DNA from: Octopus vulgaris
Lineage: Eukaryota
Reading direction: 5' to 3'
Assembly: GCA_951406725.2 (NCBI GenBank)
Contig: OX597817.1
Coordinates: 124,496,001 to 124,560,000 of the forward strand
DNA: 64,000 bases
The notes under the pieces were generated by a model. It was not told the origin of the DNA. It saw only the letters and a program-made list of their open reading frames with translations, and made no database searches. Shown here in pieces: positions 1-64,000 of the stretch (positions within the stretch are counted from its first letter, which is position 1; each line of letters starts with the position of its first letter). The position numbers were made by a program, and so were the translations under genes.

Positions 1-678
1 ATGTCTGCATTTAGAGGTCAGTTTGGTGATGTGACTGATGAAAGATGCATCATTTAACATGATTATTCCTAACTCCTGTATGTCATCAGTGCTTTGAATC
101 ATTGTATTATCTGGTGCCAAATTTTGGGATTTGAGTCTATTCCCTCCATAATGAAAGGCCTGAAATTTTGATGTATTAAATTTCATATTAATTTTATCCG
201 CCTATTGATAAATAATGTTTAGGTCATTTTGGAGTTTGATGGTATCTTCTAGAGTTTGAACAGCCATAGATATTTTTGTGTCATCAGTGTAACTAATTAG
301 GTTGGCCGATTGTACCTGTGAGTTTATGCTTGATAGGGTTATGATAAATAATAAAGATTGTAGAACCGAATCCTGAGGTATACCACTTATTCTGGGTGAT
401 TCTGCTGAGAGATAACCATTTGCAGCAACAGATTGGTTCCTATCCCTTAGAAAGTCAAAGAGCCATTCTCTGCATTTTCATATGATACTAAGATCCCTTA
501 TCCTATGACAGAAGATTCCATTATTAATCTTGTCAATGCTTTAGCAAAAGTGAGGTAGATGCAGTCAGTGTCCTTTCCATTCAGGAGATTATTGAGGATA
601 GTGTTATGGTGTTGTAATAGTTGTGTCAGGCAACCTCATCCAGTCCAAAACCCATGCTGTGTATTTTCTAAGAGGTTG
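1..678 (-). mobile_element. Decayed non-LTR retrotransposon reverse transcriptase fragment (CR1/L2 group)
   Basis: Minus-strand translation gives ordered RT motifs QHGFWTG*GCLTQL, DCIYLTFAKA, SGIPQDSVLQSLLFII and LISYTDDTK (YADD equivalent), with stops and frameshifts. Confidence 0.85.
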
Positions 679-696
679 TTATATATATATATATAT

Positions 697-2143
697 CACT
701 ACCTGAATTACCTGAACTAGAGAAGTCACTGGTATGGAAGCAAGGTCTAGAATCGAAGGGCCTTAGAGTTAACCTAAGAAAAACCAAAGTCATAGTAAGT
801 AGGAAGGCAGAGAAATCACAAATCCCTTCAGGTAGATGGTCCTACTCAATCTGTAGAAAAGTACTGGTAGAAACTCCATAAGATGGGCTCAGTGTAAGCT
901 TTGGACATATCAAAGTTGCAGCAACATCAGAGGAATGTTAACAGAGAAACTAACTTTTGTATGTGGAAGGTTCACAGGTACAATACATGCTGAAAATGTG
1001 CAGAAAAAAGACTCCATCAACTGCCAGCAGGGCAAGCTAGAGGTAGTAGATAGCTTCCATTATCTAGGTGACCAAGTTAGTAGTGGAGGTGGATGCTCTG
1101 AGAGCGTAGCTGTGAGAATAAGGATAGGCTATGCAAAGTTCAGAAAGCTCCTACCCCTGCTGGCAACAAAGGGTCTCTCTCAAAGTGAAAGGCAGATTGT
1201 TTGATGTCTGTGTGTGAACAGCTATGCGTGGACATGTGTAGGCTTGAAAGGAATGAAACCAGTATGCTTTGCTGGATGTGCAATGTCAGTGTGCATGTTC
1301 GACAGTGAGTAAGCATCTTGAAAGAAAAGTTAGGCATAAGAGGCATCAGATGTGGCGTGCAAGAGAGATGACTGTATTGGTATGGTCATGTGATGCGTAT
1401 GGATGGGGACAGCCATGTAAAGATGTGCTGATGTCTGTTCAGGGAACCTGTGGTAGAGGTAGACCCAGGAAGAGAGAGGACGAGGTGGTGAAGCATGATC
1501 TTCAAACTTTGAGCCTCACAGAGGCAATGACTGGTGACTGAAACCTTTGGCGATTTGCTGTGCTTGAGAGAACCCATAAAGTCAAGTGCACCCGTGCTGG
1601 GGGTATGTAAAGAACATCTTTTGAACATTAGGCCTCATGGAAGCTAAGTGGCTGAGTTCCTCTTGAGCATTTGGCCTGACGGAAGCAAAGTGGCTGAGCT
1701 TCTTTCAAGTACTAGGCCACACGGTGGCAAAGTGGCTGAGTACCTTTTGAGTGTAGGGCCTCACAGGCAAGGTAGCTGTTCGTTTCAAGTGTTGGGCCTC
1801 ATGGAGGTAAAGTGGCTGAGTTTCTTTCGAGTGTTAGGCCTCACGGGGGCAATGGCAAAGACCTTTGTTATGTTGTACTTGAGAAGAAGACCCATCAAGC
1901 CAAGCAAAATTGCTGTTGTGACAGATACCTTTGTCATGCAAATTAGCACCCATGCTGGTAGCATATAAACGCACCCCAGTGTCACGTAAAAACACCCATT
2001 ACACTCTCAGAGTAGTTGGCATTAGGAAGGGGATCCAGCCATAGAAAACCATGCCAAATCAGACTAGAGTGTGGTGCAACCTTCCAGTGTGCCAGCCCAA
2101 GTCAAACCATCCAACTCATGCCAGCATGGATAACGGACGTTAA

Positions 2144-2175
<32 letters not shown>
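697..2175 (+). mobile_element. 5'-truncated RTE-clade LINE (end of RT, Cys/His insert, 3' UTR, (GAT)n tail)
   Basis: Translation gives ESKGLRVNLRKTKV, LEVVDSFHYLGDQVSSGGG and GTCGRGRPRK, typical of the RTE C-terminus. It ends in ...ggacgttaaa(tga)n and is flanked on both sides by TA repeats. Confidence 0.9.
1618..1856 (+). repeat. About 42-bp minisatellite (5-6 copies) in the RTE 3' UTR
   Basis: Recurring ggcctca(t/c)gg...aagtggctgag...gagtgtt unit. Confidence 0.8.
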
Positions 2176-2670
2176 ATATATATGAAATTAGCGAACTTAC
2201 CTGAATGCTTTATTTTCCTTAGAATCTAGTAAAAACAACGCTGGAAGCTGATTGATGGTGATTATGCATACATAATACTTTCATTGAAATAGATAGTCAA
2301 TACAAACTAGAAAAGAAACCCTGCAGATAATGTCTCAACTGGATAATGCAATGAAAAATGAGGCAAGTGATCACTGTCAATTGGCAAACTAGGATTCAAT
2401 AAATTGATTTGCTTAAGAGAAAAGAAAAAGTGTATTGGATTCCTTCAGTCGGATTATATATAAGTGAAACATTAGATATTGGCATTAAAGACAGTTATAA
2501 TAGTGATCAGGAAATCATTGTTAGTAATTATTTATATCATATCCAAATTCATATATTTATTACAAGGTGGTGAGATGGTGCAGTCATTTGAGCATTGGAT
2601 AGAGTATCTTGCTGCATTCATTTTTCACTCTTAAAATGCGCTGATCTTGTGCCTTAATCAGTAATTGCCA

Positions 2671-2741
2671 TTCTTCTTCTTCTTCTTCTTCTTCTTCTTC
2701 TTCTTCTTCTTCTTCTTCTTCTTCTTCTTCTTTTTCTTCTT
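2671..2741 (+). repeat. (TTC)n microsatellite
   Basis: Direct reading. Confidence 0.98.
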
Positions 2742-2766
2742 CTCCCCCTCCTCCTCATTTCCTCCT

Positions 2767-3195
2767 TATCTCCGCCTTAACGAAGGCAGAGGTATTGCTT
2801 TTAGTCTTGTTTGTCTGTGGACTAGATATCTTAAGAACTGGTGGATGGATTCGGATGAAATTTTCAGGGATGTTTGGCCTCATGACTGACACGAACTGAT
2901 TAGATTTTGGGATCGATCTGCTACCGGACAAGGATTCTAGATTATTTTTCCGGCTTTTTACTTAAATTTTGAGAGCGGTCTGGTTCCTATAAAAGTGAGA
3001 TCAGAACTTTCTTTTGCACAAGCGATCCTTTTGGCAAAGGATTTGTCTGTTGACCTTTGCTACATTAGGATCTTCTGCACCTCACGTTGGAGTACAGTAC
3101 CCACTTTTCATCCATAGTGATTACTGACTCCAAACAATCGAATCTTCAGCTTCGCCAGAGCAAACTTTGACATGTAGTGACACGTGCTTGTTTGT
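2767..3195 (+). mobile_element. Possible Helentron-associated (DINE-1/HINE-like) non-autonomous element
   Basis: Starts with the hairpin ctccgcctt-aacg-aaggcagag followed by gtttgtctgt and ggatggattcggatgaaatttt, the usual HINE-like 5' layout. The right boundary is uncertain. Confidence 0.5.
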
Positions 3196-3204
3196 ATGTG
3201 CGTT

Positions 3205-3808
3205 AAGATTTATTTATTTATTTAATTTGTGCATTAATCATGAAACTAAATTTGTATTGACCACAGCAACTAATAAAATAGACTTCATCTATCTAGCTCG
3301 CCTTACATCATTTTCATTCCAAGGAGAAAAGTCCGTTTGTTTTTATTTTATTTTTATTTTAAAAACAACGTCCATTCAGCACATTAGAGTTCAGCTTTAG
3401 CTGCTCTTTCTCCCTCGCTTTGTTTATATACTCTTTTACTCTTTTACTTGTTTCAGTCATTTGACTGCGGCCATGCTGGAGCACCGCCTTTAGTCGAGCA
3501 AATCGACCCCGGGACTTATTCTTTGTAAGCCCAGCACTTATTCTATCAGTCTCTTTTTGCCGAACCACTAAGTGACGGGGACGTAAACACACCAGCATCG
3601 GTTGTCAAACACACACACATACATATACATATATATATATATACATATATACGACAGGCTTCTTTCAGTTTCTATCTACCAAATCCACTCACAAGGCATT
3701 GGTCGGCCCGGGGCTATAACAGAAGACACTTGTCCAAGATGCCACGCAGTGGGACTGAACCCGGAATCATGTGGTTGGTTAGCAAGCTACTTACCACACA
3801 GCCACTCC

Positions 3809-3865
<57 letters not shown>

Positions 3866-3872
3866 TCATCAT

Positions 3873-3939
<67 letters not shown>

Positions 3940-4385
3940 TAATTTGCCATTATTGGCCTAGTGACACGTTAGAAAGCGTGTTTCAATATGGATGTAAAAG
4001 TATGTTTCTTCTCCCTCTCTTACTTTTTTCAGTATACTGAATACCTTGGGTTACAAATTGATGCGTATAAATGAAGGTAAATATATTTCATAGTTATATT
4101 TTTTCCTAAAATATGGTATATGCAACTGAAGATTGGAAAATGTGCTTCTAAATTAAGTTAATTTTTTTTAAAGATTGATTTATTTAGTTTTTACATTAAT
4201 CCATTAATAGTGAAACTAGTTTTGTATTGACCACAGTAACTAATAAAATAGACTTCATCTATCTCACTCACATTACATCATTTTCATACCAAGGAGAAAA
4301 GTTCGTTTGTTTTCATTTTATTTTGATTTTAAAAACAACAGCCATTCAACACGGAGTTCAGCTTTAACTGCTCTTTCACCCTCCC
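3205..4385 (+). repeat. Diverged direct repeat of about 200 bp (3205-3415 and 4170-4385)
   Basis: Both copies read tgaaacta..tttgtattgaccacag.aactaataaaatagacttcatctatct...ccaaggagaaaagt...gagttcagcttta.ctgctcttt. Confidence 0.9.
3431..3813 (-). mobile_element. tRNA-derived SINE family A (bipartite, with internal CA/TA microsatellite)
   Basis: Head with A/B-box-like gtggctgtgtggtaag and gggttcagtccc, and tail aagtaaaagagtaaaagag; many copies in the window. Confidence 0.92.
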
Positions 4386-4434
4386 TTAGTCTATATATAT
4401 ACATATATATAATGTATCTATACATACATGTGTG

Positions 4435-4466
<32 letters not shown>

Positions 4467-5229
4467 AGTGTGTAAATATACATATATATGTATATATACA
4501 TACATATATGTATGCATACATATATACACATGTGTATGTATGTATGCATCTATCTATATGTGCATGTGTGTGTATTTATATGTACACACACATACACATA
4601 TACGCGCACACAAAACGCAGAAATAACCGGCAGTATATTAAAAGTGACAATATTAAACTAATATGTCCTATCAATCTTACTTTCCATTCTCATGTATGGA
4701 GATTTCATCTTATCAGTAATAGAAAAGACTATTATAACTAGCACTTTATTTATCTATGGAACCAAAGCGAAATATTAAAGTCTATGTTATCATTAGTTTA
4801 TATTCTTTTCACAGATCACCTAGATTAAAGACCTCAGTGTACTTTAAAATCTTTGTAGATATATTGGTATAAAAGAAGAAAAAAAAGCACTATTACATCT
4901 TCAGGTTTAATGCAGGTTTCTGGCATAGAATGTCCATGAGAATTTAGACTGATCTTACTTTTGGATATTGCACTTAAATGCTTACAAGATATTGTGTGTA
5001 GTTCTTTAGGAAGTGTCTGCAGCTATTTCTGTGATAGCATCAGTTAAACTAATGGTGAGTTCTAGATAAAAGAAGTTATTTTGAGAAATGTTATCAGAAA
5101 GCAGATTCTGTTGAAAAGCCATGATACTGGAGAGAAATTTAGCCGACATGACAGGCAAGAAAATGAACAGATTTCTATTGAGTATTGTTTAACCCAGGGT
5201 AGCTATAACCAAGTAGAAATATAACCAAA

Positions 5230-5450
5230 TATGAAGGGACGCTGAAAAGTTCCTAGCTTTAAGGGTATTGTGAAAATCCTGGTTCAAGGCCCAACCTTCC
5301 AACTTCTTTTATAGGACTTGGAAAAGCTGAATGACTGTTGCAATGAGCATGTGATTTTGAGAGGGGAATACATTTAATAAAGTCATAATTAACTGATCCT
5401 CTTGCATTTTCTTTTACCCAAAGCTAGGAACTTTTCAGCACCCTTTCATA
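5230..5450 (+). mobile_element. Tc1/mariner-derived MITE
   Basis: About 31-bp terminal inverted repeats tatgaaggg..gctgaaaagttcctagcttt with TA ends. The internal agaggggaatacatttaa resembles the mariner transposase C-terminus (GEY). Confidence 0.8.
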
Positions 5451-5487
5451 TGTTTTGGTTATGACCCTACTCTCTTTTCTTACACAT

Positions 5488-5660
5488 AGGTGCAGGAGTG
5501 GCTGTATGGTAAGTAGCTTGCTTACCAATTACATGGTTCCGGGTTCAGTCCCACTGCATGGCACCTTGGGCAAGTGTCTTCTACTATAGCTTCGGGCCGA
5601 CCAAAGCCTTGTAAGTGGATTTGGTAGACAGAAACTGAAAGAAGTTTGTTGTATATACGT

Positions 5661-5744
<84 letters not shown>

Positions 5745-5951
5745 TTGTGTCTGTGTTTGTACCCCCAACATTGCTTGACAACTGATGTTGGTGTGTTTGC
5801 GTCCCCGTAACTTAGCGGTTTGGCAAAAGAGACCAATAGAATAAGTTCTAGGTTTACAAAGAATAAGTCCTGAGGTCGATTTGCTCGACTAAAGGCGGTG
5901 CTCCAGCATGGCCGCAGTCAAATGATTGAAATAAGTAAAAGAGTGAAAGAG
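5488..5951 (+). mobile_element. SINE family A, full length
   Basis: Same sequence as 3431-3813 in the opposite orientation. Confidence 0.92.
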
Positions 5952-7399
5952 CGTTTATAAGTGCTGCCCCATTTTCTAATGTGTTCATTTATAAAAAAAA
6001 AAAGGAGTTTTATAATTTGATGTAAATTTGGTTGCTGTTTCTAAAGTTCAAACAACTGCAGAAACATTTTCCTCATAGGCTTGGGTAGACTGTTTGCTCA
6101 TTTCATTGGTTAGAACAATGTCTTTTACAAGTTCTAGTTGAGAACAATTTTGTAGTCAGTATTAAACCAGAATGTTTTTAAAAGAGAATGGGTTATTCAA
6201 AGTTCATATTAATTAGATATATTCAGAAAATGTTGAATTAATAATGAATTCTTTAATTTAGCTTCTAAACTATATTAGTTTTAATCAAGAAGAAATATTT
6301 TTCTATGCCTCTTTTCAGTATATAACACAATTAAGGAGATATGGCTGAGCAGATAAGATACAGTGTTAAGTGTTCATAGATTTGTGAACTCAGACCTGCC
6401 AGCTATTTTACTGTTTCTAGAGAAAAGATTTTATTCAGCAACATTAAATCACTTTTAGGCCAGATACATGCACAAGCATAGCTGCATGTTTAAGAAGTTT
6501 GATTTGTCACTACATGATTTTGCTTTTGGTCAGACCAGAGAGCACTTTGGGTATGTGCTTATGGCTGACAAAAGTCTTGTGAGAGAAATTTGTTTGATGA
6601 TTGGGACAGTATGGAAGTTTGTCAGCAGAGACACTCCTATTGTTTTCAGTTATTTTTTGTTTTGTTTTGAGGATGCCTTTAGTAGAGTTCATTTTGTTGC
6701 AAGCATCAAACCATATCTGATGTAAGGATATCTCCCTTCCACTATTCTGAAGAGTTTGCAGTTCAGTTCAGGGGTCATCATAAGAACAGGTTTGATTGGC
6801 TATTAAGAAAAACAGAAAGCTCTTGAAAGAATATTTCTTGAGACTGACTGTCCTTACAAGAGAGAGATATATCTTCTATTTGTTTCAGTGTTTCCTGCTA
6901 TGAAACCATAGCATTTTCCATGATAGGAAAAATTTTAAGGTGACAAACAATTTTGAAAAACATACAACTGATACAATTTACAGAAAATTTCTAAAAGAAC
7001 TCATAAAAAGAATGGTTGTGTAATAACTTCCATTCCACATTGTCAGTTTAATCTTATTAATCTCTCATTAGACCAAATCCTACATAGATTTAATGAAGAT
7101 ATAGCTATTCATTCCACCTAAACACAGTCACTTGATAAATTTTTTGCTGGTTCCCTCTTCGTATTTGTCTAGTGGTATATTTGTATAATTCTATTGATGT
7201 ACAAATGAGTTTACAAATAAGAGTGAAAAATACTCAATACAGAAGAAGTGTGATATTGCTTAGCATAGTCTTGAGATTAATCACTGTTATTACTCAGAGA
7301 TTTGCAAGTCTCCTTGTGTCACTGCATAAGAACTACATGGAGTGATATTCTCAAAATTCTGAGTAATTACCAGAAGTAATCTTAATACTAAAATGAATG

Positions 7400-8280
7400 A
7401 AACATTAAAAAATTAGAAGACATTGCATCCTAAATACACACAAACTGCTAAAAGGCAAAAGACAAGACAAATCACTCAAGAGACTCCTAACAAATGCGAA
7501 ACTATACTCAATACAAACGATACCAGCAGTTAAAAAATGCAGACGACTTAATTGTGGTACATGCCCATACCTAACTGAAGGCTCAGAATTCACATTCCAC
7601 CAAGGACAAAAATTCTCAATTAAGACCAACTTCACATGTGCTTCTCAGAACCATATCTATGTCCTAACCTGTAGGCCAAACAAGCCTTACTTTGAGATGC
7701 AGAGTCACGCTGCATAAAGAACAGACTCGTTTTCCACAATACAGGCAGATAGCACTGAGCAGATATATTGACAGATGCACAAGTAATAAAACGCTGAATT
7801 TTCATATTTTCCCATTATAACAATGCAAAGATTTAATCTCAGTAGAAGAACGCCTAAACAAGGAAAACCTGTTCATACAAAGGTACAGACCGCACCTCAA
7901 TATACAGATTTGACCATTTTAAAAATTATACTAAGGAGCCAGTTGTCCCTCTTGCCACCTGTTGCTTCCCTTGTTTCATTCTCTAGATTCATTCTTCTTA
8001 TTCTTCAAACATCCAAAATGACAAGACCCCTCTGTTACAAGAACTGATTACTGTACCATGTCCCTTGCAAAACTAATTTAAATAGCGAAAACTGGTTGGA
8101 TTTCACGACATCCATATAATATGTATATATTTATAAAAAGATAATAAACTATAAGAAACGAAGGCATTTCTCTTCCACTTGTTATTTTTTTTTTTCCACA
8201 TATTTTCAACTCATAATTTCGCCACGTGGTGTATACTGAAACTTCAGTATCTTTACACCTTGTATATTTTTATATTTCTA
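7400..8280 (+). mobile_element. Penelope-like element 3' fragment (GIY-YIG endonuclease region plus pLTR)
   Basis: Translation gives KRQDKSLKRLLTNAKL, VKKCRRLNCGTCPYLTEG, TNFTCASQNHIYVLTC and KENLFIQRYRPHLN, i.e. the Cys linker and GIY-YIG of Penelope-like elements. Confidence 0.8.
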
Positions 8281-9065
8281 CTATATATAATATATATATA
8301 TATATATATACACTCACACACATACATACATTTATATTCATATTTCTATCTATCTATCTATCTGTCCGTCTGTCTATCTATCTCTCCCTCTTTCTCTCTC
8401 TCTATATATATATACATATATACATATACATGTATATATAGATATGTATATATACATGTATAGATATATACACATATGTATGTATGTATGTATGTATGTA
8501 TTATCGTTGTCACATATTTAGTTTGTGTTGTTAAATGCTTTTAGGTTGTGGTATTTCATCCAGGGAAGGTTCCTTTAAAGATAAAGCGTATTAACAAACA
8601 CTAACTCTTTCTGTTTATACTTCAAGCCAGTGATCTGAATTTGCTTTGAGGGTATATCAAGTATATGGCACTGATGAGCTAAAATAACAATAAAATATTG
8701 ATATTTGTTGTTCTCGTATTCTTGGGCGATTTGTTTTGCCAGACTTTGAAGTATACAGTGTTTACTAACACTCTGCATGTTTAAAATGATGTTCTTAAGG
8801 TAACACATGCAGCCTAAAAGTGTTCAGCTACACATGTATACATTACAGAGCTGCTTCAAACTCAAAATTCGAATACATATATCTCATTTATTTTTGTTTT
8901 TCTTGTTTCAATAATTAGACTGTGACCATGAAGATTTTTTTTAAGCCTGCTATTATTCTATCTGTTTCTTTGCTGAACTTCTAAGTTATGAGGACATAAA
9001 TAAAACACACTAACACTGGTTGTCATGCAGGAGTGGGAGTAAAGACAGTCACAAAGGCACCCCCC

Positions 9066-9097
<32 letters not shown>

Positions 9098-9123
9098 ACA
9101 GGTTCTTTTAGCTTCTGATATAT

Positions 9124-9495
9124 ACTCTTTTACTTGTTTCAGTCATTTGACTATGGCCATGCTGGAGCACCACCTTTAGTCGAGCAAATCGACCCCAGGA
9201 CTTATTCTTTGTAAGCCTTGTACTTATTCTATCGTTCTCTTTTGCCAAACCACTAAGTTACAGGGACGTAAACACACCAGCATTGATTGTCAAGCGTTGT
9301 TGGGAGGACAAACACAGACATACAAACGTATACACACACACATTCAGTTTCCATCTACCAAATCTACTCACAAGGCTTTGGTCAGCTTGAGGCTATAGTA
9401 GAAGACACTTGCCCAAGGTGCCATGCAGTGGGACTGAACCCCGGAACCATGTGGTTCGTAAGCAAGCTACTTACCACACAGCCACTCCTATGCCT
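9124..9495 (-). mobile_element. SINE family A (with an older partial copy at about 8900-9115)
   Basis: Matches other family A copies. Confidence 0.9.
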
Positions 9496-9554
9496 ATTTG
9501 ATCTGTATAGTTTCTATAAGACTCTTTTGCAGACAGCCTTAACAATGACTGATC

Positions 9555-9860
9555 ATGACTTCAATAACATGGATGGCAATATTAATGGACTTGGTGGTCA
9601 AGAACCACGATGATTTATGGTGCTCAGTGAGGCAATGAATATAGTACCAGAAATGATCTTCTGGAGCTTTGTAATGCAACTGGTGTAACAATATGCAGCA
9701 CACATTTCAAGAAACCAGACAGCCACTTCCTCATTTACCAATCTAACCAATACACATGTCAGATGGATTTCATTCTCACTAGGAGACATGATAGACAAGC
9801 CATTGTAAGTAACAGAACCTTTCCTATGAAAGAATCTACTACCCAACAAAAATTAGATTT
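9555..9860 (+). mobile_element. Decayed RTE apurinic-endonuclease fragment
   Basis: LLELCNATGVTICSTHFKKPDSHFLIYQSNQYTCQMDFILTR resembles the RTE APE pattern LLEFC..L.ICNT.F.KP..HL.TY.S....QIDYIL. Confidence 0.75.
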
Positions 9861-10902
9861 TGGCACAAGGCCAGTAACTTAAGAAGAGGGTTTAATTCGA
9901 TTATATCACCCCAAGTACTTATCTGGTATTACTTAATCAACCCCAAAAAGATAAAAGACAAAGTTGATCCTGGTGGCATTCGAACTCAGAACATAACGAC
10001 TGACAAAATACTGCAAAGCATTTTGCTGTGCCTGCTAATAATTCCGCCAGCTCACAGCCTTAATCTCAACATAGATATTGAGATTAACATTTACTTTCAT
10101 CACTACAGAGTTGATAAAATAACTACCAATCAAATACTGTGGGTTGATATGATTGACTGTAACCACTCCCAGGATTTTGTGTCCTTGAGCTTGTATTATA
10201 AATCATTATTAATCTGCTCATGTTTTATTCTCCTTATCTTGGCTTGTTATTAGATTTACATAGGTTATTATTATTAAAGACATTTCTAGTTTAGACAGTT
10301 TATCACAGAAGTCATCTATACATACCATAAACATAATTGATAGTAAGCTATAAACAAGAGAAAAATGAAAACAGCCACCACCTCCACCATGGGCTATTGT
10401 TTTTACAGTCCAAGACAAGTGTCTCCTATTTTTCATTACATTCTTCATCAGGGTCTCCACAGAATTACCAGATGTTTGTTTCCTCATGATAAAACTTGCA
10501 ATGTAACTTATACACTCTACTATAATATTTTATTGTATGAAGATATGAAATGGATATTTCTGAGTTACTTGCAATCATCTTAGTTATTTTCTCATTCACG
10601 TTTTTATAGTTTACATTATTGACAATCTCATAATTCAGATGGAAAAAAAATACTATAAAACAAATAAAAGCATCTACAACTGTCTATTATACACACTCAC
10701 ACACACACACGCACACACACATACACACACACTCACACATGTATGTGTGTATATGTATATATTCTAATTGTCATATTATCTTTATTATTGACAATTGGTA
10801 TATCTTCTGCTGATGAAAATATTCCAAGCTTATCATGCTCATACTCAGACATATGCAGATATACATGCTTACATACAAGCACACACATGCATACTCACGC
10901 AT

Positions 10903-10938
<36 letters not shown>

Positions 10939-11954
10939 ACATTTCCTTAACCTTTGAAACAGCACAGTTATTAATGTTGTTGATACTGTGTAGATCCAGT
11001 TGATTACACTTAAACAGACTTACACATTTCAGAGAAAACTGTTCAAGGATCAGTTGGTCAGTATTCTACCTAACTTTTTGAGAGATGAGACTTGCTGTTC
11101 AAAGATTTCAGAGTTTAGACACAGGTTATTCATTATAAAAATTTCAGGGTCCTCTTGCATTGAATAAATTCAACAATGATGTTTGTTGACTTCTCATATT
11201 AGTTATAGTGGTATGTGAGAATTATGACAGCCAAAACCCCAAAAGAAGAAAAATAATTAAAGTTACACTTGGTGGCCAAGAGAGATGAACAACAGGATGA
11301 ATTGTTTAAATGCTAATGATAGTAAAAATACGAGATCAAAGCAAGAAGCTAGATGGTTGACATTGAAGCCTTTTAATTACGAATGTTTGAGGAAATAAAT
11401 GACTTCTTTGATGTGAAAATTCTGCAGAGGAATGAAATAGTTTAGAGCAGATCAAGTGAGCATTAATACAAATCAATCACAACACTGCTAAACCATATTA
11501 ACAGTGGCTTGCTGTTAGCAGCACTGACAAAACCATGTTGGTGTTGATAATCTTCAAGACTACTAGAAACAAAACTATGAATAAAAGAAAGACAGCAAAC
11601 AACAATGTTATAACGAAAGCCACATCAATAATACAACAACAACAATGTTGATTGATATATTGTTTGATTCCCTACTTTGATTGGGTATTTGTAACAAAAG
11701 CTGTACTTGTATATGTTTGTTTGAAGAGAAGTTTACGACTGTACAAATACATGGAGTAGATACTGTTGTTATTGTTGTTGTGTCTGTTGTTGTTGCTCAA
11801 CTTCAGATCAGTCTTGTTTGAGTAGAACAATGATTAAAAGCATTTCATTTATGACCATCACGCCTAAATTTTAGGTGAAGTCTATCTAGAAATACATTAT
11901 TCAATGTGGGTTTTTTTTTGTTTTAATAAGTTTAGTGCCAGTTGCAGGTTATTC

Positions 11955-12170
11955 TTATTTCTTTACTACCCACAAGGGGCTAAACACAGAGGGGACAAAC
12001 AAGGACAGACAAACGGATTAAGTCGATTATATCGACCTCAGTGCATAACTGGTACTTAATTTATCGACCCCAAAAGGATGAAAGGCAAAGTCAACCTTGG
12101 CGGAATTTGAACTCAGAACGTAATAGCAAACGAAATACTGCTAAGCATTTCGCCCGGTGTGCTAACATTT
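11955..12170 (-). mobile_element. tRNA-derived SINE family B (older copies at about 9870-10055, 16080-16185 and 23805-23935 on the minus strand)
   Basis: Shared core ctgagttcaaattccgcc.aggt.gactttgcctttcatcctt..ggggtcgataaa.taagtaccag. Confidence 0.85.
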
Positions 12171-12599
12171 GTGGTTATTCCACTGCTATTTCTAGCTGTT
12201 GTAGCATTCAATAAGTTATCCTTTATTTAAGATCGTAATGTAAGTATTGAGGGATATTTGGCTGTTATTTCTCATAGGTTTTGTCACAATCTAATGGCTT
12301 TACTGTTGGCTAACAGAAATATGTGAAATATTGCAGTACAATGGACTAAATTTTTTTTCCTAGTTTTCCTTTTATCTTAATTCATCATTGTTGCTTAGAG
12401 TGGTTCAAATATTTCCATGCTTCCAGTTACATGCCACACCTTATTTCAATCTTGTTTGATATATTTCCATTACAATAGTTTAGTTCTTTGCCATTGTAAT
12501 GCAGTAGGAATATTGCCGAATAGATTCAATTGTGTGCAATGGGAATGAATATAGCAAATGACTTTGACCTGTGTAATAATATTTTACTTGAACTAAATG

Positions 12600-13115
12600 C
12601 CATGTCAAAGTAACATTAAATGTATGTGGCATAGTAGTAGTGGTGTAGATGTCTCCAAAATATAGCATCTGATATGGCTTCTTGTCCGGCATGGTTACAA
12701 TTTGTCCATCATGATAGCAGGGGACAGCTCGGCCCACTCTGCACTGAACAATAATGGTATAGATAAGTGGAATTTGTCTTTGGTCTTTATTTTGTGGCAT
12801 ATGATGTTTTGAGTGCCCATGTAACAGGCTTGGCATAGATAACATCAAGATGATCTTGAAATTCTGTAATAGTCCAGCTTTCAGTTCTATACAGAAGAAT
12901 ACGCTCAATGCAAGCTATGCAGGCAGTTTGTCTTGTTGATTTTGAAGTATTTGATTGTGAGATGCTCTAAAGCTCGTTACAGGTTTCCACATCTAATAAC
13001 GGTGAAGACCATTCAGCTGTGTTTATATTATTGGTAGATACACAGTACAAAATCGAGGACCTAACAAAGCTAAAGGAGTGATAGTGATTCCTGGTGTGGC
13101 ATGGTGAAATGCACT
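12600..13115 (-). mobile_element. Highly decayed RTE/BovB-like LINE C-terminal fragment
   Basis: Minus-strand remnants SPLLDVETC (LLYG.ETW equivalent) and a cagtgcagagtgggccgag segment where LRWAGH is expected; many frameshifts. Confidence 0.45.
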
Positions 13116-13136
13116 TTAGTTGCAGCTGTTGATGAA

Positions 13137-13199
<63 letters not shown>

Positions 13200-13284
13200 C
13201 AGCAGCAGCAGTAGCAGTGGCAGCAGCAGCCGCAGTAGCGGTAGCAGCAGCAGTAGTAGCAGCAGCAGCAACAGCAGCAGTAGC

Positions 13285-13321
<37 letters not shown>
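13137..13321 (+). repeat. Compound (AGT)n-(AGC)n-(AGT)n microsatellite
   Basis: Direct reading. Confidence 0.97.
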
Positions 13322-13322
<1 letters not shown>

Positions 13323-14770
13323 GGAATGAGTGGTGTGTTAGAATTTCTTTAGCCTTGCAACAGAGCGTCCAGATAACTAACAAAAATATAGCTGAGATTA
13401 CTTGTGTAAAGTTGATGTTGCATCTACAGGCTTAGCTGCCAAGAGCGTGTCCTAGTTTCTGAGACATTTAGGTGACTGCCCACCGAATGGAATATCAGTA
13501 TTTCATAGGGTTAACTCCTATCTGCTACAGCTACTCATTATCAGATGAATGGCCTGCTGGAATGCGAAGTGAAATGTCATGCAAATGCCTCAAATGCACG
13601 TGACACCAACTGGTCCAGTCCAAGAATAGAACCTATTACCTGATAATTATGGGCCGAAAATTTTAACCTTTAGCTCTCATACCTTCAGGATTAAGTTATA
13701 TATATATTGACCATCTATAATTATTTAGCAAACACCAAGAAAATGCTGCAGAAATAAATGAATATGTGTTCTAAAATATCAACACAGCTACTATTTGGAG
13801 AACAATGAATTAGACAGAGTGAATAAGAATTATCCCAGAAGGGAAATGGTAGCAAGATATAGAAGACAATGAAGGAAGAAGTAGCCAGAGAAGAGGGAAA
13901 TGAAGTTGTGAGAGATGGAAATTGAAAATAAAGTAAGTAACATTTTCAATGTTGTCATTTGTTTAGCTTCAGGCCAGATCAGAGAAAAAAAAACAAAACA
14001 AAAAAAGTAAAAGACTTTCCAGCCATGACCATCATAACTACATTTTTTTTCAGACTATGTATCTATGTCTTTCTATTTTAATAAGATGATGGAGTGTATA
14101 AAATTAATTTGCTGTTATTTCTAGCAGGCTGAATGAGTGTGTAGAGGATCCTCTTCTTATTTGACTCTTTCCTGTGTTGTTGTTGTTGTTGCTGCTACTG
14201 TTGTTGTTGCTGATGTTGTTTTGCCCCAGGGTCAGTTATGGTGCAGCAAACTTACAATCAAAACCATTCCAACAGTGACCATTCCATTACCCCCATACAT
14301 AGTGCATCTCAGACTACATTATTCAGTGTCTCAACTTTTCATTTAGTATGGAATGAGAATGATTTAGCTGTAGCTTTTAGCAGATCAAGCAACCACATAA
14401 AGCACTCTCATTGTCTTGAACCTTTTGTGTGTTTTGAAATGATGAAGTCAGGTGTTTATAGTTGCATTGTCAAATGGAAGTAGATCTTTGGAAAGGATAA
14501 ATGTATGTTTTATAAGACACCAAACAGATTGTTAAAATGGCAGTTTTAACATTGTTAATGTACACAATATTCGTGAAAGCATGTCTTGAATGCAAAAATT
14601 TAAGGAATATTTAAAAATGCCTTTTATGTCAAGCATTTTGTGTTGCAATTTGATGGTGAAAAAGGCATTTGGTATTTTCTTTTTATGATAACTCTGGAAA
14701 GTAAATTATGAAGAACCTTAAGACAAAGGAAGGAAAAGAACTAACAACAACAACAATAATAATAATGATA

Positions 14771-15407
14771 GTGGTGAAATTACAAGTTGTGGCAACATGA
14801 TCAGGTAGAGAAAGTGCTACATTGGGAACAGTGTGCAAAGTGGGGGCTAGAGAGAGGCAAGATGTGGTATGAGCACCATCCGAAGAGAGTGGCAGAGTCA
14901 AAGACTAGCAAAATCCTCTGGGATTTCCCAATCCAAACAGATCAGGTGCAAGAGCATAACAGACCAGACCTAGTGGTGGTGGACAAGGTGCACCACATAT
15001 GCTATATATTTGATGTTGCAGTCTCCTTTGACCCACGAATAGTGTAGAAGGAAGGCAAAAAGATAGATAAATACAAGCCTCTTAACTACGAAATAGCCTA
15101 GCTATGGAAAAAGAAAAAGGTGAAGATAATGCCAATTATTGTTGGGTTCTTGGGAACAGTATCAGAAGGCATCAAAGGGAATATAAAGGAAATTGGAACA
15201 GAGTGCCCAGAAGAGCTGTTACAAGAGTTTTGCCTCCTTGGCATCGCCAGAATAATCAGGAAGGTATAAGATAACTACAAAGATCAGATAGCATGGTAAC
15301 GTAGGCTGCAGGTTGCAAGCCTGCAATGTATGCAAGACTTCAGGAGTTCCAACAAAACTGTGATAAAGAGAAATAACAACAACAACAACAATAATAATAA
15401 TAATAAC

Positions 15408-15451
<44 letters not shown>

Positions 15452-15452
15452 T
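14771..15452 (+). mobile_element. R4/Dong-type non-LTR retrotransposon 3' end (restriction-like endonuclease) with (AAC/AAT)n tail
   Basis: Translation gives QHDQVEKVLHW, KILWDFPIQTD, HNRPDLVVVDK, IFDVAV, KIDKY, PIIVGFLGTV and CLLGIARIIRKV, a PD-(D/E)xK RLE domain. (AAT)n repeats lie on both sides. Confidence 0.9.
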
Positions 15453-15464
15453 AATTCTCAAACT

Positions 15465-15676
15465 TCTATGAGCTGGTAGAAGCACTAGCAACACCAGGCA
15501 AAATGTTCAGCAGTATTCGTCAGTCTTTAAGTTCTGAGTTCAGATTCTCCCGAGGTCAATTTTTGTCTTTCATCCTTCAGGGTTGATAAAATAAGTACCA
15601 GTTGAACACCGAGGTGAATGTAATTGACTCACCCCCTTCCCCAAAATTGCTGCCCTGGTGGCAAAATTTGAAACCA

Positions 15677-15712
<36 letters not shown>
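15465..15712 (+). mobile_element. SINE family B variant with (ATT)n tail
   Basis: Family B head and core with a different 3' end. Confidence 0.8.
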
Positions 15713-15972
15713 GTTCTTTTCTTTCCTTTGTCTTAACATTCTTCATTATCTTTGTAGAAGTTGGAATTGATATGAGGGCAGAGCAGGGCCAAATAAATGA
15801 TGTATTATGCAGCTAGGATTTTGAGATTGGTGCTTGGGTGTTGACTATCTTCCCCGATCGACAACATCCACCTACCAAGTTTTATAATTTGCAGAAAGAG
15901 ACCCTGTCAGACCTCTGATGACAGGTTACTGTCTGCTGTCACAAAATCGACCAGAGCAATTAAGACGAAGTA

Positions 15973-15995
15973 GAATAATAATAATAATAATGATA

Positions 15996-16045
<50 letters not shown>

Positions 16046-16068
16046 AGTAATAATAATAATAATAACAA
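15973..16068 (+). repeat. (AAT)n-(GAT)n-(AAT)n microsatellite
   Basis: Direct reading. Confidence 0.95.
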
Positions 16069-16798
16069 CAAAAAATCCTTCCTACTCTAGGCACAAAACC
16101 TGAAATTGAAGGGGCAAGTTGATTGCATTGACCCAAGTATATGACTGGTACTTATTTTATTGATCCAGAAAAGATGAAAGGCTTTTGTATGAAGCCTATG
16201 TCACTTTAAACCATACATGTAACTCTTACTAAATGTATTGAGTGTTTTTTTAATTGTTTACTTACTCATGTATACACACACACACACATTTATTAGTAAA
16301 AGTATGTGCTTTAAAGAGACTAGAAAAAAGTTTTGTGTATGACTGTCAGTGAACGACAACAAATAAAATGAGATTTCTTATATAATTGATTTAAAAAAAA
16401 AGTGTTAAGTTATCCTTGATTGAAGCTCAAATTATTCTCTCTGTGTTGATGATTCTTTCACATTCTTCTCATATGTCTCTGGTATGGAAACCACTTAGAA
16501 TTGTACATGTGTTTCCTCTCATCATTATCATGTCGAAAATATCTTTACTATAATTGATTTTTCTTCTGACTACAATAGAACTTTTATCCAATAGCAAACT
16601 AAAAAATATCTTATTAATAAGACTATGAGAACATATTTCAGAATTAGATGTAGCTAGGTCATTAATACAGATATAACAATTATAGACAATAAGGAACAAA
16701 TACCAACAATTTTTTTTTCTTTTATTCTACATAGAGATGGTTTTAAAAAAACAATGTTCCTAGTAATTATTTGCTCAGCTCTGGTATATATTCTTTAC

Positions 16799-17034
16799 TA
16801 AGGTGGCGAGCTGGCAGAATCGTTAGCACGTCGGGCAAAATGCTTAGCGGTATTTTGTCTGCCGCTACATTCTGAGTTCAAATTCCGCTGAAGTCAACTT
16901 TGCCTTTCATCCTTTCGGGGTTAATTAAATAAGTACTAGTTATGCACTAGGGTCAATATAATCGACTTAATCCATTTGTCTGTTCTTGTTAGTCCCCTCT
17001 CTGTGTAGCCCCTTGTGGCCGGTAAAGAAATAGG
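16799..17034 (+). mobile_element. SINE family B, full length
   Basis: aaggtggcgagctggcagaatcgttagc head, gagttcaaattcc B box and ccccttgtgg...aaagaaatagg tail. Confidence 0.9.
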
Positions 17035-17309
17035 TATATATTTTTCTGGAAACAACTGAAAGTCATCATCATGATATTGTTTCATAGACAAAAATATATT
17101 TTATAATTCAAATTTCTTCAAAAAGAAATTTTCCTTTTACATAAAACCGTTAATTTTTTTACATGAGCTTAAAATCGTCAGTTGCAAAAAGAAAAGGTAT
17201 ATTCTAAAGTAATGAACAAAGTATACCTTCTACAAATCTCCTCAGTGTACAATTGATTCAGCTGCAAGAGATTTAAATGCTTTAAAATAACAATAACAAT
17301 AATAATAAT

Positions 17310-17634
17310 AAAGGGAAAGCAGAAGAAAAGTTGAATAACTATGGTGATTAGATGTGAGGAATATGCAGATTGTGGGAAATGAAGAGAGTGAACATGGTAC
17401 CAGTAGTAATTGGTGTGCTTGGAAGTATCAGCACTCAACTACCAGCATGGCACAAAAACATTGGTACAAATGTAACACCTGGAAAAAACATCATTGCTTG
17501 GAACTGTGAGAGTTCTACACAGGATTTTTGAATAACTGGACTATGGTGACAAGCGTCATCATAGTCTACTGATTGTAGACAGCTGACACTTTCCATCGTA
17601 CCCAGCAAAATTAGCTGAGAGATTTTGTCAAAAG

Positions 17635-17688
<54 letters not shown>

Positions 17689-17695
17689 GTAATAA
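17310..17695 (+). mobile_element. Second R4/Dong-type 3' end (different subfamily) in an (AAT)n tract
   Basis: Translation gives EEKLNNYGD, ICRLWEMKRVNMVPVVIGVLGSIS and LEKTSLLGTVRVLHRIFE*, followed by a short UTR and (AAT)n. Confidence 0.8.
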
Positions 17696-17899
17696 TTCCT
17701 TGTGACTGAAAATACTGGGTTGATGTGTAGCAGGGAATAGTCGCATCCAAACATTAAAATCTGTCTTTCTTTTCAGTTTCTTCTCGCTATCAAGTATAGA
17801 ATACTGGGTTAGTATCCAACACAGAATAGCTTACCTTAAATGTAAGGGTAGAGGGGTTCCTTTGGATCTGTTTAGACAAAGCTTCCCAGAGATGAGGTT

Positions 17900-18836
17900 G
17901 CAAGCAAAATATTAGTGGTTGTGCAATCATTGATATCTTGACCTCTGGCGAGGAGTGCTTTAATGCGGGATTTAAAAATGTAGACAGAAGGAAACTTAGT
18001 GAATAAGTTAGGAAGGTTAATGACGTTGCTGGTCATATTAGGACTGAAAACATCACAGACATCAACAATATGATAAATGCAATTTTGATCTTTATAGCTC
18101 AGAAGTTAAGCTTTAGAGCCACTGGTAAGTGATAAGATATCTAGAAGGAACTATGGTAGAAAATGAGGATAAAGCAGTCCATCATTGAGATCAGAAAACA
18201 TCAATATCCTAGAAAGGAAAAAAAAATTGATGAATTTTGGAAGAAAGAGTAGTATGTTGAGTTGGAGAAGTATGGGGTGAAGAAAAGGGAATCAATGTTG
18301 TAATTGAGGAATTGGAAGATAGACTGAAGAAATACAGAGAATTTAGCAGTACAGTTTAAATGGACATTTTGATCAAGCGAGTTTATCAGAAACTAAATGG
18401 AAAAGAAAAAGTTTAAAATGATGTGCCAAATGCTGAGGAGAGCAAAAGATTCTGGTCGAACATATGGCCTTAGAAAACAACAGCACAAAACTGAAGTGAA
18501 GGGATTATGGGCACTCAAGCAGGAGAAAGAGTGTATCAGTAGGAGTATTTGAGAATTATTGAATAAATGGCTGGAGATCAGAACAAGGAATTACCTAACT
18601 GGATTGCATATGAACTAGATGGGATTCAGGGTTATTGGCTTAAGAACTTAACAGTACTACACAAAAGAATTTTGAGACAGATGGACAAAATGATGAGTAA
18701 TGTGATCCAGGTGCCAGTCTGGATGACAAAAGGTAGAATGGTATTGTGTCAAAAGGATCCAAATAAAGGAAATGTGGTAGGAAATTTTCAACTAATATTT
18801 TTTTGCCACTTATGTGGAAATTGATGACAAGCAGCA
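17900..18836 (+). mobile_element. R4/Dong-type ORF internal fragment (region before RT plus RT motifs 0-2)
   Basis: Translation gives FKNVDRRKL, IRTENITDINNMINA, DGIQGYWLKNLTVLHKRI and PVWMTKGRMVLCQKDPNKGNVVGNF, then cacttatgtggaaattgatg (PLMWKLM). Confidence 0.85.
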
Positions 18837-18994
18837 TTTACAACTATATGGATTTTGAACTATATCTTGGGACATAGTAGAAGATACTTGTCCAAGGTGC
18901 CACACAGTAGGACTGAACCTGAAACCATGTTGTGGGGAAGCAAACTACTTAAACATACTGCCATGTCTGCACCTGTATGTATATCATGCATATA

Positions 18995-19425
18995 CTTACT
19001 CTTTTACTCTTTTAGTTGTTTCAGTCATTTGACTGTGGCCATGCTGGAGCACCGCCTTTAGTTGAGCAAATCAACCCCAGGACTTATTTTTTGTAAGCTT
19101 AGTACTTATTCTATTGGTCTCTTTTACTGAACCGCTAAGTTACAGGGACGTAAACACACCAGCATCGGTTGTCAAGCGATGTTGAGGGACAAACACAGAT
19201 GCATAAACATATACACACACATACAAATATATATATATATATATACATACATACATATATACGATGGGCTTCTTTCAGTTTCTGTCTACCAAATCCACTC
19301 ACAAGGCTTTGGTCAGCCCGAGGTGATAGTAGAAAACACTTGCTCAAGATGCCACTCAGTGGGACTGAACCCGGAACCATGTGGTTGGTAAGCAAGCTAC
19401 TTGCCACACAGCCACTCCTACGCCT
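18995..19425 (-). mobile_element. SINE family A (older head fragment at about 18870-18975)
   Basis: Matches other family A copies. Confidence 0.92.
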
Positions 19426-22017
19426 ATAGCCACTCCTACACCTTGGTGGCAAGAAATTTGATCCAAAATGGTTTGATACAGAGAGAGAGGGTTGTTAAAT
19501 GTGACTTAACAAATTTCAGAAATATGATGGAAAACATATTCTGTTAACTATCAAAAAGAATGATGGTAGGAATGATTGTGTTTCTTTGGGCTTGTGATGA
19601 AATGGACAATGACTGCAGCATGAATAATCCTGGGTACCAAATCTAGATGGTTCTTTTGGAACACAGAAAATATGCAGCTTCAAATGAAGTCAAACAAGAG
19701 AATCCTTTGTGAATGAAGGAATGACACAGTAGTGATTTCCCTTACTGTAAGCATATCCAATTATTGTCAGTATTCAAAAACGATTAAGATAGTTGCATTG
19801 GTGGTGATCATTGTCATCATCGTGTATTTACATTGTGCCTTTATGTATGTGTGTGTGTGTTTACATGATATAAACATGACTCTCCCCAGAGTATGGCAAT
19901 AAAAATCTGTATCTGTGATTAAACATAACTATAAAGCTTACATTCATTGAAATAAACTGATTGTGCTTTACACGATGGAAATTATCTATCATTAAGTACA
20001 CATCCTTATAAATTATTGCTGATTTGTCAACTTTGATTTGTCAAAATATTTTCACAAAAAGCCCAGCACACAACCCCAAGTTAGTGTTTCACTGAGAATT
20101 GTATCTTATCTTAGTCTTTCAATCAATATGACTTGCTAAAACAGTAAAACTAATGTTCAGCTTTATACCTTTTCTTTTTCTATCCTATTGTAGAATAGCA
20201 GATATTTAAAAAAGCAAAACGTATAAAGGAAAGGAAGTTATCTATGTCTGTGGCAAATATAGTTTCTCAACATACTGTCTCATTGAGGAAAAAAAAAAAT
20301 CATCTTCAAACTCATACATTTTCCAAAAAGAAATATTAACGCCATTGTGTTTCCATTGTTGTCATTTTTTTTTTTAAACACTCAACGAACAGTATTATGC
20401 CTTGCTGTTACAAAGCTTGCATCACATTATCCATTCTGCACTGATGCACAGATTCTCTGGCTTGCCAATTAAACTTTCTGCATGAAAAAATCTTCCAGTA
20501 TTAATGTTACCTACCGAATATAACTTACCAAAGCTACAATCTCTCACCGCTTGCCTGATGGAATGGAATTATATCTAATAAAATCCCCAATGATGGAATG
20601 TGGAGATGAGGGGGTTGGTTGGAGGAACATGGGGGAAACTATAAACAGCAACAACAATAAAAATAAAAATAAGAAGAATAGAAATAACAACTATGGTTAA
20701 TTTGGTGCCTGCTTCAAAGACCTTATGTTGTAAAATAAAACCAAAAAAGACAAAAAGTCATATAACAATGCTTTGTGAAGCTTTTAACATTGTTAAAATA
20801 TAAAATAAATAAAGAAAAAATATTAAAATAACACTGAATAAGCAATTTAGCAAGAAATATGTATGGCTATATACTTTTGTGGATATGATACCCATTTCAA
20901 AGTAAACCAGATCGTAATGGGTTCATTCTTGTCCATCTGTGGAATCCTGATGAAATTTTCTGTTTTTTTCCTTTTTAACACACACTTTATGGGCACTGAA
21001 GAAGCAACCAATTCAATTCAATTTTATTGTCACTGTATACAAATGCAATGATAAATCATTGCATAATACTAATATACTCAAGTGATTTAGAAAATCAAAC
21101 CACTATACCATGTATGTATATGTGCTATGTGCTTAACAGTTCATATAAATTGATGCTCTCAGAGTCTTGGCTCACTTGTTGAATATTCGAATAACACTAA
21201 CACAACAAATTTCTTTTGGTTATGTCATTTCTGCATTTTTATATTATTTTTTTATCTTTAGCTTTTGGTTTTATGCTTCAATTTCAAGCTATTTTTCTTT
21301 TTTCTTTTTTCTTTATACTCTTCTAGATAACAAATAGAAGACTTTTCTTTTTGTCTCCTATTTCAGTTTTAAAATAAGAAAATAATGTTAATTCAAAATA
21401 AGCAATTTCCTTAAAAGTTTGTGTTTCAACAATTCATTGGAATTCTTTCTCGTTTCTTTTTGGTTTTTTATTATTTCCAATTGATTTTTTCTCATATCAT
21501 AATCATCATAATCATAATCATAACTATAAAAAACAAACAAAAGAAAGCAAATATACCGTTGGTAATATCACCATCAGTTATAATAATTTTTGTAATAATT
21601 ATAATTATTGCTGTCATTTTAATCTTTCCTATTTTATCAAGCCAATAGAGGAGCTCCTATATGTTTACTCAGCCTGCAAGAAATAGCAGCCAAAGGCATC
21701 TTAAATTACACCCAAATGTCTTTAAAAAGAAGGCACATATAAGATATTCCTAAGACGATCAAATAGTTATAGTTGAACAGATCTTTGATCTTAGGTATAC
21801 TCAATCAGATCTTACTCAGTGCTGATCACCTGGTACAACAATAATAATAGTGTCTTACCTAAATTATTTAGCTATTTATTGCTTTCATTTAGCAGTTCCT
21901 GGTGATGGCATACAAATTAAGAAAAAAGAAAAAAAGACAGAAAAGAATCACTAGCAACTGATTGCTAATATTTTAATGACTGGAGTTAACAATTAATGAA
22001 TTTAGAGTTGCAAGAAA

Positions 22018-22262
22018 AATAATAGTTAAGGTAGTGTTAACATTTTAATGCAGCAAACGCTAAAAAGTTAACTAGAAAAATTTATGCAGTGAGGTAAAAC
22101 AGACTAATATTATTTTGATTTTATTAGTCATTAAATTAAAATTAAAATGATATTAGTAATTGACTAAAACTAATTTTTTTCCTCATTGCATAATTCTTTC
22201 TAGTTAGTTTCTTTTAATATTTCCTGCATTAAATTCGTTAACAGTGGCTTAGCTATTAATAA
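22018..22262. repeat. Imperfect AT-rich palindrome (foldback/MITE-like)
   Basis: aatagttaag..tgttaac..ttaatgcag..aactagaaa..ttatgcagtgagg is mirrored by cctcattgcataa..tttctagtta..ctgcattaa..gttaaca..cttagctatt. Confidence 0.75.
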
Positions 22263-23484
22263 TTAAAAGATAAGAAGTTGAATAGCATCAATATGTAATT
22301 AATTAAATCAGAAATTATTGTCATTAATTTTTATAGAATTGATTGTGTGTTAACAATCCTATTGATTAAGTGCATTAAGTGTATTGCTTTAATTCATAAA
22401 TCAATAATGGAACATATATGCCCTTCTTTAGCCTATTAGCAATAAATCAATGCTAAAATTATACAGTATATAAACACTTTGACACTTACTAAAATCTGTT
22501 GAAACTCACATCAAGTAAATGAGAAATATTGGTACAGATCAACTTTTCCATGAAAAGAGGGATTATTTATGAAATAGGAACAATATAATAATGAAATATT
22601 ATCTTGGAATTGACTAGCATGTCCAAAGATGGAACATTAGATTTATGCACATTGATTGACAGAAAATAGAATTTTCTCTTTCTCAGCTCCCACAAGTGAT
22701 GATCCACAAGCTAGGATTATGTTATCATCTAGCATACCCTTACTTCTTCTCTTTCAGTTTGTAAGGTGTGATTGTTGGTGATTTAGCTATTATTTTAGTA
22801 AACTGAGTGACCCCATAGAAGATTCTTCATCAGCTCATTTCAGAGGTGTTATTTTATATTCAAGTAACGATAACATAAACTATAACCTCAGGAACTTAAC
22901 CAGAGGGATGAGCCAACAAAAGGGACACTATTTGGTTAAAATATCAGCCAAAGAACAACTCAGATTACATTTTACTCTCTTATGTGTTCTTCTAATAGAA
23001 GAATACATTGCATGGAGTAGTCCTGGATGTACAAAAGTGCAGGTTAATTAAGGTTGGAAAGTCAGTGTTCATTGACACGATTACTTAGGGCTGACTAACA
23101 CTAAACAATATCTCAAACAGACTGTGGTATGACTAATTTAGTAAATGTGGGATACAATACATGATATAATGCTAATATAAAGCTGCAGTCTTTTAGGAAG
23201 ACAAATGTAAAGTTTGTTGGGGTTTTTTATCGCTTAGTCAGTGCCTATGTCCCTTTACAGGACCTCCAAGACTATAAGGAAGAAGAGACTTGACCAAATC
23301 CTTGCAACAGAGTGTACCCAGAAAAGGCTCATGAGGAACTAGGTCATGTTAAACTGGGTGATGGATTAAGTCTATCAAACAAGTAGGCCATTGCAAGATT
23401 TGAATTCATAGCATTAAGAATAGGAAGAAATACCACATGTGCTGCTCAAATGTCAAATCATTATGCCAGTCTACTGTCTGATAC

Positions 23485-23800
23485 AAGTACTCCATCAGTT
23501 ATGATGCCAAAGGCTCCAGTTGGTCCAATCAATAGAACAGCCTACTTGTGAAATTAACATGCAAGTGGCTGAGCACTTCACAGACACATGTCCCCTTAGC
23601 ACAGTTCTCAGGGAGATACTGCATGACACAGAATGCAACGAGGCTGGCCCTCTGAATTCACAGTATTGCTAATTTTTTCCAGCTGTGTGAACTGGAGCAA
23701 TGTGAAATTAAAGTGTCTTGCTCAAGGACAAAACATGCCAACGGTTTTTGAACTCATTATCTTATGATCACGAGCTAAATGCCCTTAACCACTAACTGCC
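23485..23800 (-). mobile_element. Older SINE (head type 2 plus tail Y)
   Basis: Tail is shared with 28275-28460 (gtgaaattaacatg.aagtggctgagcact.cacagacac) and head is shared with 32200-32320 (aagtgtcttgctcaag.aca). Confidence 0.75.
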
Positions 23801-24224
23801 CAAGACTGGTACTTAAATAAAGTAATGAAGGATGAAAGGAAAAATTGATCTTGGCCAGAATTTTACTCAAAATGTAGAGAACCAGAATAAACACTGCAAA
23901 ACATTTGGTCTAATACTCTAATGACACTACCAGTTCTACTGCTGCTGTTGTTGTTTTGTTTAGCTTCAGGTCAGCTTTCTGACTGAGCAGATCTATAATC
24001 AAAGCTGTACAAGCCACAAGCATTATGAAATCTTATTTCAGATACAATGTATATAGAGCTATATCATCATCATTTCATGTCCATCTTCCATACTGTCATG
24101 GGTTGGATGTTTGGATAGGATTTAACTCACTAGAAGGCTGGGGTGAGCGTCAGTGCTTGCTTTGGTATAGTTTCTATAACTGATACCCTTCCTAATTGCC
24201 AACAACCATACAGCAAAGAATGAA

Positions 24225-24622
24225 TAAAGATGTAACTTTCATCAATAAATATCTTCCACAACTCACTATGAACACATAACTTAATACAGAACACTACTAA
24301 CCTTTCAATTAATACCACCCTTACATCCCATACATCATTCACATTATATAGATCTACACTATATCTACACTAATTGCACCAAATCCAGAACTACTTACCT
24401 CCCTTACACATAAACTTTTTACTCAGGGACTAGTAGATCCGACACCATTCGGTAATCGGTATGTATTCAAAGCAGTGATCAGTAATTTTACGAAACTGGT
24501 ATGCTTTTGAATCTCTTTAACAATTCACAATGATGACTTTTATTACTTTTATTCCTACCTCAGGTCATCTGATTGTATATCTATCTATCATTACTTTTCA
24601 TAAAAAGCCTTTACTTTTTAAA
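24225..24622 (+). mobile_element. Penelope-like pLTR fragment
   Basis: Begins with an ORF tail FINKYLPQL resembling the FIxKxxPxLN end seen in the other two Penelope fragments, and contains a hammerhead motif. Confidence 0.55.
24465..24512 (+). ncRNA. Type I minimal hammerhead ribozyme, G3:C8 core variant
   Basis: AUUC-AAAGCA GUGAUCA GUA-AUUU-UAC GAAA CUGG UA / UGCUUU-U-GAAU: helix I, core box, helix II, GAAA, short helix III and a GUA site. Predicted cleavage is after 24501. Confidence 0.75.
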
Positions 24623-24626
24623 TTTC

Positions 24627-24685
<59 letters not shown>

Positions 24686-24688
<3 letters not shown>

Positions 24689-24946
24689 GGCATTTGTGCC
24701 AGTGGCACATAAAAAGCACCAACTGATCATGGCCGCTGCCAGCCTCCCCTGGAACCTGTGCCGGTGGCATGTAAATAGCATCCACTACACTCATGGAGTG
24801 GTTGGCATTAGGAAGGGCATCCAGCTGTAGAAACACTGCCAAATCAGACTGGAGTCTGGTGCAGCCTCCTGGCTTCCCAGACCCTGGTTGAACCGTCCAA
24901 CCCATGCTAGCATGGAAAACGGACGTTAAACGATGATGATGATGAT
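24686..24946 (+). mobile_element. RTE 3'-tail repeat with (GAT)n (other copies at about 31022-31422 +, 34140-34405 +, 35735-36000 -, 41342-41545 -, 44660-44748 +, 45535-45877 -, 24065-24210 -)
   Basis: ggcattaggaagggcatccagc...ccaacccatgc.agcatgga.aacggacgttaaa(tga)n matches the end of the RTE at 697-2175. Confidence 0.9.
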
Positions 24947-25639
24947 GTATATATATATATAAATAGCAGCATATGTACACACTTGTTCTCACCTTATAGT
25001 TGGTATATATCTAAATTTTGTACAACTTTTACCCTATCTTTTAGTCTCCTTCTCACTTTCTTCCTTTTGTCTTTTTCTTGGTCCCCCTCTCTCTGACATT
25101 TCTTGGCCCTTTCTTTCTTTAACTCCTACAATTTCCCCTCGTTTATCTCCCTTGTACCTTTCTCTTTGTCTCTGCATTTTTCTAATCCTTCAATCCCACT
25201 GTCCTTTACCTATCTTTCCCTCTTCCACATGACGGGGGTCCAGCCAGCCATGATCTTTCTTTCTTGGCCTGACTGTTGACCGCCAACACCTCTTATGTCC
25301 ATCTCCTATGTTCCTGCTTTTAGGCTTTCGCTTCATACATGCCAGCATCTTAATTCTCATCAGTGGCTCTTACCATGCCTAGGGTAAAACTCAACTCACT
25401 TTGTCAGCTTATATGAAATGTGATCAACTCATATATTGATTTCAAAAATAGTAAAAGTGAAAACTACAAATAATATGGGGGGCTTATTACCAATTTAACA
25501 ACCAGAAGGCAAGGTTATAGACATCCCTAAGGTGACAAAGGGTACTAAGTAGTATCAGCATTGCTAGAAATAAGAGTCAAAACGCCACAATCACCACAGA
25601 AGCACTATCCTAATGGCTAACAAGGGAGACAAGTATACG

Positions 25640-25859
25640 TATGTTTATGTCTGTGTTTGTGCTTTTTCTCCCACTTTCGCTTGACAACCGATGTTGGTGT
25701 GTTTCTATCCCTGTAACTTGGCAGTTCAGCAAAAGAGATCAATAGAATAAGTACTAGGCTTACAAAGAATAAGTCCTGGGGTTGATTTAATTGATTAAAA
25801 CTTTTTAAGATGGTGCTCCAGCATGGCCTCAGTCAAATGACTGAAACAAGTAAAAGAAT
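25640..25859 (+). mobile_element. SINE family A, 3' half
   Basis: Matches the family A tail. Confidence 0.85.
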
Positions 25860-26814
25860 ATATGGTCATATCTGTGTCTACATAAGTCTTTTTGTTTAAC
25901 CAACATATTTTACAATTGTTAATGTTTGTGCTAGTAATTTATATTAATCTATGATTATATGCTAAAACCAGCAAATAACCATTTGCATATTTAGGTTAAT
26001 TATGCATTTGTTATCAAATTTTGACTGATTCTATGATGCACAGTCTTTTAAAATATTCAAGTATATTTTGTAGATGAAATTATTGTTAAATTAGAATTCA
26101 GGTACCAATTAAACGAAAAAGTTATTTTCCTAAACTTTTCTTCAAATTCTTGATTATTTTCAAATTTTTATTTGAAATTCATAAGCATTGTATAGAAATA
26201 TGATTGAAAAATATTCTAAGATTTGAATTCTTGAGATCTTTTCCATAACATGTGCAAAAAAACTATTGCAATAATACTTATTTAATTAAATTGTTATGAA
26301 CCCCTTCACTGTCACCATCCACCTTAACACTTTGGGGACCATATTTCTAAAGAAATACACAGTTAATAATTTTTTAAATTAATTTTGAAACTAATTAAGA
26401 AGTTAGCACAATTTAGTGAAAACAGCTAACTTCTATAATTATGATAATGTATTTATCCATTCTTAATAAGTTCTGGCAAATTGAAACATATAACTGATTG
26501 CTTTATTTATAATCATAGGAGAACAGCTCTTCCCTTGCTATCATGTGTGTTTGTATCACATGTGATTCCCTTTGTGTTACTATGGTGTTTTGATCTCATT
26601 GTGTATCTTCTCAGTCAAAGCTAAGATAGAGGACTGATGAATCAGACAAGAGAACAAGCTCTTGTTTATAGAAATCAGCATGTAAACTATCTGTGATGTC
26701 TGCCAAATAGATAATGATTCATGGGGTGCATGCAGAATTGAGAACTTGCACACTACTTCTTTTGTTCATTCTTAAAATGTTCTGGCAAATTCAAACTATG
26801 AATATCTGGCATAT

Positions 26815-26975
26815 GCACCGTTGTGTGGTTAAAAGTTTGCTTCCCAACCACATGGTTCCAGATTCAGTTTCACTGCATCGCATACTGAACAAGCGTCTTT
26901 TACTATAGCCTCAGGCTGACCAATGCCTTGTGAGTGGATCTGGTAGATGAAAGATAAAAGAAGATTGTCCTGTGT
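26815..26975 (+). mobile_element. SINE family A, 5' half (3' half resumes at about 28708-28840)
   Basis: Diverged head running up to the internal microsatellite. Confidence 0.8.
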
Positions 26976-26977
26976 GT

Positions 26978-27038
<61 letters not shown>

Positions 27039-27331
27039 TGTGGAGGGGCAATGGCCCAGTGGTTAGGGCAGCGAACTCACGGTCGGAGGATCGCGGTTTC
27101 GATTCCCAGACCGGGCGTTGTGTGTGTTTATTGAGCGAAAACACCTAAAAGCTTCATGAGGCTCTGGCAGGGTGGGGTGATCCCTGCTGTGCTCTTTCAC
27201 CACTCTTTCTTCTGTTGGCCTGCTCGCTTAGCCAGCAGGGTGGTGTCGTTCGAAGGCTAAAACAATGCAAACGCTTGTGACCAGCGATGTGTAACAACAT
27301 CTGATTGTCTGGTCGGTCACGTGATCACATG
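27039..27331 (+). mobile_element. tRNA-derived SINE family C (head type 1 plus tail X)
   Basis: tggcccagtggttag A box and ggtttcgattccc B box. Confidence 0.85.
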
Positions 27332-27385
<54 letters not shown>

Positions 27386-27432
27386 GGAAAAAAAAGTCAA
27401 GGTAGAAAATGCTACAATAATTTTATAACAAA

Positions 27433-27478
27433 CATTTCAGTACCGGTTTCAGTCATTGAGACTTTTTCAACTGTAAGT
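27433..27478 (-). ncRNA. Type I minimal hammerhead ribozyme, U3:A8 core variant
   Basis: Minus strand reads UUACAG UUGAAAA AGUC-UCAAU-GACU GAAA CCGG UA / CUGAAA, with palindromic helix III ACCGGU and one mismatch in helix I. Confidence 0.7.
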
Positions 27479-27855
27479 ATGGGAAATAATTAAATTTTGG
27501 AAAAATTAAAAGAAAAGATTTTTTTAAAAGAATACTTGCATAGTATTCAAATACAAGGGGCATTTTCCTTGTTTCTGCCTGTCTCTGTCTCTCTTGTTTA
27601 CTCTTGTACATGAGTAGCTGTGTGCTAACAACAGGTGCAAGAGTGGCTGTGTGGTAAGAAGCTTGCTTCCCAACCACATGGGTCCAGATAATGTTTATTT
27701 GATGGAGTGAGTGAGCTTATGTGAACACAAACATTTGACACTACAAACAAATCCTTTGTGTGGTTGTTTGGGAACAAATTGCCAAGCCATCATATATCGT
27801 CTAACAACGGGAGAGTCCATGTTATATATGTATATATATTCATATATATATATAT

Positions 27856-28262
27856 TCTCTTTTACTTCTTTCAGTCATTTGACTGTGGCCATGCTGGAGC
27901 ACAGCCTTTAGTCGAGCAAATCGACCCCAGGACTTATTCTTTGTAAGCCCAGTACTTATTCTAACGGTCTCTTTTGCCGAACCACTCGGTGACGGGGACG
28001 TAAACACACCAGCATTGGTTGTCAAGCAATGCTAGGGGAACAAAACACATACACACAAACACATACACACACAAATATATATATATATACATATATACGA
28101 CAGGCTTCTTTCAGTTTCCGTCTACCAAATCCACTCACAAGGCATTGGTCGGCCTGAGGCTATAGTAGAAGACACTTGCCCAAGGTGCCACGCAGTGGGA
28201 CTGAACCCGGAACCATGTGGTTGGTAAGCAAGCTATTTACCACACAGCCACTCCTGCACCTA
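27856..28262 (-). mobile_element. SINE family A
   Basis: Matches other family A copies. Confidence 0.92.
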
Positions 28263-28276
28263 TATTTATATATATA

Positions 28277-28663
28277 AATGGAAGCACTCCGTCGGTTACG
28301 ACAATGAGGGTTCCGGTTGATCCGAATCAACAGAACAGCCTGCTCGTGAAATTAACATGTAAGTGGCTGAGCACTCCACAGACATGTGTACCCTTAACGT
28401 GGTTCTCGGGGATATTCAGCGTGACACAGAGAGTGACAAGGCCGGCCCTTTGAAATACAGGTACAACAGAAACAGGAAGTAAGAGTGAGAGAAAGTTGTG
28501 GTGAAAGAGTACAACAGGGATCACCACCATCCCCTGCCGGAGCCTCGTGGAGCTTTAGGTGTTTTCGCTCAATAAAGACTCACAACGCCCGGTCTGGGAA
28601 TCAAAACCGCGATCCTATGACCGCGAGTCCGCTGCCCTAACCACTGGGCCATTGCGCCTCCAC

Positions 28664-28664
<1 letters not shown>
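28277..28664 (-). mobile_element. SINE family C (head type 1 plus tail Y)
   Basis: The first ~160 nt match 27039-27200 and the tail differs. Confidence 0.88.
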
Positions 28665-28701
<37 letters not shown>

Positions 28702-29079
28702 CAAAAATGTGTGTGTGCATATTTGTGTCTGTGTTTGTCTCCCACCACCACCACCACCACCTCCACTTGACAACCAGTGTTGGTGTATTTGCCTCCCTAT
28801 AACTTAGTGGTTTAGTAAAAAAGACCAATAGAATAAATACCTCTTCATAGGTACCCTTTAAGAAACACTAATGTAAGGAAAAATCTAGTATCTGATTGGC
28901 ATGAAGAGATTGAAGCAGAGCTAAACCAGGCATATACAACAACACCAACAACAATCACAGCTACAAAAACAACAACAACAACAATATGTGTGTGTATAAG
29001 AGAATGATTTCATCTAAATTAAAGCTCATTCTTTTCCATTTATCTTTGAATGTATCCTTGGCTAAGATGATGATGATGA

Positions 29080-29143
<64 letters not shown>

Positions 29144-29732
29144 TATATATATTGTCTCCTCTATATTTAGCACCCTGTGGGCAATAAATAAATACACACA
29201 CACATACACACACATATATATATACATACATACACACACACTTTGAATGCGTTCTTAACTAGGTTGATGATGATGATGATGATGTGTGTGTGTGTGTGTC
29301 TGTGTGTGTGTGTGTGTCTGTGTGTGTGTGTGTGTGTGTATTCTCATTCTTGTACATGTAGTAAAGATAAAATCGGGAATAAAAATAATAATAGAAGCTG
29401 CTGAGTGTATTTTTGTTTAACTGATTGGAATATATGGTTTTACTGTCAGGACATTATATTAGGACATTAATTTTTAATTTTGTTTGTTTGTGTCAGTGCA
29501 CTTTTATTATTTACTTCAGCTAAGTTTAAATATGACTACAGAATGAAGACAGGAAAGTATTAGCGAGGAAAAAAAATCCCTTGAAAAACAAAAATCTAAA
29601 ACACTGAAAAATGATGAAAATTATATTGTTGATATTATTGCACTATTAAGTTTTTTTGTAAAGAAACACCACCCTCCACATAGTTTTCTCTAGATTTATG
29701 TCACTTACCCACATGTGAACACACACACTCAT

Positions 29733-29767
<35 letters not shown>

Positions 29768-29882
29768 CGTGCGTGCACACTCCCTTTCTCTCACACACAA
29801 ACATTTTCTCTTGTATAAATTGTGCTACTTTGTCAAATGTGTACTTTACTGACTTTTAAAGAATTATCGAAGCATAAAACAA

Positions 29883-29981
<99 letters not shown>

Positions 29982-30466
29982 TATAAAAAAAGGGGGAAAT
30001 AGTGATATAAATTTTAAAGATTACTAAGAAAAATCCAAAGTTTAAAAAACATAAATTAAAAACTAAGATCTATATCATTTTTCTATCCCGCTATTTCTTC
30101 TTGTCTACCTTTACAAGCTCACACTGTTTTGCATTCTTCATTATTTTCATTCAGCTTCTCAAACACAGCCAATGTGTGGCTTGTTTCTCAGACATAGTCA
30201 CTACTATCTTTCTTAAAATTTTCCTTGTTTTCTCTTCAGTGAAAAAAAAAGGGTTCTGCCTAAAATTTTGGATAGTTCGCTCCTCTCAGCAATTTCACTA
30301 AACACTTTTTGGCATTTTTTTTCCTAATATATCATTCATCACTTACTTGCTGCTTATTTTTTCATAAGTCTCTTTCACCAGACAGCTAAGTTATAAGGAT
30401 GTAATTATGGTTGTCAGGCAGTGGTGGAGACAATCACAAAGACATACAAATGTAAACATACATACA

Positions 30467-30590
<124 letters not shown>

Positions 30591-30755
30591 ATTATTATAA
30601 TAATAATAATATGAGGGAATATTATTCCAAACATAATAATATAAATTAATATAAAATATATATATATATTATATATATATATATATATATTATATATTAT
30701 TATAATAATTACAGGGAAAAATTCAATTTAGAAATACTAAATCAAATTTAACAAA

Positions 30756-30790
<35 letters not shown>

Positions 30791-30794
<4 letters not shown>

Positions 30795-31006
30795 TAGAAA
30801 AAAAAACACCTTTTATCAATTCAATAATGAAAAATTAAATTATACCATTTAGAAAAATTACATATTATAGAAAGATTAAATATAAGATAAAACATTACTT
30901 AATCATCATTATATGTTTTATCTTATATTTAATCTTTCTTTAATATGTAATATTTCTAAATGGCATAATTTAATTTTTCATTATTGAATTGATTTTTTTC
31001 TAATTT
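30791..31006. repeat. AT-rich palindrome with about 80-bp arms and a 17-nt loop
   Basis: caattcaataatgaaaaattaaattat...ataagataaaacat is mirrored by atgttttatcttat...ttttcattattgaattg. Confidence 0.9.
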
Positions 31007-31785
31007 ATATATATATATATATGCTGTGCTTGGGAAGACCTGTCAAGCTAAGTGAAATCATAGTCATGACACCATGCTAGTGGCACATAAAAAGTACCAT
31101 TCGAGCATAGATTCTCAACGAGGCAGCAACAGATGACTGAGACCTTTGGTAATAGATTGTGCCTGAGAAGACATGTTAAGATAAGTGAGATCGTAGTTGT
31201 GGCTGATGTTGGTGTTACGTAACTGACACCCATGCCAGTGGCATATAAAAGCATCTACCTCACTCTTGGAGTGGTTAGCATTAGGAAGAGCATCCAGCCA
31301 CAGAAACCATACCAAATCAGATTGGAATCTAATGCAGCTCTCCAGCTTACCAGTTCTCAGTCAAAACCATCCAACCCATACAAGCGTGGAAAATGGACAT
31401 TAGATAATGATGATGATGATGACATACAAGAGCTAGTTTAGCTATGAACTTCTATGTCATAAGAGACAGCTAATTTTCATTCTTTGTTTTCTTTTTCCAT
31501 TTTTATCCTCCATTTGTCTTTTCATTTCACTTATTGCATCAATCTTCTACACAATTTTTCTTTGTGGTTTCTCATGTATCAATCTCCTGATTTTCAAATA
31601 GAACAAACCATGTGCTCAGAGCCCGAGGATTGCTTGGAGGCACTAGACACATTACAAAATCTAGCTATGTTTCTTAATAGCAAGAAATCCTTAGTAGCTC
31701 TTATTTTAATACAGTGTACATTAAATGATATTTATCTCCCTCTGAAGGGAGTACTTTTTTTATATCGCCTCTTAACAGAACAGTA

Positions 31786-31820
<35 letters not shown>

Positions 31821-32014
31821 TAAGCACACACACACACACATACGGATATAAGTGTTGGAAATTGTAGTTGTGACACCTGTGCCGGTGGCACATAAACAGC
31901 ACCATCCGAATGTGGCTGATGCCAGCGCTGCCTACTGGCTTCCATGCTGGTGGCATGAAAAATGGAGTTAAATGATGGTGATGATGATGATGATGATATA
32001 TGTATATTGGATAA

Positions 32015-32325
32015 AGACTCTCTTTGGTCATAAGTGACCATGGGATTGCACTTAGAAAGTTCCTCTCCAAGGTGCAAGTCCAGGTGAGGTTGATTGTGGA
32101 AGATCAGCAGTTGCCTATGCATAACAGCCACTCCTCTAAACACCACCAATGTTATCTAAGGGAAAGGCAAAGGCTGATACATGTTGGTATCAGTGATGTC
32201 GTAACTCATTTCTACAGGTAAGTGAACTAGAGCAACATGAAATAAAGTGTCTTGCTCAAGAACACAACACACAACCTAGTCCCAGAATTGAACTCACAAC
32301 CTTATGATTATAGGCCTGAGCTATG
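32015..32325 (-). mobile_element. Older SINE (head type 2 plus tail Z)
   Basis: Head is shared with 23670-23800, with a B-box-like gagttcaattc on the minus strand. Confidence 0.7.
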
Positions 32326-32437
32326 TACCATATAAGGTAATATAATATAATATAATATGATATGATATATATATATATAAATTTCTGTTGATTCACTAGA
32401 ACTGATAAAGAACAGGACTCAATACAAACGTAGAGTT

Positions 32438-32659
32438 CAGTAATCCCATGCCATATCGTGATTCACCTATTGTGGTTTATTGTTTAAGCTTATATTGATT
32501 GCTCCGTGGTGTTGTTTTGCATTTATAATAAAATAAATATATACAAATTATAAAAATAATAAAAAAGTATACAGTACAGTACTGTTTCTACTTTGCAGAT
32601 TTTCACCTGTCATGGGATGGTTTTGGAACGTAACACCTGCAGTAGTTGAAGGATTACTG
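32438..32659. mobile_element. Tigger/pogo-like MITE
   Basis: Ends cagtaatcc...ggattactg followed by TA, with an AT-rich interior. Confidence 0.65.
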
Positions 32660-33236
32660 TATTCTTTAATATGTCATAACTGAAAGGCTCTGTTTTCCAG
32701 TACTCAGAGCTACTCATTTCTGATGATCAACTTGTAAACCAAGCCTGGTTTTCCTTTGAATATCCACTGTCTGAATAGTTTTTGAAGTATGAACGAAAGT
32801 TTGAAGAAAATGCTTATCTTTATGTTCGTTCACTTAAAAGCCTTAGTGAACAACTCATATGTAAATGATTGCTTGAAGCTCATGCTTTGATTTCATTTAT
32901 TAAAATGAGAATATTTAGGATTTTGCTATCATAATAAAGTGAACCGAACTGCTTAGAATTTTGGCTCAGTTTCTTACATTGTGATGACTATATATTAGAT
33001 TGATTTCATCTCTGGAATTTGTAAGCATAGCTACAAAATAACTATGTGCAATGTTTTATTCCTCAGTTTTATTGTTTTAAGAAATGCTGTATAAGAAGAT
33101 AATGGATCCTTGGATTCGTTTTGACCAAATTCTAAGTAAAAGTATCTGTTGATTTTATGAGTGATTTTTAATTTAGATTACTGTGGTTCTAAGAACCTTA
33201 TATGTGTGTATGTGTGTGTATGAGTGCATGTGATGT

Positions 33237-33272
<36 letters not shown>

Positions 33273-34421
33273 GAATGTGTGTGTGTTTGTATGTATAAAT
33301 GAGGAGCTGAATGGCATATCATTTAGGCCTATACCACTGCATTCAATCTGTACCTGTCAAGTCTTCCGTATGTTACATCTTCCTAACACACATTCCTCCT
33401 TCTGTCCCCTAAATTTCGGTTCTATTTCCACAGCTACTGTAATCTTATGAGAACAAACTGCATATATTTTATTCCTGCATTTGTGGTACCAGTTATCACT
33501 CTCTTTGGAGCCACTTACTTTGTCACTCATGCCACATTTGCACCAATATCCCTTAACACTTTATTTCTCATTGAACACTGTTGAAAACCCAAACCCGCAA
33601 ACACCATTTTTTGTCATTTATTAATACAACCCCTACATATCTCTGATCACCCTCTCTGACACTGTGCATCCTCTTTCTCTTCACCTTGAACTTGAACATC
33701 ATTTCCCTATTTCTCATTTATCTACTGTTTTATTATACTATTGCTCTCCCCACACCATATATTTTCTGCTACTTATCACCTCTTCCCTGACCTACTCCTA
33801 TTTTCCGCTACCTTCTCCCCAAACCGATTTCACCATTGACCACATTTCCACCAATATTTACCTTCCACTGAATTCACCCCTATGACCATTTTTGTCCATT
33901 TGTCACTCTCCTTTTACACATTCATGGATCTGCCCATCCAGCCTTCTTCAAAATTCAGCCCCTTTTCTCTCTTTACCACCACCTTGTACCTTAAAAATAT
34001 GACCTGCCACCTCATCTCCACTGTCATTTCTCTCTTTCCAGCTAAGGTAGGGATACATCTCTTCTATACCAAAAAACCACTTCCAGTTCCTCTATCATAC
34101 TTTAGCTTCTCAATACCTAGCGCAAAGCCACCTAAAAGCTGCACCTTTACTCATCAAAGGATTTTGTCATGTCAGTTACATGGTGACTTCACTTGTGCTC
34201 AGGCTCCCTACAAATGACCCAGTACATTCTGTAAAGTAGTTGGCATTAAGAAGAACATTCGACCATAGAAACTGTGCCAAAGCATGCTCTTAACGCTGTC
34301 TTCTGGCTAGCTGAATCCTATTCAAACGTCCAAACCAAGTTAGTAGGGAAGATAAACATTAATGAAGATAATCATGATGAAGATGATGATGATGGTAATG
34401 ATGATATCCATATACTACAAC

Positions 34422-35360
34422 CAAGGCCGTTGCATGACTTTTAGTGGTCCCCTGCAACTTTTTATTTTGAGACCCCATCTCTTCAATTAAATTTCACAAC
34501 CTACGTACCTTTTAATCACAGCTATATTCTACTTTATTCTATCTGAAGTTCAATATTTCACATTATCCAAAAGAACGTCTTTAAAATGACAAGTTGAATT
34601 TATTTAGGGCTGGAACTATCGTATTATTTCCCGTTTAGGAAGGCCAACATCTAATAGGGTTAATATTGAGTCAATGGACTCACAAATATCAGAAGACAAG
34701 CATTTCAAAATAACAACAGTGAAGTATAGTTGTCTCAGCTTTTGCATGCAAAGAAGTTTATTCAAGAACATTTTTTGTGTTTTAAACACAAAAAAAATTT
34801 CAGTCCAAAACAAAAGTAGACCATATTAAATTATATATTTGTGAAAAATAGATGTGAATATTCTCAAAGATAACAGTTGAAAAAGTTTTTTTTTAAATTC
34901 TATATTTCACTGTTTTCTTTTGAAATATTTCGATTGGATAGACAATTCTACACTTCAAACTGTAAAGTCAAAATACCAATGACGCAAAATATGAAGAATT
35001 TCTTACCATTCTCTGAAATGACAAATTCAAGGAAAAATGCTACTTTGCAAAATAAAATACATCCATCACAAACTAGTGACAACTGAAGAATTGAGATGCC
35101 TGGTGACAGTGAGCAAATAATATCTATATACCTATATATAGACATAGGTAGATACTTACACATACATACATACACACACAAACTTCTGTATGTGTGCACA
35201 CATGCATTCCTTGTTTTTGGTACAGAAAGAATTTTGTCTCCAGTTTTTATTGCCTTAGGAGATCAAAGGCCACTGTTCTGAGCACAAAGTGTCCAGCTAA
35301 AGAGAGAGAGAGAGAAATGAAGACAGAAAGACAGAGAGATGTGTGTCTGTTTGGTACACG

Positions 35361-35423
<63 letters not shown>

Positions 35424-35554
35424 CTACCTATCTATCTATCTGACTGTCTGTCTGTCTGTCTCTCTATATGTATGTATGTATTTATGTATGTATGTATGTA
35501 TGTATGTATGTATGTATGTATGTATGTATGTATGTATGTATGTATGTATGTATG

Positions 35555-35650
<96 letters not shown>

Positions 35651-36390
35651 CGTATTGACCTGAGCTGACCAAAGCCTTGTGAATTGGTTTGGTAGACAGA
35701 AACAGAAAAAAGCCAGTCGTATATATGTGTGTCATTATCATCATCATCATCGTTTAGCGTCCGCTTTCCATGCTGGCATGGGTTGGACGGTGCAACTGGG
35801 GTCTGGGAAGCCAGAAGGCTGCACCAGGCCCAGTCTGATCTGGCAATGTTTCTACGGCTGGATGCCCTTTCTAACGCCAACCACTCCATGAGTGTAGTGG
35901 GTGCTTTTTACATGCCACCGGCACAGAGGCCAGGCGAGGCTGGCAAACGGCCACGATCGGATGTTTCTTTTTACGTGCCACTGGCACGGAAGCCAGTCGG
36001 GATGTATGTATGTATGAATAAATGTGTGTACATATGCCTTGTGTGTATTTTTGTATGCATGTATAAGTGCACAGCACTACCATTGCTTCTTTTTCTTGTC
36101 TTTTCTGTTGAAGTTGTTCTTATTTTCATTGTTTCGGATTTCGTCCATTTTTCTTTTATCTCCCTAGGAAATTCATTGACAAGCTTTTCTCATTTAACTT
36201 TTTTGTTTCTTTTAAATTTATTTACGGTACACCTTCATATCTTTTTCCTTGTTTGGCTTGAAATTTTCTATTAACATCTTAACCAAAGTAAATAGATGAC
36301 TCATCTATGTACTTTGATTTTAACATGGGGCCCCTCAACTGCAGAGGCTCCCTGTGACTGCAGGGGTTGCAGGGGTTAGTGACAGCACTG
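34422..36390. mobile_element. Old hAT-type non-autonomous element with nested repeats
   Basis: Degenerate GC-rich termini caaggccgttgc and gtgacagcactg, subterminal cccctgcaac and gttgcagggg, and 8-bp flanks actacaac and actataat (6/8 match). Confidence 0.55.
35361..35650 (+). repeat. Compound (TATC)n-(TATG)n-(TATC)n microsatellite
   Basis: Direct reading. Confidence 0.97.
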
Positions 36391-37593
36391 ACTATAATTG
36401 AAAGGCTCATAATTCCAGTACTCTGAGTATTATATTTCTGATTATTTAATTTGTAAGCTAAACCTATTTTCTCTTGTCTTACCAACTGTTTGAAAAAACC
36501 GACGTATATCAACTTCCATGAGTAATTAGTATCAAGGCATAAGACTTTACTAGAAAAATGATGTAACATGAAAAAATATCTTTAAAAAATTTATTAGCTA
36601 ATACCTGTTTTAATAACTGGTTTGTGTATATTTTCACATGTAGTTTATTTGGTTTCATTTTCAGTACTGTTACTTAAGTGGCATTAAAAAAAAAATTCTA
36701 TGCTTTTAAAATATGTGCACTGAAACTGATATGAAGTTGGATAATCAACTGAATTTAAAAAACAAAAAAAAAAATGTAAAGTTGAAAAGACATAACTCAA
36801 AATGATGCAAGTTGAGGTATGCCTGCATTATGAATTATTATATGAAAGTTATGACAAAAACACTTATCTTTATGTTTTACTAAAAAGATAACTCAGGAGA
36901 GATATGTGCAAAAGCAGCTGTTTCAAGCTAACATTTTTCATTTCATTTCTGTCTCTCATGAGAATACTCCAAATGTATTAAACTTCACACAAGCTAGGTC
37001 ATTCTGATAATTACCCTCGTGAAATTGTATTGTTGTTTAAATAAATTTTTAAAAGCAATTTATGTGTGTGCATATACACATACACACACACGCATAGCAT
37101 AAATGCAAAGACATAGAATAACATATATATATATGTATGTATGAATGTGTGTGTGTGTGTTAAAAACTTCAAAACCAATGTTTCCACTCTCTGAACCAGG
37201 ACAAAATTTCAAGGAGATTATTACTTGCATAAAACATACTTCACTTTAAGCATAAAATGAACTAACGATTCCATCTTTTGCTCAAACCATTACAGCATTG
37301 AAATGCGTTTCTTAATTATTTTGCTCAAAGGTCGCTCTGCATTTTTTTTATGTGAAGCTACTGTTTTGGTATAGTTGTGCCTTATCTACAATCAGTCAAT
37401 AACTTTGAATATGTAAAGATATATCTCATCAAGAGTCATATCAGTTTTTGACTAAACCCTCCCATATTTTTTATCAGAGTTGACAAATGAATGTGTCTGA
37501 ATGTATTCATGAAAATGATGTTTTAATTCATTTCATTTGCTGTACTATATACTTTAGGCTCATCTCTGATATATCTACTTTAGCACTGTATAT

Positions 37594-37818
37594 TACTCTT
37601 TACTCTCTTTTACTTGTTTCAGTCATTTGACTGCGGCCATGCTGGAGCACCGCCTTTAATTGAGCAACTCGACCCCGGGACTTATTCTTTTGTAATCCCA
37701 GTACTTATTCTATCAGTCTCTTTTGCCAAACCACTAAGTAACGGGGACATAAACACACCAGCATTGGTTGTCAAGCAATGCTAGTGGGACAAACACAGAC
37801 ACACAAACACACACATGC

Positions 37819-37851
<33 letters not shown>

Positions 37852-38018
37852 TACGATGGGCTTCTTTCAGTTTCCATCTACCAAATCCACTCACAAGGCT
37901 TTGGTCGGCCCGAGGCTATAGTAGAAGACACTTGCCCAAGGAGCCCCACAGTGGGACTGAACCCAAAACCATGTGGTTGGTAAACAAGCTAGTTACCACA
38001 CAGCCACTCCTGCACCTA
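37594..38018 (-). mobile_element. SINE family A
   Basis: Matches other family A copies. Confidence 0.92.
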
Positions 38019-39249
38019 TGTCAACTTTGTCAGACAGTTACCATCTAGTAGGAAATTCCTGCAAGCACTGAAGTTGCATGGTTGTTGTTGGGCAACCAGT
38101 TGCCCATTTTTTCATTTAGCTTTGCAGCATCATAACTTCTGATATAGCAAGCAAAATATTTAGTAGCGGAATAATTAATCTAAATACACTTCTTTTTTAA
38201 TATCCTACTATACTTGCACTCTGGAAGAAAGAAATTCCCTCAATTCATTTAAACCTTTGAATTTATCACCAGCAGGGTTATCCAGTTTAATAAAAAAAAT
38301 GCTAATGATGGCAATACTACTATTATACCTTGTGAATAGAATTTGGCACCACATCATGTTTGTATATGCACACATATCTGAATGTGATAATTTTTCATAA
38401 ATGTGTGTGTGTGTATGTATTCAGTCACATATGCACATGTGCACCCACACACACGTGCATGTATATTTGTCTGTATGGCTTTCATAAATGTACATCAGAC
38501 TGAAAATCAAATAAAAAACTGGTGCTTTTTGAAAAATTTTTAATTATGATTTGTTCTGCACTGTATTACATGAACCCCCCTTGTCACTTTTGTTGTCAGT
38601 AATGTAATTAACCAGTGATTGTCTCACTGTAAACTTGAAACCTACTTTATTATCAGTCCCCCTGTTAACAAACTGCAGTAAAAAAAATATCAGGTCATAT
38701 AATAAATAACTATAGGTCACTCTTGATCAAATGAACTTCTGATCAAAGGCATCGCAGCCATGACCATTACTTAGTTCTTCAATCCTTCTGAATCCTAAAC
38801 TGCATTCCCCATTTCTCAAACTTTTACAATGTTACTTTGTGGTTGAGAAAGATTTTCACTGCTATCTTTAATGCATTGAACAACCATGCAGAAACATATT
38901 CAACGTACAGTACAACATTATGCGCATGATTAGAAATATTAATTCTTTTGATAACATCAATGCAACCACACTCAGCTATCAGATCATGATTTTCAACACA
39001 GCTGTACTTGTCTAGATGTAATGTAAAATGTTGATGAAAACAAGTCAGAATTTAGAAAAAGAGTTTTTGTTTCTCTTTTGGATAACTTTGACATATGAAT
39101 TAAAATTGTCAAACTAACATTCAAGTAACTTTATATATTTATTTGAAAATACTAATGAAATTAAGCAGTGATACATCACATTTACGGTATTTTTTCATCT
39201 ACAAGCACACACACACTCATACACACACACATATATATATATATATACA

Positions 39250-39935
39250 TCAGAAAACTTAATTTACGTGTTAACATGCGCAGGGTGCAATAAGCAGTAT
39301 ATAGGCCATGCAAAAAACAGCCTATGAAAAAGGATGGCAGTTCATAAATCCCAAATTAGGAATCCTGAATACAGGAAAATACCAGTCAGATAGATGTGGT
39401 TCAAATCAAAATCCCAAATTCACAACTTTCCCACTTTACAAATTCAGTGACAGCGTAACCTTCACTCAACACCAAAATAAAGAACTTTATTTTATTAGAA
39501 AATTCGGACCAAGTTTGAACACCCTGGACCAGGAACATTAAAACAATATATTGGTCTTCCGAAAAGAAAGATGGAATTCAACCACTACCACCACGATCAC
39601 TACTACTGCTGCTACTATTGCTACTACTACAACCACCATGGTCACTACTATTACTACTACGATCAACAGTCTTCCACTGCTGCTGCTACAACCAATGAGC
39701 TGCTGCAACCCCAACCACCACCACAGTTACTACTACTATAACCAACAGTCACTGCTGCTACTGCCATTTCAGCCACTGACCATTACCATAGTTTTATTCG
39801 ATCACATAAGACAGCCATTATGCTTACTCCCCACAAAAAACCGCCACGTGGATTCTGTTGAGACCAGTAAGAAATATTTATGAACTTTTTTATTACACTT
39901 AACTTTTAAAAATATTTTTGGTAAGGTTCGTTTTT
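39250..39935 (+). mobile_element. Penelope-like element 3' fragment (GIY-YIG endonuclease plus tail)
   Basis: SENLIYVLTCAGCNKQYIGHAKNSL*KRMAVHKSQIRNPEYRKIP, then FPLYKF...NKELYFIRKFGPSLN; the IY...YIG motif is explicit. Confidence 0.9.
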
Positions 39936-40006
39936 TTCAAGAAGAACTGAAACATGTAAAATTTCTAAGAAGATTAAAATGTATCTTATATAGTGGCATT
40001 TTCAAA

Positions 40007-40074
<68 letters not shown>

Positions 40075-40419
40075 TATGTAAGGTCCTGGTAGGATGTAGA
40101 GAGTTTTCTTTGTTTTCTTCTTATCATTTGGGTGGGTGGGTGTGTCTGCATGTGTGTGCTTGCACATATGTTGAAAATATATATGACTTATGGTAATATG
40201 TTCATCCATATTAGTGCTCAGGTTGACTTGCTGATTAAGCTCCAGGTTGAACTGCAGCTAAAAAAGCAGGGATGTTATAGCTGCTTAATGAAGATTAGCT
40301 ATAAGTGGTTTATCAATGAGCAGATATGTGTATAATAGAATAAAGAGGCAACAAGAAAAACAACTGTTATCAGGGTAGATAATGACATTCATTTATTTAC
40401 ATAGTGACACAACATGAGG

Positions 40420-41285
40420 AGAAAAATTGAATGTTACAGGAGTTTTGATCATGATAGACTGATAAAAGATTAGCTGAGCAATGTTCATAATGGTTATAGA
40501 ACAGTTGTATGGTCAGTGTTGGTAGGATAACATGTGGTTGATGCATGGTTGAAGAATGTTTGCGAGGAAAGAAAGGTTGGATGATGTACATAAAAATGAC
40601 TGATTTACATAAGAATGGGTATGATGATACGGAGGTGATTGATATACAGAAGAACAGAATGGAAGACAAAACCAAATGCTGGGGCTCACCAAGCTTGTCT
40701 GAGAATGGGATGGAAGACTTTTATCAAGAAACATTTTGATAATATAATTTGAAAGGAAGCTACTAATCCAAATAATGAGAGAGATAGAGAGATATAGATG
40801 GGAAGTTGGTTTTGAATAGAGATTCACGTCAGACACAGCTGAAAACTTTATTGATGCCAAGGGCAACAACATTGATTTCATTGAATTTCTCTAAAGTGTG
40901 TGTCTATTTGTTGATGTCAAGAAAGTAGTTCTCCAGTGGATCTGGCTCTCCAAAAACAGTGATAGCACTTGTAATTGGGAAGAAAGATATTCAAAATATC
41001 AGAGGACTTCATTGTTAATCGTTATTTCCATTACCATTCAGATATTAGAAATGACTGCAACGAGATAATAGTTGGCAAGGCCAGGGTAGTTGTCTTTCTT
41101 AGGAATTGGATGCACTCTAATGTATTTTTAAAGATAAGGGTATATTACTGGAAAGATAGTGAGTACTATGTATTTGTTAAATGTTTGCTTATACTAAATG
41201 AAACTAGTTGTAGAGATTTTAGTGGATTTTTTCCTATCTCTGTGTAATATATCAAGGGGCCAGTTACCTTGATAGGCCCTATCTT
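40420..41285 (-). mobile_element. Ancient CR1/L2/Jockey-group RT fragment
   Basis: Minus strand gives VHPIPKKD, FWRARSTGELL, VVALGINKVFSCV* (LDISKAFDRVW equivalent), WISSFLS and GEPQHLVLSSILF. Confidence 0.75.
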
Positions 41286-43109
41286 TCTCTATAACATTCA
41301 CTCACAAGGAGAGTTGAACTTCAGAACTTCAAATAGATAAAATCATCATCATCATTTAATGTCCGCTGTCCATGCTGGCATAGGTTAGATGGTTTGGCTG
41401 GGCTGGCACACTGGAAGGCTGCACCAGACTCCAGTATGATTTTGGCATGGTTTTCTATGGCTGGATGCCCTTCCTAATGCCAGCCACTCCAAGAGTGTAA
41501 TGGGTACTTTTACGTGCCACCGGCACAGGTGCCATTTGCATGACACATCCTGTCACTGCTTAATGTTAGGTTTTACTGAGGATTGAGTGTCTTGGCTAGA
41601 GACACAACAAAATATTAGGGTATGAAAATCACTCAATAAACTTTGCATGGGCATGCTCAACACTGCTGAATTACTATCACACTTGCTAATTATACCTCTG
41701 AATTTTTTTTTTTTTTTGGTTCTATCAACAAAAAATCAATACTATTGATAAATTTAATTTACAAAACAGTTTTCGATCTCATATTCAAACCTCTCCCCAG
41801 CCTCATCAACAACATTTTGAAGAATCTGAAATATATATTTTATAAATAGATTGTTTACAATTCAAGCAAACAGTAGTGTTTCAGCCATTAGTAAAATGCC
41901 ATTTTGGTATTACTAATCAAGTTCTCCCTGTACTTTTCTTCATGTATGTGCATGTATGTGTGTGCATGCATGTGTAAGTATTTGTGAGTGTGTATGACTA
42001 CGTTTGTGCATGAGTGTTTATATCCTCATGTTTGCATGTATGCACATGTATGTATATGTATATGTGGATGTGTGTAGTTTTAGACCAAATGGTTGCATCT
42101 TAAGAAAACAAGCTAAAATTGTATTTTACGAAACAACACATTTGGAATTACATTTTGGAAGTTCTGGTTGAAGTATTGATTCTATTAGTAGCTTCAAGAA
42201 ATGTTAGTCTGTAATTATGTACTCCAGATAACTGCCAAAAGAAACATTGTGAAGAACCACCACAATGAAGATTGAAACTCTCCTGATGTATTTGACAGTG
42301 CCAGGATTTTATTAGTGCTCAATTCAATGTTAAAAGGTCCAACCTACTAAAGTAGTACTTAACTTAATTGCTGGTTACCTCTTATCAAATGAAGAATTAA
42401 GCTTAGCAATTAAAGTATTTTTCAGTAAGTTTCTCTCTTGTATGATTTGTTCAGATGATACCATGTTGTTATGCGTCCAATCTTATTATATGAATCAGAG
42501 TAAGACCAGTAATTAGAAGTCCTAATCTGAATTATTTTGAACATGTGCCCATAATCTATGGTTTCTAGATAAACAAAAACAGGTGAAGAAAATGAAAAAT
42601 AAACAAAAATGTAATTTTGTTTCCTCAATCCAAATATAGTAATTGTTAATTACTGTGACACCAACAGTTATGAAATATGAGAAAGCTTACCGAACATAAC
42701 CCTAAATGAAATTAGATAATTTCATCAATTTGTAGTGCATTTAATCAATATTGAGACTGAACTTTATATTTTAATGACCCAGTACAGTTTTTCTAGTCAC
42801 ACTGCAAATTGCTGGTTGGTTTCAGTAATATTTACTAATTTGGTTGTTTCCAACTTAATCATAGTATCAAAACTCTTCATATTTCATTTCGAATATAGAA
42901 TAGATACTTAAGTAATATAAATACATTCATAATCAGCATACACTGGTCATCTTATTAGATATAATTTGGCATCTCTATTTCCGACAAGTAAATCAACAGA
43001 ATATAGAATTAATTAAAACATGGTCATTAACAAAGTCTATGAAAATTGAGATATGTCTAGCGATTCTGATAGTAAATAATAGAATTTCATAAATATTTTA
43101 ACATTATAT

Positions 43110-43507
43110 AGGTGCAGGAGTGGCTGTGTGGTAAGTAGCTTGTTTACCAACCACATGGTTCCGGGTTCAGTCCCACTGCGTGGCACCTTGGGCAAGTGTC
43201 TTCTACTATAGCCTCGGGCTGACCAAAGCCTTGTGAGTGGATTTGGTAGATGGAAACTGAAAGAATCCCGTCGTATATATGTATATATATATGTGTGTGT
43301 GTGTTTGTGTGTCTGTGTTTGTCCTATCCAGCATCACTTGACAACTGATGCTGGTGTGTTTACATCCCCGTCACTTAGTGGTTCGGCAAAAGAGACCAAT
43401 AGAATAAGTACTGGGCTTACAAAGAATAAGTCCCGGGGTTGAGTTGCTCAATTAAAGGCGGTGCTCCAGCATGGCCACAGTCACATGCCTGAAACAAGTA
43501 AAAGAGT
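43110..43507 (+). mobile_element. SINE family A
   Basis: Full-length copy. Confidence 0.93.
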
Positions 43508-43838
43508 AATATGTTCATGTATGAATGCTTTCCATACGTCTGAAATTTATATTACAAGATACATGGCTGTGTGTTTTAAATCATTAATAACATACATAAT
43601 ACATATAAATGTGGTTGTAAGAGTATTTTACATTCTTTATAATACTTTATTCACATATTTTCTATTCTGTTATCCTGGAAGACTTTTTACTGCTGAGTAT
43701 TGTTGGTTTGTAAAAATGAAAACCCAAGCTAGATATTGATTTAAAACAAAAGAGTATTGTTAGATATTAACAGAGTTAAAGAAATTGATGGTTACAATGT
43801 CTATAATGTGTGTGTGTGTGTATGTATGTCTCTTTAAT

Positions 43839-44047
43839 CTCTCTTTTACTCGTTTCAGTAATTTGACTGCAGCCATGCTGGAGCACTGCCTTTAGTCGAG
43901 CAAATCGACCCCAGGAATTATTCTTTGTAAGCCTAGTACTTATTCTTATTCTATCGGTCTCTTTTGCTGAACCGCTAACTTACGGGGACGTAAACACACC
44001 AGCATCGGTTGTCAAGCGATGTTGGGGAGACAAACACAGACACACAA

Positions 44048-44082
<35 letters not shown>

Positions 44083-44246
44083 CGACGGGCTTCTTTTCAG
44101 TTTCCCTCTACCAAATCCACTCACAAGCCTTTGGTCAGCCCGAGGCTATAGTAGAAGACACTTTCCCAAGGTGCCACGCAGTGGGACTGAACCCAGAACC
44201 ATGTGGTTGGTAAGCAAGCTACTTACCACACAGCCACTCCTGCGCC

Positions 44247-44248
<2 letters not shown>
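43839..44248 (-). mobile_element. SINE family A
   Basis: Full-length copy, inverted relative to 43110-43507. Confidence 0.93.
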
Positions 44249-44278
<30 letters not shown>

Positions 44279-44490
44279 TGTATGTATGTATGTATGTATG
44301 ACCAATAAGTTCCACCATGACTATAACAAAACTCAGAAAATTTATTTTAAATTTCCATCATTGCGTGTTTTTGCTTTCTCACCCCATACGATGTAATTTT
44401 TACATTTTAGGTCTATATTCTTATACAAACAGTGTCAAGAATTTCTATATAAACACTATTATGCTGAAAGGCTCTATATGTTTGTGCACA

Positions 44491-44582
44491 CACATGCACA
44501 CACACACGAATGAACACATGCACACACACACGAATGAACACATGCACACACACACGAATGAACACATGCACACACACACACA
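44491..44582 (+). repeat. 24-bp minisatellite (cacatgcacacacacacgaatgaa, about 3.5 copies)
   Basis: Direct reading. Confidence 0.9.
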
Positions 44583-44859
44583 TATATGTATTTACATCAG
44601 TATTTATATAGTAATATAATAAGAGTAAATAATAGTTTTAATAGTTAAAAAAAAACCCAACTCGTGCAACCTTCTGGCTTCCCAGATCCCCAGTCGAACT
44701 GTCCAACCCATGCTAGCATGGAGAACGGATGTTAAACAATGATGATGAATTATTTACGGGTAGATTTCGGCATGTAAATATAACCATTAAGGGTAGGAAC
44801 TTTTATAAAATAAGTTCAATATATATTTTTGTATATAAATAAAAGGGGCAGGCAACAGG

Positions 44860-45134
44860 TTGCTTAGCCACATACCGAAAAATTAGAAATAGCAGTCAAA
44901 GACTGTTTATTTCTATTTTCTACAAATGAAACTCTACATACGACATATTCCTGTAATTCACATATGCAAAACAGAAGGAAGGAATAACCCTTAGACTTTG
45001 CTTTCGCTATTTCTTCCTTCTGTTTTGCATATGTGAATTACAGGAATATGTTGTATGTGGAGTTTCATTTATAGAAAATAGAAATAAAAAGTCTTTGACT
45101 GGTATTTCTAATTTTTCGGTATGTAGCTAAGCAA
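44860..45134. repeat. Long palindrome with about 127-bp arms and a 21-nt loop
   Basis: ttgcttagccacataccgaaaaattagaaata...gcaaaacagaaggaag is mirrored by cttccttctgttttgc...tttttcggtatgtagctaagcaa. Confidence 0.95.
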
Positions 45135-45202
45135 TCAGTATTTTATATATATATATACACACACACATATATACATACACAAATACACACAATCTATATT
45201 TA

Positions 45203-45281
<79 letters not shown>

Positions 45282-45874
45282 ATATCTATATATATATATA
45301 TATATATATAGCAAGAATTCATGAAAAAAACAAAAGACGAAGACAGGTGATGTAGAAAAGAAACAGATGTATTAGTATAACACTTGGGAATTGAAAAAGT
45401 CTTTAAAGTTTCGAGCCTATGCTCTTCCACAGAAAGGAACACAGAAAGAAACAAGGAGAGAATAAAATGTGTGTAGTGGCTACCGATCTATCTTATATAT
45501 AAGTGTATATATATACACATATATATATATACATATCATCATCATCAGCAACATCCTCATCATCGTTTAATGTCTGTTTTCTATGCTGGCTTGGGTTGGA
45601 TGGTTTGACCGAGGTCTGGAGAGCCAGCAGCTGCACCAGGCTCCAAACTGATCTGGCAATGTTTCTACAGCTGGATGCCCTTCCTAACGCTAACCACTCT
45701 GAGAGTGTAGTGGGTGCTTTTCACGTGCCACTGGTACAGGAGCTAGTCCGGCGGTCCTGACATTGATTACGTTCAAATAGTGCCTTTTACGTATCACCAG
45801 CATGGGATCCAGTCAAGAGACACTGGCATCAACCACGTTCAGATGGTGCTTTTTACATCCCACCAGGACAAGAG

Positions 45875-45981
<107 letters not shown>

Positions 45982-46172
45982 GTGTGTGTGTGTATTTGTG
46001 TTTGTTCCCCCAGCATTGCTTGACTAAAGGCAGTACTCCAGCGTGGCTGCAGTTAAATGACTGAAACAAGTAAAAGAAATAAAAGAATATATATATATAC
46101 ACATATATATATGTGTGTATGTGTGTGTGCATACACATACATGTGGATATTGCATGAGTGTGTGTGTGTGTT

Positions 46173-46262
46173 CAAGGGCCCGGGAACAGGGGGTGCAGCG
46201 GGTGCACCTGCAAACCTTGGAATTTTCAGGTGGTGCAAGATCAAAATTGGCACCCCCTACAT
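46173..46262. mobile_element. Single GC-rich hAT/MITE-like terminus
   Basis: caagggcccgggaacagggggtgcagcgggtgcacctgca...gcaccccc; no partner end was found in the window. Confidence 0.4.
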
Positions 46263-47059
46263 AATTTTACCAGTTTCAGAAAATAGTGTATGATGCTTGA
46301 AGCTAGATTTCGTTTCAAAGCAAAAACAAAGAACCAAAATAAATAAATAAAAGTGATCTGGGCTTAAAATTCCCATGGGAATTTATGACTAACCAACTTG
46401 TGAAGCAAAGTAGCATCAAAATAAAAAAGTATATGACAACAACAGTAGCAGCAAACAACAAGAACAACATGACCAGCATCTACAGCTACTTTTCAATACA
46501 TGGATTCTTGAAGAATCTGACAAAGATAACTCCGAAATCTTGCAATGCTGAAAATGTTTGAAGGTACTTGTCCTCTCTCTATCTGTCACTTCTCTCAAGT
46601 TCTTTGTAGTTGATGTTGCTAAAGACTGACGATATGGTTGAAAGGACTCGACTGTTTGACCTCAGCCTAAAAATAAAAGCCCTTTTAAAATTCTCTCAGT
46701 CATATCGGTTTTCTCATTTAGGTTGTTAGGACCAAAGTTTGACAAGGGAAGAAAATGATTTATTTTTATCTTTGATATTTAATGCTCATTGTTAAATGCT
46801 TTGATATTTATGCTGTTTCGAAATACTAGTCCAGTTAAATATAAAAAAAAGAAAATAGATTTTGAAAGGAAACGTTTAAATATAAATGATTGCAGATAAG
46901 CCCCGAAATTACCTAATTTGCGAAGAAATGGATACAATTTCAGATTAATCTATATAAAAAGGAAATATTAAAGGCATTACCAACCGTTATCCTGACATGG
47001 TGAACTACGAAAATCACTTCAGAGGTAATTTTTTCCCTCAAAAGTCTAACCCTAGCTGA

Positions 47060-47245
47060 GAGACTTACCGGAAAGTTCCGTGGTTGGGACATCCTGGAAA
47101 ATTCCGAGAACATACTTGAAAGTTACGTGGAAGGGAGATATCCTGGAAACTTCCGAGGTTGAGACATTCTTACAAATTCCGAGGATAAAATCACCGGGAA
47201 AATTCCGTGAATGAGATTTACTGGAAAGCTCCGAGGATGGCAGAT
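47060..47245 (+). repeat. 26-bp minisatellite with GGAAANTTCC core at the satellite border
   Basis: ttccg-type anchors end at 47080, 47106, 47127, 47155, 47181, 47207 and 47233, mostly at 26-bp spacing. Confidence 0.8.
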
Positions 47246-50200
47246 ATTTTCAGTAAAATTATTCAACAGACATATTAACGAAAAGTTATCATTCGATATA
47301 TTCATCAAACATTTTCTTCAAACATAGTCATCGGACATTTTCATCGAAAATTTTAGTCACATATATTCAACAAATATCAAAAATTTCAAAAAAAAGTTTT
47401 CATCAAAAATATTCACCAAATATTTTCCTGAAACATTTTCATCAAACATTTTAATCAAACATTTTCATCCAACAATTTTATCAAACATTTTCATCAAAAA
47501 TTTTCATCAAACATTTTCAACAAACACATTCAACAAACATTTTCATCAGACATTTTCATCAAACATTTACATCAAACATTTTCAACGAACATTTTCATCA
47601 AATATATTCAACAAACATCAAATATTTCAGCAAAAGTTTTCATCGAATATATTCATCAAATATTTTCCTGAAACATTTTCATTTTAATCAGACATTTTCA
47701 CTAGATATTTTCCTCAAACATTTTCATCAGACATTTTCATCAGACATTATCATCAAACATTTTCATCAAACATTTTATCAAACATACTCATCACACATTT
47801 TCATCAGACATTTTCATCAAACATTTACATCAAATATATTCAAACATTTTCGTCAAACATTTTCACCAAACATCTTCATCAAACAATTTTATCAAACATT
47901 TTCATAAGAAATTTTCATCAAACATTTTCAACAAACACATTCAAAAGACATTTTCATCAAACATTTTCATCAAACATTTACATCAAACATTTTCAACGAA
48001 CATTTTCATCAAATATATTCAACATACATCAAAAATTTCAGCAAAAGTTTTCATCAAATATTTTCCTGAAACATTTTCATTTTAATCAGACATTTTCACT
48101 AGTTATTTTCCTCAAACATTTTCATCAAACATTTTATCAAACATACTCATCAGACATTTTCATCAGACATTTTCATCAAATATATTCATCAAACATTTTC
48201 ATCAAACATTTTCATCAGACATTTTCATCAAACAATTTCATCAGACATTTTCATCAGACATTTTCATAAGACATTTTCATCAAATATTTTATCAAACGTA
48301 TTCATCAAACATTTGCATCAAACATTTTCATCAAACATTTTCATCAAACATTTACATAAAACATTTTCATAAACATTTTCATGGAATATATTCAACAAAC
48401 AACAAAAATTGCAGCAAATATTTTTAATATATTCATCAAATATTTTCCTGAAACATTTTCATCAAACATTTTCATCAGACATTTTATCAGATATTTTCAT
48501 CAAACATTTTCATCAAACATTTTCATCAGACATTTTCATCAAACATTTTCAACAAACATTTTATCAAACATACTCATCAGACATTTTCATCAGACATTTT
48601 CATAAAACATCATCAAATATTTTCATGAGATATTTTCATCAAACATTTTTGAATATTTGAAAATGTCTGATGAAAATGTTTGATGAAAAATCTCATGAAA
48701 ATGTTTGATGAAAATGTTTTAAGTAAATGTTTGATGAAAATGTTCTATGTAAATGTTTGATGAAAATGTTTGAGGAAACTGTTTGATTAAAATGATAGAT
48801 GAAAATATTTGATGAATATGTTGAAAATGTCTGATGAAAATGTTTGATGAAAAATCTCATGAAAATAATTGATGAAAATGTTTGAGGAAAATGTTTGATG
48901 AAAATGTCTGATGAAATTGCTTGATGAAAAGTTCTGATGAAAATCTCTGATGAGTATGTTTGCTAAAATATGTGATGAAAATGTTTGATGAAAATGAAAA
49001 TATTTCTGGAAAATACTTGATGAATATATTCGATGAAAACTTCTGCTGAAATTTTTATGTATGTTGAATATATTTGATGAATATATTTGTTGAATATATT
49101 CGTTGAAAATGTTTTAAGAAAACGTCAGATGAAAATGTCTGATGAAAAAGTTTGATGAAAATGTTTGATGAAAATGATTATTGAAAATGTTTGATGAAAA
49201 TGTCTGATTAAATTGTCTTATGAAAATGTTTGATGGAAATGTTTCAGGAAAATATTTGATGAAATATATCTGTTGAAAATTTTGCTGCAATTTTAGATGT
49301 TTGTTGAATATATTTCATGAAACTTTTGATGAAAATGTTTGATGAAAATGTCTGCTGAAAATGTTTCGTGAAAATGTTTGTTGAAAATGTTTGATGAAAA
49401 TGTCTGTTGAAAATGTTTGAAGAAAATGTTTAAAGAAAATGTTTAATGAAAATATTTGTTTAAAATGTTTGATGAAAATGTCTGATGAAAATGTTTGCTG
49501 AAAATATTTCATGAAAATGTCTGATTAACATGTTTGATGGAAATATTTCATGAAAATGTTTCATGAAAATGTTTCATGAAAATGTTTGTTGAAAATGTCT
49601 GATGTAAATGTCTGATGATTGTTGATGAACGTGTATGATGAAAATGTTTGATGAAAATATTTGATGCAGATGTCTGAAGAAAATATTTGATGAAAATGTT
49701 TGATGAAAATTTTTGATGAACATGTTTGATGAAAATGCATGATAAATATGTCTGATGGAAATGTCTGATGAAAATCTTAGATGAAAATGTTTGATGAACG
49801 TGTATGATGAGAATGTTTCATGAAAATGTCTGATGAAAATGTTTGTTGAATGTGTCTGATGAAAATGTCTGAAGAATATGTATGATAAAATGTTTGATGA
49901 AAATGTCTGTTAAAAATGTTTGATGAAAATGTCTGATGAAATTATTTGATGAAAATGCATGATAAATATGTCTGATGGAAATGTCGGATGAAAATCTTAG
50001 ATGAAAATGTTTGATGAACGTGTATGATGAGAATGTTTCATGAAAATGTCTGATGAAAATGTCTGAAGAATATGTATGATAAAATGTTTGATCAAAATGT
50101 TTGATGAAATTGTTCGTTGAAAATGTTTGATGAAAATGTCTGATGAAATTTTCTGATGAAAATGTTTGATGGAAATGTCTGATGAATATGTTTGATAAAA

Positions 50201-53200
50201 TGTATAATGAAGATGTTTTATGAAAATGTCTGATGAAAATGTCTGATGAAAATGTTTGATAAAAATATTTGATGAACGTGTGTGATGAAAATGTTTGATG
50301 AAAACGTTTTGTGAAAATGTCTGATGAAAATTTCTGATGTAAATAATTGATGAAAATATCTGATTAACATGTTTGATGAAAATGCTTGATAATATCTGAT
50401 GGAAATGTCGGATGAAAATCTTAGACGAAAATGTTTGATGAACGTGTATGATGAAACTATTTTATGAAATGTCTGATGAAAATGTTTCATGAAGATGTCT
50501 GATGAATATGAATTATAAAATGTTTGATGAAAATGTTTGATGAAAATGTATGAAGAAAATGTTTTAGGAAAATGCCTAATGAAAATTTCTGATGAAAATG
50601 TCTGATGAAAATGTATGAAGAAAATGTTTGATGTAAATATTGAGGAGAATATCTAGTGAAATTGTCTGATGAAAATGAAAAGTTTTCAAGAAAATATTTG
50701 ATGAATATATCCGATGAAAACTTTTGCCCAAAAGTTTGATGTATGTTGAATTTATTTAATGAAAATATTCGTTGAAAATGTTTGATTAAAATGTTTGATG
50801 AAAATGTTTGATGGAAACGTATGGTGAAAATGTCTGATGAAAATGTTTAATGAAAATGTCTCATGAAAAAATTTGATGAAAATGTTTGATGAAAATGTCT
50901 AATGAAAATGTTTGCTGATAATGTTTGATGAAAATGTCTGATGTTTGAATAAAATATTTGATGAAAATCTTTCATGAAAATGTTTTATGAAAATGTTTGT
51001 TGAAAATGTCTGATGTAAATGTCTGATGAGAATCTTGGATGAAAATGTTTGATGAACGTGTGTGATGAAAATGTTTGATGAAAATGTCTCTTGCAAATGT
51101 TTGATGAAAATGTATGATGAAAATGTTTGATCAAAATATTTGATGAATATGTTTCATGAAAATGATTAATGAAAATGTTTGGTGAAAATGTCTGATGAAA
51201 ATGTTTCTTGAAAAAATTTGATGAAAATGTCTGATGAAAATGTCTGACGAATATGTATAATAAAATGTGTGATGAAAATGTTTGATGAAAACGTCTGATG
51301 AAAATGTCTGTTGAAGATGTTTGATGAAAATGTTAGATGAAAATGTCTGATGAAAATGTTTGAAAAAATATTTGATAAAAATGTCTGATGAAAATGTGTA
51401 ATGAAAATGTTTGATGAAAATGTTTGTTGAAAATGTTTGAAGAAAGTGTCTAAGGAAATGTTTGATGAAAATGATGATAATGTCTGATGAAAATTTCTGA
51501 TGTAAATGTTTGATAAAAATATCTGATTAACATGTATGATGAAAATGTTTGATGATAATGTCTGATGGAAATGTCAGATGACAATCCTAGATGTGAATGT
51601 TTGATGAACCTGTATGATGAAAATGTTTGATGAATATGTCTCATGAAAATGTTTGTTGAAAAAGTTTGATGAAAATGTTTGATGAAAATGTCTGATGAAA
51701 ATATCCGATTAACATGTTTGATTGAAATGCTAGAGTATAATGTATGATGGAAATGACTGATGAAAATCTTAGATGAAAATGTTTGAATACAATGTCTGAT
51801 GAAAATGTTTGTTGAATGTGTTTGATGAAAATGTCTGATGAATATGTATGATAAAATGTTTGATGAAAATGTTTGATGAAAATGTTTTATCAAAATGTCC
51901 GATGAAAATGTTTGATGAAATTGTTTGATGAAAATGCCTGATGAAAATGTTTTATCAAAATGTTTGATGAAAATATTTGATGAACGTGTATGATGAAGAT
52001 GCTTGATGATAATGTCTGATGGAAAGGTCTGATGAAAATCTTAGATGAAAATTTTTGATGAACGTATATGATGAAGATATTTTATGAAAATGTCTGATGA
52101 AAATGTTTGTTGAAAATGTTTCATGAAAATGTCTGATGAAAATGTTTGATGAAAATGTCTGATGAAAATGTATGATAAAATGTTTGATGAAAATGTCTAA
52201 TGAATATTTCTGATGAAAATGTTTGATGAAAATGTTTGAGGAAAATGTCTAGTGAAATTGTTTGATGAAAATGAAAATGTTTCATGAAAATATTTGATGA
52301 ATATATTCGATGAAAACTTTTGCCGAAAATTTTGATGTATGTTGAATTTATTTAATGAAAGTGTTCGTTGAAAAGGTTTGATGAAAATGTTTGATTCAAA
52401 CGTATTGTGAAAATGACTGATGAAAATGTTTAAAGAATATGTCTCATGAAAAAATTTGATGAAAAGGCCTAATCAAAATGTTTGCTGAAAATGTCTGATT
52501 AAAATGTTTGAATAAAATATATGAAAATCTTTCATGAAAATGTTTCATGAAAATGTTTGATGAAAATGTCTGATGTAAATGTCAGATGAGAATCTTGGAA
52601 TGTTTGATGAACGTGTGTGATGAAAATGTTTGATGAAAATGTCTCATGCAAATGTCTGCAGAAAATGTATGATGAAAATGTTTGATCAAAATATTTGATG
52701 AATATGTTTGATGAAAATGATTGATGAAAATGTTTGGTGAAAATGTCTGATGAAAATTTCAGATGTAAATGTTTGAGGAAAATATATGATTAACATGTTT
52801 GATGAAAATACTTGATGATAATGTCTGATCGAAATGTCTGATGAAAATCAAAGATGAAAATGTTTGATGAACGTGTATGATGAGAATGTTTTACGAAAAT
52901 GTCTGATGTAATTGTTTGTTGAAAATTTGTAATGAAAATGTCTGATGAAAATGTCTGACGAATATGTATGATAAAATGTTAGATGAATATGTCTGATGAA
53001 TGTTTGAAAAAATATTTGATGAAAATGTCTGATGAAAATGTCTGATGAAAATGTTTGATGAAAATGTTTGATGAAAATGTCTGATGAAATTGTTTGATGA
53101 AAATGTTTGAGGTAATTATTTTATGAAAATGATTAATGAAAATGTTTGAAGAAAATGTTTGAAGAAAATATTTGAGGAAAATGTGTAGTGAAATTTTCTA

Positions 53201-56200
53201 ATGAAAATGAAAAGGGTTCACGAATATATTCGATGAAAACATATGCCGAAAATCATGATAAATGTTAAATTTATTTGATGAAAATGTTCGTTGAAAATGT
53301 TTAATAAAAATGTTTCATGAAAACGTATGGTGAAAAATGTCTGCTGAAAATGTTTAATGAAAATGTCTCATGAAAAAATTTGATGAAAATGTTTGATGAA
53401 AATTTCTAATGAAAATGTTTGCTGATAATGTTTGATGAAAATGTCTGATGTTTGAATAAAATATTTGATGAAACTGTTTCATGAAAATGTTTCATGAAAA
53501 TGTTTGTTGAAAATGTCTGATGTAAATGTCTGATGAGAATCTTGGATGAAAATGTTCGATAAACGTGTGTGATGAAAATGTTTGATGAAAATGTCTGAGG
53601 CAAATGTCTGAAGAAAATGTATGTTGAAAATTTCTGATGTAAATGTTTGATGAAAATATCTGATTAACTTGTATGATGAAAATGTCTGATGAAAATGTCT
53701 GATGAAAATGTTTGTTGAAAATGTTTGATGAAAATGTTTGATTAAAGTGTCTGATGAAAATGTCTGATGAAAATGTCTGATGAAAATACCTGATTAACAT
53801 GTTTGATTAAAATGCTTGATGATAATGTCTGATGGAAATGTTTAATAAAATGTGTGATGAAAATGTCTAATGGAAATTTCTGATGAAAATGTCTTGTGAA
53901 AATGTTTGAGGAAACTGTCTAGCGAAATTGTCTGATGAAATTGAAAATGTTTCACAAAAATATTTGATGAATATATTAGATGAAAACATTTGCTGAAAAT
54001 TTTGATGTATGTTGAATTTATTTGATGAAAATTTTCGTTGGAAATGTTTCATGAAAATGTTTCATGAAAATGTTTGTTGAAACTGTCTGATGAGAATCTT
54101 GGATGAAAATGTTTGATGAACGTGTGTGATGAAAATGTTTGATGAAAATGTCTGATGCAAACGTCTGAAGAAATTGTCTGATGAAAATGTCTGATGAAAA
54201 TGTGTGTTGAAATTGTTTGAACAAAATATTTGATGAAAATGTTTGATGAAAATGTTTGTTAAAATTGTTTGATATTTGATGTTTGATGAAAATGTCTGAT
54301 GAAATTGTTTGATGAAAATGTTTGATGAAAATGTCTAATGAAATTGTTTGATGAAAATGTCTGATGAAAATGTTTGATGAAAATATCTGATGAAAACGTC
54401 TGGTGAATATGTTTGATAAAATGTCTGATGAAAATATCTGATGAAAGCGTCTGATGAAATTGTTTGATGAAAATGTCTGATGAAAATGTTTGATGAAAAT
54501 GTCTGATGAACTTGTTTGATGAAATTCTTTGATTAAATTGTTTGATAATTTCTGATTAAAATGTTTGAATAAAATATTTGGTGAAAATCTTTCATGAAAA
54601 TGTTTTATTAAAATGTTTGTTGAAAATGTCTGAATCTTGGATGAAAATTTTTGAGGAACGTGTGTGATGAAAATGTTTGATGAAAATGTCTGAGGCAAAT
54701 GTCTCAAGAAAATGTATGATGAAAATTTCTGATGTAAATATTTGATGAAAATATCTGATTAACATGTATGATGAAAATGTTTGATGAAAATGTTTGATTA
54801 AAGTGTCTGATTAAAATGTCTGATGAAAATAACTGATTAACATGTTTGATTAAAATGCTTGATGATAATGTCTGATGGAAATGTTTAATAAAATGTGTGA
54901 TGAAAATGTCTAAGGGAAATTTCTGATGAAAATGACTGGTGAAAATGTTTGAGAAAAATATCTAGCGAAATTGTCTGATGAAATTGAAAATGTTTCACAT
55001 AAATATTTGATGAATATATTCGATGAAAACATTTGCCGAAAATTTTGATGTATGTTGAATTTATTTGATGAAAATGTTCGTTGAAAATGTTTGATGAAAA
55101 TGATTTATGAAAATGTTTGTTGAAAATGTCTGATGAGAATCTTGGATGAAAATGTTTGAAGAACGTATGTGATGAAAATGTTTGATGAAAATGTCTGATG
55201 TAAACGTCTGAAGAAAATGTCTGATGAAAATGTCTCATGAAAATGTGCGATGAAATTGTTTGAACAAAATATTTGATGAAAATGTTTGATGAAATTGTTT
55301 GTTGAAATTGTTTGATATTTGATGTTTGATGAAAATGTCTGATGAAATTGTTTGATGAAAATGTCTAATGAAATTGATGATGAAAATGTCTGATGAAAAT
55401 GTTTGGTGAAAATATCTGATGAAAACGTCTGGTGAATATGTTTGATAAAATGTTTGATGAAAATATCTGATGAAAACGTCTGGTGAATATGTTTGATGAA
55501 AATGTCTGATGAAAATGTTTGATGAAAATGTCTGATGAACATGTTTGATGAAATTCTTTGATTAAATTGTTTGATAATTTCTGATTAAAATATTTGATGA
55601 AAATTTTACATGAAAATGTTTTATGAAAATGTTTGTTGAAAATGTCTGAATCTTGGATGAAAATGTTTGATGAACGTGTGTGATGAAAATGTTTGATGAA
55701 AATGTCTGCTGAAATTGTTTGATGAAAATGTCTGAAGAAATTGATAAAAATGTCTGATGAAAATGTCTGATGAAATTGTTTGTTGAAAATGTTTGATGAA
55801 AATGTCTGATGAAATTGTTTCATGAAAATGTTTGATGAAAATGTCTGATGTTTGATTAAATTGTTTGATGATGTCTGATTAAAATGTTTGAATAAAATAT
55901 TTGATGAAGATCTTTCATGAAAATGTTTCATGAAAATGTTTGTGGAACATGTCTCATGTAAATGTCTGCTGAGAATCTTGGATGAAAATGTTTGATGAAC
56001 GTGTGTGATGAAAATGTTTGATGAAATTGTTTGATGAAAATGTTTGGTGTTTGATTTTTGATGAAAATGTCTGATGAAAATGTTTGATGAAATTGTTTGT
56101 TGAAATTGTTTGATGATGTCTGATTAAAATGTTTGAATAAAATATTTGATGAAAATCTTTCATGAAAATGTTTCAGGAAAATGTTTGTTGAAAATGTCTG

Positions 56201-56865
56201 ATAAGAATCTTGGATGAAAATGTTTGATGAACGTGTGTGATGAAAATGTTTGATGAAAATGTCTGAGGCAAATGTCTGAAGAAAATTTTTGATGAATATG
56301 TTTGATGAAAATGATTGATGAAAATGTTTGTTGAAAATGTCTGATGAAAATTTCTGATGTAAATGTTTGATGAAAATATCTGATTAACATGTTTGATGAA
56401 AATGTCTGATGAAAATACCTGAGTAACATGTTTGATTAAAATGTTTGATGATAATGTCTGATGGAAATGTTTAATAAAATGTGTGATGAAAATGTCTAAT
56501 GGAAATTTCTGATGCAAATGTCTGGTGAAAATGTCTCTTGCAAATGTTTGGAGAAAATGTATGATGAAAATGTTTGATCAAAATTATTGATGAATATGTT
56601 TGATGAAAATGTCAGATGAAATTGTTTGATTAAATTGTTTGATGATGTCTGATTAAAATGTTTGAATAAAATATTTGATGAAGATCTTTCATGAAAATAA
56701 TAGTTATCGCCATACTAATATGGCATTCTTATAAAAATAAGAATAAAGCTGTCTGCTTATTAGCTCCATGAGGCCATCGCCTTAAGTTAGCTATTTGATA
56801 CACAAACTGTATCCGTATAACCTTCGAATAAGGGAGGTCAGTCGCTCCACACTACTTGACCGACA

Positions 56866-56907
56866 GCTACAGATGCGTTTCGGGGTATTGCCCCTTTTCA
56901 ATGTAGT
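56866..56907 (-). ncRNA. Hammerhead ribozyme copy 1 (U3:A8)
   Basis: CUACA UUGAAAA GGGG-CAAUA-CCCC GAAA CGCA UC / UGUAG: perfect helix II and one mismatch in helix III. Confidence 0.75.
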
Positions 56908-57227
56908 GTAGTCAGACCAGTAGGTGTCGCTTCTGACAATCTCTGTTCGAAGGTTTTATTTACCTAGTTTCGGTGGAATACATCCACTTGTTTTCAATAA
57001 TAGAGATATTAAAATTACTAAGTCTCTCTAAAAGAGAACACGGCAGCGTTCCCGGAAAATAATAGTTATCGCCATACTAATATGGCATTCTAATAAAAAT
57101 AAGAATAAAGCTGTCCGCTTATTAGCTCCATGAGGCCATCGCCTTAAGTTAGCTATTTGATACACAAACTGTATCCATATGACCTTCGAACAAGGGAGGT
57201 CAGTCGCTCCACACTACTTGACCGACA

Positions 57228-57270
57228 GCTACAGACGCTGTTTCGGGGTATTGCTCCTTTTCAATGTAGC
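57228..57270 (-). ncRNA. Hammerhead ribozyme copy 2 (U3:A8)
   Basis: GCUACA UUGAAAA GGAG-CAAUA-CCCC GAAA CAGCG UC / UGUAGC, with a 1-nt insertion in helix III. Confidence 0.72.
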
Positions 57271-57590
57271 GTAGTCAGACCAGTAGGTGTCACTTCTGAC
57301 AATCTCTGTTCGAAGGTTTTATTTACCTAGTTTCGGTGGAATACATCCACTTGTTTTCAATAATAGAGATATTAAAATTACTAAGTCTCTCTAAAAGAGA
57401 ACACGGCAGCGTTCCCGGAAAATAATAGTTATCGCCATACTAATATGGCATTCTAATAAAAATAAGAATAAAGCTGTCCGCTTATTAGCTCCATGAGGCC
57501 ATCGCCTTAAGTTAGCTATTTGATACACAAACTGTATTCATATGACCTTCGAACAAGGGAGGTCAGTCGCTCCACACTACTTGACCGACA

Positions 57591-57632
57591 GCTACAGACG
57601 CGTTTCGGGGTATTGCTCCTTTTCAATGTAGC
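57591..57632 (-). ncRNA. Hammerhead ribozyme copy 3 (U3:A8)
   Basis: GCUACA UUGAAAA GGAG-CAAUA-CCCC GAAA CGCG UC / UGUAGC, with palindromic helix III ACGCGU and a GUC site. Confidence 0.8.
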
Positions 57633-60600
57633 GTAGTCAGACCAGTAGGTGTCACTTCTGACAATCTCTGTTCGAAGGTTTTATTTACCTAGTTTCGGTG
57701 GAATACATACACGTGTTTTCTTGTAGCTGTCGGTCAAGTAGTGTGGAGCGACTGACCTAGTATTTTCCGGGAACGCTGCAGTGTTCTCTTTTACAGAGAC
57801 TTAGTAATTTTAATATTTCTATTATTTCATGAAAATGTTTCATGAAAATGTTTGTGGAACATGTCTCATGTAAATGTCTGCAGAGAATCTTGGATGAAAA
57901 TGTTTGATGAACGTGTGTGATGAAAATGTTTGATGAAAATGTCTGATGAAACTATTTGATGAATATGTCTGATGAAAATGTCTGATGAAAATGTTTGGTG
58001 TTTGATTTTTGATGAAAATGTCTGATGAAAATGTTTGATGAAATTGTTTGATGAAATTGTTTGATTAATGTCTGATTAAAATGTTTGAATAAAATATTTG
58101 ATGAAAATCTTTCATGAAAATGTTTCATGAAAATGTTTGTTGAAAATGTCTGATGTAAATGTCTGAGAATCTTGGATGAAAATGTTTGATGAACGTGTGA
58201 GATGAAAATGTTTAATGAAAACGTCTGATGCAAATGTCTGATGAAAATGTATGATGAAAATATTTGATCAAAATTGTTGATGAATATATTTGATGAAAAT
58301 GATTGATGAAAATGTTTGGTGAAAATGTCTGATGAAAATTTCTGATGTAAATGTTTGATGAAATTATGTGATTAAGATGTTTGATGAAAATACTTGATGA
58401 TAATGTCTGATGGAAATGTCTGATGAAAATCTTAGATGAAAATGTTTGATGAACGTGTATGATGAAAATGATTTATGAAAATGTCTGATGAAAATGTTTG
58501 TTGAAAATGTTTGATGAAAATGTCTGATGAAAATGTTTCTTGAAAACGTTTGATGAAAACGTCTGATGAAAATTTGTGATGAAAATGTTTGATGAAAATG
58601 TTTCATGAAAATGTCTGATGAAAATATTTGATGAAGATGTTTGATGAAAATGTTTGTTAAAAATGTTTGTTGAAATTGTTTGAGGAAATTGTTTGAGGAA
58701 AATGCTTGATGTAAATGTCTGAGGGAAATGTCTGATGAAAATCTTAGATTGAAATGTTTGATGAACGTGTATGATGAAAATATTTGATCAAAATTTTTGA
58801 TGAATATGTTTGATGAAAATGATTGATGAAAATGTTTGTTGAAAATGTCTGATGAAAATTTCTGATGTAAATGTTTGATGAAAATATCTGATTAACATGT
58901 TTGATGAAAATGCTTGATGATAATGTCTGATGAAAATCTCAGATGTCTGATGAAATTGTTTGCTGAAAATGTTTGATGGAAATGTTTGATGAAAATGTCT
59001 GATGTAATTGTTTGATGAAAATGTCTGATGAAAATGTATGATAGAATGTTTGATGAAAAGGTTTGGTGAAAATGTCTGATGAACATGTTTGATAAAATGA
59101 TTGATGAAAATGTTCGTTGAAAATGTTTTACGAAAATGTTCAAGGTAATTCCTTGATGAAAATTTTGATGAAAATATCTGATTGACATGTTTGATGAAAA
59201 TGTCTGATGTTAATATTTGATGTTTGATGTTTGATGAAAATGTCTGATGAAATTGTTTGATGAAAATGTTTGATGAAAATGTTTGATGAAAATGTCTGAT
59301 GAATATGTTTCATAAAATGTTTGATGAAAATGTTTGTTGAAAATATTTTATGAAAATGTTCGAGGAAATTCTTTGATGAAAATGTCTGATGAAATTGTTT
59401 GATGAAAATGTCTGATGTTAATATTTGATGTTTGATGTTTGATGAAAATGTCTGATGAAAATGTTTGATGAAAATGTTTGATGATGAATATGTTTGATGA
59501 AAATGTCTGATGAAATCGTTTGATGAAAATGTTTGATGAAAATGTTTGAAAATGTCGGATGAATATGTTTGATGAAAATGTGATGATGAAAATGTTTGAA
59601 AATGTCGGATGAATATGTTTGATAAAATGTCTGATGAAAATGTTTGATGAACACGTTTGATGAATTTGTCTGATGAAATTGTTTGATAGAAATTTCTTAT
59701 GAAAATGTCTGATGTAAATGTTTGAGTTTTGATGTTTCATGAAAATGTCTGATGTAATTGTTTGATGAAAATGTTTGATGAAATGTCTGATGAAATTGTT
59801 TGATGAAAATGTCTGGTGAAAATTTCTGATGAAAATGTGTGATGAATATGTTTGATTAAATGTCTCATGAAAATGTCTACTGAAGATGTTTGATGAAATT
59901 GTTTGATGAAAATGTCTGATGAAAATGTCTGATGAAAATGTTTGATGTTTGATGTTTAATGAAAATATGTGATGAAATTGTTTGATCATAATAATGTTTG
60001 CTGAAATTGTTTGATATTTGAAGTTTGATGAAAATGTCTGATGAAATTGTTTGATGAAAATATTTGAAGAAAATTTCTGATGAAATTGTTTAATGAAAAT
60101 GTCTAAAGAAAATGTCTCATGAAAATGTTTGATTAAAATGTCTGATGAATATATCTGATGAAAATTTCTGATGAAATTGTTTGATGAACATGTCTGATGA
60201 AAATGTTTGATGAAAATGTCGGATGAAAATGTTTAATGAAAATGTCTGATGTAATTGTTTGATGAAATTGTTTGATGATGTCTAATGAAAATGTTTGATG
60301 AAAATGTTTGATGGAAATCTTAGATGAAAATCTTAGATGAAAATGTTTGATGAACGTGTATGATGAAAATGTTTTATGAAAATGTCTCATGAAAATGTTC
60401 GTTGAAAACGTTTGATAAAATGTTTGATGAAAATGTTTGTTGAAAATGTTTTATGAAAATATTTGAGGAAATTCTTTGATGAAAATGTTTGATGAAAATA
60501 TCTGATTAACATGTTTGATGGAAATGCTTGATGATGACTGATGTCAATCTTAGATGAGAACATCTGATGAAAGTGTATGATGAAAATATCTGATGAAAAT

Positions 60601-63600
60601 GTCTTATGAAAATGTTTGATGAAAATGTTTGATGATGAAAACGTTTGATGAAAATGTCTGATGAAATTGTTTGATGAAAATGTCTGATGAAATTGTTTGA
60701 TGAAAATGTTTGATTAAAATGTTTGAAAATGTCAGATGAAAATGTCTGAGGAAAACGTTTGATGAATATGTCTCATTAGACATATTCATCAAACGTTTGA
60801 TAAAATGTCTGATGAAAATGTCTGATGTAAATGTTTGAGGTTTGATGTTTGATGAAAATGTCTGATGAAATTGTTTGATGAAAGTGTTTGATGAAAATGT
60901 CTGTTGAAATTGTTTGATGAAAATGTCTGGTGAAAATGTCTGATGAAAATGTCCGATGAATATGTTTGATAAAATGTCTGATGAAAAGGTCTAATGAAGA
61001 TGTCTGATGAAATTGATGAAAATGTCTGATGAAAATGGTTGATGTTTGATGTTTAATGAAAATGTCTGATGAATTTGTTTGATCATAATATTTGATGGAA
61101 ATGTTTGATGAAAATATTTGCAGAAATTGTTTGATGTTCGATGTTTGATGAAAATGTCTGATGAAATTGTTTGATGAAAATGTCTGATGAATATATCTGA
61201 TGAAAATGTCTGATGAATCTGTTTGATAAAATGTCTGATGAAAATGTTTCATGTTTGAAGTTTGATGAAAATTTCTGATGAAATTGTTTGATGAAAATGT
61301 CTGATGAAAATGTTTGATGAAAATGTTTGATGAAAATGTTTGATGAAATTGTTTGATGTCTAATGAAAATGTTTGATGAAAATGTCTGATGGAAATGTCT
61401 TCTGAATATCTTAGATGAAAATGTTTGATGAACTTGTATGATGAAAATGTTTTAAGAAAATATCTTATGAAAATGTTCGTTGAAAATGTTTGATGAATAT
61501 GTCCGATGAAAATATCTGATGAAAATGTTTGCTGAAAATATTTGATGAAAATGTTTGATTAAAATGTTTGATTAAAATATTTGATGAAAATGTTTGATGA
61601 AAATGTCTGATGAAAATGCCTGATGAATATGTATGATAAAATGTTTGATGAAAATGTTTGATGAAAATGTCTGATGAAAATGTTTCATGAAAATGTTTCA
61701 TGAAAATGTCTGATGAATATGTTTGATAAAATGTTTGTTGAAAATGTTTGAGCAAATTGTTTGATGAAAATGTTTGATGAAAAATGTCTGATGGAAATGT
61801 CTGCTGAAAATCTCTGATGAAAATGTCTGATGAATATGTATGGTAAAATGTTTGATGAAAATTTTTGATCAAAATGTCTGATCTAAATATTTGATGAAAA
61901 TATCTAATTAAAATATCTAAATTTTCATCAAACATTTTCATCATCAAACATTTTCATCAAACATTTTCATCAGTTATTTTCTAATGGAAATGTCTGATGA
62001 AAATCTTAGATGAAAATGTTTGATGAACGTGTATGATGTTTGAAAATGTCTGATGAAAATGTCTGATGAAAATGTCAGATGAATATGTATGATCAAATGT
62101 TTTATGGATATGTATGATAAAATGTTTGATGAAAATGTTTAATGAAAACGTCTGATGAAAATGTCTGGGGAAAATATTTGATAAAAATGTCTGATGAATA
62201 CGTTTGATAAAATATTTGATGAAAATGTTTAATGAAAATATCTGATGAAAATGTATGTTGAAAATGTTTGTTGAAAATGTTTGAGGAAATTGTTTGATGA
62301 AAATGTCTGATGATTATGTCTGATGGAAATGTCTGATGAAAATGTCTGATGAAAATGTCTGATGAATATGTATGATAAAATGTTTGATGAAAATGTTTGA
62401 TCAAAATGTCTGATGTAAATGTTTGATGAAAATATCTAATTAAAATGTCTGATGAAAATGCTTGATGATAATGTCTGATGGAAATGTCTGATGAAAATCT
62501 TAGATGAAAATGTTTGATGAACGTGTATGATGTTTGAAAATGTTTGAAAATGTTTGTTGAAAATGTTTGATGAAAATGTCTGATGAAAATGTCTGATGAA
62601 AATGTCAGATGAATATGTATGATAAAATGTTTTATAGATATGTATGATAAAATGTTTGATGAAAATGTTTAATGAAAACGTCTGTTGAAAATGTCTGGTG
62701 AAAATATTTGATAAGCATGTCTGATGAATACGTTTGATAAAATATTTGATGAAAATGTCTTATGAAAATCTCTGATGAAAATGTGTGATGAATATGTTTG
62801 ATAAAATGTTTGATGAAAATGTTTGGTGAAAATGTATAATTAACATATTTTATTAAAATGCTTTCATCAAACATTTTCATCAAAACTTTCATGAAATATA
62901 TTCAACAAACATCAAAAATATCAGCAAATATTTATTACATATATATTCATCAAATATATTCCTCCAACATTTTGATTAAACATTTTCATCAAACATTTTC
63001 AACAAACATTTTCATAAAACATTTTCATCAAACATTTCCATCAGACATTTTCATCTGACGTTTTTATCAAAAAAATTTCACCATACACGTTCATGGATCA
63101 TTTTCATCAGACAGATTCCTCAATCATTTTCATCAAACATATTTCTTGAACATTTAAGTCAAACATTTTCAAAAATTTTCATTAAACATTTTGTCAAACA
63201 TTTTCATCAAACAGTTTAATCAGACATTTCCATCAAACATTTTCATCCGACATTTTCATCAAACATTTTTATGAAACACTTTCTTCATACATATTCAACA
63301 AACATTTTCATCAATCATTTTCATCAGACGATTTTTATGAAACATTTTCATCAAACATTTCCATCAAACATATTCATCAAATGTTTTTTATTAAACAATA
63401 TTATGAGACATTTTCATCAAACATTTTCCTCAAACATTTTCATATATCTTTTTTATAAATCATTTTCATGAAACACTTTCATGAAATATTCTCATCAGAC
63501 ATTTTCATCCTACATTTTCATCTCAGATTTTCATTACAGATTCCCATCAAACATTTTCATCAAGCATTTTCTGACATTTTCATCAGATATTTTTATCAAA

Positions 63601-64000
63601 CACTTTCCTCGTACATGTTCATCAAACATTTTCATCTAAGATTTTCACCAGAAATTTTCATCAAATATTTTCATAAAACATTTTCAACAAGCTTCATCAT
63701 CAGACATGTTTTTCAAGCATTTTCATCAATCATTTTCATTAGACAGTTTAATCCAATATTTTCATGAAATATTTTCAAATATTTTCATCAAAAAATTTCA
63801 TCAGACATTTTCATCAAACATTTTCATCTGACATTTTCATCAGACATTTTCATCAAACATTTTTATCAAACTTATTCATCAGACATTTTCATCAGACAAT
63901 TTTTGTCGAACAATTTCCTCAAACATTTCCATCAAATATTTTCATCAAATATATTTAATAAACATTGTCATCAGACATTTTGATGAAACATTTTCATCAA

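What the first reader, a model, noticed from the sequence alone, without database searches (positions are those of the whole stretch)
56699..57824. Tandem 362-bp self-cleaving retrozyme-like element hidden inside the satellite
Seen: about 2.8 head-to-tail copies of a non-coding 362/363-bp unit, each with a minus-strand type I hammerhead (consensus GCUACA UUGAAAA GGGG-CAAUA-CCCC GAAACGCGUC/UGUAGC). Known: C3:G8 is a Watson-Crick pair in the active hammerhead core, so U3:A8 is a compensatory variant. Minimal hammerheads with a palindromic helix III occur in Penelope-like elements and in metazoan non-LTR retrozymes, cleave as dimers and can yield circular RNAs. Inference: transcription through the array would be cut at 57597/6, 57234/3 and 56872/1, releasing 363- and 362-nt monomers that could circularise and be mobilised in trans by a Penelope-like RT. 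Penelope GIY-YIG fragments occur at 7.4 and 39.3 kb. Searches for the canonical CUGANGA motif would miss this family.
Basis: partly seen in the sequence, partly recalled or inferred. Interest (0 to 1): 0.9.

Follow-up and report, generated by a model that had tools for sequence, protein, structure and literature searches.

The report
Self-cleaving repeat with a targeted parasite
This is a 362-base non-coding repeat, present in about two thousand copies across the genome, whose RNA is predicted to cut itself and is likely copied by Penelope-type retroelement enzymes, and which a separate LINE retrotransposon enters again and again at one fixed spot that likely marks the repeat's transcription start.

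Summary
In detail: 2.8 head-to-tail 362/363-bp units, each with a minus-strand type I U3:A8 hammerhead. The unit belongs to a family with at least 2,074 hammerhead cores genome-wide and compensatory base changes. Copies carry the Penelope (PLE) insertion signature: two fixed 3' ends about 62 nt apart (145 of 174 arms), 5' inversions and (TA)n targets. No PLE ORF adjoined the unit in the loci read, so it is a non-autonomous non-LTR retrozyme, a known kind; U3:A8 is also in print. All three hammerheads in this window carry lesions.

Two further features emerged. (1) A profile built only from this genome's U1/U2/U4/U5 promoters picks one site in the unit, a likely snRNA-type promoter. (2) A young, intact Tx1-like LINE inserts at the predicted +1, about 35 nt upstream of the hammerhead core (21 of 28 exact 3' ends). 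Sister lineages hit +1 of U1 and U2 genes and related retrozyme families, and some composites were re-copied PLE-style. I found neither a LINE targeting retrozymes nor the PLE tail on retrozymes in the papers searched. Cleavage, circles, transcription and the mobilising PLE are untested.

The parts
56699..57720 (-). Main arm: about 2.8 head-to-tail 362/363-bp units; its 3' end (56699) is at the 'short' fixed end, unit position about 176
57722..57824 (+). Inverted arm: starts (3' end) at the 'long' fixed end, unit about 238, runs back to 170, then jumps to unit 37-1; PLE-type 5' inversion with a 62-nt tail
56687..56698 (+). Left copy of the 12-bp target site duplication in the satellite
   Evidence: one more copy of the word than at the similar empty satellite stretch near 55906-55948
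57825..57836 (+). Right copy of the 12-bp target site duplication
57587..57638 (-). Type I hammerhead, copy 3 (U3:A8 core, intact palindrome, helix II mismatch); predicted cut 57597/57596
57224..57276 (-). Type I hammerhead, copy 2 (helix II mismatch and 1-nt insertion in the palindrome); predicted cut 57234/57233
56862..56913 (-). Type I hammerhead, copy 1 (intact helix II, broken palindrome, helix I change); predicted cut 56872/56871
57320..57357 (-). Predicted snRNA-type promoter element (PSE-like) of copy 2
   Evidence: best of 724 positions, score 12.8, with a profile trained only on U1/U2/U4/U5 promoters
56957..56994 (-). Same PSE-like element in copy 1; the copy-3 element (57704-57719) is damaged next to the inversion junction
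57281..57297 (-). LINE target site (empty here), duplicated as about 17 bp in LINE-bearing copies elsewhere; predicted transcription start; equivalents at 56918-56934 and 57643-57659
57181..57319 (-). Predicted long rod that extends helix I; its base (unit about 278-293 paired with about 37-53) coincides with a hot spot of 5' truncation
47301..64000 (.). Host 13-bp-period satellite into which the element inserted (context only)

Best explanation
This is a non-coding, multi-copy non-LTR retrozyme with a U3:A8 type I hammerhead in each 362-bp unit, likely transcribed from an internal snRNA-type promoter, predicted to self-cleave as a dimer, likely copied into AT-rich DNA by a Penelope-like (PLE) reverse transcriptase/endonuclease acting in trans, and repeatedly entered by a Tx1-like LINE at one site about 35 nt upstream of the hammerhead core. 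Steps: (1) Inferred: Pol II starts about 57 nt downstream of the PSE-like element, at unit about 300. (2) Inferred: read-through of tandem units lets two hammerheads pair through the palindromic helix III and cut, giving 362-nt monomers that may circularise. (3) Shown at DNA level, enzyme inferred: reverse transcription starts inside the RNA at unit about 176 on one target strand and about 238 on the other, runs through the cleavage site into further units, and the two cDNAs join as an inverted pair in a (TA)n or AT-rich target. (4) Shown: an intact LINE (ORF1 with CCHC knuckle; ORF2 APE-RT-zf) and ORF1-only derivatives insert at the predicted +1 with a 14-17-bp duplication. (5) Inferred from two loci: a LINE-bearing unit can be re-copied by the PLE route. 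The window's own copy is LINE-free, older than average and probably cleaves poorly.
For: Structure: 95.3% of cells pair, 5 of 19 pairs change on both sides including the palindrome centre, 0 of 500 shuffles reach the covariation score, and slid controls pair only 27-50%. U3/A8 are fixed while N7 varies A/C/U (157 pattern-selected hammerheads). Circular monomers fold at z -5.4 to -7.7 (7 monomers, 30 shuffles each). PLE signature: 145 of 174 arm 3' ends in 92 loci fall at two sites, and 46 of 66 two-armed loci have one short plus one long end (2 short-short, 1 long-long, 17 with one end elsewhere). A young intact PLE in this genome shows the same layout: two ends 51 nt apart, (TA)n target, own U3:A8 hammerhead. 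Tail and inversion are PLE hallmarks, and the tail equals the gap between two internal RT starts (PMC11167929; bioRxiv 2021.04.23.441226). No PLE ORF runs into the unit. Promoter: best site at -56 to -59 from the LINE site in 6 of 8 retrozyme tests; snRNA anchors lie at -54 to -59 from +1. LINE: 21 of 28 exact 3' ends, in 16 loci, are followed by the unit site. Insertions are independent: a 5'-truncated copy with its own duplication, five nested copies, several host variants. Sisters sit at +1 of U2 and U1.
Against: No cleavage, circle or transcript was shown. 5' truncations do not pile up at the cleavage site (7 of 174 vs 8.7 expected) nor at the predicted +1. No PLE with sequence related to the unit was found: the two young families examined share no similarity with it, and other PLE families were not enumerated. 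All three window hammerheads are damaged. Rfam finds no hammerhead. In print, 8 of 9 Xenopus retrozyme dimers did not cleave in vitro, and the Anolis PLE hammerhead needed protein and was dispensable for insertion in vitro. The PSE profile missed 4 of 16 of its own promoters in leave-one-family-out tests, was not best in 2 of 3 family-D tests, and I chose its anchor after seeing both sets. Seven of 28 LINE ends, the more diverged copies, are not at the unit. The covariation shuffle ignores relatedness, and the rows were chosen by a core pattern.
Confidence: 0.75

Rival explanations
1. The hammerhead is weak or protein-assisted and no circle forms. Linear multimeric read-through transcripts are the PLE template, and the ribozyme fold is kept for another role, such as trimming ends or binding the PLE protein. 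Compatible with the rest of the best explanation.
For: No excess of 5' ends at the cleavage site. Within-locus homogeneity (1.1% vs 2.9% between loci) fits multimers as well as circles. Precedents.
Against: Core invariance and a compensated palindrome across subfamilies 83% apart. Canonical helix sizes like active coral and mussel retrozymes. Arms of up to five units pass the cleavage site, as rolling-circle copying would.
Confidence: 0.3
2. The LINE finds its site purely by endonuclease sequence read-out. The sites only happen to be transcription starts, or the PSE-like match is incidental.
For: LINE copies with near-identical ORF2 DNA hit both U2 +1 and family-D retrozymes, whose sites share their first four bases and their end. 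Each LINE clade keeps to similar-looking sites. Target choice in the Tx1 clade is ascribed to the endonuclease (PMC4494074).
Against: Sites in families A/B, C, D, U1 and U2 differ widely in sequence yet mostly lie at the same distance from a PSE-like element. One ORF1-only lineage enters A/B, C, D and other hammerhead families at the same offset.
Confidence: 0.5
3. The unit is only the pLTR of an autonomous PLE that I did not sample, and the copies are 5'-truncated PLE remnants.
For: Same end architecture as PLEs. Retrozymes resemble pLTRs in Xenopus. Searches score only the best 40-150 candidates. One locus (L124) has a short PLE ORF fragment directly abutting the unit.
Against: The unit is a closed 362-bp cycle with up to five copies in a row. 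In position-ordered loci from contig 1, and in 20 loci picked as most likely to run into other sequence, the only coding DNA inside the unit was the ORF1-only LINE. A homologous 363-bp unit (family C) exists with the same layout.
Confidence: 0.1
4. The LINE-plus-unit composite is the autonomous element, and the LINE's own RT mobilises the unit.
For: Full-length composites look like an ORF pair flanked by unit repeats.
Against: Only about 1% of units hold the LINE (21 ends vs 2,074 cores). LINE-free copies lack the LINE 3' end and show internal two-site starts, inversions and (TA)n targets, unlike the LINE's own fixed 3' end and 14-17-bp duplications.
Confidence: 0.05

Closest known systems
Metazoan non-LTR retrozymes (Cervera & de la Pena 2020, PMC7229834; Li, Clavereau & Pollet, bioRxiv 10.64898/2026.07.22.740005)
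   Same: Non-coding tandem unit within 150-450 bp (mussel 350-390), canonical-size type I hammerhead with weak palindromic helix III, long target duplication, self-paired predicted circle, co-existence with PLEs.
   Different: U3:A8 core. Insertions are mostly short partial tandems with inverted arms and a two-site tail; word searches of both papers found no tail, no relevant 'inverted', and no octopus, and none for Tx1, promoter or snRNA in the 2026 preprint. Here the unit has a likely internal PSE and a dedicated LINE.
Penelope-like elements (Neptune/Poseidon; Craig et al. bioRxiv 2021.04.23.441226; Frangieh et al. PMC11167929)
   Same: Partial tandems, inverted 5'-truncated copy, optional tail, microsatellite/AT-rich targets, hammerhead upstream of the RT start sites.
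   Different: No RT-GIY-YIG ORF. Tail of about 62 nt rather than 30-40. Hammerhead of canonical, not minimal, size. No sequence similarity to the two young PLE families checked.
U3:A8 hammerhead variants (Perreault 2011, PMC3088659; Cervera 2014, PMC4209133)
   Same: Same compensatory core pair, reported as natural and active in vitro; about 1,300 hits in Schistosoma mansoni.
   Different: There mostly single PLE-type motifs; here the core of a tandem retrozyme family and also of a young autonomous PLE in the same genome.
Newt satellite 2 (Coats, Zhang & Epstein 1994; seen only as cited in PMC2220036)
   Same: Hammerhead-bearing tandem repeat transcribed from an internal snRNA-type Pol II promoter.
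   Different: Here the promoter is only predicted. Start-site position could not be compared because the full text is not held.
Target-specific Tx1-clade LINEs: Keno (U2), Tx1L (Tx1D), Tx1-Mar, Kibi/Koshi (PMC4494074, PMC4640811); ORF1-only 'half-L1' elements (name recalled, not read)
   Same: APE-RT-zinc ORF2, CCHC ORF1, repeated insertion at one site of a multicopy repeat, nested tandem copies around a duplication, lineage switching between snRNA genes and mobile elements.
   Different: The target is a hammerhead retrozyme. Sister lineages insert at the first base of U1 and U2, so the site appears to be a transcription start. Composites appear to be re-copied by a second (PLE) machinery. Clade membership by RT phylogeny was not tested.

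Membership tests
Non-LTR retrozyme | Type I hammerhead in every tandem unit | tested here: met
   Three of three window units carry the motif, each with a lesion; family-wide covariation
Non-LTR retrozyme | Short (150-450 bp) non-coding tandem unit, multi-copy | tested here: met
   362/363 bp, no ORF of 70 aa or more; 1,570-2,074 exact motif matches
Non-LTR retrozyme | Target duplication longer than 4 bp | tested here: met
   12 bp here; similar 7-12-bp duplications read by eye in four non-(TA)n loci (L018, L030, L089, L100)
Non-LTR retrozyme | Highly self-paired monomer or circle | tested here: met
   Predicted only: 60-65% paired, z -5.4 to -7.7
Non-LTR retrozyme | Self-cleavage (as dimer) | not testable with these tools
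   Palindromic helix III conserved with a compensatory change; activity unknown
Non-LTR retrozyme | Expressed as linear and circular RNA | tested here: inconclusive
   Only contigs of runs not on record as RNA were available; they cannot tell circles from tandem DNA
Autonomous Penelope-like element | RT plus GIY-YIG ORF between pLTRs | tested here: not met
   No ORF in the element or running into the unit in the loci read
PLE-type insertion (works like) | Partial tandem, inverted 5' arm, optional tail from two internal RT starts, AT-rich or microsatellite target | tested here: met
   145 of 174 ends at two sites; 46 of 66 two-armed loci short+long; (TA)n flanks
PLE-type insertion (works like) | Sequence shared with the pLTR of an autonomous partner | tested here: inconclusive
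   No similarity to two young PLE families or one old one; other families not enumerated
Minimal PLE hammerhead (min-HHR) | Long helix II (7-8 bp), short helix I (4-5 bp) | tested here: not met
   Helix I 6 bp plus outer stem, helix II 4 bp (vs definitions)
snRNA-type (PSE) Pol II transcription unit | PSE about 55-60 nt upstream of +1 | tested here: met
   Profile from 16 U1/U2/U4/U5 promoters: best site in 6 of 8 retrozyme tests, taking +1 as the LINE site; +1 itself not mapped
snRNA-type (PSE) Pol II transcription unit | SNAPc-dependent initiation, capped 5' end | not testable with these tools
   Needs CAGE/5'-RACE or promoter assay
Target-specific Tx1-clade LINE (the parasite) | ORF2 APE-RT-zinc finger, ORF1 with CCHC knuckle | tested here: met
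   Pfam Exo_endo_phos, RVT_1, zf-RVT, zf-CCHC; nearest solved structure is L1 ORF2p, E 2e-66, vs R2 at 1e-24
Target-specific Tx1-clade LINE (the parasite) | One repeat type in more than 20% of flanks (criterion of PMC4494074) | tested here: met
   21 of 28; all 13 sampled copies of the young clade with support 0.975 are at the unit
Target-specific Tx1-clade LINE (the parasite) | RT groups with named Tx1/Keno families | not tested
   No named reference sequences available; homolog search gave unnamed proteins

The most novel reading that the evidence does not exclude
A three-tier parasite system. A hammerhead retrozyme has captured an snRNA-type promoter and rides PLE enzymes. A Tx1-like LINE lineage homes to the +1 of snRNA-type transcription units, guided by the transcription machinery rather than by sequence alone, and has switched from U1/U2 genes to retrozymes. 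There it gains a promoter in front, a ribozyme-cut 3' end behind, and a second route of spread through the PLE machinery.
Probability: 0.35. Interest if true: 0.85.

Novelty: new variant of a known kind. Interest (0 to 1): 0.72.

Why it matters
How animal retrozymes are transcribed and moved is open: the papers read offer PLEs as candidates from co-occurrence and pLTR similarity. Here the insertions themselves carry the PLE-specific two-site tail. This names two exact RT start positions that can be tested with a purified PLE protein, and a young intact PLE is at hand in the same genome. The predicted snRNA-type promoter extends the newt satellite-2 precedent to a mollusc-type genome and explains how a 362-bp unit could express itself. 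The LINE is a young, intact, site-specific retrotransposon whose sister lineages hit different sequences at the same promoter-relative position. That makes it a natural experiment on how APE-type LINEs choose and switch targets, and possibly a LINE analogue of transcription-factor-guided integration.

Tried and rejected
Rfam scans found no hammerhead at E up to 10. My first hammerhead scans had a regex fault and missed true sites; they were corrected. Partner search: the young 753-aa PLE and a GC-rich 6.2-kb PLE family share no sequence with the unit. A weak 24-nt match in L071 was chance. Same-strand unit pairs kilobases apart were separate insertions or a segmental duplicate. PLE fragments beside the unit (L043, L112, L148, L180) are separated from it by (TA)n or other DNA. 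Expression: no RNA holder listed. Contigs of four runs only guessed to be RNA cover all 28 bins and bridge the head-to-tail joint, but this cannot separate circles from tandem DNA or RNA from DNA, so it is not used as evidence. 5' ends marking in-vivo cleavage: not seen (7 of 174 vs 8.7 expected). Locus-private variants as a sign of single-circle templates: too few to decide. A host variant shared by many LINE-bearing copies first suggested composite amplification, but it is common in LINE-free loci too, so only L341 and L343 support re-copying. A word-index homolog search for the ORF1-only protein found nothing; the full HMMER search found 325 unnamed relatives, and the Atlas pointed to CCHC/ZCCHC3-like RNA-binding clusters. 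No known RNA family lies at the targets of other ORF1-only sub-lineages (10 loci). A count of promoter-like boxes upstream of those non-retrozyme targets against background was not done. Coats 1994 and Lunse 2017 are not held. Three look-ups of earlier scan findings were empty. Literature searches that found no prior report: hammerhead+retrozyme+Octopus (two incidental papers), Octopus+Penelope+non-autonomous+ribozyme (0), Tx1+inserted+hammerhead+retrotransposon+target (0).
Full report
Observation. The element spans 56699-57824 inside a 13-bp-period satellite. It has a main minus-strand arm of about 2.8 units (56699-57720, 96-98% identical) and a plus-strand inverted arm (57722-57824) made of unit positions 1-37 and 170-238 (unit position 1 is the first base after the predicted cut). 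A 12-bp word is duplicated at 56687-56698 and 57825-57836. The element has no ORF of 70 aa or more, and Rfam does not detect the ribozyme.

Host and copy number. The window lies on contig 4 of a 2.8-Gb assembly. The nearest named relative of a LINE protein found later is from Argonauta hians (63% identity), so the host is probably an octopod cephalopod (inference). Exact patterns give 1,570, 1,809 and 2,074 matches, with 0 for each reversed control; these are lower bounds on units. Subfamily B is about 83% identical to the window's subfamily A and also 362 bp long. A distant family C is 363 bp and colinear (164 of 373 columns invariant across A, B, C). A family D shares the layout of its ends.

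The ribozyme. It is a canonical-size type I hammerhead by the definitions in PMC4209133 (parts 1-2 of 4 read). In 157 pattern-selected copies U3 and A8 are fixed, N7 is A, U or C, and 143 have a perfect palindrome at helix III (overlapping loci only partly de-duplicated). On 18 distinct variants, 95.3% of cells pair and 5 of 19 pairs change on both sides: outer stem, helix I twice, helix II and the palindrome centre. No shuffle of 500 reaches the covariation score, and slid controls fall to 27-50% paired (relatedness not controlled). Helix I extends into a long rod, and circular monomers fold at z -5.4 to -7.7. U3:A8 is known in nature and active in vitro (PMC3088659 passages), and about 1,300 such motifs were reported in Schistosoma. 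Each window copy has a lesion, and the mixed palindrome duplexes are weaker (-4.8/-4.9 vs -7.5 kcal/mol). Units within this locus differ by 2.8%, against a mean of 1.1% within loci, so it is an older, probably impaired copy.

How it moves. I mapped 174 arms in 92 loci: best hits plus position-ordered contig-1 loci, with duplicates, one LINE-bearing locus and one N-run locus dropped. Seventy 3' ends fall at unit 168-184 and 75 at 226-240. Of 66 two-armed loci, 46 have one of each, 2 two short, 1 two long, and 17 have one end elsewhere. Flanks are mostly (TA)n. Partial tandems, an inverted 5' copy, a one-sided tail and microsatellite bias are PLE hallmarks (bioRxiv 2021.04.23.441226 passages). 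In the Anolis PLE the tail is the stretch between two internal RT start sites (PMC11167929 parts 1-2 of 4). A young PLE in this genome (753-aa RT-GIY-YIG ORF, 4,617-nt monomer) has the same layout, with ends 51 nt apart and its own U3:A8 hammerhead, but no sequence similarity to the unit; nor has a second young family. The mobilising family is therefore unidentified. 5' ends show no excess at the cut site (7 vs 8.7 expected) but a hot spot at unit 36-50 (31 vs about 7), the base of the predicted rod; stalling or trimming at an RNA structure is my inference.

Not a pLTR remnant, as far as sampled. No PLE ORF ran into the unit in the best-hit loci, the position-ordered loci or 20 loci chosen because they lacked the exact downstream 23-mer. 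One of these 20 (L165) instead held a gag-like ORF inside the unit, which led to the next result.

A site-specific LINE. L165 carries ORF1-only elements (CCHC knuckle, no RT). Among 29 such 3' ends, 15 have a hammerhead within 140 nt by a strict scan, against 6 of 2,000 background stretches; 14 of the 15 cores start 29-37 nt away. By eye 12 of the 14 misses are also at retrozyme sites and 2 are not. An ORF2 beside one copy led to autonomous relatives. Of 30 loci, 12 end in the window's subfamily A (2 of them nested at its duplication), 10 in family D, 1 in family C, 4 at the first base of U2 (Rfam-confirmed for the two tested), 2 elsewhere, and 1 is 3'-truncated. The A-targeting LINE is 5,387 bp with ORF1 (515-codon frame, CCHC) and ORF2 (1,140 codons, APE-RT-zf), closest to L1 ORF2p among solved structures. 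Its full-length copies are flanked by a duplication of about 17 bp, 34-36 nt upstream of the hammerhead core. Genome-wide, 21 of 28 exact 3' ends, in 16 loci, are followed by this site. The other seven are 74-96% identical sisters, one at the first base of a U1 gene. A tree of 32 natural ORF2 stretches puts all 13 A-targeting copies in one clade (support 0.975), with the U1 copy on a sister branch and U2- and D-targeting copies intermixed (midpoint root, no outgroup). Insertions are at least partly independent: L331 is 5'-truncated with its own duplication, five copies are nested on contig 2, and hosts belong to several unit variants. In L341 the inverted arm contains the LINE's 3' end, and in L343 a truncated LINE abuts the inverted arm. 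I read these as PLE-type copying of LINE-bearing RNA (inference, two loci). Other ORF1-only sub-lineages do not target retrozymes; by eye several land about 30 nt behind TATA-like boxes, uncounted.

A likely snRNA-type promoter. Because sisters insert at +1 of U1 and U2, I asked whether the unit's site is a start site. Full-length U1, U2, U4 and U5 genes share a motif 54-59 nt upstream. A profile from 16 such promoters recovers 12 of 16 in leave-one-family-out tests. It scores its best site at -56 to -59 from the LINE site in the window's unit (12.8, best of 724; background 1 of 30,000 at 12 or more), in A, B, an old A/B copy, C and one of three D copies. It is second in another D copy, and fails in the third D copy, a PLE-like target and the young PLE. 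The region is among the most conserved between A, B and C. The precedent is newt satellite 2 (seen only as cited in PMC2220036). The rival, pure endonuclease read-out, remains about as likely for targeting, since U2 and family-D sites resemble each other and are hit by near-identical LINEs.

Comparison and novelty. The element is a member of the non-LTR retrozymes on every feature I could test (PMC7229834 parts 2-3 of 6 and word searches; bioRxiv 2026.07.22.740005 parts 1-3 of 5 and a word search). Tx1-clade LINEs that target U2 and other mobile elements are known (PMC4494074 passages and section 15, PMC4640811 passages). I found no report of a LINE targeting hammerhead retrozymes, nor of the PLE tail on retrozymes; Repbase and subscription journals were out of reach. 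Verdict: real, a new variant of a known kind. The repeat alone would rate about 0.4; the PLE signature, the predicted promoter and the dedicated LINE raise it to about 0.7. Nothing here shows cleavage, circles or transcription.

Noticed in passing
L061 (G000:C9:2168500-2175500), ORFs 1286-2386 and 2799-5057: Very young PLE family (copies mostly 98-100% identical) with an unannotated 367-codon ORF upstream of the 753-codon RT-GIY-YIG ORF, and a U3:A8 hammerhead in its pLTR.
   Followed up: partly
L160-L162 (G000:C10:97.80-97.82 Mb; C16:15.98 Mb): Second young PLE family, GC-rich ORF, 6.2-kb tandem period, long CA-rich 3' region with a GC-rich hairpin; my scan found no hammerhead in it.
   Followed up: partly
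L235:2970-3332 and L192, L198, L202 (family C); L204, L209, L260, L267, L293 (family D): Further retrozyme families with the same layout and different core variants: U4-to-C in C; U3 with G8 or A8, or canonical, in D.
   Followed up: partly
L264, L266, L269, L357, L376 (U2); L326/L346 (U1): Tx1-like LINEs and an ORF1-only element inserted at the first base of U2 and U1 snRNA genes.
   Followed up: partly
L295 (G000:C5:29192500-29202000): Abundant sister LINE family (1,148-codon ORF2) in head-to-tail arrays with a 5,277-bp period; target not determined.
   Followed up: no
L243-L245, L247, L259, L262 (such as G000:C4:27.05-27.07 Mb, C4:70.04-70.05 Mb): ORF1-only elements nested five to seven deep at one site, in a repeated sequence with CCAAT- and TATA-like boxes or at the 5' end of related LINEs.
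   Followed up: partly
L124:756-1794: A short PLE ORF fragment directly abuts the retrozyme on both sides in mirror image; could be a template-switch product that points to the mobilising PLE.
   Followed up: no
unit positions 36-50 (window about 57184-57198): Hot spot of 5' truncation (31 of 174 arms) at the base of the predicted RNA rod.
   Followed up: partly
window 47301-64000: 13-bp-period satellite that flips orientation near 48650 and 62860.
   Followed up: no
window 7409-7900 and 39305-39538: Old, broken PLE endonuclease remnants; the 7.4-kb one is about 69-71% identical to the young 753-aa family over its linker/GIY-YIG part.
   Followed up: yes

Follow-up and report, generated by a model that had tools for sequence, protein, structure and literature searches.

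The insertion described here lies within the window, by which we mean the whole 64,000-nucleotide stretch of Octopus vulgaris DNA that was analysed, and its target was a host array of a 13-bp satellite (TGAAAATGTTTGA) at positions 48658 to 62860 (plus strand). The 13-bp satellite itself continues over more than 16 kb (window 47301-64000), with its orientation flipping at about 48650 and about 62860, and a short inverted stretch of about 41 to 51 nt is found within it at 60752-60808. An identical 12-mer, TTTCATGAAAAT, is present at both ends of the insert, forming the left (56687-56698, plus strand) and right (57825-57836, plus strand) target-site duplications. Positions within the repeat unit are given below as q, i.e., the position within unit 1, with window position 56698 as q1 and a unit length of 362 bp. 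In these terms the last 6 nt of the left duplication also match the element (q358-q1), and the right target end shares 2 nt with it. The ribozyme RNA corresponds to the minus strand, an arm read with rising q corresponds to the cDNA, and the predicted cut falls between q175 and q174.

The insert consists of 2.82 direct units (56698-57720) followed by an inverted part. Unit 1 of this long arm (56698-57059, minus strand, 362 bp) begins at the family start site q1 and differs from the family reference copy by 6 substitutions, unit 2 (57060-57422, minus strand, 363 bp) has a 1-nt insertion in hammerhead loop III, and unit 3 (57423-57720, minus strand) is truncated at q298. One extra base (T, 57721) stands at the inversion junction, after which comes an inverted 37-nt piece equal to q138-174 (57722-57758, plus strand), the inner end of the second arm. 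The remainder is an inverted "tail" piece of 64 bp (q301-q2; 57761-57824, plus strand), the alignment of which extends to 57757-57826 with 66 of 70 positions matching. Between the two inverted pieces, about 131 to 135 nt (q3/7-q137) are absent, and the join is a 2-nt AG microhomology. Among the contigs of two unlabelled sequencing runs, none bridged the junctions of this copy, a result that carries no weight either way. Of the sequencing runs listed as containing the element, none is on record as RNA and all are contigs, which, as seen for four of the runs, carry no information on RNA ends.

The presence of a U3:A8 hammerhead, as called in the initial annotation, was supported. In unit 3 the motif lies at 57591-57633 on the minus strand, with the GUC cut between 57597 and 57596, and the same motif places predicted cuts between 57234 and 57233 and between 56872 and 56871 in the other two units. 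It is made up of a stem I (GCUACA/UGUAGC), a core (UUGAAAA...GAAA), a 4-bp helix II, a palindromic helix III (ACGCGU), and the GUC cut site. When 18 copies were aligned, the core read U3 U G A N A8 A ... GAAA ... GUC, in agreement with the type I consensus (YUGANRA, GAAA, NUH), with N7 varying between A, C, and U and the rest invariant or nearly so, and helix III was palindromic in each of four forms (ACGCGU, ACAUGU, ACUAGU, and ACCGGU). In this set of related copies, which was picked by hand and includes five picked for a substitution at the cut site, 88.9% of cells were paired and 8 of 17 pairs had changed on both sides; the covariation score was reached by none of 500 shuffles, and slid controls gave 27-45%. 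An Rfam scan at the gathering threshold returned no family match for the motif. On the strength of its fold and covariation, the motif is a conserved type I U3:A8 hammerhead with three helices on the minus strand and a predicted ribozyme. A long rod (z = -5.1) has the motif at its tip, and a damaging change within the motif is now present in all three units of the window. More distant subfamilies (at loci L303, L311, L312, L314, L322, L323, L328, and L329) keep the U3:A8 core, and the sequence of their helix III varies.

The statement that the inverted fragment begins exactly at the predicted cut also held: copy 3 ends at 57720, positions 57722-57758 are q138-174 reversed with 37 of 37 bases matching, and in RNA sense the first base of this piece is q174, the first nucleotide 3' of GUC on the minus strand. 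We would like to note that copy 3 ends in ...TC, that the RNA reads GUC/UGUAGC, and that, with one inserted base, the junction could sit up to 2 nt upstream of the cut.

The genome contains at least 3,161 exact matches of a 23-nt unit motif, and 1,879 first-look candidates for the unit were collected. An unselected sample was made up of all 49 loci covering the first 100 listed motif matches (contig 1, first 77.5 Mb), which gave 91 arms. Of these arms, 39 start at q299-303 and 37 at q359-3, together 76 of the 91 (top 12 start positions). Both target ends carry inward-pointing element sequence, one arm running from the fixed start q1 and one from the fixed start q300, and the point at which the arms meet, head to head, varies. 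Since 27 of the 38 head-to-head insertions in the unselected sample pair a q1 arm with a q300 arm, the inverted 64-bp piece at 57761-57824 is best seen as the family's usual q300 arm. It had been described as the missing last ~64 bp of the unit in inverted orientation; the geometry is correct, and most of it is explained by the family's fixed second start at q300. Junction microhomology is common in the family (mode 2 nt), arrays of at least 5 units occur at other loci, and the flanks of family copies are mostly (TA)n, the present copy lying within an AT-rich satellite. Pairs of identical insertions a few kb apart (L111, L118, L063/L065, and L081) are local duplications that copied a junction.

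The present copy is a real feature of a known class with a known insertion layout. Judged by its sequence, the element fits the non-LTR retrozyme class, being composed of non-coding tandem units of 362-363 bp with one hammerhead each and dispersed with target duplication. Metazoan non-LTR retrozymes, whose proposed origin lies in Penelope-like elements (PLEs), are likewise described as tandem units without coding sequence that measure 150-450 bp and each contain one type I hammerhead, with a low GC content and larger target duplications (PMC7229834; bioRxiv 10.64898/2026.07.22.740005). The inverted arms and two fixed starts found here are, in contrast, not described for retrozymes in the available portions of PMC7229834 (in which "inverted" occurs 0 times) or of bioRxiv 10.64898/2026.07.22.740005. 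The order of the present element's parts, i.e., a partial tandem, a truncated copy in inverted orientation, and a tail at one of the ends, is the known PLE layout. In endonuclease-bearing PLEs, too, a partial tandem lies next to a truncated copy in inverse orientation, one end may have a tail, and there is a (TA)n target bias; rotifer PLE copies have 8-10-bp target duplications (PMC8557442; PMC3846280). Unlike these PLEs, the element here is without an ORF, and its tail measures about 63 nt as opposed to 30-40 in PLEs.

Two further comparisons concern the enzyme and the ribozyme. For the anole element PAc Poseidon, the one PLE studied in vitro, both DNA strands are reported to be cut and extended, with reverse transcription starting at two internal sites that bound the tail (PMC11167929), a behaviour that the layout of the present family matches. 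According to the same source, the template is mainly unprocessed RNA, insertion is normal with ribozyme mutants, and none of the RNA reads has its end at the cut. PAc Poseidon is autonomous, however, and its reverse transcription starts without homology to the cut DNA (PMC11167929), whereas the present copy has the 6-nt and 2-nt matches at its target ends. The U3-A8 pair is a published PLE hammerhead variant (PMC4209133). The minimal hammerheads of the Schistosoma PLE Cercyon are similar to ours in their U3-A8 core covariation, palindromic helix III, and predicted dimeric action (PMC4209133); in contrast, the motif here has a 6-bp helix I and a 4-bp helix II and belongs to a tandem retrozyme unit, where it is enclosed in a long rod. 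With regard to possible protein-coding partners, 5 of the 213 ORFs of the sampled loci were scanned, and RVT_1 and GIY-YIG gave weak, sub-threshold matches only, in 2 of these 5 ORFs, which lie close to other copies; no autonomous partner was recognised among them. At L084:3407-4000, L112:3006-3599, and L147:2855-3601, family copies have neighbouring ORF fragments, two of the three with weak RVT_1 or GIY-YIG matches, that are possible Penelope-like remnants. At L077:2615-7582, two long ORFs (515 and 1,140 aa) between family copies look by eye like a LINE-type retrotransposon.

In L1 twin priming, the second target strand primes internally and produces a head-to-head inversion inside the target duplication, with an internal primer site that is variable in position and lies right next to the first cDNA's end. 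The insertion studied here is alike in having its inversion inside the target duplication, but both of its starts are fixed and one arm's end is not found next to the other arm's start more often than chance would allow (5 of 110 q1+q300 pairs, 7.9 expected; the present copy is outside the 110 pairs because its short arm is split). The proposal of a 5' inversion of twin-priming or template-switch type can be kept in the sense of an insertion templated by RNA, with priming from both ends of the target, and dropped in the sense of an L1-type inversion on a single RNA.

The exact coincidence of the junction with the GUC site had been taken as indirect evidence that the ribozyme was active in vivo, with the suggestion that breakpoints be tabulated across copies for enrichment at GUC/UGUAGC. 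We searched genome-wide with a 24-nt degenerate anchor ending at q174, noting that exact-match patterns miss diverged copies and that ends were classed by eye. The anchor was followed by G in 1,799 places (read-through) and by another base in 35, the latter comprising 16 arm ends and 19 point substitutions. Stops at the cut site therefore make up 16 of 1,834 passes (0.87%), and about 99% of passes read through. At q175, 5 of 18 matches were arm ends.

Three control positions, q164, q143, and q217, each of which precedes an invariant G, were read in the same way as q174. For q164, the 51 matches read (4 of 55 were left unread) yielded 12 ends, 22 substitutions, and 10 unrelated sequences, together with 7 further ends at q161-163 that were not counted, over a denominator of about 1,965 passes estimated from the 49-locus sample. 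For q143, the first 30 of 87 matches contained 6 ends, which extrapolates to about 17 (8-33) in 3,165 passes. For q217, a broader pattern was dominated by a subfamily variant (137 matches) and a tighter one was used for the count, with a filter that lets through 12 of the 16 ends at q174; 6 of its 11 matches were ends, in about 1,540 passes as estimated from the 49-locus sample. The pooled control stop rate was about 0.55%, and the individual controls, at 0.4-0.6%, were all below the 0.87% of the cut site. The rate ratio of cut site to controls was 1.57 (95% CI 0.87-2.83, p = 0.13), or 1.48 (0.81-2.69, p = 0.23) without the index copy, and by point estimate the excess share of ends at the cut site is 25-36%. 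Set against a flat rate of 0.31% per base, the 16 observed ends compare with 5.7 expected (2.8-fold, P = 3e-4), and positions before G gather more apparent ends anywhere (ratio 1.5), because junction microhomology is common.

The unselected sample was read for its arm ends as well. None of its 91 arms ended within q169-178, where 2.1 ends were expected. An apparent cluster of ends at q169-177 traced back to loci that had been chosen because they contained these positions, together with a reference unit carrying a private q177 mutation, and it was gone in this sample. Ends do gather at q121-140 (57543-57562 in unit 3), with 16 of the 91 arms ending there (p = 2e-5, about 3.6 times background). 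Given that q123-133 pairs with q247-257, the interval q121-140 is where the cDNA enters the long RNA rod, just inside its 3' strand, and it is likely a stall site of the reverse transcriptase. With 16 of 1,834 passes stopping at GUC/UGUAGC as against some 0.55% at control positions, a rate ratio of about 1.6 (CI 0.9-2.8), no ends near the site in the unselected sample, and a hot spot elsewhere, the use of the junction as evidence of in vivo cleavage is not supported, though a small excess of ends at the site may exist. A recorded ribozyme cut at this junction is not established, and coincidence is the more likely explanation of the two. A literature search on breakpoint mapping at retrozyme cut sites, or on twin priming in Penelope, returned nothing on the point among the records listed.

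We think it probable, though well short of certain, that the insertion represents an ordinary hammerhead retrozyme copy, non-coding and with a 362-bp unit, which a Penelope-like reverse transcriptase likely put in place, and that the short arm of this copy ends at the ribozyme site by coincidence. A Penelope-like enzyme would have nicked both strands of the AT-rich satellite, and from each nicked 3' end reverse transcription would have begun on a multimeric, mostly uncut RNA template, at either of two internal ATAATAG-like sites. The points at which the cDNAs halt would be scattered, with entry into the long RNA hairpin (q121-140) the most frequent, and the two cDNA ends would then be joined by repair. 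In the present copy, the short arm may have skipped or lost q3-137 (q3/7-137) at the AG microhomology, and one long-arm unit, likely unit 2, probably arose later by tandem duplication, the original arm having measured about 1.8 units. This duplication within an original 1.8-unit arm is suggested by the variants, four of which are common to units 2 and 3 and one (q308 G) to units 1 and 2. Rolling-circle copying of a single monomer circle was considered for all three units and set aside, as units 2 and 3 share variants absent from unit 1 and a later duplication fits better.

Two observations count against coincidence. The first is that the point estimate at the cut site lies above all three controls and at 2.8 times the flat average. 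The second is a further coincidence within the present copy, the long arm of which stops at q298, beside the start of the other arm, with one extra base at the junction; both features agree with a single RNA whose 5' end had been cut. In such a scheme, the template would be a linear multimer with a hammerhead-cut 5' end, and a minority of family copies would record in vivo cleavage. The q1 primer would run to the second primer at q299, and the second would run to the cut 5' end at q174 and add an untemplated base, whereupon the two would be joined. This would account for a stop exactly at the site with one extra base and for a long arm ending at q298 beside the other start, and locus L240 resembles it in that one arm ends at q2, adjacent to where the other begins, and the latter ends at q175. 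It also agrees with a rate ratio above 1 and the excess share it implies, and with the conserved fold, in which pairs have changed on both sides and helix III has stayed palindromic through four variants. However, the confidence interval of the rate ratio spans 1, arm adjacency is not enriched in the family, and at q308 the tail is unlike units 1-2. Of the 16 ends, moreover, many have 2-6 nt in common with the partner arm or with TA/CATA repeats, and this sharing sets apparent ends after CA regardless of position. The same RNA would also have to hold at least two uncut ribozymes, and the present copy's own long arm passes the cut site three times without stopping. Because the excess share by point estimate is 25-36%, we consider a cleaved template possible but on balance doubtful. 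If it did apply, about a third of the ends at GUC sites, the present one included, would be run-offs from ribozyme-cut RNA, a fossil record of low-efficiency germ-line cutting by a U3:A8 hammerhead, and the family's thousands of junctions would map both the cut and a hairpin that stalls the reverse transcriptase; we hold this fuller picture to be equally tentative.

That the junction formed after insertion, through a deletion between inverted arms, or is an assembly error in the satellite is very improbable: inverted repeats in satellite are unstable, about 131-135 nt have been lost from within the arm at a microhomology of 2 nt, and one unit was apparently duplicated later, but the perfect 12-bp target duplication, the family-typical layout, and the private differences in each unit all speak against it.

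The role of hammerheads in Penelope-type elements is presented as an open question in the available parts of PMC8557442 and PMC11167929, and if cDNA ends truly peaked at the cut, this would be rare in vivo evidence of cleavage. The data point the opposite way, as read-through of about 99% agrees with the in vitro result that uncut RNA is the main template (PMC11167929). Two useful by-products of the count are the pair of fixed start sites about 63 nt apart and the stall hot spot at the entry to the long hairpin, both of which are testable in the existing PLE assay.

The family locus L240:1380-1760 is a compact insertion made up of q300-q2 and q362-q175, approximately the stretch of RNA that runs from the cut site as far as the q300 start, and is the best second candidate for a cut template. 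At L157:1300-2823, the arms are joined via 6 nt common to both strands of hammerhead helix I. At L071:1901-2315, the meeting point of the two arms lies within the palindromic helix III, 2-4 nt away from the cut site, and the arms form a perfect fold-back.
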